64,000 nucleotides of DNA from Carcharhinus amblyrhynchos (Eukaryota): assembly GCA_965287045.1 (NCBI GenBank), contig OZ336878.1, positions 69,688,001 to 69,752,000 on the forward strand, written 5' to 3'. Made by a program: the position numbers and the translations under genes. Each line of letters starts with the position of its first letter. Within the stretch, counting starts at the first letter, position 1. Below, piece after piece: positions 1 to 64,000 of this stretch. The notes below the pieces were generated by a model, which saw nothing but the letters and a program-made list of their open reading frames with translations, ran no database searches and was not told the origin of the DNA.

Positions 1-3000
1 TCTTCCAACCACCCCAGGGTCCTATGTAGTTCCTATGCCTACTCATGTCAACCTATACCCACCATCTATCTCCCTTATACCTACCATGTCAACTCACCCA
101 GTATCCACCAGGGGCAAACCTCAGGACCTATACTGAAATAAGATAAAATAAAGTTCTATAAAATAAAGTTCTAAATGTCTATTGTAGACTTTACTATATT
201 GAGAAAACACACTCATTTGTGAAAACTTATGTCAGACATTTACATTCCTTCAAGCAGTGTTTCATTCAAGTGCACAATCTCATAAAACAACAGGCATTTG
301 AATCTATAGTTCCACTTCAAAAAGTCTATACTCACCAGTAGCTGTTGGTCAAACTATACAATGGCAGGTACCCTACTGTGATAATGGATGGTTGTGAAAT
401 CAATCATTCATCAATAATACAGTAATGAAAGCCCTCTGACTTATGTCGACAGAGTGAAATAGCAGACAATTTTTTCCAAACATTTTTGTTCAATGATTTA
501 AAGCCAACAGCTTAACAGCTCCCTCTCTCAGACCCTTGTGACATTTTTGGTAGGTCCTCTTGACACTTTTGACAGATCAGTTGACAGTTCCAATGAGCTT
601 GAGAGTTTATGAATTTATGCACCTTTTGCACACACTCATGCTGATTTTTCCCATTCTACAAGGCACCTTAACTCTCCCAAAGGACACCTGATCAAACCCA
701 AAGGATACTGGACCTCCAATAAAGTGCACTTTATTTCCAATAAAGAGTACCCAACCTATCCATAAGGTGTCCCAGGACCAGATCCAAAGGAGTACCTTTA
801 CCTCCCCTGGCTATCCACATGAATCCACAATGTTTACATTTAGATTTCAATTCAAATCTGAAAATTCTGCGTTTCACACTCCAACGTGATCAAAATTCCA
901 CTTGAGCAGACGCAGCTGACGATTTCAGTGGTCAGGTGCTCTCATAAAATATACATGCTGGAAATGCATCCTAACCTCAATCCCACCACCATAAAAATGA
1001 GAATTGCGGTGTTTGAGGGCAGAACTTGTGATTCTTAGTAAGCTCTCACCAGAGAGACTTTCCATCATGGCAAAAACCTGGGTCTATGTGCTGTAGCACT
1101 ATTGCCCTTTTGGTCTGCTATACATCTGTCAGTCCCAAGGTAGAAAGTTAATCTGGTCCTGGCAATCATTTCTGCAATCCACGAATGATAATGCTTTATT
1201 GTCCTTATTGGGGAACGTGCCTCACGAGGTAAATACTTTTGAATTGAAAGGACTTGATTATTGAATTTTCTCAAGTATTTAGCTTTTATGTGGTCTGTTT
1301 CAAAATAAAGCTTTACAAAGTCCATTGGTGGTATGTGCAATCTATCAATTGGAGGACAATGAACGTGTTCCAGTGACATAAGCCTGGGAAAATGTCCTCT
1401 TTTAGGCATTTCACTTTTTTGGACTAATTATACGCTATCTTAGATATTTTAATTGGATTAAAGGTGACTGATCCACATTGTTTGCTGTAGAAACTGAGAA
1501 TTCTTATTGCCTTTAACCTACATTAGTGGCTGTGATGCACTTGTCACCCAACATAGGGTAAATATTCTACCACAGTCAATGTGTGCTGGTGGAGGCATTA
1601 ATTATGGTTTCACCTGAGCACATATAAAGAAATTGGGGGCTGGTTGAGTTAGAAGATATCTGCTTGTAATGTTTCATTCTGAATAAGTACAAGACTGAGT
1701 TAAGATTGACTCTAGTAATACCCTTCATCAACAGGCTTTCTGGAGGTTAAAAGTGTGCCGTAAAGTATGTGGTTCTTGTTTGATATATTTACATGCCACT
1801 GTAAGTTAGATTTCAATGACTCATACATTTTCGAAGGACAGTGCCACATGCACCTAATGCCAGGCTAATAGCTTTCTTGGTTTGGTTCAGGGTACCCACC
1901 AGCCTCCAGTGTTGTTATTTGTCGAGAAAACTAAGTAAAAGAGGCAGACTGACAAAAAAGGATATTTTTTACTGAAATAGAAACCTTATTTTTGAAGCAG
2001 AAAAAAAGTGTGGGAGGCAATTTCTTTCTTTCTGCAAAACATTAAACTTCCAGTCTTGCAAATTCAAGATACTCAAACACCCAGGACAGCTGGTGACTTT
2101 GGGTATTTGAGGCACTCATTAGACACCTAAATCTGTAATTCCACATTGGTTCTAAGCTACTTTGTTGTATGTTTTCTTTTCTCCAAGATGTTTAGAAAAT
2201 GGTAGGACAGTGGATGGAGTAAAGTCAAAAATTAACTTTTTTGTGTGTCCAAAATTGGAGTAGCTTTTATCTTATTTTTCAGATTGGAAATCGAGAGCAT
2301 GTTTTAATGCAGTGTAGAACGGGCTAAAAACACGGCCAATATCTATTACAGTTAGGACTTTGGAAAGAAAGACAATATGAAAGACTATTCCACTAGAATT
2401 AGAGTTATTGTCAAATTTAATATCCATCAATTCCTTTTTCTTGTTTAAGCAGTTTTCAAAGACACTCGTTCAAAAGATGTAGGCAGAAATGCCATTTTAA
2501 GAGTGATTTCATGATCCCAGTATAGAAGCCATGTTTGCAGGGAACTGAGAAAGGTAATAGGGCTACAGCATTACAGCCAGGATTACCCAACCTATCCTCC
2601 TGTTGAGAAAGGCTGCTTGATGGGAGTGTAGGATTACGGAATCAACTTTTTCCTTTCTTGTTCTGTTATACTTGTTCTCACAGATAAGACTTTATTACTG
2701 CCTTCGACTGCAGTCATAAAATGTGACAAGGGTTTTAATTATTGCCTCAAATGCATGTAGCCTGGTGTGCACATTTTTGCGCCACCGATGCCATTGCCAA
2801 ATGCCAAGAATACATATACTGCATGTTTGGGGAAAAGGGATTCACTTTTTTAAACCTCAAAATGAGCTAAGAATTTAAATAATTTAGATAATTCAGTTTA
2901 AGAAACAAAGTTATTCTACTCCCTTTTTAATGAGGAAAAGCAGATTAATAATCTAACAAAAAATTGATTTTTATTTTATAGAAGACAAATAAAGTGCCTG

Positions 3001-3214
3001 TTTATTCAACGATGGTGCTCAATATTGCGAAAGTCACTTGAAAATGATTGAGCCTATATTCTTGATTTTTTTGGCTTTTTGCTGCTCTATGTCCGAATAT
3101 ACTATACTGTCAAGTCATTTTCATTGTAATTCAGGCAAAGAGTGCAGAGTTAGGAGCAGCCTTCTCCCAAAAAATTACTAAGTGTAATTTTAAACGAGAA
3201 AACGGTGCAACGCA

Positions 3215-3920
3215 GGCATGATTCTGATCTTCCCGCACTTAACCATTTTTGGGAGGGAAAATTGTGGGGGGGGGCCATCCTGCACCAGTTTGGAGAGGGG
3301 CAAGGCTTAAAGTTGGAGCCTGTTTCACAGAGATTGGAGTGCCTTTTTAAAATTTGAAATTGAAGAGCCGCCCCCACCCATCTTCCCCCATGGACATCAG
3401 GACACCAGCATTGATTGCTGGTCTGATTCCCCTCCCAACCACCAAGCGTAGTTTGCTGACCAGATATCTTGCACCATGCCCCCACCCCCGCCCCTGAACA
3501 CTGATCGCTGATATCCGAGCCCTTCCAATGGGTTTCCCTTCATACCCTACTCCATTCATACCCAGTCCCCCAGAGAACGGCCTAGCCATGTTCACCAACT
3601 ACTTGGGGACTTCCATGGCCTCCAAGCGCATGCGCCCCAACCCTCCCCTCCACAGTGCATGACCACCTTGACTGGTTTCCATTTGTAGAAACCCCATAGT
3701 TGTTCATGCAATATTCCTGTTGTGCCTGAAGGATAGTGAATCCCAGTAGCAGCAAGAAACTGGCTTAAAACTGACTAAGCATCCTTAAATGATGATTTAA
3801 ATATGCTAATCTGGTTCTTGCCCTCACTAGGCGAGAACCAGATTACTTCAGAGCACAGCGGTGGGGAGATTCCCAAAGGGCATTCTCACTGGCGCTAAAT
3901 ATGCTAGGCTATTTTGCTTC
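3215..3920. mobile_element. Degenerate GC-rich non-autonomous DNA transposon/MITE-like repeat
   Basis: An abrupt GC-rich block with a GGCATGATTCT-like start and C-rich tracts, similar in style to the insert at 19555-20480. The termini are poorly preserved. Confidence 0.4.
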
Positions 3921-4009
3921 TGGGGGAGCACTGTGATCTTGGATTCTGTGGTCATTGGAGAACACATTCCTTGTGTTGTCTCATCAGCAACCATGCTCAC
4001 AATCAGACA

Positions 4010-4234
4010 GTAGGAAGTCTCCCAACAGCAGGTTAAAGTCCAACAGGTTTATTTGGTAGCAAAAGCCACTAGCTTTCGGAGCGCTGCCCTTTTGTCAGGT
4101 GAGTCACCTGACGAAGGGGCAGTGCTCTGAAAGCTAGTGGCTTTTGCCACCAAATAAACCTGTTGAACTTGAACCTGGTGTTGAGCGACTTCTTACTGTA
4201 TTTACCCCAGTCCAATGCCGGCATCATCACAATC
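4010..4234 (+). mobile_element. Penelope-related palindromic short element with minimal hammerhead motif
   Basis: 93-bp inverted arms centred on 4103; CTGACGA...GAAA core at 4108-4132; tail CCCCAGTCCAATGCCGGCATC shared with the copy at 44335. Confidence 0.7.
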
Positions 4235-4557
4235 ACACTTACAGCATAGTGTATTGTGAAATGTAAATGAGCAGAGATGTGGTGTAATTCAAGCTGCATT
4301 AGACTTATCACAGAGCACCTATGCAGTGAAACCACTACTTTCAGGGGAGGTTTATCACCTGTGTTATTTTGAAATTCAAAAGATATGAACAGTATATGCT
4401 GCTAAGTCATGCTAACACTGCAAAAAATAACAAGGATCAGGTGTTAACTTTACAATATAAAGACAGTATTGTGACTACTTATTCAGATGGACTAGTAAGT
4501 AGAAGTTATACTTTAACCAAGGTGTTATTTCTGTTTTTCTATCCACAACTCCTATAG

Positions 4558-4671
4558 GTGATAAGAAAAGGTTGGCTCACCATCAGCAACATTAGCATCA
4601 TAAAAGGAGGCTCCAAGGAATACTGGTTTGTACTGACTGCAGAGAGTCTCTGTTGGTTCAAGGATGAAGAG
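4558..4671 (+). CDS. dnm3: Dynamin-3 internal exon, start of PH domain ([38 protein letters not shown])
   Basis: Acceptor ...cctatag and donor gtgaga; 114 nt, phase 0-0; the translation matches the dynamin PH N-terminus (VIRKGWL...[14 protein letters not shown]). Confidence 0.96.
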
Positions 4672-7277
4672 GTGAGAAGACATTTGTTTTCTCTTGCAAC
4701 CATATAACCTACCATAATTATCCTATCAAAAGGATGTTGGCGCGCATGGCTGTTGAATTCTTCAATCGCCAAGTGGGGTAGTGTATTGATTCACCAAATC
4801 TTTCAATGTTGAGTGTAGGATCTGGACTAATGTTCTCTTTAGATGTGAGAGAGAACTGAAGGGTGAGTCTTTCATTGTTAATGCTGAGTAACTGCTTCAC
4901 TAATTTGGGGCTCTGTTTCATCAGCTGGCGAAGTAGCATGTGGCCAGGATGAAAATAATGTTAGAAACGTGGGGAAACACTGTGATAAATTTTAGAATAT
5001 GTTTACTTCAGATCTGAGCAGGCAGTTGGAATGCCTGCCTCTTTTCTATTTTTCTGGATCCTCTGTGAAATGTTTTCAAGACAGCCTTAACTTGGGCATA
5101 ACTCCACAGTATAAGAACAATTCAGAAATTCAACATGGGTGATAAATTTGTAATCTCACTCAGCCACAAGATGTGGTGGGTATGGAAAATGGAGACGTGA
5201 TTTTGGCACAGCAGTAGTTTCAAGTCTGAGCTTGGATTTAAAGACAGCGTTGAGGTCAACTAGTAAGTTCTTTCACTCTGTATTTGGTTGAAGTAATCCT
5301 GCCCTCGGAGTGCTTGGTACCATCACCAAAGCAGCAATGGCAACTTGAAGTTTATTATGTCTAATTTCCCAAAGATGCTTCTCAGAAATGTAGTCAAATA
5401 AAAATAGATTGTGAACGAGAGACTGAGAAGGCAGGAGGATGACCAAAAAATTGGTATAAGAAGTACAATGAGAAACAAAAATAAAAAGCATAATGTGGAA
5501 ACTAAATTTAATATATCACAATGGTTTTATTCCACAGACATGCCACTTTTATTTCACACAAGATAGTGTAGCTATAATTAAAATACTTTTTAAAAAGATT
5601 ACTATTTATCAACAGTGAAATAATTGGCAACTGCCAATTAAAAAGTAGATGCATAGCTATGTAAGATTTTCTCATGGAAACAGTTAATTGTAGTTTAAAC
5701 TTAAGATATAAATAGCTTTTTGTTCGCTCTGTTGGGGAGAGTTTCACAGCCCAGGAATGTGATAATTAAGTTCTGTGAGAGTTTGAACAATAAACTTGAG
5801 TTAATTCCTTCCAGGCAACAGGTTCTAAATTACATTTAAAATTGGCCAGCCCAATTGCCCACCTCAACTAATATAATGGTCATATGATTGATGGTGTGAT
5901 GCAGACATTTCTTCACTTTTGTTCACTTTGAGAAAGGCTATCGGGAAATTATCCACATTTAAGGTGTTATTAAGTTAAGACGTCATATCCAAAAATAAAT
6001 TTACTGTGCTGATTTGAGAGTCATAATGATACCATATTACACACACATTTAATATAACACAGGTCTGCCAATTAGTCAGTGTGCTGATTGCTCAATTATG
6101 ACTGGGGCCAATAACATTATAACGAATATATGATTGTGAATCCAGTAGGTATAGGTATAGTATTGAATTATTGCCCAGCGAATATGATGCATGCACCGTC
6201 ATTAGTTTGTAAATCGTCCAGCAACTTGCAGTATGAAAACGTGCCCTGTGACTTGCGAATCACAAGTTGCTGTACAGTTTGTACCGCTCTGCCATTTTGC
6301 ACCTAATTTGGTGTTAATTCACCTTGTTTCTGTCATTTCTTTGTTATTATCCCTCTCTATAAATCTCATTGCTGAAGGAGATAGATTGTTGTTCACATTG
6401 TTCGCCAATATCCCTTCAGCCCCTTTATACTTATGTGCTGTTAGCAGATAGCATCATAGTTTCAGCAATTTTGGAACAAAATTCTTTCTAAGGTAAGGAT
6501 GAACAGCTAAGTAACAGAACATATGGTGAGATGTTCTGCTTCAGTAGATTTTGGGCTTTGGTGGACATATATTTGGGATAATTTTCATGTTAACCTTGCA
6601 ACAAAATTATTTATACTGAATATTGTATTGTATTAAAATAATCCTGCTGAAGTTTACATTAACTGAGGGAGAAGCAATTATAGAACAATGCATTACTGAA
6701 TACTAATAGGTAGAAGAGTACTTTGAGGAATAGAAATATTAGCAGCTATGTTGAGTCATCCTAAAATTTGCCCCAGGATCAGGTTATTAAGATACCTGGA
6801 AGGAGCTTACACCTCCAGGCATTTTAGAAGAGTGACATCCACATACAACGATTCTACTTTCACATTTGGACTAAGGACCAAGTCTCCACAGATAGGCTGG
6901 GCTCATCTTAGTTTCTGCTTACTTCCTATCAGAAGGTATAATTGACCCAAAGTTTAATGGGACCATGCTTTGCTGAATAAGGTAACAGAGCTTCTTACAT
7001 TATTGAGTGCTGATCTTTAACTCTGCAGTTACCTGTACCCTTGTAATATCGTACCAACAAGGAATGCCAGCCCTATTGCAGTAACAAAGTAAATGTTCAA
7101 CTGTACTGTGTAATTTTTAAAGTATTATTAACTCCAGAAATTGATATTTGTATTTAACTGTATGAGCTACTTGTTAGCTTCTTCAGAGAGCCAGCACAGA
7201 CACAACAGGCCAAATGAACTCCTTCTGTACTGCAATTATGCTGTGATTCTGTGGGTTAACTCTAATTTAAACTTGAT

Positions 7278-7404
7278 GGGTGCGATCTAACCGGCCATTC
7301 ACGCCAAGCTCCCGCTGCAGCAAGGTTGGAGAATTTGGCATCCAACCAAATCTCCATCCACTGCAGCGAAATGGGAAAATCGTTCCTGCGAGAATGGTGG
7401 CAAC
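7278..7404. mobile_element. ~125-bp MITE-like element
   Basis: Starts GGGTGCGATCT and ends GAGAATGGTGGCAAC; the internal sequence resembles the 29424/58563 family. Confidence 0.5.
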
Positions 7405-8195
7405 ATTACGACTGGTGTCTCTGACAGTGTTTCACAGTTCAGGAATCTAATGAGGTGGAGCAGTGGTAACACTGCTTCATTGTTTGTTGATCCAAACAAC
7501 AGATTCATTCTGTGTGAATCTCAAAATACAAGTTAAACATGTCAGTAATTGAAAGAAAATTAACTGGTCAGTAAAATGTATTAAGTAACCATTAATTTTG
7601 TGTATTTTTTAAATAAAGCCGATTGGGTGATGAAACATTTTAAAATGTGTAATATATTGTATGAAACTGTGGCAGACTTTGCAGATTGATACTTATAGAA
7701 TTGAAGCCATTGAAAAATATTTAATTATCCTTATTATGTTCCTTTGAATTTCAAGCAATGGCAAGTAGCTGCTAAAATATATAAATGTCAGGAAATGTAA
7801 TTATTGAAAGCATATTTTTATGACGACATTGTAACAGTGAAATGTAAGAATTAGACATGCTGCCCTTAACGCTGATGTGTCAAAATGTAGTTCTTTCAGA
7901 CAGTTTCAAAAGTGTCTATTTCTGTTAAAACTTATACAGCTCCTTGTCCTAATCAAACCAATCCAATTAACATTTAGATTACCCATAAAGTCTTTATTTT
8001 TCATGTCTGCATCAGTGAAAAAATGAAACGTACATAAATCAAAGCATGTAGTCGTTACAGTTGATGAGAAAGAAAAGTGAACTTACAAAGCAGCTATATT
8101 GCATTGCTGAAGATGATATTTTAATAAACCTCATGAAGTCTTTTGTACTGAGAATGGTTCTTCTGATATCCAGTTGAATGGCTGTCAATCAGGCT

Positions 8196-8286
8196 GGGTT
8201 GTCATGTGACTGCCTGTCTGTGCCTGCTGTACAGGTGAGAGGATTTTCTGCACAGCAAGTGTAGACAGGCAGACACATGACAACTC
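8196..8286 (-). ncRNA. mir214: pre-miR-214 hairpin
   Basis: The reverse complement of 8209-8230 is ACAGCAGGCACAGACAGGCAGU (miR-214-3p) and of 8250-8271 is UGCCUGUCUACACUUGCUGUGC (miR-214-5p). The basal stem is GTTGTCATGTG/CACATGACAAC. Confidence 0.97.
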
Positions 8287-11200
8287 CTACCAGCCACTGC
8301 TAATTTACCTCAGTATTTCTGTTCTTCTGTTTAATAATTGTAACAGTAAGCAATGGTCTTCCAAAACAATTGACAGGAGAATATTCATTCTTCACTCTTT
8401 TAGCAATACATGCTGAAATAGTTTTTTAAGTTTATGTAACAATCACAAATATACAGTGGAGCACAGAAGGAATCACATTTAATCTTAGATGTACATTGAC
8501 TGTCTGATTATAAAGTTGATTTCTTGTTCCAAAAGTAAGTTATCATTGATAACCAAATATATGCATTTTGGTGTTTTGTATTTCAGCATCTTTTCACTTT
8601 CCTGCCCCCCCTCCTTGCCCCCAGCCACCCCCACACCTGACCCCCCCATGCAACCCACCTTTGTTGAATGGTAAATCTAAGCAGCTCATTGCAGCTTCGC
8701 TGGAAGTAAATGTATTTCAGTTGCAGACTAACTTAAAAACATGAAGGTGGCCATGGAAAATTATTTCACATATGTGAGAAGGGGAAAATACAATGCATTG
8801 TGATACTAAATTAATAAAAGACAATTCCCATGTATGGTGAAAGAATATCATATATATATACTTATATGCTTATTATCTTTTTAAATTCAGGCGCAAGTAT
8901 AATTACTCTGCATTATACAGTAAGAAAAATTGCTTTGTATTAGTTTATAGTGATATGAGTAATCAGTATTGTATATTATTACATTTATTATTATCATATG
9001 CTATCATGGTGCAACAATGTGTGTACACTTGGCAAATAATGCCAGTGCTTCAGGTTGCTGACTCAATGTCGCATATGTTTTGTTCTGAAAAACTTGCATT
9101 TATTTAGGGTCAAAGTGTATCAGATCCAATAGTCTGAAGTGCACTAATTGCTTGACAGGCAGACTCCTGAATTGATGATATTCTGATGGGGCAAATGTTA
9201 GTTACTTTTAATGCACAATGTGAGTTTTTATTCTGACTGTTACGAAATCAGCATAAACTGAACTATGGTTCAATATTGGATCCATTAATTGAACGTTGGG
9301 AAATGTTTTTGAGGGGGAGATGTTATACGTGGTTATTTTAGTTGAGGCTATATACAAAAATATACAAGTAATTTATTGCTTAGGATTTTGATTGATTTTA
9401 AACTTTTGATATTAGTTTTTGCAATATGATAGTTACAAATTGCAGGTCTCCAGGATTTTCCTCTTAGGATCAACAGATTGTACTGAATCATTCAAGTTTG
9501 TTTGTTCTGACAAATTAGACTGGCTTTAGGCAACTCTACCACTTCACTGGATAGATAAGATCATACAATAGGGAAATAAACTTTGTATTATTGGTCTCCC
9601 AAGCCCACAATCTTTAAAACTACAAAAATGGTATGTGTTGTACACTGTATGTACTGGCAGACGTGGAGGAAATGGATATTTTTAAATGTTTGTTTTGAAT
9701 TGAATGCCATCTAGTAAGGAAACCTTCGCCTACTGGCCAATATCCTGGTTTTTATGCAAAGTTTTGACGTATGGTGCAGTTGTTGATTCATGAAATTGCA
9801 TGTTTATTTTCAAACAGTTACATTTCCGCATAAGCTTCATTTAAAAAAAACAGGCACTTTATATTTTGAACACATTTCCCTTCCCTTTTTATTGTTTTAA
9901 GCAATTAGCAAATGCAATCTTAAGTGTGTACCTTTGTGTGCTAATTAATTTAAAAAAACAAGTAGAGAGGTATGCATTTTCCATGAGGGTACAAATCTTT
10001 CTCAAATATTTAACTTGAAAATATAAATTAATTCTTATTACAAAAGTGGAACTGGTTGTTACTGTCAGGTAATTCAAATCCTGTCAGATATTAGGTCTTA
10101 TAAGAGTTTAGAAGAGGTTTTTTAGAAAAACTCTCCTAATACAACACTTTTTTTTAAAAAGGAAAATTGAATGAGACCATTATTGCAAGGTTGGCCCTGT
10201 TTCAGAAATTTCTCCTGCTAACATTTTTCTTTGATGTGAAGGAATTGAAAAATTACCAATACATGATTTTCTGCCTCTTGTCACTTTCCATGGAGATTTG
10301 AGGCTTGGGTGGTCCATTGCTGGTGCCTAGCTAATATAAACAATTTAGTAGGCCAGCAAGAATGACAAGATTGAGGATAAGCACTCAGAAACTGAGACTT
10401 GCAAATTGTGTTAAATTTTAAACAAAACAGAGTCTTATTTTCGCAATTTATCCTTGCTCTCTCATGGCAAATTCAGCCCCCCACTCCCCCTCCAGATGAA
10501 AGCTGTGGAATTCAGGCTGCAAATTCACCTCTGGTGATTGTCATTGTCTTTATGTGGCCATCTGACAGAAATGTTTCACTGTTTAACTAATTTGGTGCAA
10601 CTTCGATTAAGAGCTGAATGGGAACATGTACCTTCCTGAATGCAATACCTCAACATACGTTACTTTGTTAACCTGTCTGTTTTTAATTAGCAAAAATGTG
10701 TGTTCAAATTAGAAGATAATGACCCATCAGCTATTTTTAAGCATTTGAGTACTTGACTGATATAATCTTCTCTATGTCTGAATGCTGTTATATGTATACT
10801 GCTTTCAGCAAAGTGTATGTCCTTAAAAATCATAATAGTCAACTCCAAGGCCTGATGTAAAGTCAGACATAGTCTATTTCCCATCGCTTAGTATATTGAT
10901 CACGAGGTGCCTCCTTAGTGACTAGAATGGACAGGGGAAGGTAATTTCAGTATACATTTGATTTGTATTTAAGATGTTAATCCATCATTCATAATTTACT
11001 ACTTAAGCCGATGAAGTGCAGCTTTTAAAACTTCTCCCAGTGAGACTATTAAATAGCTTTCACACTAAAGACGTAGGAATTAATTCTTCCCATCACACGA
11101 GAAATTAAGTTGATCAGTGGAATGATGCAGTGAGAAGCCATGTGAAATTAGTGATGCGTTATTTAGGCTCACAAAAAATAAGATTTCAGCCTACAGTAAC

Positions 11201-12491
11201 TCCTACGAGGATGTCCACAAAATTTGTATTTTGAATTCCTTAAGCACTCCTTTTTCCGAAACATGTGCCAAACAGCTGTAGAAGTTTTATCTCTGCAATG
11301 AGATTGGATTTGATCTAAACTGGAGCTGCGAAAAACAGAAGGGTTACTACTTAAGGCAAAGTTTTTTTTAATCCTATACAACGTCATTGTCTAATTGTTA
11401 GATTTCCCTGTTAAAATGGTAATGTGCAAGGATTTGTATGTTTTGTCTCTAATAGGGCACTTTTCAAATCAATGGTATTTGATTCTGAACTATTTCGTAT
11501 TTCATTTTTTAAAAGTTAGCAGATCTTGCCTCCCTTCTGAACCATTATTTGCCGTTGCTATTTGTAACAAGCAAGTAGAAATGTCTTCTTTCATTGTTAA
11601 TTTCAATCACATTGTGCAAAAGGTTTTTATTAACTAAGAGGCCATGGTGCAGACATTCTTATTTTTCTTCTTCCTCTGGTGGCTAACTCAATTTGATTTA
11701 TTATTTTGTTTTGTATGTGCAGCTGGAATTTTACCGAATGTAATTTCTGGAGAAACAGGCAAAGAATTAAGAAAAGCAACATGCAGAATTTCAATCCAGA
11801 GGTTTACACACACAGTCTAAAATTTCACAAAGAATTTCTGAACTATTGCCCGGTATCCTAAAATTTTAGTACTCACCTCAGAGTAATCTGTAACCTGTGG
11901 GGCCCCTCCGAAGAGAAAAAAAATCATTAAGTCATTGAAGAAGGCTGATTCACAAACCGCATAGCTAAATCAGTATGTGAAAAGTTGTAGTGAATTTGTT
12001 CGTCACATCAAATTTAGCTATTGAATGTCTTAAAGCAAAATCTTTTTTTAATTACTGTTTTTATAATACTACTGTAAAATAAGCATTAAATTAGACCTTT
12101 GTACTGACAGAGTTATATTTTTGGTTGTGAGAGAAAGGCTTACAAAAAGTACAGTAAACTGTTTTCATTTCGCAGAGGACCTTTGTGTTATTTACAGCAG
12201 AGTACCTAGCGTTGACTCTCTTCCTTTGATATGGTGCACTTCTCCATTTGTGGTGGTAAGATCAGGTCAGTGAAGTTCGGCAGGTCATAGACCAGGTGTT
12301 GTCCAGCATTAGGCCTAGGCATGTCTCCTGCTGCTAAGCTATGCGGTGAGAGCCTCCTGTTAGAAGAGTTCCTCATCTTTGCTGGATTTTTTTCCCCAAA
12401 AACATAAGGTGAAGGAAAGAAAAATACTTGCTCTTACTGTAGTACTGTTCATCTGTCTTCCTTGAAAAGAGTGGAAACTTATCTGCTGCTT

Positions 12492-12580
12492 TCCCATGCC
12501 CAGTCTAACCAATGTGCAGACTACTGTACAACAATATTGTCCTGAACAGGTAGTCTGAACACTGGGGCGACGGAGCAGGA
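12492..12580 (-). ncRNA. mir199: pre-miR-199 hairpin (mir-199a-2 type)
   Basis: The reverse complement of 12544-12566 is CCCAGUGUUCAGACUACCUGUUC (5p) and of 12506-12527 is ACAGUAGUCUGCACAUUGGUUA (3p). The flanks UCCUGCUCCGUCGCC and GACUGGGCA resemble the mir-199a-2 paralog. Confidence 0.97.
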
Positions 12581-12689
12581 CATTTTGACTTTTTCTTGTC
12601 TTCTGCCATCAAAGAAATTATACCTGCACACCAAGTTCACCATCCACTGTTGTCTGCATACACTGAAGTCTCTAAAAGGACTGTGATTT

Positions 12690-12970
12690 CCAGCCTTGAC
12701 GTGGCACATTTGCAGGAGACAGGGATCTGGCAATGAATTTAGGACAAGAAAAAAAAGGGTGGGTTGGGCCTAGCAATCCATATATGGGATGATGTCACCC
12801 CAGGGAGATTGGGTATGCACTGTGCCGCTGGAGAGACCGCTAGAATTGCCTGCTCTCAGACATGGGTCTGTATATAAAATGGTACCAGATGTTTTAGTGT
12901 AATGCTAAACAGTCATTTCATCTTTCGGCCAGCTTTCTTAGCGAGGCAGGAAGTGGGCCCCTTGTATGGA
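12690..12970 (-). promoter_or_regulatory. Candidate Dnm3os promoter/proximal regulatory region
   Basis: Perfect CArG CCATATATGG 12778-12787; TATA-like TATATAAAA 12871-12879; E-box CAGATG 12886-12891; ETS CAGGAAGT 12947-12954 beside CArG-like CCTTGTATGG 12960-12969; TGACGTGG 12697-12704. The cluster lies directly upstream of miR-199. Confidence 0.55.
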
Positions 12971-15900
12971 AAAGCTGTAAAATCAAGATGAACCATTTTA
13001 GTGCAATAGTTTTGAACAGTTAACTAAAATATATATAACTGGCAGGAAAATTGATCCATGTTTATGTTAGTAAATACTTAAGACTTATTGTGAAGGGAGC
13101 ATTTGTTTCTAATTTGTAACAGTTTTAGCTCAGTTCCTGTTCAGTACAGAAAGGGGTATAGGCTCCTCTCAAATGCTAGAACTGTCAGTACTAAGAATCA
13201 TGCCCTAGACTTGAACAGTAATTATAGCTACTTCCTGAAAGTGAAGCTCATGAAAAGTCTGGAGAAATGTTCTTTGTCATGGCCTACACATGAGTAATTA
13301 GTTCCACATGTGGCCTTCCTATTTCCTGTTAGCTATTTTGGCTGGTAAGCTGGCTGAATTGTTAGCTGATCTCTAAACCTAGATCTTTCGAGTACAACTA
13401 TCTTCTGAAAAATTATTTGAATAATTTATGTGCTTAATTGCAGCTAGTACAAAAGTGTGATAGTAAGCTGTGTTGCATTCATTTGACAGCACAGCTTTGA
13501 AACATCTTAAAGTTACTATGCAATTGAACACTGTTTAGACTAGGATGAATATGGAGTTATGGAATAAGCCTGTGTATATTTCCCTGCTGCTTCAAGTAAG
13601 ACATTCTTGCTCTGTAGGCTCTGTCTGCCAAAGTCAGCACTGGATTTTTACTGAAATGCTTCAGTAACAAAATACACTATTGTGAAGAGAGAGTGAAAAC
13701 ACTGCTTTAAATCAAAAGCTAATGTATTCATAGAACCATATCTTCAGACTAGTTAATATGAATTTATTCAGCTCGAAATTTTATTCAAAAGTAAAATACT
13801 TTCAACAACTCACTAGCTCTTGTGCGTAGAAATAGAAATGAGTTACATGTAACAGATGTTGAAGTGAAATGAAGTCACACGTTACACATTCCTGCTCAGC
13901 TTTAGTTTTGAATTTAATACATCATCTCTTCTTTCAGAAGCTAGAACTATAAGTTACTGAATCCTTACCATTTTAGCACAAAAGCTATACTTTAATATAG
14001 TTCTGATTTACCCTTTAAAAATGTGATTACGGTATAAGTTACAAGAAAACATTAATAAGTACTGGTTGATTTTACTTCGGTTACACGTTACATGTCTATG
14101 CAGTTTTTTTTTGCTGGATTTATACTGATCCAAATTGAAGAGAATCTAGAGCAGTCTAGTCTCATGTTTTTAATTTGCTTCACTCCCAACTGGATAGAAT
14201 TTTTCGATTTTCCATTCCATCTATCCCTCAAACATGGTGAAGATGTACATTTGTGGAGATTTATATTATCGGCTTAAGTAGCCCACTCAGTGTTGGACTT
14301 GACTGTGCCTAACCTCTTTGGAGTACAACAAAGACTGAAAGGAGACTTTCATCTTTCAGTCTGAGTTTCATTTATAAAAAGGTCCCTAAAGTGAAAGCAC
14401 AGTATGGTACTCTGAACCATTGAGTCAGAATTCATAAGTATATCAACTTATATGGTAGGAAATTTGATTTAAGTTTTGGAAGCGGTGGATGGGATATTTC
14501 CACCTTAAATTACCAGTGTTGGCATTGACGTACACTCAGTGCTGGTATCAAATATATTAACATTTGCATGTCAGGTATTCAGTGGCAGAAAAAAGAAAAA
14601 CCTCTCTTCCAGAATAACATACCTTATCCTCAAATTAGGAAGAGTATTTTCTGCTGCACCCAAATAACTCTTCCATGTCCTTGCCCATCATCCTTACGAG
14701 CCCTCTAAAATTCGAGTTGCAACATAGAGTTTCTAGTGACATAAAGAGATTTTGCCAGCATGAAAGATCACCAATTCTGCATTTCGATATACATTGGTCA
14801 ACCTAAGGCCGGTGCCTTTAATTTAACGATGCCAGACATGGATCAAGTCAGTTTGTATTGAATGTATGTGCATTGTGAGTGCTCACATTCATTGGAAAGC
14901 GATCTGATGCTGACTTACATCTAATTTTTCCATATTGTAGGAAGTTAGTTGTACTGTTGTATATATCGTAGTCTAAGGCAAATTGCATTTTGCATTCCTT
15001 AACTGTTTGCAGAGGAATCAACATTCTGTTGGTACCCAAAACATGCTTTGATTGTATTGGGGCATGGTCAGGAATTTGTCAAGATAAGTTTAATGGATTT
15101 GAAAACTTGACCATGAGACTAGAGTCAGAAATTGTATCTGAGACCTATTCTAGCCTGAGTGATCTATCAGGCACCACATTTACTATTGAGGAGTTCCTTA
15201 TTAATTAGAAAATGATCCTGCAAGAAAATTCATTTGCTAGTAAACCTCTTAAGTTCCAATCACCATGTTAATGTTGATGATCCTAAAATCTCAGTGAAGG
15301 TAAAGGATAGATCCTAACTGAAAAATGAGATCCCTTGTGTTATGTATTTGTATTTGTTCCTATTGTCTCATTGGAGCTCTGCTGTATTAATGTATTCGTC
15401 AGAAATGATGTAATATACCCAGCGCGGGAAACAGAGAAAGAAGAAGCAGTCATAAAAGAGATCACACACCATTAATAAAGCTCAGTTCATTTTTACCAGA
15501 TTCTGTCCTGTGTATCACGTCTCCAATACACAAGGAAAACTTGCAATAAGGAATACGGACGGACCTGCATTCGCTGACCAACTGGAAAGAAGAAATTAAC
15601 TGAGGAAAAGTTGTAATAAAAAGAAAATTTTCGCAAATGCTGGGCTGGGACTTGAATAAATGATACTCTGCAGCAGACTATAGAGCTGGCTCTGATAAAT
15701 TAAGGGCTGAAGCTCGATTAGGTATCTTGTGTATAAGGAAATTGAGGTAGCTGCTGGAAATGGGGGTGCGAAGTGTGCATATGAGAAACGTGCTTAAGTG
15801 AAAAAAATGGCGGTCATTGGATCTTTGGATGAAAATGGGGAGTAATGGAGCTCCTAAATTTAGTATTTTGATTAATTTGCGCAAGCAAACAAAATAGCTG

Positions 15901-18737
15901 AAGATATGGTGCCCATTTTCGTGAGTGCAATGGGGGGAAAACGTTTAATCTTCTCTGTAGTTTGCAACCTGGCAAACCCAGCAGTGAAAGATACAGATTG
16001 TGGACATTCTGCAAGCACATTTTTCACCAAAACCCCTGGGAATTGCAGAACACTTTAGATTCCTCAAAAGAAACGAAGAGGAGTAGGAGTCAATCCACAA
16101 TTTGTGGCAGTGCTTGCAGAATATTGAGAGTTTTGAGATGTGCTGAATGCCACTGCTCAGGACAAATTTGTGGTTAATGCAATGACACCAAAATGTCTGT
16201 TAACTGAGAGTAATCGTACTCTGAAGAAGACCATTGAATTTGCTGTTTCTATGGAACTGGCTGCAAAGGAAGCTCAGCAATTGAGTTTGTATACTTGAAT
16301 GCACAAAATGTCTACTGAATCGATACCCAAAGCCACCGAAGCTCACACGTTTTACTGGTGTGCAAAGCCAGAACATCCTGCTGCTGAATGTTGATGTAAA
16401 GGTATGGAATGTCAAAGTTGTGAAAAAATGACACATAGCATGTGCCTGCAGGAAGAAAAAGTGAGCCATGAAGAAGAGAAGTAAGAACAAATTAAGACAG
16501 CATTTAAACAAAGTAAAAAAATCCATTCTATACAACAGGGTCAAAAAGAGTGAAGAGGCTCACAGTCAGAGAAGGAATTATCAGGTAGCTACAGCTGGTA
16601 CTACACACAGATACTGGGTCACTCCGCTGCTGGTGGACAGCTGGTAAGGATGGAAGTTGACACTGGGGCAGCAGTCTCCCTGGTGCCAGAGACAATCTAT
16701 AATGAGGATCTCCAATTCATTCCCTTAAGGTCGTCAAGGACAGTGCTGAAGATGTGCATAGATGAAGTGGTTCCTCAGAAGGGCCACATTGATATGGCAG
16801 TGCAATTCAATGTGCAACCAGCAGATTTGCCTCTACACATAATGAAAGGAAATTATCCAATGTAGGTCAGTCGCACATGGCTGCAGATGATTCCACTGAA
16901 CTGAGCTGAAGTCAACGTGATGACCAATGGAGAATCAGGCCTTAGAAAAATTTTAAAGCAACATGCTGTTGTTATTGATGGACAATTCGAGAGCATGAAA
17001 GAAAATACAGTCCAAACTGAAAATAAAAGATGGAGGCCAAAAGAAATGCTCAAGGGCAATGTCTGTACCATTACTCTTACGCGGAAGGTGGAAGCTGACT
17101 TGGAGCGACTGGTGAAGTTCTGAAACCTGTCAGCATCAGTGAATGGGCCATGTTTACTGTCCCAATCATCAGAAAGATGGATCTCGAAGGATTTGCACAG
17201 ACTTCAAGGTCATCACAAATCTGGTGTTATGTGCTGATCAGTACCCATTACCTTGCATTGAAGATTTAATTGCAGGATTGGCAGGAGGCCACAATTCACC
17301 TCAATCAGGCCTAGTTGCAGATCAATGTGGACAAGAAGTCACAGGAATCTCTGACAATCATGGCACGTACAGGCTTGTTCCAGTACCAAAGATTGCCTTT
17401 TGGTATCACACCTGCTCCTGCATTGCTTCAAAGGGCAATGGATCAAATGGAATCCAATGTTATGTGGATGACATCCTAATCACTGGAATAGTTGAAGAGG
17501 AACACTTTTGAAACCTGAATGTCACCTTCCAGAGATTGGAAGGCTATGGTCTGAGAGTCCGTAAGGACAATTGTGAGTTTTCCCAATCCTCCATTGAATA
17601 TTTGGGACATGTGATTGATGCCAGTGGTCTTCACAGATCTCCGTATAAGGTTAAAACCATTACAGAGGCACTTGCACCTCTGAATATTAATCAACTATGT
17701 TCCTTCATGGGATTGTTGAATTATTATGGAAGGTTTATCCCAAACTTGGTAGCAATTCTGAAAGCAGTACATGGTTTTGAATCAATGCAACAACACCTTC
17801 ACAAAAACCAAATAAGCATTCCTTAAGTCTGAAGCTGTGACACGCTTTGATCCTACTTTACCGGTGCAGTTAGCTTTGTGATGCATCTCTTTATGGTCTA
17901 TGAGTGATGGTCTCCCACATCATGCCATCGAGTGAAGAAAGACTCATTGCTTTTGCTTCTCGAGCCTTGAGCAAAGCTGAAAGTAACTATGCCCAGATTG
18001 AATGGGAAGCACTAGGGATCACTTTTGGAGTAAAACAAAATCCATCAGTTCCTGTATGGGGAAGAGTTTACATTGTTGACGGAACACCCTCCACTCACTA
18101 GCATTTTTGGACCACACACAGGAATCCCATCACTTATAGCAGGTAGAATGCAAAGATGGACATTGCTTTTGTCTGCACATTACCATTAAGGATTGACAGT
18201 CAAGGCTACATTGTAATGCGAATGGGCTTTCAAGAATACCATGACCGGACAGTTCTTCAGACTGCTCAAAGGGGAATTTCTTACACTTTGGACAAGTGGA
18301 CAACACACGTATCACTTCTAGGCAAGTGAAAAAATACACTTGGAGCAATCCTGTGCTCTCAGAAGTGATGGATCTGGTTTTATGAGGAAAGACTTTGGAA
18401 TTAACATGTAACCTGAAACCTTACTAGTTCAGGAGATTGCAGCTGTTGGTACAGTCAGGACGTCTTCTTTGGGGAATCATTCTGCCATCATTGAGAATGA
18501 TCATGTTAGAGAAGCCACAACAGGACCACTGCAGAGTCATATGCATGAAAGAAATAACAAGGAGTTATGTCAGTTATTCTGGACTTGATGCAAAAATTGA
18601 GGATAAAACTAGAACATGTTCTTCTTGTGCAAAGGTAAGAAACCTGTCACCCTTAGCATTGCTGCATCAATGGGAATGGCCTGAAGCAGTTTGGCAACGA
18701 GTGCATATGGAATCTGCAGGACCTTTCAAAGAACATA

Positions 18738-19385
18738 AGTTAAGGAACGCTAATAGAATGTTGGTCCTTATTTCAAAGGGGTTAGAGTATATAAGTAAGG
18801 AAGTCCTACTGCATCTATACAAGGCACTGGTGAGACCACATCTAGAGTACTGTGAGCAGTTTTGGTCTCGTTTTTAAGGAATTAAATTTCATTGGAGGCA
18901 GTTCAGAAAAGATTCACTAGGGATATTCCCCAGTATGGAGGAATTGTCTTACAAAGAAAAGTTAAACAGATTGAGACTTTACTCATTGGAAGTTAGAAGA
19001 ATGAGAAGTGATGTCATTGAAACATAAAGGATCCTTAAGGGATTTGACAGGTTAAATGCAGAGAGAGAAAGCTCCTGATGGGAGAGTGTAGGACCAGAGG
19101 GCATTGTCTCAGAATAAAGGGGCGCCAATTTAAGACTGAGCTGAGGAGGAATTTCTTCTCTGAGTGTTGTGAATCTTTGGAATTCCTTTCCATAGAGAGC
19201 TATGGGGGTTGAGCAGGGTATTTAAGGCTGAGATAGATTTTTGATCACTAAGGGAATCAGGGTTATAGGGAAAGGACCGGAAAGTGAAAGTGAAGAATGT
19301 TGGATCAACCCCTGATCCTATTGAATGGTGGAACAGATTTGAGGGGCCGAACAGCCGAATCCCTCTTCCTATTTCTTATTGTGTT
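18738..19385 (+). mobile_element. CR1 LINE 3' fragment inserted in the Gypsy integrase
   Basis: ANRMLVLISKGLEYISKEVLLHLYKALVRPHLEYCEQFWS motif and a CR1-type 3' tail (TTCCTATTTCTTAT); the integrase resumes immediately afterwards. Confidence 0.9.
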
Positions 19386-19554
19386 AGCAACAATTGATAC
19401 TCACACCAAATGGCATCTAGCTCATCTGAGAAGACTATGGAGAAGCTAGGAGAAGTATTTTGTTGCGTTGTATTCCCTGAACGGTCAGTAAGTCACAGTG
19501 GGCTTCAATTTCTTTTGCATGAACTTCCTACAAGAAAATCGTATTCAACACCTT

Positions 19555-20480
19555 GAGGGTGATTCTCCCAAAATTGGCTGAATTGGCAGGAAAATTGCTC
19601 TTTGTTCTGACTGTTCAGCTTCTCACCTGAATCTCCACTCTGTGCACTGAAGAGGCCCCAGTTGTGAATATCATTAAAAATCCAGGGCCAGCCTGGGACC
19701 ATTGCAGTACTGCCCCAACCACCCCCCTCCACCACCCTCGCCCAATCGCGGCCCCCACAGCAATTCCCGGGCCAGCCCTGACACCCCCCACTCCTCCCCG
19801 TCCTGTCCCGGAGCACCCCGATATTCTGCCCACGCACCCAGCAGTGGTGATCCCCCTACCCCCCTCACCCAGGCTGCTCCCTCCCACTCTGCCCCAATCA
19901 CTGCCGTCCCTCCATCCCAAACTGATCCTGTCTGCAGAGTGGCAACAGGATCCCCCACTCCTACTGATCGCCCCTAAGCCTGCCCACAATAGGCCCTGCA
20001 CCCTTGGCACTGCCCAATGCCTGATGGGCAGTGCCACAGTGCCTCCTGGGCATGGGCACTTTGCCCCTTGGGCAGTGTCAGAGGGCACAGGCTGGCGCTG
20101 CCAGGATGCCCGTGCCCAGGGGGCACCAAAAAAATCCCACCGCCCAGTCCCCTGGGGGGGCTCCGATTGCCCCCCACCCCCCTTCATTCAGTGGGATCTC
20201 TCGCTAGTTTCACAAACGTGCGGAGCTAGTCTGAATGAAGTACTCCTGGCGGAGTGGGAGATTCATTCAGGACCTGACCCAATATTGAACACATATACAT
20301 ATTTAAAATACATGCAGAAAAGACTTAAATCACTTACCTGCCTCCCTGACTGTTTACCAGCTCTGGGAGATGCGCGTGTGTTCCCGGCGCATGCGCAAAT
20401 CCGTGTTCAAGGCTGCAGACGCGCGTCTCCCCCCACAACCCGCCAGAAAAATTGTGGGTCGCAACGGAAGAATTGCAGCC
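19555..20480. mobile_element. GC-rich non-autonomous TIR element inserted in the Gypsy integrase
   Basis: It splits the integrase motif (N.IQH | ITSPPYHP). Imperfect TIRs are GAGGGTGATTCTCCC / GGAAGAATTGCAGCC, flanked by CTT/ATT, with internal palindromic GGCACTGCCCA..TGGGCAGTGCC motifs. Confidence 0.75.
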
Positions 20481-22929
20481 ATTACTTCCCCACCGTATCA
20501 CCCTGCTACTAATAGACTAGCAGAATGCTTTGCCCAAACTCAGAAACACTTTGAAAGCAACCATGTTACAATGTTTGTTTATGAAAACACCTTAACAAAT
20601 TCTTGCTGGCCTACCGGAATACCATACATTCCAAGAACAAGACCTCTTCTGCTTTACTCACGATAAAAAGGCAACTGTGTTCTGCATTTGATCTTTTAAA
20701 ACTTCCAAAAACTAAGGAGATTGTGCAAAGAGAACAAGCACAAGTGGAATGGCAAGAAGGCAAGGCAAAACACAAGCATTTACCACCAATAGCAAGGAGT
20801 TTTGGCTTGGAACTACTCCACAGGAGAAATGTGTTCCTGCCACCATCCTTGTGCAAACTAGACCTGTCTCTTATACTGTCCAGACTAGAGATAACATTAT
20901 CTGGAGGAGACATGCAGACCAGTTATTGGCTGGAAGAATACATCTCCCAAATCTGGAGCCTGATGAAAATTCAGGATTAGACTTACAAAGTCCTGACTTG
21001 AACCTTCCTATAACCTCTATTCTACCAAACACTTGAGGCAACAACACCTTACCTTCTTTTTAGATGCAGAGACAACCTCTAATTTGACAGATCAGTGATG
21101 GTTAAACCAACCATTGATGGCATCAGTGCAAAGATGAAGCTGCCAGAGGTTCCCATCAGTACGAAGAAGACACTAGATATTTGCTGTCAACTATTCCGAC
21201 AGTGATGACTTCAGACCATCTGACTTATTAGTAGTGATTGACTTATTGAGTATTGTTCATGTTGAACCTGTTTTGAACATGTTTAGGGATATTCAATTTA
21301 AGGGGAAGGAAATGTTATGTACTTACATTTATTCCAAATATCTCACTGGAGCTCTGCTGTGTTAATGTATGCATTGGAAACGATGGACTAGATCTAGAGC
21401 AGGAAGCAGAAAGGGAAGAAGCAGCTATGGAAAAGATCACACACTATTAATAAAGCTCTGTTCATTTTTGACTGAAGTCTGGCTCATCTATCATGCCTCC
21501 AATACACTATACCATGTATGGAATTTAGGTTAGAGTTTCTGCCTCAGATGCAATCAGCAAATTGGGTGCAAATTTGAATTCATTTACAAAGTGATTTTGT
21601 TTTGCTCAAGTTTCCGCCCAAACTCATATGTGTACCATCAAATAACAAACTCTGTCATGACCCAGTGCAACCAAATAGAACTTTAGAACATAATTTCTTT
21701 TGCATTAAAAGAATTCCTGTACATGATTAACAGTGGTAATGTGGTGCAGTTTTATTAAAACAGCTGAAAATGGATTAATCACAAGAAATAAGCATTTTTA
21801 AACGGTTTTAGCTGTGCAGAACCACTTACTTTCTTCATTGGCACAAAATAACTTTTAAGAGGGGTTTATTAGTGTTCTTGCAATGAAAAGTACAGCTTAT
21901 TTTTAAGAGCCTCTTCGAAGGCTCACAACTGGGTGGAATTAGTGAACATTCACAACAGTGATTGATTTGATCTGGGGGCAAGACCAATTTTGTGGGTGAG
22001 GCTGTCATACAGTTTTTTGAACTTGTACAAAAGATTTGACTGATTTTGGGTGAATTGCACTACCTCACAAAAACTTCCAGCTTTTTCTTAAATTCGCACA
22101 TATTATTAATCGGTGAACTCACATTGTCATGAAAAAAGTGACACAATAATAACAATAGAAATTAGATCACAATTTTCTTTGTAGATGATATATGGGTGCA
22201 TCTTGCAAATGTGCGTAGCTAATGATATCTTGCTTTTCATCAGATGTTTTTTATTTTTGTGATATCAGATCTGGGTTCTGGAGTGATAAGACCTTAAAAT
22301 ACCAAGCATAATCATTCAGTTGTAACATGCTAGTCCATTATTTGTTAATTTTGGTTGCCTAAAGTCCATGTTAGGATTTTGTTGCACTAGGCTATTTTAA
22401 AGCAGTTTTTAACTTGATAGATGCTGTAATCCATTGTTTTGAAGCTAGTTAAACTTCTTCACAATTTTACCATCTATGAACATGCATGTGAACATGTGAG
22501 TGGTCATTTGGCCCTTCAAGCCAGTCCTTCAGATTACATTCTGTCGACCAATTCAACTAATGTTTAATGTTCAAAATCTATTCTTTATTTTCTTTCCTTA
22601 TCAAATAAATTCGGACTGTGAAGTCAAATAGAAGTTTGAATTATATCAAATTCACTTCAAGGTTAAATCAAAATGATTAAATATATAAAAATATCAAAGT
22701 AAGTAGTAAATTAAATTGTTTGTATTAATAAAGTGAACTCAAGAATCATTGGAAGCAGATAACTCCTAAAATCTTTGCTCGGATCAGACTTATAATTAGT
22801 TGGCTGAAAACATAAAGTTGTCACATAAATTTAGCACTAGATTTATCATTCCAATGGCTGAACTATTGATAACCAAAGGGCATGAAATTACGTTGAAAAA
22901 CCAGAGGTGCAGCGACAAAAAATTTGAGT

Positions 22930-23510
22930 GGTGTTTTCCACTAATATGACGTTTGGTCAGTCAAAAGAAAAGTTTTGTCTGCCCCACAATTGAGCAACAT
23001 TGTGTATGTATTTCAATGCCAGTGCAACAACAGATACATAGGCTGTATGTCCAGTGATTGACTGATCAAATCAAACTCTGGCTGCTCATAATAGGCAGAG
23101 TACATTCCATACTGAACCAGCCCATGCTTGTAAAACATCAAATAAAATGTCTATCTATTAGATGCAATACCCTGATTGGACAGCACAGTTCTGAGTGCAC
23201 TAATAACTTCACTAACAACCAATTTAAGACAGTCAGTTGGGCTCATGATGTGGCTTATTTGTGTTTGCTTGGAGCAACATACATTCATACAGAAGGATTT
23301 GTTCTCTGCAAACAAAAGGAATATGTTCAAGCCTTGTGCCTTTTCAAAAATTGCCTGGAAGCATGGGAAGCTCAAACTTCCCTGTTTCATTTCTCCATAG
23401 CAACACATCGGCCAATCACATTTGACTTGCCAGCCAATCAGCACACTTTTCTCCTATATATGAATTGTGATCTTTTGAAATTTGACATTCTTGCACTTGT
23501 CTGGATGACA
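22930..23510 (+). mobile_element. Penelope-like element remnant (GIY-YIG endonuclease end)
   Basis: Translation near 22990-23080 gives SNIVYVFQCQCNNRYIGCMS...LTDQIK (VY...YIG signature), followed by IGQH and L.ATYIHT...LCKQKEYV fragments. Confidence 0.7.
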
Positions 23511-24379
23511 TTGTCCTGGAAGAAAATTCATTAGTATCTTTCAAAAGAAAATTGGATAAATACTTGAAGGAGAAAGAACTGCAAGGGTACGCGGAAAGAG
23601 TATGGGTGTGGGACAAACTGAAATGCTCGACTAACAGATCAGTGATGAGTTGAATTGCCTTCTTCTGTGCCAGTACTATTCTGTGATTCTGCCACATCAC
23701 ACCACCCAAATCCATGTAAATTTAAAACTAATATAGCACAGCAATGTTTAATATTAATGAAGAATATGTATAGGCACTTTACAAAGTGAAGAAGGTGCTG
23801 AGTCACAGTCGAGATTGAACGGTGGTGCCTGAATGATGTGGTGAAGGTTAGAGAAGATGCTCATGATGTCATATTCTGTGGACCAAAAGATGATTCATGA
23901 CTTGGAGGATGTTGCAAAGGTGGCCAGTTAAGGATGGGGATAATAGGTCGGAAGAATTTAGGCATCTACATTTTTGATGCGTTAGAATTTGTGAGGGAGA
24001 AAGGTGGAAAACTAAAATACAATTTGTAATTTAACTGTTCAATGATGACGCACGGCGCAACACAAATTACTGGCATTAGTCCCTCTTGCAGAATATGGAA
24101 GGGAGCAGACAAGATCCAGCCACTGAGCCTGATGGAGGAGATGGCATTGTGCATCATGTGATGGCTGATACAGAGACAGTAGTATTTCACATCGTCGTGA
24201 ACGCATAGCAAGATGATCTGTTTCTGCCTTATGTCCCTTCTCAAATCCGACCTCAATCTCATCTTGCTATGTGGCATGATATGCAAGCTATGAGTAATCT
24301 AACTGTGGGCTTCCTGTTCACGCTCCATCTCTGAACACCCCCCCCACCTCCCCAACCCCTTCCCAACCCTCCCCTTCCG

Positions 24380-27360
24380 ATTTACTACTTTCAGACACTT
24401 AAGACTTGCCACCTGCCCAACTACAGCAGCCCCTGTAGGAAAAGAAAGAGCATGGCCATAGCAGTGATGAAGGGGTTCCATCATTTGATGTGACACTGTC
24501 AGCCACCAGCTCAGAAATTGGCACTATATATACTTTAGAGGCTGATGTATAGTTTGAATCAGTATGTGGCAAGTCACTGGGCACATGGGGTGTAACCACA
24601 TTAGAGTGGGAAGGATTGTCACATGGCAGCTTACTGGAGGATGAGGTTTTTGCAGCAGAGGATACAGATGCTGACTTCAGTGGGCCAGCACATAGGAGGA
24701 CTCTGATGAATATGCACATTGGGATTCTTGATCCTTTGGCTCAAAGAATTTGGTTCCAAAGTTTCATAGCACATTGCACAGCACTTTCTTTCAGCCCATT
24801 CTTTCAGCCATCACAGCCTTAGCACACCTAGCCTTGATGTGGCATCAGGTGGCTGCTGTCTGTGCTTCCATGCAAGCTGTCATTGTGGCTGTGATGCTTA
24901 ATGTTCTAAAGGGCTTGCACTCGTTTAACAATCCATTTTCTAACAGATTACTAGAATTTCCGAGGTATCCTCGGGAAGTGACAGTGGCTTCATGGAGCAC
25001 AAACCCGTTGTTCTCTGGGTTCATGTCCCAGCACTGCCACTCTGCCAGTGCCCTTGTTGCCGCTCAGCCGATCAGCCAGATTGCTGGCACCCTTGTCAAG
25101 GTGTTTGAGAATGAAGTCTACTCTTATAGAGGTAGAGATGCTTAAGAGAGCCCTGCAGACTCCTCCAGTGGAAGTCAGCAGCTGGCCACCAGCCATGCTG
25201 CAGTTACTGGGATAGGTGGCACTAGAACAATTACTCACAATGGATGCTAAGGTTCATTTTTGTTTGTATAAGGATATGCTTTTGAATAAAGCTATTAACA
25301 ATTGTTATTGGTTTTATTGTTGAATATTGGCCAAGGGAATGGAGTTCTGTGATGGAGCTTCTGAGATGAATGGTGTGATAAGTAGTGGTGAATGCATGAT
25401 GGTAAAGGAAATAGTCACACACAGTCTGAGCAGGTATTTGCAAACATCTTGTCTGGAGCGAACAGATTGAGGAATGTATTCTACCTCCTTTCTCCTTCCT
25501 CTCTTCCCACCCTCCTTCTTCCTCTTGTACCCAAGGCAGCTTGCAGATGTTTGGTGGAATGACTAGGGCCTCATAATGATAATATTGTAGAATTTCCCAT
25601 GGTTGCAACTAACTTGGATATCTGTGTGCACTGGAGGGCTCCCTCCAAAGACTGCAGGAAGTGAAAACATTGCATTAGCATGCTGACTGTCTGCTCCACA
25701 ATGTGCCTGGTGGCTACATAGCTCTTGTTACATGTGCATTATATAGAGGGTCTGTTCTAAATGTAGGCTGCAAATTCATCTTCTAGACTATCTTTGTCAA
25801 TTTGATTTGATGATTGAAGTCACCAAGATTATTACATTGCCTTTGATACAAGCTCCAATTATTTCTTGCTTTATGTTCTCTCCAACAGTATAACAACTGT
25901 TAGGGGGCTCGTAAATCACTCCCACCTATAGTTTTTATTTGACCCTATTATTCCTAATTTCCAACCACATTGATTCAACTTCCTAATCTTCTCAGCTAAG
26001 GTGCTTTCTTACTAATGTCCTTACATCACCCTTTGTTATCAGGGCCACTGCTCCTCATTTTCCATTTTGTCGCCTTTTTAGAATGCTGTGTACCCAGAAT
26101 ATTTATGTCCAACTCTGGCCACCGTGTAACCAGAGCTCTGTAATGATGATTAGATCTTAACCATTTATCTATACTTGTGTTGCTAGTTCATTTAATTTGT
26201 TATGAATGTCTTGCACACTCAGATAAAGAGCCTTTTAATGTGTTTTTGCTACTATTCTTTCAGGAACCTTATTCACATATACACTATTACTGTTAAATTC
26301 TCTGCCACTTCCTGTTCCCCACCTGCTGGTCTTTACCCAAATCACTACACTGTCGTATTTCCTCAAATTTTCACTTTAGGTTTCTAAATCTTTCTTCATC
26401 TAAACTGCCTTCCCATTTGACTATAATGGGAAATTTGAATTGAACCCCCCTCTTCCCATACCGCTCATTGAGCCATGTGTTTAATTTCCTAATCTATTTA
26501 ACACAATGCCAATTGGTAGGTGGTTCAAATAATCATCCAGAGATTATTGCCTTTGAGGTTCTGCATTTTAATTTGGATCCTAACTCCTCAAACTCCTACA
26601 GTAGAACATCATTCTTAATTCTACCCAAGTCTTTGTTTCCTACCTAGACCACAACAAATGGGTCACCTCCTTGCACTCCAAGTTCATATTCAGCCACAAA
26701 GAGATGTCTTTTAACCCTAATATCAGACAACACAATTCTTGAACTTTCGTTTGCAGCTGTAGTAAACAGTATCTCTATTACAGGACTGTTTACAGAGCCG
26801 TGTGTGCAATTGATGGCACCCTGCATCATCAGGAATTCCACTATCCTCGTAAGGATGTGCCCTTTCTTCCTGCTTCTCCCTGGGGGTGTACTTTGTTATA
26901 TTCCAGATGTAGCAATGGGTCATATTGTGAGATGTTGGATCTGATATCCCTTGCTGCCTAGAAAGATTTGGCTGCACAAATGTTGGTGTCACTGTGACCT
27001 ATATACATTGCCTTGATGTGACGCTCCAGGTTGTGTTGAAGGAAATGGCATAGTTCTGTGACCACCTCTGATGACACATATTTGCCTCAAGCATTGCTGC
27101 TTGGTGAGGTGCCAATTTGAGAAGTGCTCCTGAGAAACCCACAGTGAAAAGATCCTTCATGGAGAGCCCTCCGACCTAAGAGCTTTCACTTTCTGTAACC
27201 TGTGCTTCACTTGTTGGCCATGTTGCAGATCCAGATGCCCTTTAATCACCACCCCCAAACCTGCTGCAAATTTGAATTACCAAATCCTCCTGCCTCCCCT
27301 GGATGGATACACAAACTCACGAACAAACCTTCAGAAAGATGTTTGCTGCCCATCCACTAA
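24380..27360 (-). mobile_element. Decayed PIF/Harbinger DNA transposon
   Basis: Minus-strand transposase pieces QGAINCTH (~26800, degenerate GAIDCTH) and ATRHIVEQTVSML...EGALQ (~25620-25730). A probable convergent second-ORF remnant lies at 24400-25230, with opposed poly(A) signals near 25285 and 25313. Confidence 0.7.
25770..26760 (-). mobile_element. CR1 LINE fragment (endonuclease region) inserted in the Harbinger remnant
   Basis: Minus-strand VGVIYEPPNS and GDFN AP-endonuclease motifs at ~25810-25930. Confidence 0.6.
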
Positions 27361-28162
27361 GTTTGCCACAACAGAAGTCAAAAGCATTTCACCTGTAAGC
27401 TGGCTGTCTGTCTGATCCTTTAAATAAAGCTATTCTGGGCTTGTGCTGCTGGGTGCATGTGAGACAGTTATCAGCACTGGCATCAGCGCACATGAATGGT
27501 CCAGGTTTTTCAAATCTGTTCACTGATTTATCATTAGGATAGGACTTCTCCTGATGCTTTACAGTGCAGTCATACTCTTCATCGGTGCTCTTCTCACTAT
27601 GAAACATAACATGAGCCGCACCAGCAGAGTCCTGCCATTAGACCACACCATTTCACCCTTTTGGCCTTCAGTCTTCCTTGGCACAGGCAACAGTAGTGCA
27701 CAGGGCTCAATTTTATGGCCATTATGTTTGAATGTTGCAAAGGAGTCAGAGCCTTCCAATCATTGCTCTCTGTCAAATTGAAGCAAAGCTACGCTCCTGA
27801 AATTCCCCATGTCACTTTAAAAACAGGTGCTTCTAATTTTCTAATAGTACAGCACATTGCAACTGCCAGTCATCATTACATCATGAGTAAGGAGCCTTGT
27901 AAATTCCTTTCAAGGGGTACAAGCTAATCAACATCGACTAAGATTACAGAAACAAGCCAGCCTCTGCTTTGAATTCGAAAGTTCATTCTTAATGCAATAG
28001 GATTCAAATGTTGATGTCAAAATCATAAACAAACTTGTTTAGTCACCAGTGAACATCCACAGTACTTCTGTGTAATAATATCCATTTGTGTCCCTCATGC
28101 TCTGTTCAAAACCTGAGTTTTTTGTCTTTAGAATCAACTCTATCAGTTTGGACTTTTTTAAA

Positions 28163-28516
28163 TTGGGCATTGTTGGCAAGGCCAATCTTTGTTGCCCACC
28201 CCTAAGTGTCCTTTAATGGAATGACAGGCTAGGCTTTTTCAGAGGTCAGTTAAAACACAACCACATTGTTAATGAACTGGTGTCACATGTTGGCCAGACC
28301 AGGTAAGGATGGCAGATTTCCTTCCCTAAAGGATGTTAGTGAGCCAAATGGGTTTTTATGACAACCGAAGATGTTTTCATGGTCACCATTATTGAGACTA
28401 GCTTTCAATTCCAGATTGTATTCATTGAGCTTATGTGAACTCATGTCCCCTGGACATTAGGCTGGGCCTCTGGATGACTAAACCAATGACATTCACCCTG
28501 TGTCACCATCACCCCC
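28163..28516. repeat. Short interspersed repeat sharing its end with the LINE at 44790-46690
   Basis: The motif GGCCAATCTTTGTTGCCCACCCCTAAGTGTCCTT recurs near 30775, 44830 and 60320. Confidence 0.5.
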
Positions 28517-29423
28517 TTATGCAAAGGGTCTTTGCATAACCCTTAGGAACCTACAAGAAGTTTTATACTTGTTGATAATGCAAAAAGCCAGTGATATCCA
28601 CATCATTGCATTGCTGAATATGGCTTCCTGTATTATAAGATAACATTTACTGGAAATATGTAAACTGATGAAATAATACCACATTTTAGATTTCTATTAT
28701 AAGAATATAAAAGGTGAGTTAAAATGCCTGTTTCCAAATGTATCAGAAAATATTGGATGGTTTGCCCTCACTTAATATACCTGGTGATTTTAGAAAAAGA
28801 AAAAAGCTGTCCACTAACTGATCCCATATTGGAAAAGATCAGCTTATACTCCAAGCTTACCTCTGAGCTCTCCCAGCATGTCAGCATTACCACTTTTTTG
28901 ATATACTGAGCACAAAGGGTTGCATGTTTCCAGTGAATTGGCCTGTTCTTCACTGTGATAGTTGGTGATGTCACAAAGCATCATTCAGTGGGATTGATAA
29001 TCTGTTGCTGCAAGTCTTGTAGGGTTTTAAATCTGAACAAGTTTCATGTGTTCATTCCTGTAGTAGACCTTTGAGTTCATGATGGTTTTTTGCAGCTGTG
29101 TATGCAAGAGGACATCCAGATAATCAGTAGATTTGCCATAGTGTTTTTTTCGGTCAGCTCACTGTCAATGAGGAGTAATTAAGGATAATTAATTTCCTAA
29201 TTTTACCAAATGCACGCTGGGATTGGGAAACCTCTTTCTTCATGCTTAGTCCATATCAGTATGAAGTTGACTATTATGGCTCAGTTTACCTGTCAGAGGG
29301 AGTGACTATCAACAAACGTCAAAAAAAGACTTTCATCATATGGTCATTTTCATGAGTGTGTATGAATTTCATTCTCCAAAGTTTTTTTGAAGGAAGGTCC
29401 TCGACCTGAAATGGTAATGCATT

Positions 29424-29549
29424 GGGCGGGATTTTAGGCCTTGCTTGTCCTGAAACCGCAAAATCCCACCCAACGTCAACAGACCTTTCCATTGTCTGTC
29501 CCTCACCTGCTTTGATTCCCCTGGCGGGTGGGATGGTAAAATTCTGGCT
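29424..29549. mobile_element. MITE with GGGCGGGATTTT terminal inverted repeat and ATT TSD
   Basis: ATT|GGGCGGGATTTT ... AAAATTCTGGCT|ATT. Confidence 0.75.
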
Positions 29550-32225
29550 ATTTTCTCCATCACTGCTACTTGCTATGATGGAGGCAACATTTTTTCTTGT
29601 TTCTAATGGAGAAGTATTCTCAACTCCTTTACCTGCTTCAGAAGCATAGATCTGCTGCAGACACTATGTCAAGGATTCAATTCATTTCATTTGCCATCAG
29701 TTATATGGCCCCCAAATTAATTCAAAGGCAGGGTTTGTTGGAGGGAAGCTTTGCAAATGAGAAACCAGGAGTTTGGCTCCGTTTCCCAGAGATCCTGGCA
29801 AATGTTACATTAAACTTTCATCACAAATTTACTGGCCACAGTCAGCCATATCAACAGCTGACTGATTGTCAGGCAGGAAGACAGTTGGAGAGCAGAGATA
29901 AATCTAAGATTGGAAGGAGGGAATCAAAAATTGGGTGTTGGGGTGGGATGTTGGTTGAGATCAGCGGAGCCTGAACATATAGAATTGATCTTGGTGGACT
30001 TTGGCCCAAACGTGTGCAGTCAAGGTACTTTGCTAATGAAACTGGAGTTCCACGCCTCTCTTCAGATGTGGTTTCCCAAAGTCCAGGAAGCTTGTTTGCA
30101 GAGATTAAGGCAGGACTGTTGCCTTTTACATAGCACTTCTCTTTGTGTCACCATTAGGATTTGGAGCATGTGATCTCACACCTTACTATTCTATTCATAT
30201 TATGTTGGAACACAACAGTGGCCAAGTGGGAAGCTGTTGGTCTTATAAACCAAAAATTGCAGACACGATTTCCACCACTACCTTACTATATGATCCATTT
30301 TCATTATATGAATCTATTAAATGGGATAGTATAGATTGGTATTTGGCATAGACATGATGGGCTAAAGAGCCTGTTTCTGTGCTGTATGACTGTATGACTT
30401 TGAGGAGGCTGGGAGTTGCATGCAATAAACAGAAGCTATAGTGCTATAGTTTGATTAAAAACTGTTTGTAATTGCATAGAATGTCCAGTAGGTCACAGCA
30501 GAATTGATCTGAACCTTCACCAGTTGTGGAATTAAGACTTTGCATTATTCTTCAAAGCAGCATAGTCAACTCCTACACACATCATGCTCAACATTAGTCT
30601 GTACTGTTGCCACTATAAATACTAGATTATCGTCTGTCAGCTTGGCAGCAACAATGGGGCTGAATGAATTCAGTCTATCATCTTTGGTTCTGATCCATAT
30701 CCCTTTCTATCACAAGCCACTCTTGGCACTGACTAACTTTGGTCTTTCTTGATTGCTTTTGTTATTCATTCTTGGGATATGGGCTTGCAAGGTCAGCGTT
30801 TTTTGCTCAGCCCTAGAAGGCATAATGTAGGTATTGTTGGACCTTCTGGAACTGCTGCAATTCCTCTGATAAAGATACTCGCACAGTGCTTTTACTTAAG
30901 GATTTTGACCTACCGATAATGAGGGAACTGTGATCTGTGTCCATGTCAGGATGGTATGTGGGATGGAAAGAAACTTAGAGCTGATGGTATCCCTATACAT
31001 GTCCATGTACCATGATCTTGTTCCATGTACTTATGTTTGCAGGACCATGAAATGTATTCTAACTCTTTCCATTCTTAAAATGTGCCCAAGTCATTGCAGC
31101 AATCTTTCTTGGATCTTGCACATAACCAAAGCCAAGTTCACAGATCATTCTAACGCTACATCATGCAGCAAAACTGCAAGGTTAGTTTGCATTATCCTCG
31201 CAGAGTGTGCCTCACCAGGACCATGGTTTAATTAGTCACCAACACTCAGGACCTGCAATCATGGAAGGCTGACAAATTTCAGTCCCATATGACCTTTGCA
31301 GTAGAGAGAAACCTGGCCCAGTCAGTATTGACATAGCAGTCTATGACAACTTCTTCCCTTCATAGACCCTGCTGAAGACTTAGGAGATTTTCAAATGCAT
31401 TGATTTTCTAGCAAGACTGTTCTTGCTATGGTCCAGCTCACAGAGACCAATCCTTTCTACCCTAAGTTAATGAGACCATTGTCACTGAATGAATCCCAGA
31501 TGGGATTGTGTGCTGTGCCTTTGTGCAAGGCCACTTGAAGTGTTGTTAAGCAGCTGTACAGGAGTACTGTAAGACCATCACATACGTAAGATGGCCGATT
31601 CATCAAGATGAACACACACCTCTGATAACATACACTCATACTCCTCTAGCAGATATTTTCAAGTTCCCTAATTGATCCTTACTTCTCTAGTTCAGCATCT
31701 TGCCTGGGGAGAATGGGAATTAAGCATGGAATGACGTTTAGCCTTAAAAGCAGAGACAAGGATCTACCTGCAAAGGGATGTGAAATCCTATGGGTTTTGA
31801 AGTTTAGTCCTGTTCTTTTCATGAACTCACTGTCATAAAGTAAACACTATTGTAAACTACATATCAGGAAAACAATTATAACACCAGTCACAACTATACA
31901 AACAATAGATGTCAGTGTGACAGCAGCAGGATAATATCGAAGCTTGATGAACACTTCTCCAGACCTCAAAATGTGTCTGAGGTTTAAAGCTGACAGGTAC
32001 ATTGGCCAATCATCAGTGACACAGATGTGTGCATTTGCTGATGTCAGAGGTATGGAAACAAAGGCTAGATTTTGGTAGATTGTGTGAGAAGTTTTGCAAT
32101 TTAAGATCCAGATGGGTTTTCATTGCCGGTGAAGGGGTGGGCTACATTTTGCACTCTTAAATGAATGCTGCACATTGAATATCAATTGAATCTATGAGAT
32201 GTGGAGAGGATTAATGCAAGGTAGA

Positions 32226-32350
32226 GGCCGGGATTTTACGACTTTGCTCGGGTGAGGCTCATAAAATCCCGCCCAAGGCCAATGGAGAATTCTGTTCTGC
32301 AAGCCTCACCCACCTGATCCCAGGGCAGGCATGCTGGTAAAATTCTAGCC
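32226..32350. mobile_element. MITE, same family as 29424
   Basis: GGCCGGGATTTT ... AAAATTCTAGCC, with the shared internal AAAATCCCGCCC..GGCCAATGGA. Confidence 0.7.
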
Positions 32351-32429
32351 TTAGTTACAGAGGTGAAAAGTAAATGATCAAGTACTGTACCGTTAGTCTG
32401 CATTCAAAATAACAGGGCATGGCAGTCAG

Positions 32430-32535
32430 CGGGCTATTTCCTACATTACAGCAGTGGCGACACCTCTAAAAATACTTCATTGGCTGTTAAGTGCCTTGGG
32501 ATGTCTTGAGGTTGTGAAAGGTGCTCTGTAAATGA
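32430..32535 (+). mobile_element. DeuSINE (SacSINE1/AmnSINE1-like) 3' portion
   Basis: CCTACATTACAGCAGTG...TACTTCATTGGCTGTTAAGTGCCTTGGGATGTCTTGAGGTTGTGAAAGGTGCT resembles the DeuSINE tail (recognised from memory). Confidence 0.6.
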
Positions 32536-34139
32536 GATGTTTGTAATTAGTTCATTTTGTTTCAGGTAATGAACTAAAAATTGTATTGAACAGATTTATT
32601 TTGTATTACTAGTAATTACAAAATTGAAGTCCATGAATGGATGCATTTGATGCACTGGACATACTGCTGAGCATCTCAAAAGCGAATGATGCAAATCCAG
32701 TTGCTTTATATCCTCAGTGATACTGGCATTTTAATGAGGTTTTTAACAGAAAATCATTTAATTGGGATTCAAAATAAAGTTTTATCAATATAAAGCCATA
32801 CCATACAAAGCAATAATTAACTGAATGAAGCTTGTGGGCAATTCTGTCATAAAACAAGTAAATACAGTTTAATGACAACATGAGACAATCTTACTTTAAT
32901 GTTTAGTCATGATCAATATCTAGGATCAAAAGTATCATGCTGTGAAAGGCCATAAATGATTCATTTTTATATAGGCAATAATGTAGATTTGCAAAGAAAG
33001 AATTTAGGAAACTTAAGCGTTGAATTTGACTGTTGTCTACAAGAGTACATGCAACTGTGACATGGTTCAGATTTTGGCTCTAAATTTATCAGGACAGAAT
33101 TTAACATTCGTTGAATTTGTTTCAATAATCATATTTTAATGATTAAAGGACTCAAAAAGATGTAGGACTAAAGATTCTATGATTCATACATGTAGTGCTG
33201 CCACATAGAATACATCAAGGCTCTAGGAAGATACAACTTGCATGTCTTTCTTCAATATTATCAATAAGGAATTCTGTGCAGATTGCAGTGCATGGTGATG
33301 TCTCCTTCCTGGGCAATCAGTGTTGTCTATGTAGCATTGCTTTGAATTAGTTTTTATCTTTTTCGTATTTTCTTAATGGTCTGTTGCAAATCATGCTTTT
33401 TCAGTTTCTTGGATTATTATCATATGATGAGCCATCTAGTTTGTATTGCAAATAAAGAGCTTTTCTTCATAACTTTAACACTTTAACTCTACCACTTGTG
33501 GTGGCATTTCATTGATAATAGCTAGTCCTTAAATTACAGAACTGACAGATCAAAAATGATTTAATTTATTTTTATAAACTTAGTAGTGGCTGTCATGCCT
33601 GACCTGAAATTGGGGCTTCCATCAATGTGTGCAGGTAGTAATGTAGGAACAGATGTAGGCCATTTAGATCCTCAATGCTTTGCTTTCTATTGAGATCATG
33701 GCTGATCTCTGACCAATCTTTGCTCTATGTCCCTTTGTTAACAAAAATCTATTAACCTTGGGTATAAAATAACATCTGCTCTATCAATTGTTGTTTTCAG
33801 AAAAGGGTTCTTAACATTTATCACCCTTTGCATGTAGAAATGTTTCCAAACTTAATTTCTGATAGCCTAATAGTTAGAGCGAGGCTATTGTCCTTGATAC
33901 CCAATCATTGGAAATATATTCTCTACCTACCATTTCAGTTTCCCTAATTTCTTGAACTCAGTTAAGTTTCCTGTTATCCTTCAGAATCCCAAGGAATTCC
34001 ACCTGAAATTGTGTAATTACTCCATATAATTTAATCCTTTGAGTCCAGATTTAAATCTGGTAAATCTGGGTTGCAATGCTTCTAAAGCTATCATATCCTT
34101 CCTAAGATATAAAGCCCAGAATTACAGTACTCCAGAAGT

Positions 34140-34320
34140 AAGTGGCTCCACGGCACTATTTGAAAAAGAAATGGGAGTTCTGCCAATGCCCTGACCAAAT
34201 TTCCTCCCTCAATTAATAACACAAAAGAAGATTTTCTGGCCATTCGTTTGTTTTCTGTTTGTGGGATCTTCCTTTACAGCAGTTGGCTATTGTGCTGTCT
34301 CCACAACAATGACTACACTG
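34140..34320 (+). mobile_element. DeuSINE central (Deu-domain-like) fragment
   Basis: GGCACTATTTGAAAAAGA..GGGAGTTCT...CCCTCAA...TCTGGCCATT...TGTTTGTGGGATCTT. Confidence 0.55.
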
Positions 34321-34589
34321 CTCCTAATTTGTATGTTCACATTTGTAAGCATATATCTCATCTGCAGCACAATTCCACTTGCCCATCAGTCCTTTCCTCA
34401 TGAACCAGTATTGGAGCTCAGTCTTCCAATGTGTTAAATTTAAATTGATCATACTTGTGTTTAAATATGTCCCTATACCATTGACCTTTTCCACCTTGAC
34501 TACTTCCTCTGGTCTTTCCATTCCCAGAGTCACATTAACATCCTTACCACCACACCATTCACTCTGCAAATCTGGGCGTGCTTTCAGTC

Positions 34590-35460
34590 TATTGGAATAG
34601 GAATGGCCCCACAATACTGTTATATCATTCAATTTGATTGTGGCCGATCTATAACTTAACTCCACTGCAGTTTTGACAAAGGAATACTTCCTGACATCAT
34701 CCTTGAACTCTAACTTCAAGTTTATGGCCTCTTGTTCTGAATTCGAAGAAATATTTTTTTGCTACCCTTTCTGTCTTAATCGTCTTAAATGCCTCAATTA
34801 GATCTTTTATGCTTGTCATAATACCAGCATAGTTTGTGCAACCTGTTTTCATAATTTAACAGCTTTAGCCCTGGTATCATTCTGGTCAACATGTACCTAC
34901 TTGATCACTGATCCATCATTACTGAGCTGCAGTGCCCAGCAATTTAAATAAGGTCTGACCTGAGCTTTATAGAACTGGAAAATAATGTGCACTTCATTGT
35001 ATTCCACCCATAAGATAAAGGTCGACATTATTTTAAATATTTTTTGTGCTTGTCCACTAGCTTATGGTGACTTAAGTACATGGACCCCTAAATTGCATTG
35101 CCTCTCCATGGTTCTGAGCTGATCACCATTTAGAAAATTCTCTGACCTATCTTATTTGGGAGAAAAATGAATAACCTCACACATCCCCATATTGAACTCC
35201 ATCTGCCACAGTTTTGCCCACATACCTAATCCCTTTCCAATGTTCTGCTCCTAGTTACACTATTTACTGTGTCATCCAACTTGATGCCATCATAAAACTT
35301 GGATAGATCGTTCTCTATTCCTTCATCCACCTGTTCACAAATATAGTGAAAAGCCGAAGCTCCAGTACATATCCCTTCGAGCACCACTAGTCACATGTTG
35401 CCAGTTTGAGTACATACTTTCTGTTTCCTATCTCCTAACTAATTCCCTCTCAAACCAATT
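34590..35460 (-). mobile_element. Old CR1-type LINE fragment
   Basis: The minus strand shows decayed LYKA.VRP and WQMEFN.G.CE motifs. Confidence 0.55.
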
Positions 35461-37165
35461 CATAATTTTGTGGTTTAGATTGTACAATTTTGAAATCTTA
35501 CATCCTTTCCCACTCCCCTATCCTTCTTTAGGATACACCATGAAACCAACCTTGTGTTCTTCCCTCCTGATATTTCTGTACCCAGCTTTGAGTCAGTTTT
35601 TCTTTTCTCCAATGTAAAGTGCTTTGAGATATTATTCCATGTTGACAGTGGTATATCAATTCTTCCTCTTCCTCCCTCCTCCTCTTTATTCTCTTCAACA
35701 CTTGATTGGTGTAAAGTAATTTCATTGCGGTTTTGGTAAGCCACTATTCAAATGCAAGTTTCAAAAATTATATTTTGAACTAACTGTTAGAGATGAGTGA
35801 GTTCTAGGATTTGACCCAGCTGCTTTGAAGCAACAGTAATATATTTCCAAGGGCAGATATTGTGTGATTTTGAGGGGCTTTTGTAAATTTCTGTGCACCT
35901 ACTGCCCTTGTCATTCTAGGTGGTAGAGGTTATCTGTTTGGAAAATGCAGATAAAAGAGCATTGTTGAGTTGCTGTAGAGCGTCCTGTACATTTATGACT
36001 AACGACTATTGAATATTCAAATGACTTGCATTTCAAATCCTAAATTTTTATTTTTGCCCTAAATTTAAAATCTTACTAATTGTACATTGTTGCATCATTG
36101 CTTGAGAGAGGTCGTTAAAAAGTTGCCTTTTACTTGCTGAATTTCCTTTTGTAGTCTCTCACCACCAGTCACACCCCCCCCCCCCGCCCCCCGCCCCACG
36201 CCCCCACCACCCACAGACTCTACTCCCCAGGTTATGTGAACATCTGACGAATATGGTTCATGGGCTGACATCATGATAAGTATGCACATTCACAGAAAGG
36301 TTCAACCCTGAAGGAGGCATGTTGTCTGGATGCAGACTCAGGATAAATTGAGAAAGACATTAACATTGGGCACATTCACAAATACCAATCGTGACAGACA
36401 TAAGATTATATATTGGTGCACTGAACTATAGCTAAGTAAATAGTGGTGTACTCTATGTAGTTTTAAAAGGAACAACTTTGAATACATAGCAGTAAATATG
36501 AAGTAATAAAGTGCAAAATTATGTTTTTAAGTGCTGCATTATGTTTTCAATTTCCAGTCTGATTAAAACAGTTTATAGACTTGACTTGGTTAAACACTGG
36601 CAGTGATGAATAAGGTGCTCAAAAAAGGCAATTTAAATAAATGGTCTGCTGAAATGTATACTGTATTTTTATGCATATAGGCCTTCACTAATTTCACATT
36701 GGTAATAAAAAACAGAACAGGCTGCACATTATCTACAGAGAACAATGACGACAAGTTACCTTTTGAGAAAACCGAAAGCATTTACTCAGCACAAGGAGGG
36801 TGAAAATAGGCAAGTAAGCAGGTTGTTGAATTTAGTTGGAACACTAGGCTGTGAGTAATGAGTGGGCACAGAGGAGGCCAGGATCAGGTTCACTGGGACA
36901 AGATGAAATCAACTAAACTCCCAACAAGCTGAGTGAAAGCTGCATTTGATCGTTGAATACACTACAAAAAAAAGTGTGGTCCATCGTAAAATAAAATGAA
37001 ATGGTTGCATAACTACTTATGAAGAATTGTCCTCATTTTCATAAGAAATAAATGGAGAATGCTGTCTTTTAAACAGTGAGTATATGCAGACACGCACTGT
37101 AGCAGTTTATTTATCCCGTCAGCACCTAATACAAAATTGTTTTTTTTTATTTTTTTCTTCTGTAG

Positions 37166-37275
37166 GAAAAAGAGAAAAAGTATATGCTCCAATTAGACAA
37201 TCTGAAAATTCGAGACGTGGAGAAAAGCTTCATGTCCAGCAAATATGTATTTGCACTTTTTAATACAGAGCAGAG
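37166..37275 (+). CDS. dnm3: Dynamin-3 internal exon, PH domain ([37 protein letters not shown])
   Basis: Long T-rich tract plus tgtag acceptor and gtaaga donor; 110 nt, phase 0-2; continues the previous exon in frame. Confidence 0.96.
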
Positions 37276-37872
37276 GTAAGAATTCTTGAAAAGACGTGTA
37301 CATCTTTTGTGGTTAGGATCAGGCCTTGCCTTGACATTTTCAGAAATAGATCAGATTTCTGAAGCTTTGACCATATTGCTTTTGTTTTAAACAAAAGTTA
37401 TTTTGATATCTTGAACATTGTACAAAATTTATGTAGCTTTCTCCCGTGTTGGATTTCTTGGCTAGTGGTTGGCGTGGTATCACACTTAAGAGGAAAGATA
37501 CATATTATTCATAGAATTATTTACATAGAAGGAAATTATAAACATATAAATATTTATTTGATGTTTCTTTTTGAAAAGGTGCATTTCCAATATGCCACAG
37601 AGATCTTTTAATAGGCTACCTTTCCCAATTAGACTAACCTGGTATTGGAATTTAAAAGGTACTTGCAGCCCAGCCTGTGGTTGGGTAACTCCAAATTTGT
37701 ACCAAGGCTCTTTGCTATTTAAATTCACTGATGTTTCATGTAAATGACCACAGCAGAGAATCTGAATGGCGAGGGATACTCATTCTAAATAGTAAGTTTC
37801 AGGAAGCGTAAATGTTCTTTCGTGTGAAAAGGCATATTGTTTGCAGACTGCTAATTGATCCTTCAGTGTAAA

Positions 37873-39440
37873 ATTGAATTGATTTATTATTGACACATGC
37901 ATTGGGATTGTTATGGTTCAGGTCAGAAACTCTAAACTGTTTTATGGAGCCCACTTGGATCATATGTTTTGCCTCTTGAATTTGACCAGGAAGATCATGA
38001 GATGTTTCACTTCAAGTGACCCATCAGGAAGCTTTTATCAAACAAAGTTTATTTAAAGAATATAGTTCACATGTATAATGAGAGAATTAGCAAGAACTTC
38101 TATCAATTACAAACAAGAAACAGAACAACCATTATAATGTATAATCATTAACAAATATATTTAATGTGCTCCAATCAAACCAATCTAATAGATAAAAGAG
38201 CCTTTTCACAAGTTTAACGCAGCAAAGATTAATGCTCACGTGATACTGGACTTGAGACCTTTGGGTGAAGTATGCAGTTCTCTGGTTAGACTCAGAACAG
38301 TTGAAGTCAGAACAGCTTCCCAAAACACCAGGTATTCTAGGCAAGCCACCACCAGCCGATTCCTCCTTCAGATAGGCAAGACCTTGCTTTCAGCTAAGCA
38401 GCAGAATTTCTAAAAAAAGAGAGAGTTTTTTTTTAGCTTGATGTATCTTCTCACACTAAAACTCAAACCTGCAGCTAAACTGAAAATTAAAAAAAACTCC
38501 ATAGCTTGACCTGCCAATCAATTTTTCTCCTCACAATCAGTCATAAACATCCCAGTAAAAATGAAACAAATCCTTTTAAGCAGCAATAAGAAGACCCTCG
38601 TAGACAACCTGGCAACAATAAGAAAAACAACCTGAAAATGTTTGGTTACAACTGCAGAGTGCATGATTTTGAAAAAAAATCTTAAAGATACACTAGCATC
38701 ACGGGATACAGTGAAAAATATTGTTTCTTGAACTATACAGACAAAATATTCATAGAGCATAAAAGGGAGAAAGAAAGGATAAGGTGCAAAATATAGTATT
38801 GCAGTTACTGATAGGGTGAAAAGAAAGATCATCTTAATATGTGCCAGGAACATTCAAAAGTCTGATGGCAGCAAGAAAGAAGCTGCTCTCAGGACAGTTG
38901 GTACGTATTTTCAGGCCTTTGTATCTTTTTCCTGATGGAAGAAGGTGCAAGAGAGCATGTCCAGGGTGCATGGGATCCTTGATTATGCTGGCTACTTTCG
39001 CAAGACAGTGAGAAGCATAGACAGAGTCAATGGAAGGGAGGCTGATTTGCAAGAGGGACTGGGCTACGTTCACAACCCTTTTGTAGTTTCTTGCGGTCTT
39101 GGCCAGAGCAGCGGTGATACCAAGCTGTGCTGCATCTGGAAAGGATGCTTTCTATGATGCAATTGTAAAAATTAGTGAGAGTCGTACTGGACATGCTAAA
39201 TTTCCTTAGACTTCTGAGAAAGTAGAGGCCTTTGTGGGCTTTCTTGACTGTAGCATCGGCGTGGAAGGTCCAGGATAGTTGTTGGTGATCTGAACACCTA
39301 GAAACCTGAAGCTCATGACCATCTCTACTTCATCCCTGTTAATGTAAATAGGGGCATGTTCTCCACTATGCTTCGTGAAGTTGATAACTATCTCCTTCGT
39401 TTTACTGACAATGAGGGAGAGATTATTGTCATTGCAGCAT
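37873..39440 (-). mobile_element. Rex1/Babar-type LINE 3' portion, interrupted by a solo LTR
   Basis: IIKDPMHPGHALLHLLPSGKRY...SSFF.AAIRLLN and NNLSL.VSKTKEIVI.F motifs; the 3' end also occurs uninterrupted at ~56205-56370. Confidence 0.8.
37909..38703 (-). mobile_element. Solo LTR (~795 bp)
   Basis: Ends TGTTATG ... CATCAC(G), flanked by duplicated (G)GGAT; minus-strand AATAAA near 38049. Confidence 0.75.
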
Positions 39441-40793
39441 TCTTTCCTGTACTCTGTCTTGCACCTGATTTTCTTGATTAATAAAATCAACCTTTACTCA
39501 AACTGATGTGGATTAACTTAACATTAATTAAACATTGTTATCTCAAAGAAACACTTGTATCTTATGGTAGCAGAATAATGCATTCTGCATTACATGTCCT
39601 TGACTAAAATTGAGTAGCACCATGGGAGTTTAGTTCGCACCATCCCCACCATCTTTTCCTCCTTACAGTGATTCTTGGATGCCAGAATTACAAGAACAAA
39701 ATACACATGACAAACAGGTTTTGGCTCAACCTTAAACTCATTTGTTATTAAACCAACAAAACCCTGCTACAGCTCTCTTTATCACTTGACTGAAACTTAC
39801 AATCACCCCCTGCACACAACTGGTCATCACTGGTGTTGATAGTAGGTTTGGATCTGGAGAGGACTGATTCTCATCATTCTTCTCCTGACTGCATTGCACA
39901 TACTTCAGTGTTACCGTTTAATATTGCCCAATGATGCCATCATACTCCGGGCCTCAGGCTTAGATTCAGTTAGCATCCTGTTGGATCTTCTAGTCTTTCA
40001 TTGCTCCATATCTTGGTCTTTCAATGTCTTGACTGCAAAGCTGTGTGGTCAAAAGACAATTTATCTTCTCCGCAATTTCCCTCATGGTGATGGGTTTTAG
40101 CATTGTTCCGATGCTAATGCTTCTCCCACTGTTACCATTAACTTATGGCATTGTACAATTGTTAACATTCTCCAAACTGATTATGAGTCAGGGTTTCAGT
40201 TAACTCATTCTTTCTATGCATAAAGGATAACTGTTTCACGTCTTTCAGATGTGTACACAATTTGGCTGCTATACGTAGTGGATGGTTAAGCCAAACATTT
40301 ATGCAGCCTGCATATTTTTAAAAAACAAGCTTGATGTTGAACAACTGAAATCTCCACATACTAACTGCCTTTAGTAAAATGGGGGAATCAGTGGAATTTA
40401 AGGACAGCAAATAGCTGATTGAAGTTGCGTGATAGCTTAATTTTGCCAGAAATAATTGCATGCCTAATATGTGAGAAACGGATGTCTTTGTAATCAACTT
40501 CTACAGGACTGCTTAGTCATTTGCCTGGTATAGGTGACTGCCTTTGATAAACATGGACATGTTGCAAGTGATGGGGATTGTAATAATCTTAAAGAAATGG
40601 AAAGATGGTATACATTTCCCTTCACATTTCCTGTGTCAGATTTTGAACATCATGCTTGAGAAACAAACTTTTTCATAATCAGGTTTCCACCAATAGAGTG
40701 CCTAAAGTTTGATATTCACAAAAGAGCAAAGAAACTAAATGAACCAAATCATGCATAAATGTTTTCAGATGCTTTCAAGAAATCAATATTAAT

Positions 40794-41122
40794 AAGAACA
40801 TAAGAAATAGGAGCAGGAGTAGGCCATCTAGCCCTTCGAGCCTGCCCCGCCATTCAATAAAATCATGGCTGATCTGAAGTGGATCAGTTCCACTTTCCCG
40901 CTTTCTCCTCACAAGCCTTAATTCCCCTGTCTATCAAAAACCTATCTACTCGTGACTTAAATATATTTAGCGAGGTAGCCTCCACCACTTCAATGGGCAG
41001 AGAATTCCAGAGATTCACCACCCTTTGAGTGAAGAAGTTCCTTCTCAACTCTGATCTAAACTGCGCCCCCCCGCCCCCCCCCCCCCCCCCCCCTTATCTT
41101 GAGGCTGTGCCCTTTAGTCTGT
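40794..41122 (-). mobile_element. CR1 LINE 3' end
   Basis: AAGAACATAAGAAATAGGAGCAGGAGTAGGCC is the reverse complement of the tail at 55170-55205. Confidence 0.88.
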
Positions 41123-41158
41123 GAAGTCACTCTTAAGAATATTAAACCCAGACAATAT

Positions 41159-41460
41159 GGGTAGCATAGTGGCACAGTGGTTAGCACTGTTGCCTCACAG
41201 CACCAGGCACCTGGGTTTGCTTCCTGACTTGGGTCACTGTCTGTGCTGAGGCTGCATGTTCTCTGTGTGTCTGCATAGGTTTCCCCTGGTGCTTCAGTTT
41301 CCTCCAAAAGACGTCCTGGTTAGGTATATTGGCCATGCTAAATTCTTCCTCAGTGTATCTGAACAGGTGCCGGAATATGGTGACTGGGGGATTTTCACAG
41401 TAACTTCATTGCAGTGTTGATGTAAGTTTACTTATGACTAATAAATAAATTTAAACTTTA
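41159..41460 (+). mobile_element. tRNA-derived HE1/V-SINE
   Basis: A-box region GTGGCACAGTGGTTAGCACTG, decayed B-box, V-domain-like core and AATAAATAAA tail. Confidence 0.85.
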
Positions 41461-42179
41461 AAAACCAAAACCTAAACTTGCTCAAATCTTTTCAACGAAA
41501 CATTTCTTCATATTTTTTAAACAAATTTCGAAATCCAGAGCTCAAAAAACATCCCTAAAACCAAAATCTTAAAATACTTATTTTGCAATAATGTGGTTAA
41601 ATTTGTCTATAAAATTGTATTTGAGTACCTTCATTAAAGTTTTTACCCAGAACACTCGGCTTCTCTCAAAAACCTGGGATTGGAATTGGCTTGTTCTCAG
41701 CAGAATAACCAATGATAGCTCTGCCTCCAATTCCCTGCATGTGAAGGGAAGATAGATTGTAAAGCTAAAACTTTCATAAGGAAATGATTAACGAGGGTTT
41801 ATGATGCAGTTTATTTATTTCATGTAAGAAAATGAAACAGTTAACAGACAGAAGGCTGATTAAAGCATTTTTGCTTTATTTTGTTAATACCACAAAATTC
41901 AAAAGGAATAATTATTTACACAAAAATGTTTTTTCTCTCTGCAAAAGTGCATTTCCCTCAGGCAAAGCAGCATTTATGAGTTGTTTTTTCTAAATGATAT
42001 GAAAACAGCCAAAAAGTTTGCAACTAATGATCAGCATCTTTTAGCATTGTGGCCAAGGTGGGGCAGTGATGGTCATTAACAGAGGGGATGGTAAGTTGTG
42101 GATCTGTTGGAAATGGAGAATTAAGGATGTAGTCGCTTATATTGCAGTCGTAGGGGCATGTGGTAGTCTCCTTTTCCCT

Positions 42180-43100
42180 TTCCCCTCTTCCTTTGTTGCT
42201 GATACATACCTGGCAATAAGGACTGTGCCTTCATGGTGGTGTGATTATTTAGCATGCAGCACACCTTGACAAATCTTGCAAAGTCCTCTGCTGTGTACTT
42301 CAGATTCCTTCAGAACTGTCCAAGTTAAAGAAAGTGTTCAGGCACCTCAGTAATCTGCTCCATTATACTTCACGTGACAGCTTGGCTTTTGTTCAATGCA
42401 GACTCCCCACATGTGCATGGGTTGCATGTTGGAGTCGTGAGCCATGTGGTCATTAAAGATTATTGTTGCCCAATAGCCACCCTCTTGATTTCTCATGGTA
42501 GCCCAAGTGCTGATGGTACCTGTATATGACTGCAACTGCAGGCTAAGGAAGCAGAACCCTTTCTAGTTGTGGTATATCTCAGAGTTGGCATGGAACATGC
42601 ACAGGGGGAGAAGTACAAACTTCCCTTTTCTCTCGCGAGAGAGAATGAAATGTATTCAGCTCTGTTAGAATAACGTTTTAAAGTTTATTTATTAGTGTCA
42701 CAATTAGGATTATGTTAACATTGCAATGAAGTTACTGTGAAAATCCTCCAGTCGCCACACTCCGGCACCTGTTCAAATATACAACTCACTAACATCCCTC
42801 TTGCAGCAGAATGACAAACTGAAAAATGTTGCCAATATTGCCTGCTCCGGCCTAGAAGGGGCCACATACGTGGAAGTTCATAGTCACAATTGCTTTTACA
42901 GCCACTGGCAGTGCTGAGCTTGCCCTGTACTGAGGCTGTGGACCTTAATGAAGTGGTGATGTCTAATGCAGTATTGCTTTATGAACACTGTGAGGATATG
43001 GCTTCCTGCTGGATGCCCAAATTCCTTTCCTCCTCCTCCCTCTTTGACAAACTTGTCCTGTTCTTTGTCAACTCTGCTTATTCTCCCTGTCATGTTGTCA
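42180..43100 (-). mobile_element. Second decayed Harbinger transposase, interrupted by a SINE tail at ~42680-42780
   Basis: Minus-strand SALPVAVKAIVTMNF (~42880-42920), GWLLG (~42470) and IMEQI...LKYT...FVKVCCML (~42250-42370). Confidence 0.7.
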
Positions 43101-43464
43101 GCCAAACTTACTGGAGCAAGTGATTTGTGCAGAATGCTTGAAGTCAGGACAAATACCTTCAGCACGTACCACACCTCTCTTTGTAGAATTCAGCACCTTT
43201 AAAAGACTGCAGAATTCACCGAACATGCCTATGACTACAACAAGAGCTCTCAGCAGTGAATCTAAATGTGGGTTGATGTTTCTTTAGAGAGCGCTGCTGG
43301 GGGCTTCTTCTGGCTACTGATAGCTTATTCAGCATTGCAAGGTTAAGAGAATATGATAGCTAGAATATTGTTAGCTACAGATTTAAAATAACATCGTTGG
43401 CAAAATATCGGTGTTACACACTGTTCCGTGTCACAATCTGCCTACTCTGCATACTAATGGACAC

Positions 43465-44012
43465 TCCATGCAACTTTACAAGACCCCACTTGGAGTACTG
43501 TGCGCAGTTCTGGTTACTACAAGAAGGATGCGGAAGCTATTGAGAGGGTGCAGAGGAGATTTACAAGGATGTTGCCTGGATTGGGAGGCATGCCTTATGA
43601 AGATAGGTTAAGGGAGCTAGGTCTCCTCCCTGGTGAGACGAAGATTGAGAGGCGACCTGATAGAGGTTTATAAAATGTTGCGAGGTATAGATAGGGTGGA
43701 ATCTCGGAGGCTCTTTCCCAGGGCTGAAATGGTCGCTATGAGAGGACACAGGTTTAAGATGCTGGGGAGCAGGTACAGAGGAGATGTCAGGGGAAAGTTT
43801 TTCACTCAGAGGTGGTGGGTGAGTGGAATCGGCTGCCGTCGGTGGTGGTAGAGGCGAACTCGCTGGGGTCTTTTAAGAGACTTCTGGATGAGTACATGGG
43901 ATTTAATGGGATTGAGATTTATAGATAGTTCTATGGCATGGTAGGTATGGATATGATTAGCGCAACTTGTGGGCCAAAGGGCCTGTTTGTGCTGTAGTGT
44001 TCTGTGTTCTAT
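43465..44012 (+). mobile_element. CR1 LINE 3' fragment
   Basis: RRLRGDLIEVYKMLRGIDRV...RGHRFK...FFTQR and a (TGTTCTA)-type tail. Confidence 0.9.
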
Positions 44013-44334
44013 GTGCAGGCTAATGGTCTTATCAAAGCCAAAGTGCATGCTGTAGATGCCAGTCTGGAACCAAAATGATAACCATTGCACTGGAAAACCA
44101 GCACGCACATGTGCATTTTGTGGCTGTATTCTGAGAGTACATAGTACTGGAGGGATCAAAAGGGATGGAGTTTTACTGCATAGCATATAGTATCTGTCAA
44201 TGTTGTCAGATAGTAGATGAAAAAAAGGAGGGGGCCAAATATAATTTACTGGGAGACACTAGAGGAGCCATTGCTGAAGTGAAAATCAGAAACTGTTGCT
44301 AAAACAAATCTCCATCTGAGATCAGATAGATATA

Positions 44335-44508
44335 GTAAGAAGTCTCACAACACCAGGTTAAAGTCCAACAGGTTTATTTGAAACTCACCTGAGGAAGGAG
44401 CAGCGCTCCAAAAGCTCATGATACCAAATAAACCTGTTGGACTTTAACCTGGTATTGTGAGACTTCTTGCCATGCTCACTCAAGTCCAACGCCGGCATCT
44501 CCATATCA
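44335..44508 (+). mobile_element. Second Penelope-related short element with inverted arms and a mutated hammerhead core
   Basis: Same arms and tail as 4010-4234, with a single CTGAGGA-AGGAGC-AGC-GCTCC-AAAA core. Confidence 0.7.
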
Positions 44509-44789
44509 TAGCTAGATATTAGTGCAGAAAGAGAAGGGCAGTCCTACAGCTCTTGGCAGCAGTGGCAAGGTTTTGGAGAGAATGGTGTGTTTGGTCACTG
44601 AAGGGTACAGAGAGTTACTGGAAGACAAGAGGAATCATGCACCATGATGAAAGCACACAGATTGTAAAATATTTACAACACAGTAACAGCACATTTGGCC
44701 CAATATGTCCATGCAAGTATTTGTCATTAACATGAGCCTCCTTCCAATCCTCTTCATCTTACTCCATCAATTCAGCCTTCTGAAAGATA

Positions 44790-46670
44790 CGTTTTTCAAA
44801 TTTATTTACTGTATGAATACTGCAGGCTCAGCCAGAGTTTACTGCCCATCCCTAATTGCCCTTAGCAAGGTGGTGGTGAACTGCCTTCTTGAACTGCTGC
44901 ATATAGATTCACCCGCAGCGCTGTTAGGGATGGAGTTCCAAGATTTTGACCTAGTGACAGTCAAGGAACGGCGATATCATTCCAAGTCAGGATGAGGTGT
45001 AGCCTGGCAGGGAACTTTCAGGTGGTGGTCTTCCATTGTGTCTGCTGCCTTGTCCTTCTAGATGGTAGTGGTTGTTGGTTTGGAAGATGCTGCCTAAGGA
45101 GCTTTGGTGAGTTCCTGCACTGTATCTTATAGATGGTACACACTGCTTCTACTGGTGCCTCGGTGGTGAATGGAGTGAATGATTGTGAAACCAAACAAAT
45201 AGGCTATTTCATCTTGGATTGTGTCAAGCTTCTTGAGTATTGTTGGAGCTGCACTCATCCAGACAAGTGGAGAGTATTCCATCACACTCCTGACTTGTGC
45301 CTTGTAGACAGTGGAGTCTTTGGAGAGTGAGGAAGTGAGTTACTTTGCTTTGATAGCCGCAGCATTTATCTGGCTCATCCAATTGTTTTTCTGGTGAACG
45401 GTCACCTGCAGAATGTTGATAGTAGAGGGGAGATGCAGCAATGGTAATGTCATTGAATGTCAAGGGGTACTGTTGGTGATTGTCATTGCCTGGCATTTAT
45501 GTGGCATGAATGTTACTTGCTGCTTGTCAGCATTAGCCTGGAAATTGTCCAGGTCTTGCTATATTTGGACTTAGAATAATAGAATCCCTACACTGCAGAA
45601 GGCCATTCAATCCGTTGAGTCTGCATTTTCCAACAGATCATTCCACCCAGGCCCTATCCCTGTAGCCCTATGTATTCGCCCCATTAATTTCCCCAACCTA
45701 CGCATCTTGGGACACTAAGGGACAATATACCACAGCCAATGTACATCTTTGGATTGTGGGAGGAAACCAGAGCTCTCAGAGAAAACTCACACAGGGAGAA
45801 TATGCAAACTGCACACAGACAGTCATCGAAGGCCGGAATTAAACCTGAGTCCCTGGCGCTGTGAGGCAGCAATGCTAACCTCTGTGCCATTGTGCCACCC
45901 TACATGGACTGCTTTAGTATCTGAGGGGCTGGAAATGACTCTGAACATTTTGTAATCATCAGCAAACATACCTATTTCTGATCTTATGATGGAGTGCAGG
46001 TCATTGGAGAAGCAGCTGAAGATGATTGGGTCTAGGACAGTACCATGGAATACTTGCAGTGATATCCTAGATCTGAGATGATTAACCTCCAGCAACCACA
46101 ACCGTCTTCCTTTGTGCCAGGTTGATTCCATTAGCAGAGTTTTCCCCTGATTCCCATTGACTCCAGTTTTGCCAGAACTCCTTGATGCTACACTCAGTCA
46201 AATACAGTCACTCTGAAATCACTTCTTGAGTTTGAACCAAAACACTGATGAGATCAGGAACTAAGTGACTCTGGTGGAACTCAAACTGAGCATCAGTGAG
46301 CAGATTATTGCTAAGTGCCACTTGATAGAAGTGTTGATGACTTCTTCCATCACTTTACTGATGTCCAAGAGTACGCTGATGGGGTGGTAATTTGCCATTT
46401 GAATTTGTTCTGCTTTTTTTGTACAGGACATATCTGGGCAATTTTCCACTTCACCAGGTAGATGTCAGTGTTATAGCTGTAATGGAACAGTTTGGCTAGT
46501 GGTGCAGCAAAACCTGGAGCATAATAATTCAGTACTATTGCTGGAATATTGTCAGAGCCCATTGCCATTTTCAGGATCCAATCCCTTCTGTCATTTCTTG
46601 ATATTATGCGGAGTGAATCAAATTGGCTGAAGACTTGACATCTGTGATGGTGGGAAATTCAGGAGGAGGA
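44790..46670 (-). mobile_element. CR1/L2-group LINE reverse-transcriptase remnant
   Basis: ORF fragments AMGSDNIPAIVL...LAKLF...WKIAQICPV.KK, NYHPISVL..ISKVME and GTVLDP..FS.F.NDL...MFADD. Confidence 0.8.
45572..45900 (-). mobile_element. HE1/V-SINE inserted in the LINE
   Basis: Reverse-complement tRNA head ends at 45900; flanking duplication TATTTGGACT/TACATGGACT. Confidence 0.85.
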
Positions 46671-48724
46671 AAGGAGTTTGGGGTTATCTTTTTCTCTGGG
46701 TAATCTTAGGGAGGTGATCAAATTTACCAAGGAGAGAGGCTCAGTGAGCCTGATATGATTGAGTCTTGACAGGTAGCTAAACTAGTTATGAATGAGACAT
46801 GGTCAAGTTTATCACCTTTGGCTTTAAAAACAACAAATGCACTTATTTTTAAGCTGGAGTTGAACTTTGGATGCTTTGTGGGAAGAGATTGAGGGAAATA
46901 AGGCACACAACACAATGAAATATTCTCAAGTCTTCTAAATTGAGACTTCAAAACAGTTCATCAAATGAAATGTTTTTGTACAACTTAATTATTGTGGTTG
47001 TACTGAAGAAAAACTAATTATTTTCTCCAAATTATTTTATTAACATTTTATTTGCCATTTCGGGACAAAATTCTTAGAAATTTCTTTACAACTTTTCTAA
47101 CTGCTGATGTAACTTCCTCACAACAATGCTACCCTCTGGCGCACCATGACAGAAAGAACTACTAACAATTAATGTATATCTTGTGCCATGATACTTCAGA
47201 CACCACATATGTATAAAGTACCAAGAAATCACAACTTAACAATCCGAAACAGGAGTGTGCAAAGAGGGAAAAAAAAGCTATCCATATCCTGCTGATTTTC
47301 CTGACCTTTTGATAACCTGGCATCTACCCAAGGAGGGGAGCCAAGCAGCTGGCAATCTGCACAGACTTTCAAATGCAATAGTAATTATAGGCTGTAATTG
47401 AGTTCAGGATTGCCCATTTACACTAGTTACCCACAGGGAATACCTGAAAAGTAGCTTCAAAGGGATATGCAAGGTTAACAGCTAAATATCTTAACTGTGC
47501 TTCAGACCCCATGAGCAATGTCACAGGAGTTCAAACTTGCAGTAGAAAAAAGTTCCTGTGACTGTGCCGGAGAGTTGGGAACCAGTGCATTTAATCTTAA
47601 CACTGAAGCTAATGAAAACAATATGTATTCTTTTTTAGTACTAAATAATTCTTTGTTCTCTTTCCAAATATGCAAAATGTCTTGTTTTCATTTCTTAAAT
47701 GGTTTTCATTTGGTTAATTTTTCCATCAAATTCTTGTCCTGTGTTTGGATAGACCTAGAATTATGACAGTTTCTTGCTGTTGTTTTTTAAAACTGACTTT
47801 TTTGAGTAATTTTTCTTACACTAATGTTTATTTTGAAAAGTCAACACCAGATTTCTTTTTTGTTCTGCTAATCTGGTTTCACTAAAATTAAGTAGATTGA
47901 ACGAAACAATCCAAGTCGGTTTTAGATTAAAGTGGCTAGCACTAGAAATGAAAATCTTCTGCGCATCCCTACACTTACTGTCCATTGGTGGACATTTTAT
48001 AGCTAAGTAAATAGCCAAATGATTATTTGTCAAAATACTGGGATAGCAATTTGTACATGTCATTAAGTTCTAGTGGCTTTTTGTTATCAGATTTTATGAA
48101 ACTTTTCTCTCAAAAGAGGGAGGGAAAATTCTTGGCATATCACAGAATTCAACTGGTTTTAATTTTTGAATTTCCTCTTCAAACAGTTTAATTATTGACA
48201 GATTTCTGTCCTGCTCACATAGGAGGACAGTACACGTAGATGCCACAGTCCCATTATGTGTTCTCATTGAGGATCTTGCTTCACTTTGATGGCGTTCTCT
48301 TTTGGCCCTTGGAATTTAAGCCATTAACTCAGCAGTCAGTTGGTAGCTAGAACATTATTGAGGAAACATAACTTCTATTAATTAAACATGTAATTCAGTA
48401 AAGGCTAAGAGAAAATCACAGCATTTGGCTTGTATGAAGTTTGAACACTTACATCGACTTGTTGAAGTGTATGTGTGCATGTGGATTGAATGCCTTTTTC
48501 TGTGCTGCAAATATATAGTATGTGTAATCTCGCTTTGCACTCCTAATATGTTCCAAGAAGTGTTGTGCTAAATAGAAACATGTTTAAATATGTAAGAAGA
48601 GTGGTTACATTCCTGACCTGTAATTTTTATATTAAAAACCAATTGGTTGCCTTGAACTTAACTGGCTGAAAAATCCTCTTTACTCACGAATTCTTTTTAC
48701 TTTCCTCCTGATCACAGCTTACTG

Positions 48725-49900
48725 CTTCTGTCTCCCAACTGTCCCGCCTCTCTGCCTCTCCTGTCTTTCTGCCTCTCTGCCTCTCCTGTCTTTCTGCCTC
48801 TCTGCCTCTCCACCTCTCTTGCCTCCCTGCCTCTCCCATCTCTCTGCTTCTCTGCCTCTCCCACCTCTCTTGCCTCTCCCGCTTCTGCTTCGCTGCCTCT
48901 CTCTGCCACTCCCGCCTCTCCCGCCCCTCCTGCTTCATCGCCTCTCTCTGCCACTCCCGCCTCTCCCGCCCCTCCTGCTTCGTCACCTCTCTCTGCCTCT
49001 CCCATCCTTCCTGCTTCGCCACCTCTCTCTGCCTGTCCCACCTCTCCCGCCTCTCTGCCTCTCCCACCTCTCTGTGCTTCTCCCGCCCCTCCCACCCCTC
49101 CCGCCCCTCCCACCCCTCCCGCCCCTCCTGCCTCATCACCTCTCCCGCCCCTCCTGCCTCATCACCTCTCCTGCCTCATCACCTCTCCTGCCTCATCACC
49201 TCTCCCGTCTCTCTGCCTCTCCCGCCTCTCTGCCTCTCTCACTTCTCCCGCCCCTCCCTCTTCTCCCGCCTTTCCCGCCTCTCTGTCTATATGCTTCTCC
49301 CGCCTCTCCCACCCTTCCTGCCTCTCCCGCCCCTCCTGCCTCCCCCACCCCTCTCACCTCTCCTGCCTCTCCACTTCTCCCACCTCTCCCGTCTCTCTGC
49401 CTCTTCCACTCTCAGCCGCTCCCACTCTCTGCCCCTCCTCACTCTCGTACTCACTGCCCCTCCTCACTCACTGCCCCTCCTCACCCTAGTATTCTGTCTC
49501 TCCTCCACCTGCTCCTTCACCTTCATACTCACTGCCTCTCCTCAACCTCATTACTCACTGCCCCTCCTCACCCTCTCCCTCACTGCCTCTCCTCACCCTC
49601 ATTACTCACTGCCCCTCCTCACACTCACTGCCTCTCCCTTACCATCATACTCACTGCCTCTCCTGATCCTGAGCAGTGCTTATTGCTTTCCACCCCGACC
49701 CTCCCACTTGTCGCTTTGTGCCTCTGCAACTCCCACTTTCTGTTTCCCTCATGGAATTTCCCAGCTTCACTCCCCCAACCGTACTGCTCACCACTTTCCT
49801 CTCCCAGCCCTTTTGTTCATGGCTTCCCACCACCCAACCTTCTCCCACTCCCTCCATCCTGCTCACCATCCCTTTCCCGAGCTCTTGCTCATACAGAGGA
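48725..49900. repeat. ~1.2-kb pyrimidine-rich low-complexity tandem repeat
   Basis: Iterated TCTCTGCC, CTCCCGCC, CCTCATCACC and CTCACTGCCCCTCC units; the + strand is almost purine-free. Confidence 0.9.
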
Positions 49901-50569
49901 ATTTGCAAAATTTCCAAGTATGGTCAGCCTGTTTCTTGGCTGCGATTGATTCCATTAACTTAGTAATCCTGCAGTGAGCTGAATGAAGTGGGAGTGGTGA
50001 AGAACTATTCTTTCACTCGTTCAGTGGGGAGTCAGGATTGGGGAGCAGTGAGAGGGAGGATTGGGAAAAGAGCCGGCAGTTTGTTTATAAAAAAGACCAA
50101 ACATGTGGAGTAACCCCGCTAAAACTGAAATGAAAGCTGCATTATTCAGGGAGTTTCCTTAATTTACAGCATGCACTATTAGAATATGCTTTAACCAGAG
50201 ATACCTGTGATACTTCTTAAAGTTAAGAAGCGGAAGATTCCTGCTCCAACATAACACATTTAAATTTTAAATGTTTTAAAAAGGTAAGACAATATGATTT
50301 TGTCCCACCCAGGTACAACAACTTGTATTTAAAAAGAACAAAGAACAACCCAGCACAGGAAACAGGCCCTTCAGCCCAACGAGCCCGCGCCACCGCATCA
50401 CCCTACACCTATTCTACCCTGTGTGTCTACGAATAGGACACAGAAACTGGAAGCAAGAGTAGGCCATTCAGCCCTTTGAGCCTGCTCCACTATTCATTTT
50501 AATTACGGCAGATCATTAAATTCAATGTCCTGATTTCCCCAGTTGCCCCCATATCCCTTGGCTACTCCA

Positions 50570-51270
50570 ACAACAGTCTGACATAGTCATACTTACAGAA
50601 TACTTCGGTCAATGTCCCAGATTCTCCATTACCATCTCTGGAGGAGTGAGAGGGAGTGACCCTGGGACCCTCAACGTTTATACTGGACCCAATGAAATCT
50701 GATGGCAGTAGATCAAATAGACAGGCACACCTCTTGCTGATTACCATTTTCTGTCTTCCTTCAACCAATGAATCAGTACTCTGCTATGTTGAATGCCGAC
50801 GCCAGCAACTATTCGTTTCGTGACTGTACAGCACCACCATTGACCAAGCTGGCTGAGTCATGAATGACATATCTGCCAGACAGGGCTTATAGCAACAGAA
50901 GAAAAAAAATCTACTTGACCCCATCCTTACCAGTCTACGGATGCACCTATCCATGGTGTTGTTGGCAGGGTTGATGATCAACACAGAATCCTTCGGGAGA
51001 TGAAAAGCCATCTTCATACTGAGGAGCATCGCCCCCATTGTTTTTTTGTGACACTATCACCGTTCTAAATGCGTTAGACACAGAACAAATCTAGCAGCTC
51101 AAAACCAAATACCATGAGGCAATGGGGGCCATCATTAGAGTTGTATTTCGCCACAAGCTGCAATCTCATGATCTGACGTACCTCATCCTCCATTACTATC
51201 AAGCTGGGTGACCAGTTACGGTTAAATGAAAAGTGTGGAAGAGCATACCAAGAGCAACATCAGGCACACT
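50570..51270 (+). mobile_element. Decayed LINE endonuclease-region fragment
   Basis: DIVILTE-like start at ~50580 and NLLD.ILT-like motif at ~50908; heavily frameshifted. Confidence 0.5.
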
Positions 51271-51841
51271 TTCCAGATTCGGTGTCCTGGAGAGGGTTCA
51301 CCTGTCAGCCTCAGAATACTCTTGGAACTTCATCTTCCAGCCTCAAGAGTGCTCCTAGATATCCATCTTCATTTTCATGAAATTCACCTTCTTTCTTGAA
51401 TAGTGAGTCAGTGATGTTGGGCACCTTTATAATATAGTGCCTAGATAAGATGGTGGATCACTTGCCAGCAGGCCTGCCCTGCTTGGAATATTATGCAAAA
51501 CACATGGTTGATTAGTTAATGTGGTCAGGGACAGATGACTTGATACGTTTTGCCTCTGTGGATGGAAACACTCCTCATTCCCACCCCACCATGACACTTT
51601 GCCCTAGAATGGGAGAATTTCACCCATTTTTCAGTCAGTAGGGTGAACAGCTGATCCAACTCAACCTCCCCTTGCGGCCTCCAACATCACAGGAACCAGT
51701 CTACAGTCAATTCAATTCGTAATACGTAACAGAAAATTTGTATCTTCAGCTGATGTAGCACACACAAAGTGACCATATGTCTGTAAAATTTTATTTTAAG
51801 AAAAATCATGTCTGCATTCTGATTGTTCTTCCTTTCACCAG

Positions 51842-51953
51842 GAATGTTTATAAAGATTATCGCTTTCTGGAACTTGCTTGTGACTCTCAGGAGGAAGTAG
51901 ATAGTTGGAAGGCATCATTTCTTCGAGCTGGTGTTTATCCAGATAAATCCACT
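51842..51953 (+). CDS. dnm3: Dynamin-3 internal exon, end of PH domain ([38 protein letters not shown])
   Basis: Acceptor ...cctttcaccag and donor gtaagt; 112 nt, phase 2-0. [11 protein letters not shown] and VYPDKS are DNM3-type residues (DNM1 has YRQLELACET/YPER, DNM2 has LRQIELACDS/YPEK). Confidence 0.96.
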
Positions 51954-53728
51954 GTAAGTTGCATTTTTTTTAAAAAAATACTGGTATGGTTTCAACCTTA
52001 AGTTTAAATATATGAAAATAAAGTGAGACAGAAGAAGTTTGACTAATAAAAATTGTGTAACTGTTGTACCTTTTGTATTTCATTTATGGATAGGCACACT
52101 ACAAAGTGGGAAAGCAAGATAGTGAGTTACTTTGATTGACATTATCACCGTTTATTTTTAATTGTCAAAAAGACATAGAAAATACTATAAGCAAAAACGT
52201 TCTCTATGCATTTCCAGAGTATTTAGTTAGTTGCGCACCAGAAATGTCTGAATGTATCTTGCTCACAAAATATTGTCGTTATTTGTTAATGCTTTCTTAT
52301 ATAAACTCAAGAAAGCCTATTTTTCAATATTGTAAAGGACTCCACCTGGGTTTTACAGCTGTTTGTAGTTATCGAAGTAGTATTTTAAAACAAATCTTTA
52401 GAGAATGATATGAATGCATTTGAAACAATAAGTATTGTAATTTTTTTTCAAACGAAAGGCTGCTTAATTATTATTAGCCATTGCGTATTAGTGTTCCTCT
52501 GATTGGCTTCTGAAAAGAAAATGGTGATGGGGATGGATGTAGAGTCTGCCTAAATTTTGGATAAGTAAAATAAATTAGCAGGAAAGGAATGATATAATGT
52601 TGAGTTCATGTGGTATTCCAACTTCGTAAAACCCGTGACAAATCTGCAACTATCTGGTGTGGATCGTCTGAAAAAAGCTGTCAGTGAATGTTGGGAGGAA
52701 TCATTCAAATCAAACCTCTGGTATGTTGTGTTTAGTTATAATTTGCAAATGTCACATGCTACTGTAGAGCTATTTTACAGGTTTGAGTGTTATTTTAAGG
52801 TAAGGGTAGATCCATAAAACAATTGTTTGATTGTAGTTTGTCTCATAATTTAAATTGCACTGTAACTCCACAAATATTTTTAAAAAATGGATTGGCATCC
52901 ACACTCTGATGTTAATGTTGAATAATTGATCACTTATATTGTTTGATATTTTACTTTTCATGGGTTCAGTTTAAATATTTCTGTTGGAATGATTTTGATG
53001 TAATTTCATTTTGAGTTGTCTTCCCTTGGTGCTTGTTCTGAAATTTGTATGTTTTATCATATTTTGTTATTCTTAATGGCCTTTTAGTCGTGCTTAAAAC
53101 TCGTACCTAGTTTTCCCTTTTTAAATAAGCTAATGTGCTGTGTTCACCAATGGCTTGTGTAAGGAATCAATGAGGTAATGTAAAGTAAAACGCTGCCAAC
53201 TTCCTTTTTGGCATTGGGAAATCATTGCATGTCTCTCATTTATCAAATGAAAAAATATGTTTCTGTGGAGTAACTTTGTCTTAACATTTTCAGAAGTTTA
53301 ATTGCAGCTTTGTTTCTCAATTTTGTTTTTAAGCTGCGTTGATTATCTGCCTAAAATTTGGCTTCTGAACCTGGAGTCATACTCTCTTCTGCTTTCATTT
53401 AAAATGGATAAGTCATAACAAACATTTTGCAATTTCTATTAACTATCAGAAAGGGAAAGATTTCAATGTTTGAAAGTTTTTTTTTACTGCCAGTAAATTG
53501 GAAAAATAAAGACAATTTTTATTTGTTATATTGAGGTAAGAATGTTTCTGACACATCATCCACTCAAAGAGCAGTATGGAAGCATCCCCATTGGTTAGTA
53601 TCATTTGCCTCGCAGTCATTGAACATTCCAGGAGGTATTAATTGGCTGGAGATGGAACATCATGATCAAGTCCTGCCTCAGAGAACTGTTAGCCAATCAG
53701 ATTGGCCAGCAAATCTGTAAGCACAGCA

Positions 53729-55208
53729 ATGGGGAAGTGCCGGGAGATTGGAAAACAGCTAATGTTACGCCGCTGTTTAAAAAAGGTAGCAGACAAAAGG
53801 CAGGGAATTATAGGCCCGTTAGCTTAACGTCTGTAGTTGGAAAAATGCTAGAATCCATCATCAAAGAAGAAATAGCAAGACACCTAGAAAAGAACGGTTT
53901 GATCAAGCAGACGCAGCACGGATTCGTGAAGGGGAAGTCATGTTTAACGAATTTATTGGATTTTTATGAGGATGTGACTGGTGCGGTAGACAGAGGGGAA
54001 CCGGTGGACATGGGGTTTTTAGATTTCCAGAAGGCGTTCGATAAGGTGCCTCACAAAAGGTTGCTGTAGAAGGTTAGGGTACACAGAGTTGGGAGTAAAA
54101 TGTTAGCGTGGATTGAGGATTGGCTGTCTAACAGGAAGCAGAGAGTTGGAATAAATGGGTGCTTTTCTGGTTGGCAGTTGGTGACTAATGGCATGCCGCA
54201 GGGATCGGTGCTGGGGCCTCAACTGTTTACCATATACATAGACGATCTGGAGGAGGGGGCTGAGTGTAGGGTAACAAAGTTTGCTGATGACACGAAGATG
54301 AGCAGAAAAGTGAATTGCGCGGAGGATGTGGAAAATCTGCAGAGAGATTTGGATTGACTGAGTGAGTGGGCGAGGACCTGGCAGATGGAGGTTATCCACT
54401 TTGGAAGAAATAATAGCAGGATGGAATATTATTTAAATGGTGAAAAACTGCAGCATGCTACTGTGCAGAGGGACCTGGGGTCCTTGTGCACGAATCACAA
54501 AAACTCAGTCTGCTGGTGCAGCAGGTGATCAAGAAGGCGAATGGAATGTTGGCCTTTATAGCGAGGGGGATAGAATATAAAAGTAGGGAGGTCTTGCTGC
54601 AACCGTACAGGGCACTGGTGAGGCCGAGCTGGAGTACTGTGTGCAGTTTTGGTCCCCTTATTTGCGAAAGGATATATTAGCCTTGGAGGGAGTACAAAGA
54701 TGGTTCACCAGGCTGATACCAGAGATGAGGGGGTTAGCTTATGAGGAGAGATTGAATAGATTGGGCCTGTACCCGTTGGAGTTTAGAAGGCTGAGGGGGG
54801 ATCTTATAGAGACTTGCAAGGTAATGAATGGGCTAGATAGGGTAGAGGTAGAGAGATTCTTCCTGCTTAGAAAGGATAGCAGAACTAGAGGGCACAGCCT
54901 CAAAATAAAGGGGGGGGGGGCGGCGGGGGCACGCAGTTTAGAACAGAGTTGAGGAGGAACTTCTTCTCTCAGAGGGTGGTGAATCTCTGGAATTCTCTGC
55001 CCATTGAAGTAGTGGGGGCTACCTCGCTGAATATGTTTAAGTCACGGATAGATAGATTTCTGATCGATAAGGGAATTAAGGGTTATGGGGAGCAGGTGGG
55101 TAAGTGGAACTGTTCCACTTCAGATCAGCCATGATCTTATTGAATGGCGGGGCAGGCTCGAAGGGCTAGATGGCCTACTCCTGCTCCTATTTCTTATGCT
55201 GTTATGTT
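53729..55208 (+). mobile_element. Relatively young 5'-truncated CR1 LINE
   Basis: GEVPGDWKTANVTPLFKKG...NYRPVSLTS...DFQKAFDKVPH, PQGSVLGP, KFADD and RRLRGDLIE; few stops; retains CpGs; intact 3' tail. Confidence 0.95.
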
Positions 55209-55655
55209 TCTGGCTGAAGAAATTCCTCTTTATTTCGTCCCATCAGCCTGAGGTTGTGACCTCTGATTCTAGTTTTTCCTACTAGTGAAGACATCCTCTC
55301 CACGTCCACTCTATCCAGGCTTTGCAGTATCCTGTAAGTTTCAGTAAGATCCCCACCTCATCCTTCTAAACTCCAACGAGTACAGACCCAGAGTCTTCAA
55401 CCGTTCCTCATGTGTCAAGCTATTCATTCCAGGGGTCATTCTTGTGAACTTCCTCTGGACCCTTTCCAAGGGCAGCACATCCTTCCTTAGATACAGGGCC
55501 CAAATCTGTTCACAGTATTCCAAATGGGGTCTGACCAGAGCCTTATACAGCTTCAGAAATACGTCCCTGCTCTTGTGTTGAATGCAAGACACAAATGCTA
55601 ACATTGCATTTGCCTTCCTAACTGCCGAGTGAACCTGCATGTTAACCGTAAGAGA
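55209..55655 (-). mobile_element. CR1 LINE fragment in inverted orientation abutting the previous element
   Basis: ORF 55341-55640 reads AVRKANAMLAF...LYKALVRPHLEYCEQIW...LYSLEFRRMR. Confidence 0.9.
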
Positions 55656-55914
55656 ATCAGTCCAGGATGAGGTATGTGTAGCTGATCACATGGCAGGATG
55701 GGGAGGTAAAGGCCAGGGGGGAAGGTGAGGAAAGAGCAGTGGGGAGATGGCACCTGCAAGGGACAGACCTTGTGGGAGGTTGCCCAGTATTGAAAGGAGG
55801 CCCCTGAAGGAGCGAGCTTCCCACTTTCACCTGAGGCCTAAGCAGAGTGACTTGCCGGGTTTCCCCTTAGTTCTGAAGTCTATCCAGGGAATTTTACAGG
55901 TCCCTAACTTAATG

Positions 55915-56650
55915 AACTGCATTTGCTGATCACAGTGCAATCTCTTTTACACCAGGGGATCAGTTTGCTGAACACCATAATTCAGTTGGCAGACATGACT
56001 TTTGAGCTTCCACTTTTTCGCCACTTTAATCCTCCAGCCACATTGACCTCTATTTCCTTGACTTACACTGCTCCAACAAAGCAAGCTTAAAGAATAGCAA
56101 CTCATTTTTCCCTTAAGCACTTTAGAGTATTTTGGCCTTAACTTTGAGGTTAACGACTCTGTTTTAACAGTTGTTCCCATTTTTGATTTAATTTTTTGCT
56201 TTCTTTAATTTGACTTATTATTGTCACATGTATTGGGATACAGTGAAAAGTATTGTTTCTGTGCACTATTCAGACAAAGCATACCGTTCATAGAGCACAT
56301 AGCAGAGGAGGAAAGGAGAAGGTGTCGCATATAGTGTTGCAGTTAAAGATAGAGTGAAGAGAAAGATTCACTTTGACAGCAAGAGATGGTTACAAAGGCT
56401 GGCTATCTTCACGCCATTGCTTGTTTTGGCTGGAGACCCCATCTGGTAGAGTGATCCACATCCTAGAGGTCTACCCACTTTATCATAACCTATTCCTGCC
56501 CCCAATATCCAGTTCCCCCCAGCCCATTCTGTTCCTTACCATGTCTGTGCACTTAATTAAAACTGTGAACCTCTGGCATTTTTGAGTTCTGATGAAGTGT
56601 CTCCAACCTGGAATGATAACTTTGTTGCTTTCACCACAGACACTCCATGA
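55915..56650 (+). mobile_element. Penelope-like element 3' remnant, interrupted by a Rex1/Babar 3' end at ~56205-56370
   Basis: KLKE*QLIFPLSTL..FGLN.E at ~56083-56150 resembles the C-terminus of Penelope GIY-YIG ORFs; degenerate hammerhead core at 56585-56621. Confidence 0.6.
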
Positions 56651-56710
56651 CCGTTTTGGGCACGCTTTGAAACTTGTTCTTTAGTGCCAAGGAAAACTAA
56701 AATGTGTAGA

Positions 56711-57007
56711 CAGTGGTACAGTGGTTAGCACTGCTGCCTCACAGCGCCATGGACCCGGGTTCAATTCCCAACTTGGGTCACTATCTGTGTGGAGTCTGCA
56801 CGTTCTCCCCATGTCTGCATGGGGTTGCTCCGGTTTGCTCCCACACTCTGAAAGATGTCCTGGTTAGGTGCAGTGGCAATGCTAAATTTTCCCTCAGTGT
56901 ACCTGATCAGGGACTGGAGTGTGGCGACTAGAGGATTTTCGCAGTAATTTCATTGCAGTGTTAATGTAAGCCTACTTGTGACACTAATAAATAAACTTAA
57001 ACTTAAA
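56711..57007 (+). mobile_element. HE1/V-SINE
   Basis: GTGGTACAGTGGTTAGCACTGCTGCCTCACAGCGCC..GGGTTCAATTCCC (A/B boxes) and the same tail as the 41159 copy. Confidence 0.88.
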
Positions 57008-57497
57008 CTGGATAAAATTGCTTTGTTAACAATTAATAATTGTTCACCATTTCCTTTGCCTAAAAGTTCCTGTGTTGAACTCAGACATAGAATGGACCAA
57101 TTCTGTCTACCTTGCTCATCTAATGTTATCATATGTTCAATCTGAACAAACAAATTGCATGTAAACAGTATTATTTCTCATATTTACTGTGTAAACTTTG
57201 ACCAGCTCTAAATGCAAACTAAATGTCCTGAAGGGAGGTAAGGAACTTGGTAGCATTGTATATGTTTATTATAACATACTACACAGTGAAATTTCTCGAA
57301 CTCTAACTTCATGAATACAGGTAAGGTGTCAATGCACCTCAGCCATCTAGCATTTCAGTCGAAAATCATTTTGGACAAACTTGGCAGTTCAATGGGAGAA
57401 AGATTTTTTTTGCACCAGCACTGTCAGAGAAACATGTTGTGAAAGATGTTACTGTCATGCCTGACTTTCTTTGTATGTGTTTTTGCTTTCTGCACAG

Positions 57498-57662
57498 CCT
57501 GAGAATGAGGAGGCAGTAGGTACAGATAACTTTTCCATGGACCCTCAACTGGAGAGACAGGTGGAGACCATTCGTAACTTAGTGGAGTCTTACATGTATA
57601 TCATTAACAAGACCGTCCGAGACCTGATGCCGAAGATAATTATGCACCTTATGATAAATAAT
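57498..57662 (+). CDS. dnm3: Dynamin-3 internal exon, start of GED/stalk ([55 protein letters not shown])
   Basis: Acceptor ...tgcacag and donor gtgagt; 165 nt, phase 0-0; contains the canonical [17 protein letters not shown] motif. Confidence 0.96.
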
Positions 57663-58562
57663 GTGAGTTTTACTCTGTCAAAGAATGTCAAAGCATTCAA
57701 AAAATATATAAAGAGTACTTCATACATTTTAGAATCAAGTTAACCTATTTTTAAAATTTACATTATATATAGTAACTTTACATTTGCTATGAAAGCAAAA
57801 AAAGCTCTCCTTCTAAATTGCGACAGAAATGACTAACACATGTATTATACTCAACTGAGTTATTTAGTTTGAGAGAAAGCCAAATCATTAACAATACCTA
57901 AAACATGCTTCATGTCAGGTTCCTATGACCTCTGATGTTTTTATTAGCCCGATAAATGAATAGAGTTGTCTCCCAGTCATTGACAATAAAGATAGATGGC
58001 CAGTGGCTTGTTTAAACTGACGGGTGTCAGCCAGTCATAGATCTGGGCAAGCATTTAATTATTAGATAGCTTGTGATATATTGATGCCTAGAAATGAGGC
58101 CAGAAAATACTCTGCGATCAATCCGTTCGAAGATTGCACATTGGAGGTGCATTAAGATAGTATTTCAATGTTAAACATGTATACTTGTTCCAATTTTATA
58201 GTCACTAAAATCTTTTTATGTAGTGAGTTGTTTTGATCTGAAACATACTGAGAAGGCAGTAGAAGCAGATTCAACAGTGGGGAACTGGAGTGTCAGCTGT
58301 GACTCATGGCTGATCTGTTGATCCTCATAACCCAGAGTTTTAGGCTGGGCATCATTCCTCTGCATCTTCCCTAAAGCTTTGAAATATTTGCTGTGTGCAG
58401 GGATCAAAGTGGACATATATTCCAAGTGTGGATGTAACAAATCTTTTTAAAGCTGACTATAACTTTATTTTCCAAGAAGAAAAAGATTTGGATTTATTTG
58501 GCTTCTTTCTGAAACTAAATTATTCTTTGTGCATTTTTTTTGCATGCATGATGTAACTCATT

Positions 58563-58689
58563 GGGTGGGATTTTCCAGCATAACTCATGCCAAAACTTGA
58601 AAATTCTGCCCCAGGTCAATGGACCTTTGCATAGTTCACCCTTTGCCCACTACAATTCTCGTGCTGGGTGACGTGGGAAAATTCGCCCC
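58563..58689. mobile_element. MITE with ATT TSD, same family as 29424
   Basis: ATT|GGGTGGGATTTT ... AAAATTCGCCCC|ATT. Confidence 0.75.
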
Positions 58690-59404
58690 ATTGATTCAGC
58701 TCAATCTGTGCAGTTGAAACACATTATCAGCTACAATGGCATATGAAAGTAATGAATAGAAGTTGAATGATTGTTTGCTTTAATATGAACATAACATCAT
58801 GGATATTTTATACTGAATGGCTATTATTGAAATTGGGATGGAACTGAATCTAGGTTTGGAAAGTTCTCAGAAGTGATGCTAACATGAACATCAAGTGCCA
58901 ACTTGATTTTCCACCAAACATATTACAACTATTTCTACCAAATTATTTCTATCACATTAAGAAAATAATATTGAAATTTTCAGAACTGCTATACTAATCA
59001 TAAAAATATTGTGTTTTATTCTACTTTCTAATATTCATGCCGCATTTTTCACTCTGCAATTGAACCTTCACCAACAGTGACGCAGACGAATGCAAGGTTT
59101 AAGAGAGGAGTCAAAATCCTAAATCAACCCTTTAATGTTACTGTAGTTGACAATGTCTACCATTAACTGATAGGATATCTAGATTCTACCTATTCCGTGA
59201 AATCAGGAAACGGAAAATAGCGACTCCAAAATCATTCACATCATACTGTGTCAGGTTTAAAGATTAATTCCTTCACTGTGGTCTTAAAACTCAAGTGACT
59301 GTTTAATTTTGTTGAAACAGTCTATTATCAATTACACCATCCTGTATGACTCCAAATTGAGTAGCTGACCTCCAATTTTCATTCACAGAGTCTGCCTACT
59401 TCCA

Positions 59405-60100
59405 CAAGAACACAAGAAATAGAAGCAGGAGAAGGCCACCAGACCCTTCACGCCTGCCCTGCCATTCAATACAATCAAGGCTGATCAATGCTGGCTTCAG
59501 CGCCTTTTCTGTACCATTTCCCCATTACTCTCTATTCCTTGATCTGTCAAATATTTATCCACCTCCACTTTAAATGCTTCTAATTATCCAACCTCCATCA
59601 CTCTTTGGCGTAGAGAATTCCAGAGATTCAACACCATCTGTGAGAAGAAATTTTTACGCATCTCAATTTAAATGACCAGGCGTTTATCTTGTAGCTATGT
59701 CCCCTTCCTTGAGACTCTGGCACTTGTGGAAACATCTAACCATCTACCCTGTCAAATCCCCTTAGGATCTTATATGTTTGAATAAGGTCACCGCTCACTT
59801 TTCTAAACTCCAAGGAATATAGAACTAGGCTGTTTAGTCTCTCTTGATTGGATAACCCTCTCATCCCAGCAATTAGCTGGTGAATCTCCTGTGGGCTGCC
59901 TCCCATACTTTTTAGGTATGGGGACTAAAACTGTATGCATTACTTTCAGTGAGGCCCCTGTCCAATTGCAACAAAACCTCCCTGTCTTTAAACTCCAACC
60001 CTTTGGCAATAGACAAAATGCCATTTGCCTTCTTAACTACTTGTTGGACTTGTCCATTAGCTTTTTATGATTCATGCATTAGAATACCTAAATCTCACTA
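59405..60100 (-). mobile_element. CR1 LINE 3' fragment
   Basis: Reverse-complement CR1 tail (AAGAACACAAGAAATAGAAGCAGGAG) and decayed KKANGIL and RGDLIQ motifs. Confidence 0.85.
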
Positions 60101-60667
60101 TATTTCACTCCACTTCTGTCATATTACCTACTGCTGACAATGAAACACTCGTTATCAGGAGCCTTTGACTCCTGCATGCTTGACTACTCCAGTGTCTACT
60201 GGATAGTTTCTCATTAACTAATCTCCATAAATCTGATGTCAAGCAGAATTTTGCTTCTGGTACTCCATTCACATATCCTGTTATATTCTTTCTTGAGATG
60301 TGAGCATTGCAGGTAAGGCCAGCATTAGTTGCCCAGCCCTATTTGCCCTTTAATAGGTGGTGGTGGTGGTAAGCCATTTACTTCAATCACTATGACAAAA
60401 TATGAATGAAAATGATAAACCTAAAAGCACAAAAAGTGAGGGCATTTGTGCAACAGTTACTATTGCTTTTAACTCATTGATTGCCGATGCAGATTCCTTT
60501 CCAGTTTTGACAAAATAGCAAAATGCTGATACTTGATTCAGTTTTAGATAAATTAATTGGACTTTTCTGTCATCTTCTAAACTGAGGACAGCTTTTACAC
60601 ATTCCAGATGGACTTGGCCATGAATTTAGCAATATATTTATGTAATTTTTTCAATAATGTTCCATAG

Positions 60668-60894
60668 ACGAAGAACTTTATCAACACTGAGCTTTTAGCA
60701 AAACTGTACTCCTCAGAGGACCAGAACACCTTGATGAAGGAATCACCTGAGCAGGCCCAAAAGCGTGATGAAACACTACGTACATACAATGCCATCAATG
60801 AAGCACTGAACATTATTGGTGATATCAACACAAATACAATAACTGTTCCGTTGCCTCCTCCTGTGAATGATTCCTGGCTACATTCAGACTGCAG
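60668..60894 (+). CDS. dnm3: Dynamin-3 internal exon, GED C-terminus and start of proline-rich region ([26 protein letters not shown]...[16 protein letters not shown])
   Basis: Acceptor ...ttccatag and donor gtatga; 227 nt, phase 0-2; [11 protein letters not shown] matches DNM3. The gene continues beyond both ends of the window. Confidence 0.95.
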
Positions 60895-61330
60895 GTATGA
60901 ATGCAGAAGTGACAAGTTTAGGTGAGAGCTTCTGGCCAGAATTCTTTGCCGTTCATGCCAGCGGGATGCTCTAGTGAACCAGATTTGGCTGAGTGCCAAA
61001 TTCTCCATCCTTGCTTGCCGAGGTGGTGGGGTGTGAACGCCTGGAGAGTTCTGACCTGAGATTAATTTATCATCTATTCTATCTTTTTTTTCAGGGAATT
61101 GTACTCATGTATTTATTTTAAACAACTGAATGTTTGTTTCACAGAAGAATGATGGTTAGACTCATGAATTCAAATTCCCATAGTTAGAATTAAGCTGGAT
61201 GTATTCATCCCCACCACTAGGTCCTCATCTCAACCTCAGAAGTAAGTCCAACTGCAATTATAGATTTGTTATTGCCTTTTGTTTGCATTGTAGACCTGAA
61301 TTTGTCCTTATAATTCACAGAACTCTTATT

Positions 61331-61690
61331 CATAGAATCACAGAATCTCTACAGTGCAAAAGGGTGCCATTTGACCCACTCAGTCTGCACTGACTCTCCA
61401 ACAAAGCATCTTACGTAGGTCCATCCCTGCCCTATCTCCGTAGCCCCACACATTTAGCCTGTTAATCCCCCTAATCTACACACGTGGGGCATTAAGAGAC
61501 AATATTGCATGGCCAACCCACCTAACCTGCTCATCTTTGGACTGTGGGAGGAAATTGGAGCACCCAGAGGAAACCCTAGCAGACACAAGGAAAACATGTA
61601 AACTCTACACAGACAGTGACTAGAAGCCAGAATCGAACTCAAGTCCCTGGCGCTGTGAGGCAGCAGTATTATGTCCATCCTGTCCATATG
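61331..61690 (-). mobile_element. HE1/V-SINE
   Basis: Reverse-complement head CCCTGGCGCTGTGAGGCAGCAGT and a CR1-like (ATAGAATC) tail. Confidence 0.85.
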
Positions 61691-63208
61691 TCCCGCTGAT
61701 TTTTTTTCTCACACTTATTTAGCTTGCTTGGATTTTCCCCTTCTACCCTGAACTTTTCCTGCTCCAAAACATAGTCCCAGTTTCCCATGAAACAGATGCC
61801 CTCCCTTCACCACGACGCTTCCCACCATGGATTGACAATCTTAACATTTCTCTTATATGGAAGAAATTCATCCTGCTTACTTAGCTCTAAGCCGCAGATA
61901 TGTCTATCCCAGCTGGGAGAGCAGCCTGAGCTCTCAGTCAGAACAGTTAGCAATGTGAAGTGAGCGCAGCTATAAAATTCTAATAAAAATTTGCAAAAAT
62001 AAAGTCTTCAATTTTAATAGAAAACAGATTTCTGATTCATCACAATAAACTCATCCAAACTCATTGAATTGCTTCAGGAATGATGCTCAAAAAAATCACC
62101 CTTCCCACTTCGATAAGTCAAACAAGTCTCTTGAATGCTTTTACAGCTTTATATGTATACCTTTGATCAGTTGTACTCCTTAGTGTCATATTTCCTGGCT
62201 CCCAGATTTTCAGTAACTCTAGTGTTCCACACAGTAGTTATTCTTACGGGGGCGGGCAGCTTGGAGGCGGGGGGGGACGGTGGTTGCAGTTAGCTTAGTT
62301 GGCTAGACAGCTAGCGTGTGGATCAGATTATCAACAACAGGAAGGGATTCAATCCCTGTACTGTCTAAGGTAGACTCAGGGCCTGCCTTCTCACCCCTAC
62401 CCATTGTTAAAAAAAAATCACAGCACTTTGCCATGATTCAGTGAATATTCACCAAGGACTTGCCTTCAGGCAGCAAACTGAGGAAGAAGGAGACGTTATG
62501 CCTATAAGCCTCAATCCTGGTCCTAACAAAATATGCATAGAGTGCTTTCTTTTAAATGTGTCAGTTGATTCATTTGTTTTAGTTGGGACCACTTCTTTCT
62601 GCCCACTGCTCTAAGGAGCAGAGGTATTCTTTCTAACCATTTGCATTCCCTGAGGCTTAACTTGTACACTCAATTCCAGTTCTGTTCTCTCGTTACATGT
62701 CAAGTAATCACAATTTTAAAACAATGGCTAATATCACTTCTCAAACTACTTTTGTTGAATTGGAATAATTTTAGTTTCAGACTAGCCCTAGACTTCAGAA
62801 CCAGGCATGCTACTCTTTTCTTAATCTTGCACAACGTATCAATGTTCTTTTGGAAGATATTCCGAACATTATATGGGAACATTTTTTGTTTTGGTTCCTC
62901 TGGCTGTTCAGCATAGGTCGTTAAAAACAAATATTCTGTACCTCAATATTGATGTTCATTTTTGTTCTAGTGAAAATCCTCTACTTGCCTCCCGAGGCGG
63001 AATTTTGCAAGTCTTACTCTATCTAAACTGCTTTATTGACCTTAAATAATCTCTAAATATTTTAGTCACCATCTGTTTTTCTCTGAAAGACTTACTGTGG
63101 TTTTTTTTAAAAGCTAAATAAAGATTACAATATATAAGGGAACTCTGAACAAAGTAAGCGACGAAACAAAATCAAGATCTTATAAATCATTTGCTTTTTT
63201 TAAACATG

Positions 63209-63333
63209 GGGCACAATTTTATGGCCTCACTCAAACGAGATCAGAAATTCCCACCCAAGATCAACGGACATTTCCGTTGTCCACCCCTCGCCCGCTCTGA
63301 TTCTGTGGCGGGCAGGGCAATAAAATTCTGGCA
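63209..63333. mobile_element. MITE, same family as 29424
   Basis: GGGCACAATTTT ... AAAATTCTGGCA with the shared internal AAATTCCCACCCAAGATCAACGGA. Confidence 0.7.
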
Positions 63334-64000
63334 AGTTTCCATTTTGATTTTAAAAACCTATAGTCCACTGATGGATGTATTTGATACCATATTTAGAAGC
63401 TATGAAATTCTCTTGAAGGTGATTTTTATATCAATTAATGTTTAAAATCTTGACTTTTTTTTGTTACCCTATTTATTGATCTTTTCTAGTCCCATGTCCA
63501 TTATCTTTCACGTTATAGTGAACGAAAACCTAGATGATCAGAAGATTAAGGTTCACTATACTATACCTCAATACTGGGCTTTATCCACAAGAGGAGAATT
63601 CCCAATTGCATGTGTACCACCATTCTGTTTTCCATCCTTATAGTGTATGAATGATTTAGTTTTGTGTTATGAGCCTGTAGCTAAAAAGAATTGCCCACTG
63701 CCCAAGCTCTACACTCAGGATTGTTGCAACTGGGAGAAGTTCTCTTGTATCAATTTGGACTCAATACAGAATCCCAGAAATGAATGCTTAGCCCTTTGCC
63801 TTTCCAATCTGTCCTGATTTGTTATCATTTTCAAATGTGACACAGTGTAAAGAAACAAGAGTAAGCTATGATGTATCTTTGAGGAATAGCTCTAAACAAA
63901 TGTAATGTATTGCAGAACTACACCTCCAAGCCCTGCAACTCAACACTGGCAATCGGTATGTGGTCATCCATCAGGCCAACCATCTGGACCCAGGCCTACC

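What the first reader, a model, noticed from the sequence alone, without database searches (positions are those of the whole stretch)
4010..4196. 187-bp palindrome carrying back-to-back minimal hammerhead ribozyme cores, ~360 nt upstream of a dnm3 exon
Seen: two 93-bp inverted arms around a 1-nt centre (4103). On the + strand, 4104-4140 reads UCAC-CUGACGA-A-GGGGC-AGU-GCUCU-GAAA-GC-UA-GUGG. This gives stem I (CAC/GUG), an intact CUGANGA, stem II, GAAA, a vestigial palindromic stem III (AGCU) and a UA cleavage site. The mirror copy on the - strand has CUGACAA, a core mutation. Known: Penelope-like elements carry minimal type I hammerheads that are thought to cleave as dimers. Inference: the intact core is on the dnm3 pre-mRNA strand, but its own antisense arm is transcribed first and should sequester it in a long hairpin. 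That would give a self-silenced ribozyme that is also a long dsRNA (ADAR/Dicer) substrate near a splice acceptor.
Basis: partly seen in the sequence, partly recalled or inferred. Interest (0 to 1): 0.7.

Follow-up and report, generated by a model that had tools for sequence, protein, structure and literature searches.

The report
Head-to-head Penelope retroelement stump in dnm3
This DNA palindrome in a dynamin-3 intron is two short, back-to-back copies of the ribozyme-bearing end of a very common Penelope-type jumping gene; the genome holds at least 967 similar palindromes, so it is likely an ordinary insertion scar rather than a regulatory switch.

Summary
The palindrome is real (96-nt arms, 89% complementary) and lies in a dnm3 intron. 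It is a single insertion, 4007-4226, flanked by a 9-bp target duplication. It holds two head-to-head copies of the pseudo-LTR of a Penelope-like retroelement (RT plus GIY-YIG). At least 967 such compact palindromes exist genome-wide. In 59 of 94 sampled element ends there is an adjacent inverted partner. This architecture is published (PMC8557442, PMC3846280, PMC4209133), and this scan noted it before on other genomes. The family's hammerhead is genuine (stem II covaries). Both copies here are decayed, the + copy at its stem-II closing pair, and both are predicted to be locked in the hairpin. Nothing suggests a host function. One point of interest: element 5' ends pile up 2-8 nt before the ribozyme core (24 of 65), about 30 nt behind a TATA-like motif, which may mark the element's RNA start. 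A test on ORF-bearing copies did not confirm this.

The parts
3997..4005 (+). left copy of the target-site duplication (TCACAATCA)
   Evidence: such duplications flank 24 of 33 compact palindromes against 0.7% of 1056 mismatched flank pairs
4007..4103 (-). short (tail-less) arm: pseudo-LTR positions about -6 to +91 relative to hammerhead C3, in antisense to dnm3
4066..4102 (-). broken minimal hammerhead: G8 to A (CUGACAA) and G10.1 to A
   Evidence: alignment to the family majority sequence
4096..4104 (+). CAG|GTGAGT, a consensus 5' splice-donor sequence brought in by the antisense arm; predicted paired at the hairpin tip; use untested
   Evidence: consensus MAG|GTRAGT recalled
4102..4104 (.). 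head-to-head junction of the two arms, at the family's 5'-end hotspot (-8 to -2)
4104..4199 (+). long arm, pseudo-LTR positions -4 to +91
4104..4140 (+). minimal type I hammerhead: stem I 4104-4107/4137-4140, CUGACGA, extra A4115, stem II 4116-4120/4124-4128 with a G-U closing pair, GAAA, AGCU, predicted cut after A4136
4200..4226 (+). one-sided 'tail' of the element; in a near-full-length copy it ends at the ORF's ATG
   Evidence: profile match runs to 4231, overlapping the duplication
4227..4235 (+). right copy of the target-site duplication
4558..4671 (+). host dnm3 exon (start of the PH domain); context, not part of the insertion
   Evidence: a 1786-nt contig matches only 4556-4672

Best explanation
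The palindrome is two head-to-head copies of the ribozyme-bearing end of an abundant Penelope-like retroelement inside one target-site duplication, likely made in a single insertion and likely decaying without a host role. Shown: family identity, one-sided tail, target duplication, copy numbers and the 5'-end hotspot. Inferred mechanism (about 0.5): the element's endonuclease cuts both target strands. Each cut end would prime a short cDNA on the element's RNA, one starting at the outer end of the tail and one about 35 nt further in. Both would stop near the same place just 5' of the hammerhead and be joined end to end through 1-2 nt of overlap or a few filler bases. In dnm3 pre-mRNA the unit is predicted to fold into a 96-bp hairpin that prevents ribozyme folding and would be spliced out with the intron.
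For: About 2,279 candidates for the right arm; 12,362 exact matches to one 35-mer; at least 967 compact back-to-back units with 0 in the reversed-pattern control. Longer copies run into a GIY-YIG domain (Pfam E 5e-05, above cut-off) and an RT (E 1e-09); in L168 the tail abuts the ORF's ATG. 59 of 94 anchored arms have an adjacent inverted partner, and in 55 of those 59 exactly one arm has the tail, none has it on both. In compact units the tail is on one arm in 37 of 45, both in 3, neither in 5. Target duplications in 24 of 33. 35 different junction sequences among 45 units, so junctions are made afresh. Young units have identical arms (89/89, 90/90, 92/92) while this one has 83/94. A 3124-nt contig from a related organism fits 4222-4760 and its 2564 preceding letters do not fit the arm, as an empty site would. 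In vitro, a lizard element cuts and extends both strands and starts at two sites that bracket the tail (PMC11167929, parts 1-2 read).
Against: The double-priming step is not shown here; 3 of 45 compact units have the tail on both arms. The empty site rests on one contig whose upstream letters I could not see. Gladyshev and Arkhipova explain such palindromes by self-priming on antisense RNA (PMC3846280, passages). No RNA data could test neutrality.
Confidence: 0.88

Rival explanations
1. The junction hotspot marks the element's transcription start. Short arms would be complete copies of the first 100-135 nt of the RNA (start to tail), like retroviral strong-stop DNA. This refines the best explanation rather than replacing it.
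For: 24 of 65 5' ends between -60 and +50 fall in -8 to -2 (7 of 111 positions; binomial p 5e-13); 6 of 35 unpaired arms also end there. Genome-wide symmetric junction counts are 967 at -2, against 71 at -36, 62 at +16 and 407 at +43. After correction for pattern sensitivity these become 1464-5326, 151-639, 199-766 and 615-1150. The family has a TATA-like TTTATAT at -38 to -32 and an initiator-like CCACT with A at -6 (promoter consensus recalled). An internal pLTR promoter is reported for Penelope (PMC2377424, passages).
Against: Among 24 usable copies whose pLTR runs into the ORF start, 3 begin at -13 to -6, 13 begin further upstream and 8 downstream (6 of 30 gave no usable alignment). That is weak support at best, although seamless strand transfer or read-through could hide a start. 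These copies are a younger subfamily than the anchored sample. No raw RNA reads were available.
Confidence: 0.4
2. The palindrome arises by fold-back self-priming of an antisense RNA or of the first cDNA strand, with the hotspot set by a reverse-transcriptase stall at the ribozyme's edge.
For: Proposed in print for head-to-head palindromes (PMC3846280, passages). The antisense strand reads a TATAAAG motif at the same place. Young arms are identical, as copying one arm from the other would give.
Against: A 1-nt loop at 4103 cannot prime. The two 5' ends of a pair often differ by tens to hundreds of nt. Unpaired arms share the hotspot (6 of 35). The target-duplicated, tail-bearing end fits priming on sense RNA (PMC11167929).
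Confidence: 0.25
3. One reading: a self-silenced intronic ribozyme and long dsRNA that influences dnm3 (editing, small RNAs or splicing of the next exon).
For: The hairpin is predicted to be very stable; the + copy keeps CUGACGA and GAAA; the monomer alone folds stems I and II at about 0.9; the antisense arm also supplies a consensus splice donor at 4096-4104.
Against: One of at least 967. Arms have drifted at 11 of 96 positions without repair. The conserved G10.1-C11.1 pair is lost. The only other same-strand copy in the window is 40 kb away and has lost G12. Minimal hammerheads cut poorly even as dimers (PMC4209133, parts 1-2 read). The insert ends more than 280 nt before the polypyrimidine tract. 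Probably absent from a relative.
Confidence: 0.05
4. The palindrome is a self-contained non-autonomous element (MITE-like or retrozyme-like) that is copied as a unit.
For: Units are compact and carry target duplications. The centre GAGTC/GACTC recurs in 9 of 45. At another position one identical junction recurs several times.
Against: 35 different centres among 45; the two arms of young units match each other while stem II differs between units; no tandem same-strand ribozymes, which define retrozymes (10.64898/2026.07.22.740005, part 1 read).
Confidence: 0.07

Closest known systems
Insertions of endonuclease-bearing Penelope-like elements with an inverted 5'-truncated pLTR, one-sided 30-40-bp tail and target duplication (Adineta vaga Pen2a/Pen2, PMC3846280; general scheme in PMC8557442; passages read)
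   Same: Head-to-head inverted pLTR, tail on one side, 9-bp duplication, TATA- and initiator-like motifs in the pLTR, palindrome at the junction.
   Different: Reduced to two arms of about 100-125 nt with no ORF; both arms stop at the ribozyme's 5' edge; present in a thousand or more copies.
Minimal type I hammerheads of metazoan PLEs (Cervera and de la Pena 2014, PMC4209133; parts 1-2 of 4 read)
   Same: CUGANGA and GAAA boxes, 4-bp stem I, extra nucleotide between 9 and 10.1, palindromic AGCU at helix III; that paper already notes dual motifs 100-700 bp apart on opposite strands.
   Different: Here the two cores are only 9 nt apart; stem II is 5 bp; this copy has G-U in place of G10.1-C11.1.
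Poseidon element of Anolis, PAc (PMC11167929; parts 1-2 of 4 read)
   Same: Two 3' end positions about 35 nt apart (+91 to +96 and +124 to +127); no ends piling up at the ribozyme cut site (4 of 65, as expected by chance), in line with that paper's RNA-seq result.
   Different: This family has a C-x4-CxxC linker (Neptune or Nematis type), and its ORF starts after the tail rather than within the ribozyme.
Non-LTR retrozymes (10.64898/2026.07.22.740005; part 1 of 5 read)
   Same: ORF-less, type I hammerhead, derived from PLE pLTRs.
   Different: Retrozymes are direct tandems with same-strand ribozymes; this unit is inverted.

Membership tests
EN+ Penelope-like element (parent family) | Reverse transcriptase in the same element | tested here: met
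   RVT_1 E 9.8e-10 in L160; L160/L168 carries the same pLTR
EN+ Penelope-like element (parent family) | C-terminal GIY-YIG endonuclease | tested here: met
   PF01541 E 5.2e-05, 23.9 bits against cut-off 22.6 in L066; below cut-off in L117; no family hit for the L160 piece
EN+ Penelope-like element (parent family) | pLTR with hammerhead at both ends of the ORF | tested here: met
   L168 has a partial upstream pLTR ending at the ATG and a downstream pLTR
EN+ Penelope-like insertion architecture | Adjacent inverted 5'-truncated copy | tested here: met
   window; 59 of 94 anchored arms
EN+ Penelope-like insertion architecture | 30-40-bp tail on one end only | tested here: met
   window 4200-4226; 55 of 59 pairs; 37 of 45 compact units
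EN+ Penelope-like insertion architecture | Short target-site duplication | tested here: met
   9 bp in the window; 24 of 33 against 0.7% of 1056 controls
Neptune clade | CX2-5CxxC linker between RT and endonuclease (PMC8557442 passages) | tested here: met
   C-x4-CxxC in P0002 and P0003
Neptune clade | RT phylogeny with Neptune rather than Nematis | not tested
   no reference PLE proteins were fetched
Minimal type I hammerhead | CUGANGA, GAAA and UH | tested here: met
   + copy complete; - copy has G8A
Minimal type I hammerhead | G10.1-C11.1 pair | tested here: not met
   G-U in the + copy and A-C in the - copy; the family majority has G-C (150 of 254)
Minimal type I hammerhead | Compensatory changes in stem II across copies | tested here: met
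   pair +10/+18: 173 Watson-Crick against 126.7 +/- 6.2 in shuffles; pair +11/+17: 195 against 152.9 +/- 4.9; the other 9 of 11 pairs tested did not exceed the shuffle maximum; copies are related, so this counts few events
Minimal type I hammerhead | Self-cleavage as a dimer | not testable with these tools
   needs an in vitro assay
Rfam hammerhead families | Covariance-model match | tested here: not met
   no hammerhead hit at E <= 10
Non-LTR retrozyme | At least two consecutive same-strand units, each with a hammerhead | tested here: not met
   only inverted copies here; next same-strand copy 40 kb away
microRNA precursor | Rfam match at gathering score | tested here: not met
   best 38.3 bits against 69

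The most novel reading that the evidence does not exclude
Compact palindromes are doubled strong-stop products. Two cDNAs, primed on the two cut target strands from the two start sites that bracket the tail, each run to the capped 5' end of the element's RNA at about -6, 30 nt behind a TATA-like box, and are joined head to head. The thousands of junctions would then map the element's transcription start and record an LTR-like strong-stop intermediate in Penelope-like elements.
Probability: 0.35. Interest if true: 0.5.

Novelty: new member of a known kind. Interest (0 to 1): 0.2.

Why it matters
As a locus it matters little: it is a decayed transposon scar. As a set, these stumps bear on an open question, namely how Penelope-like elements finish integration and why inverted ends carry a tail on one side only. 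The hotspot gives a concrete prediction (capped RNA ends at -8 to -2) that one CAGE or 5'-RACE experiment could settle. It also implies a thousand or more near-perfect 100-bp hairpins in this genome, some inside introns, as a background load of dsRNA and cryptic splice donors (inference).

Tried and rejected
Rfam scan of 3000-5400: only sub-threshold miRNA-like hits caused by the hairpin, no hammerhead. RNA evidence: no RNA holder listed, so editing, small RNAs and cryptic splicing are untested. The left-flank contig comparison with relatives gave no result, so the empty site is seen from one side only. 5' ends at the ribozyme cut site: 4 of 65 within +26 to +32, about chance; no genomic sign of cleaved templates. 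Start-site test on ORF-bearing copies: not confirming. Dimer energy: my explicit dimer structure has crossing pairs that ViennaRNA cannot evaluate, so that number is void; the predicted best two-molecule fold pairs stem II strands between molecules instead. Lariat branch point as the cause of the hotspot: rejected because most ends lie upstream of the candidate branch A at -2. Antisense splice donor as the cause: rejected because junctions keep the bases beyond the donor's cut. L047, L053 and L054 upstream ORFs do not match the Penelope-like ORF and look like another LINE family (recalled, not searched). PMC5785218 (dimer cleavage) was not held; I saw only its title in a reference list. Five paper searches surfaced no paper on this shark-type family or on a 5'-end hotspot at the ribozyme edge; I read six papers in part, no supplements, and subscription papers and Repbase are not covered.

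Full report
Observation. The inverted repeat is real: arms 4007-4102 and 4104-4199, 96 nt, 89% complementary, folding at z = -22. The exon at 4558-4671 is a dynamin PH-domain exon. By sequence alone it scores best against dynamin-2, but mir-214 and mir-199 on the opposite strand just downstream mark dnm3 (recalled synteny). Positions below are relative to hammerhead C3 = window 4108.

What it is. The right arm has about 2,279 candidate matches in the 2.9-Gb genome. Most top copies continue upstream into a shared sequence and end downstream about 35 nt beyond the palindrome. Longer copies lead into a GIY-YIG domain with a C-x4-CxxC linker and an RT; a protein query gave 45,845 first-look candidates. 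In the near-full-length copy L168 the same sequence lies at both ends and the tail runs straight into the ORF's ATG. The arms are therefore the pseudo-LTR of a Penelope-like element, Neptune type by its linker; phylogeny was not run. The host looks like a shark (recalled resemblance, and wording in the scan's notes; not tested).

True boundaries. The insertion is 4007-4226. The left arm covers -6 to +91 and the right arm -4 to about +118 plus overlap with the duplication. TCACAATCA flanks both sides (3997-4005, 4227-4235). In one related organism a 3124-nt contig fits 4222-4760 while its 2564 preceding letters do not fit the arm (run X18), as an empty site would. I could not see those letters, so this is an inference from one side.

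How common. An exact back-to-back pattern finds 967 sites, with 0 in the reversed control; this is a lower bound. For a sample blind to the 5' end I took the first 100 of 12,362 exact matches to a 3' 35-mer (all on contig C1). I examined 98; the two left out were compact palindromes already held as L035 and L036, so leaving them out works against the hotspot. Four near-duplicate loci were dropped, leaving 94 arms; two loci count from both arms. Of these, 59 have an adjacent head-to-head partner, and 55 of the 59 carry the tail on exactly one arm, none on both. 3' ends are bimodal at about +91 to +96 and +124 to +127. Among 45 compact units (the window, L010 and 43 of the first 50 listed) the tail is on one arm in 37, both in 3, neither in 5, and there are 35 different centres. 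Of 33 units with a tail and a standard short arm, 24 have a flanking duplication scoring 8 or more, against 0.7% of 1056 mismatched pairs. A second head-to-head unit lies in this same window at 44,326-44,509.

The ribozyme. Across 263 arms the core positions outside CpG are 92-98% conserved while stem II interior and loop vary (39-89%). Part of that sample was selected on core letters, which inflates core conservation, and the non-ribozyme 3' part is about as conserved. Two stem II pairs covary beyond 500 shuffles; the other 9 of 11 tested pairs do not; relatedness limits this test. G8-to-A occurs in 38 of 262 arms and C11.1-to-T in 88 of 263, both at CpG sites. The - copy's mutation and the + copy's G-U closing pair are thus typical decay. 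Alone, 4104-4140 is predicted to form stems I and II at about 0.9; with the left arm both fall to 0. The two cores are on opposite strands, so neither transcript holds the same-strand pair that minimal hammerheads need (PMC4209133).

The hotspot. 24 of 65 5' ends between -60 and +50 fall in -8 to -2 (p 5e-13; 18 of 59 paired and 6 of 35 unpaired arms), while the ribozyme cut site is at chance level. Control patterns of the same design at -36, +16 and +43 give 71, 62 and 407. After dividing by estimated pattern sensitivity the -2 site remains about 2-5 times above +43 and about 3.5-10 times above +16 and -36. Random truncation should instead fall steadily with distance from the 3' end. The family shows TTTATAT at -38 to -32 and CCACT with A at -6, a core-promoter-like spacing (recalled). 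Against this: of 24 usable ORF-start copies only 3 begin at -13 to -6, 13 further upstream and 8 downstream. Alignment ends are uncertain by a few nt, and subfamily differences in +7 to +40 can create false ends there.

Mechanism. Shown: family, asymmetry, duplication, counts, hotspot. From print: a lizard element cuts and extends both strands, starts at two internal sites that bracket the tail, is predicted to be a dimer, and does not need its ribozyme to insert in vitro (PMC11167929). Inferred: each cut strand primes one cDNA, one from each start site, and the two are joined at their ends. The published rival is self-priming on antisense RNA (PMC3846280). Whether the stop is the RNA's 5' end or a stall is open.

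Effect on dnm3. Untested, since no RNA holder was listed. The hairpin ends more than 280 nt before the polypyrimidine tract. The antisense arm supplies CAG|GTGAGT at 4096-4104, predicted paired; with a candidate acceptor at 3987 it would make a 111-nt exon with an in-frame stop. Arms have drifted at 11 of 96 positions, which gives no sign of selection.

Comparison and verdict. The inverted 5'-truncated copy, one-sided tail and duplication are described as typical of Penelope-like elements (PMC8557442 and PMC3846280, passages), and opposite-strand ribozyme pairs were noted in 2014 (PMC4209133). The scan holds 108 notes with these words in at least 21 genomes, among them the double-priming and RNA-start ideas; I had formed my reading before seeing them, and they are not independent support. 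Verdict: a real but ordinary member of a known kind; interest 0.2. Supplements of the cited papers were not read and may hold closer examples.

Noticed in passing
window 44326-44509: A second head-to-head insertion of the same family: long arm -6 to +127 on +, short arm about +40 to +97 on -, flanked by TAGATAT; its core has lost G12.
   Followed up: partly
window 8192-8292 and 12497-12576 (- strand): mir-214 and mir-199 precursors at Rfam gathering score, antisense to dnm3.
   Followed up: yes
window 3988-4098 (+): Candidate cryptic exon of 111 nt between a pyrimidine-rich CAG acceptor and the consensus donor from the antisense arm; contains an in-frame stop. No RNA to test it.
   Followed up: partly
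G000, e.g. C1:19855583, C1:43446284, C1:77736012: In the +43 control, one identical 42-nt head-to-head junction recurs in about 9 of the first 50 sites listed. It may be an overlap hotspot in an AT-rich subfamily or a palindrome copied as a unit.
   Followed up: no
family positions about -15: A smaller cluster of 5' ends near -15, just after a short hairpin and an AG in the pLTR.
   Followed up: no
L043, L140, L142, L144, L183: Target duplications often begin with letters matching the tail's end (CAT, ATG, ACATC), suggesting priming by short homology at the tail arm.
   Followed up: partly
L168 (G000:C4, about 73,735,900-73,739,500): Near-full-length element with one in-frame stop and a frameshift before the endonuclease, preceded by an inverted copy that keeps the tail.
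   Followed up: partly
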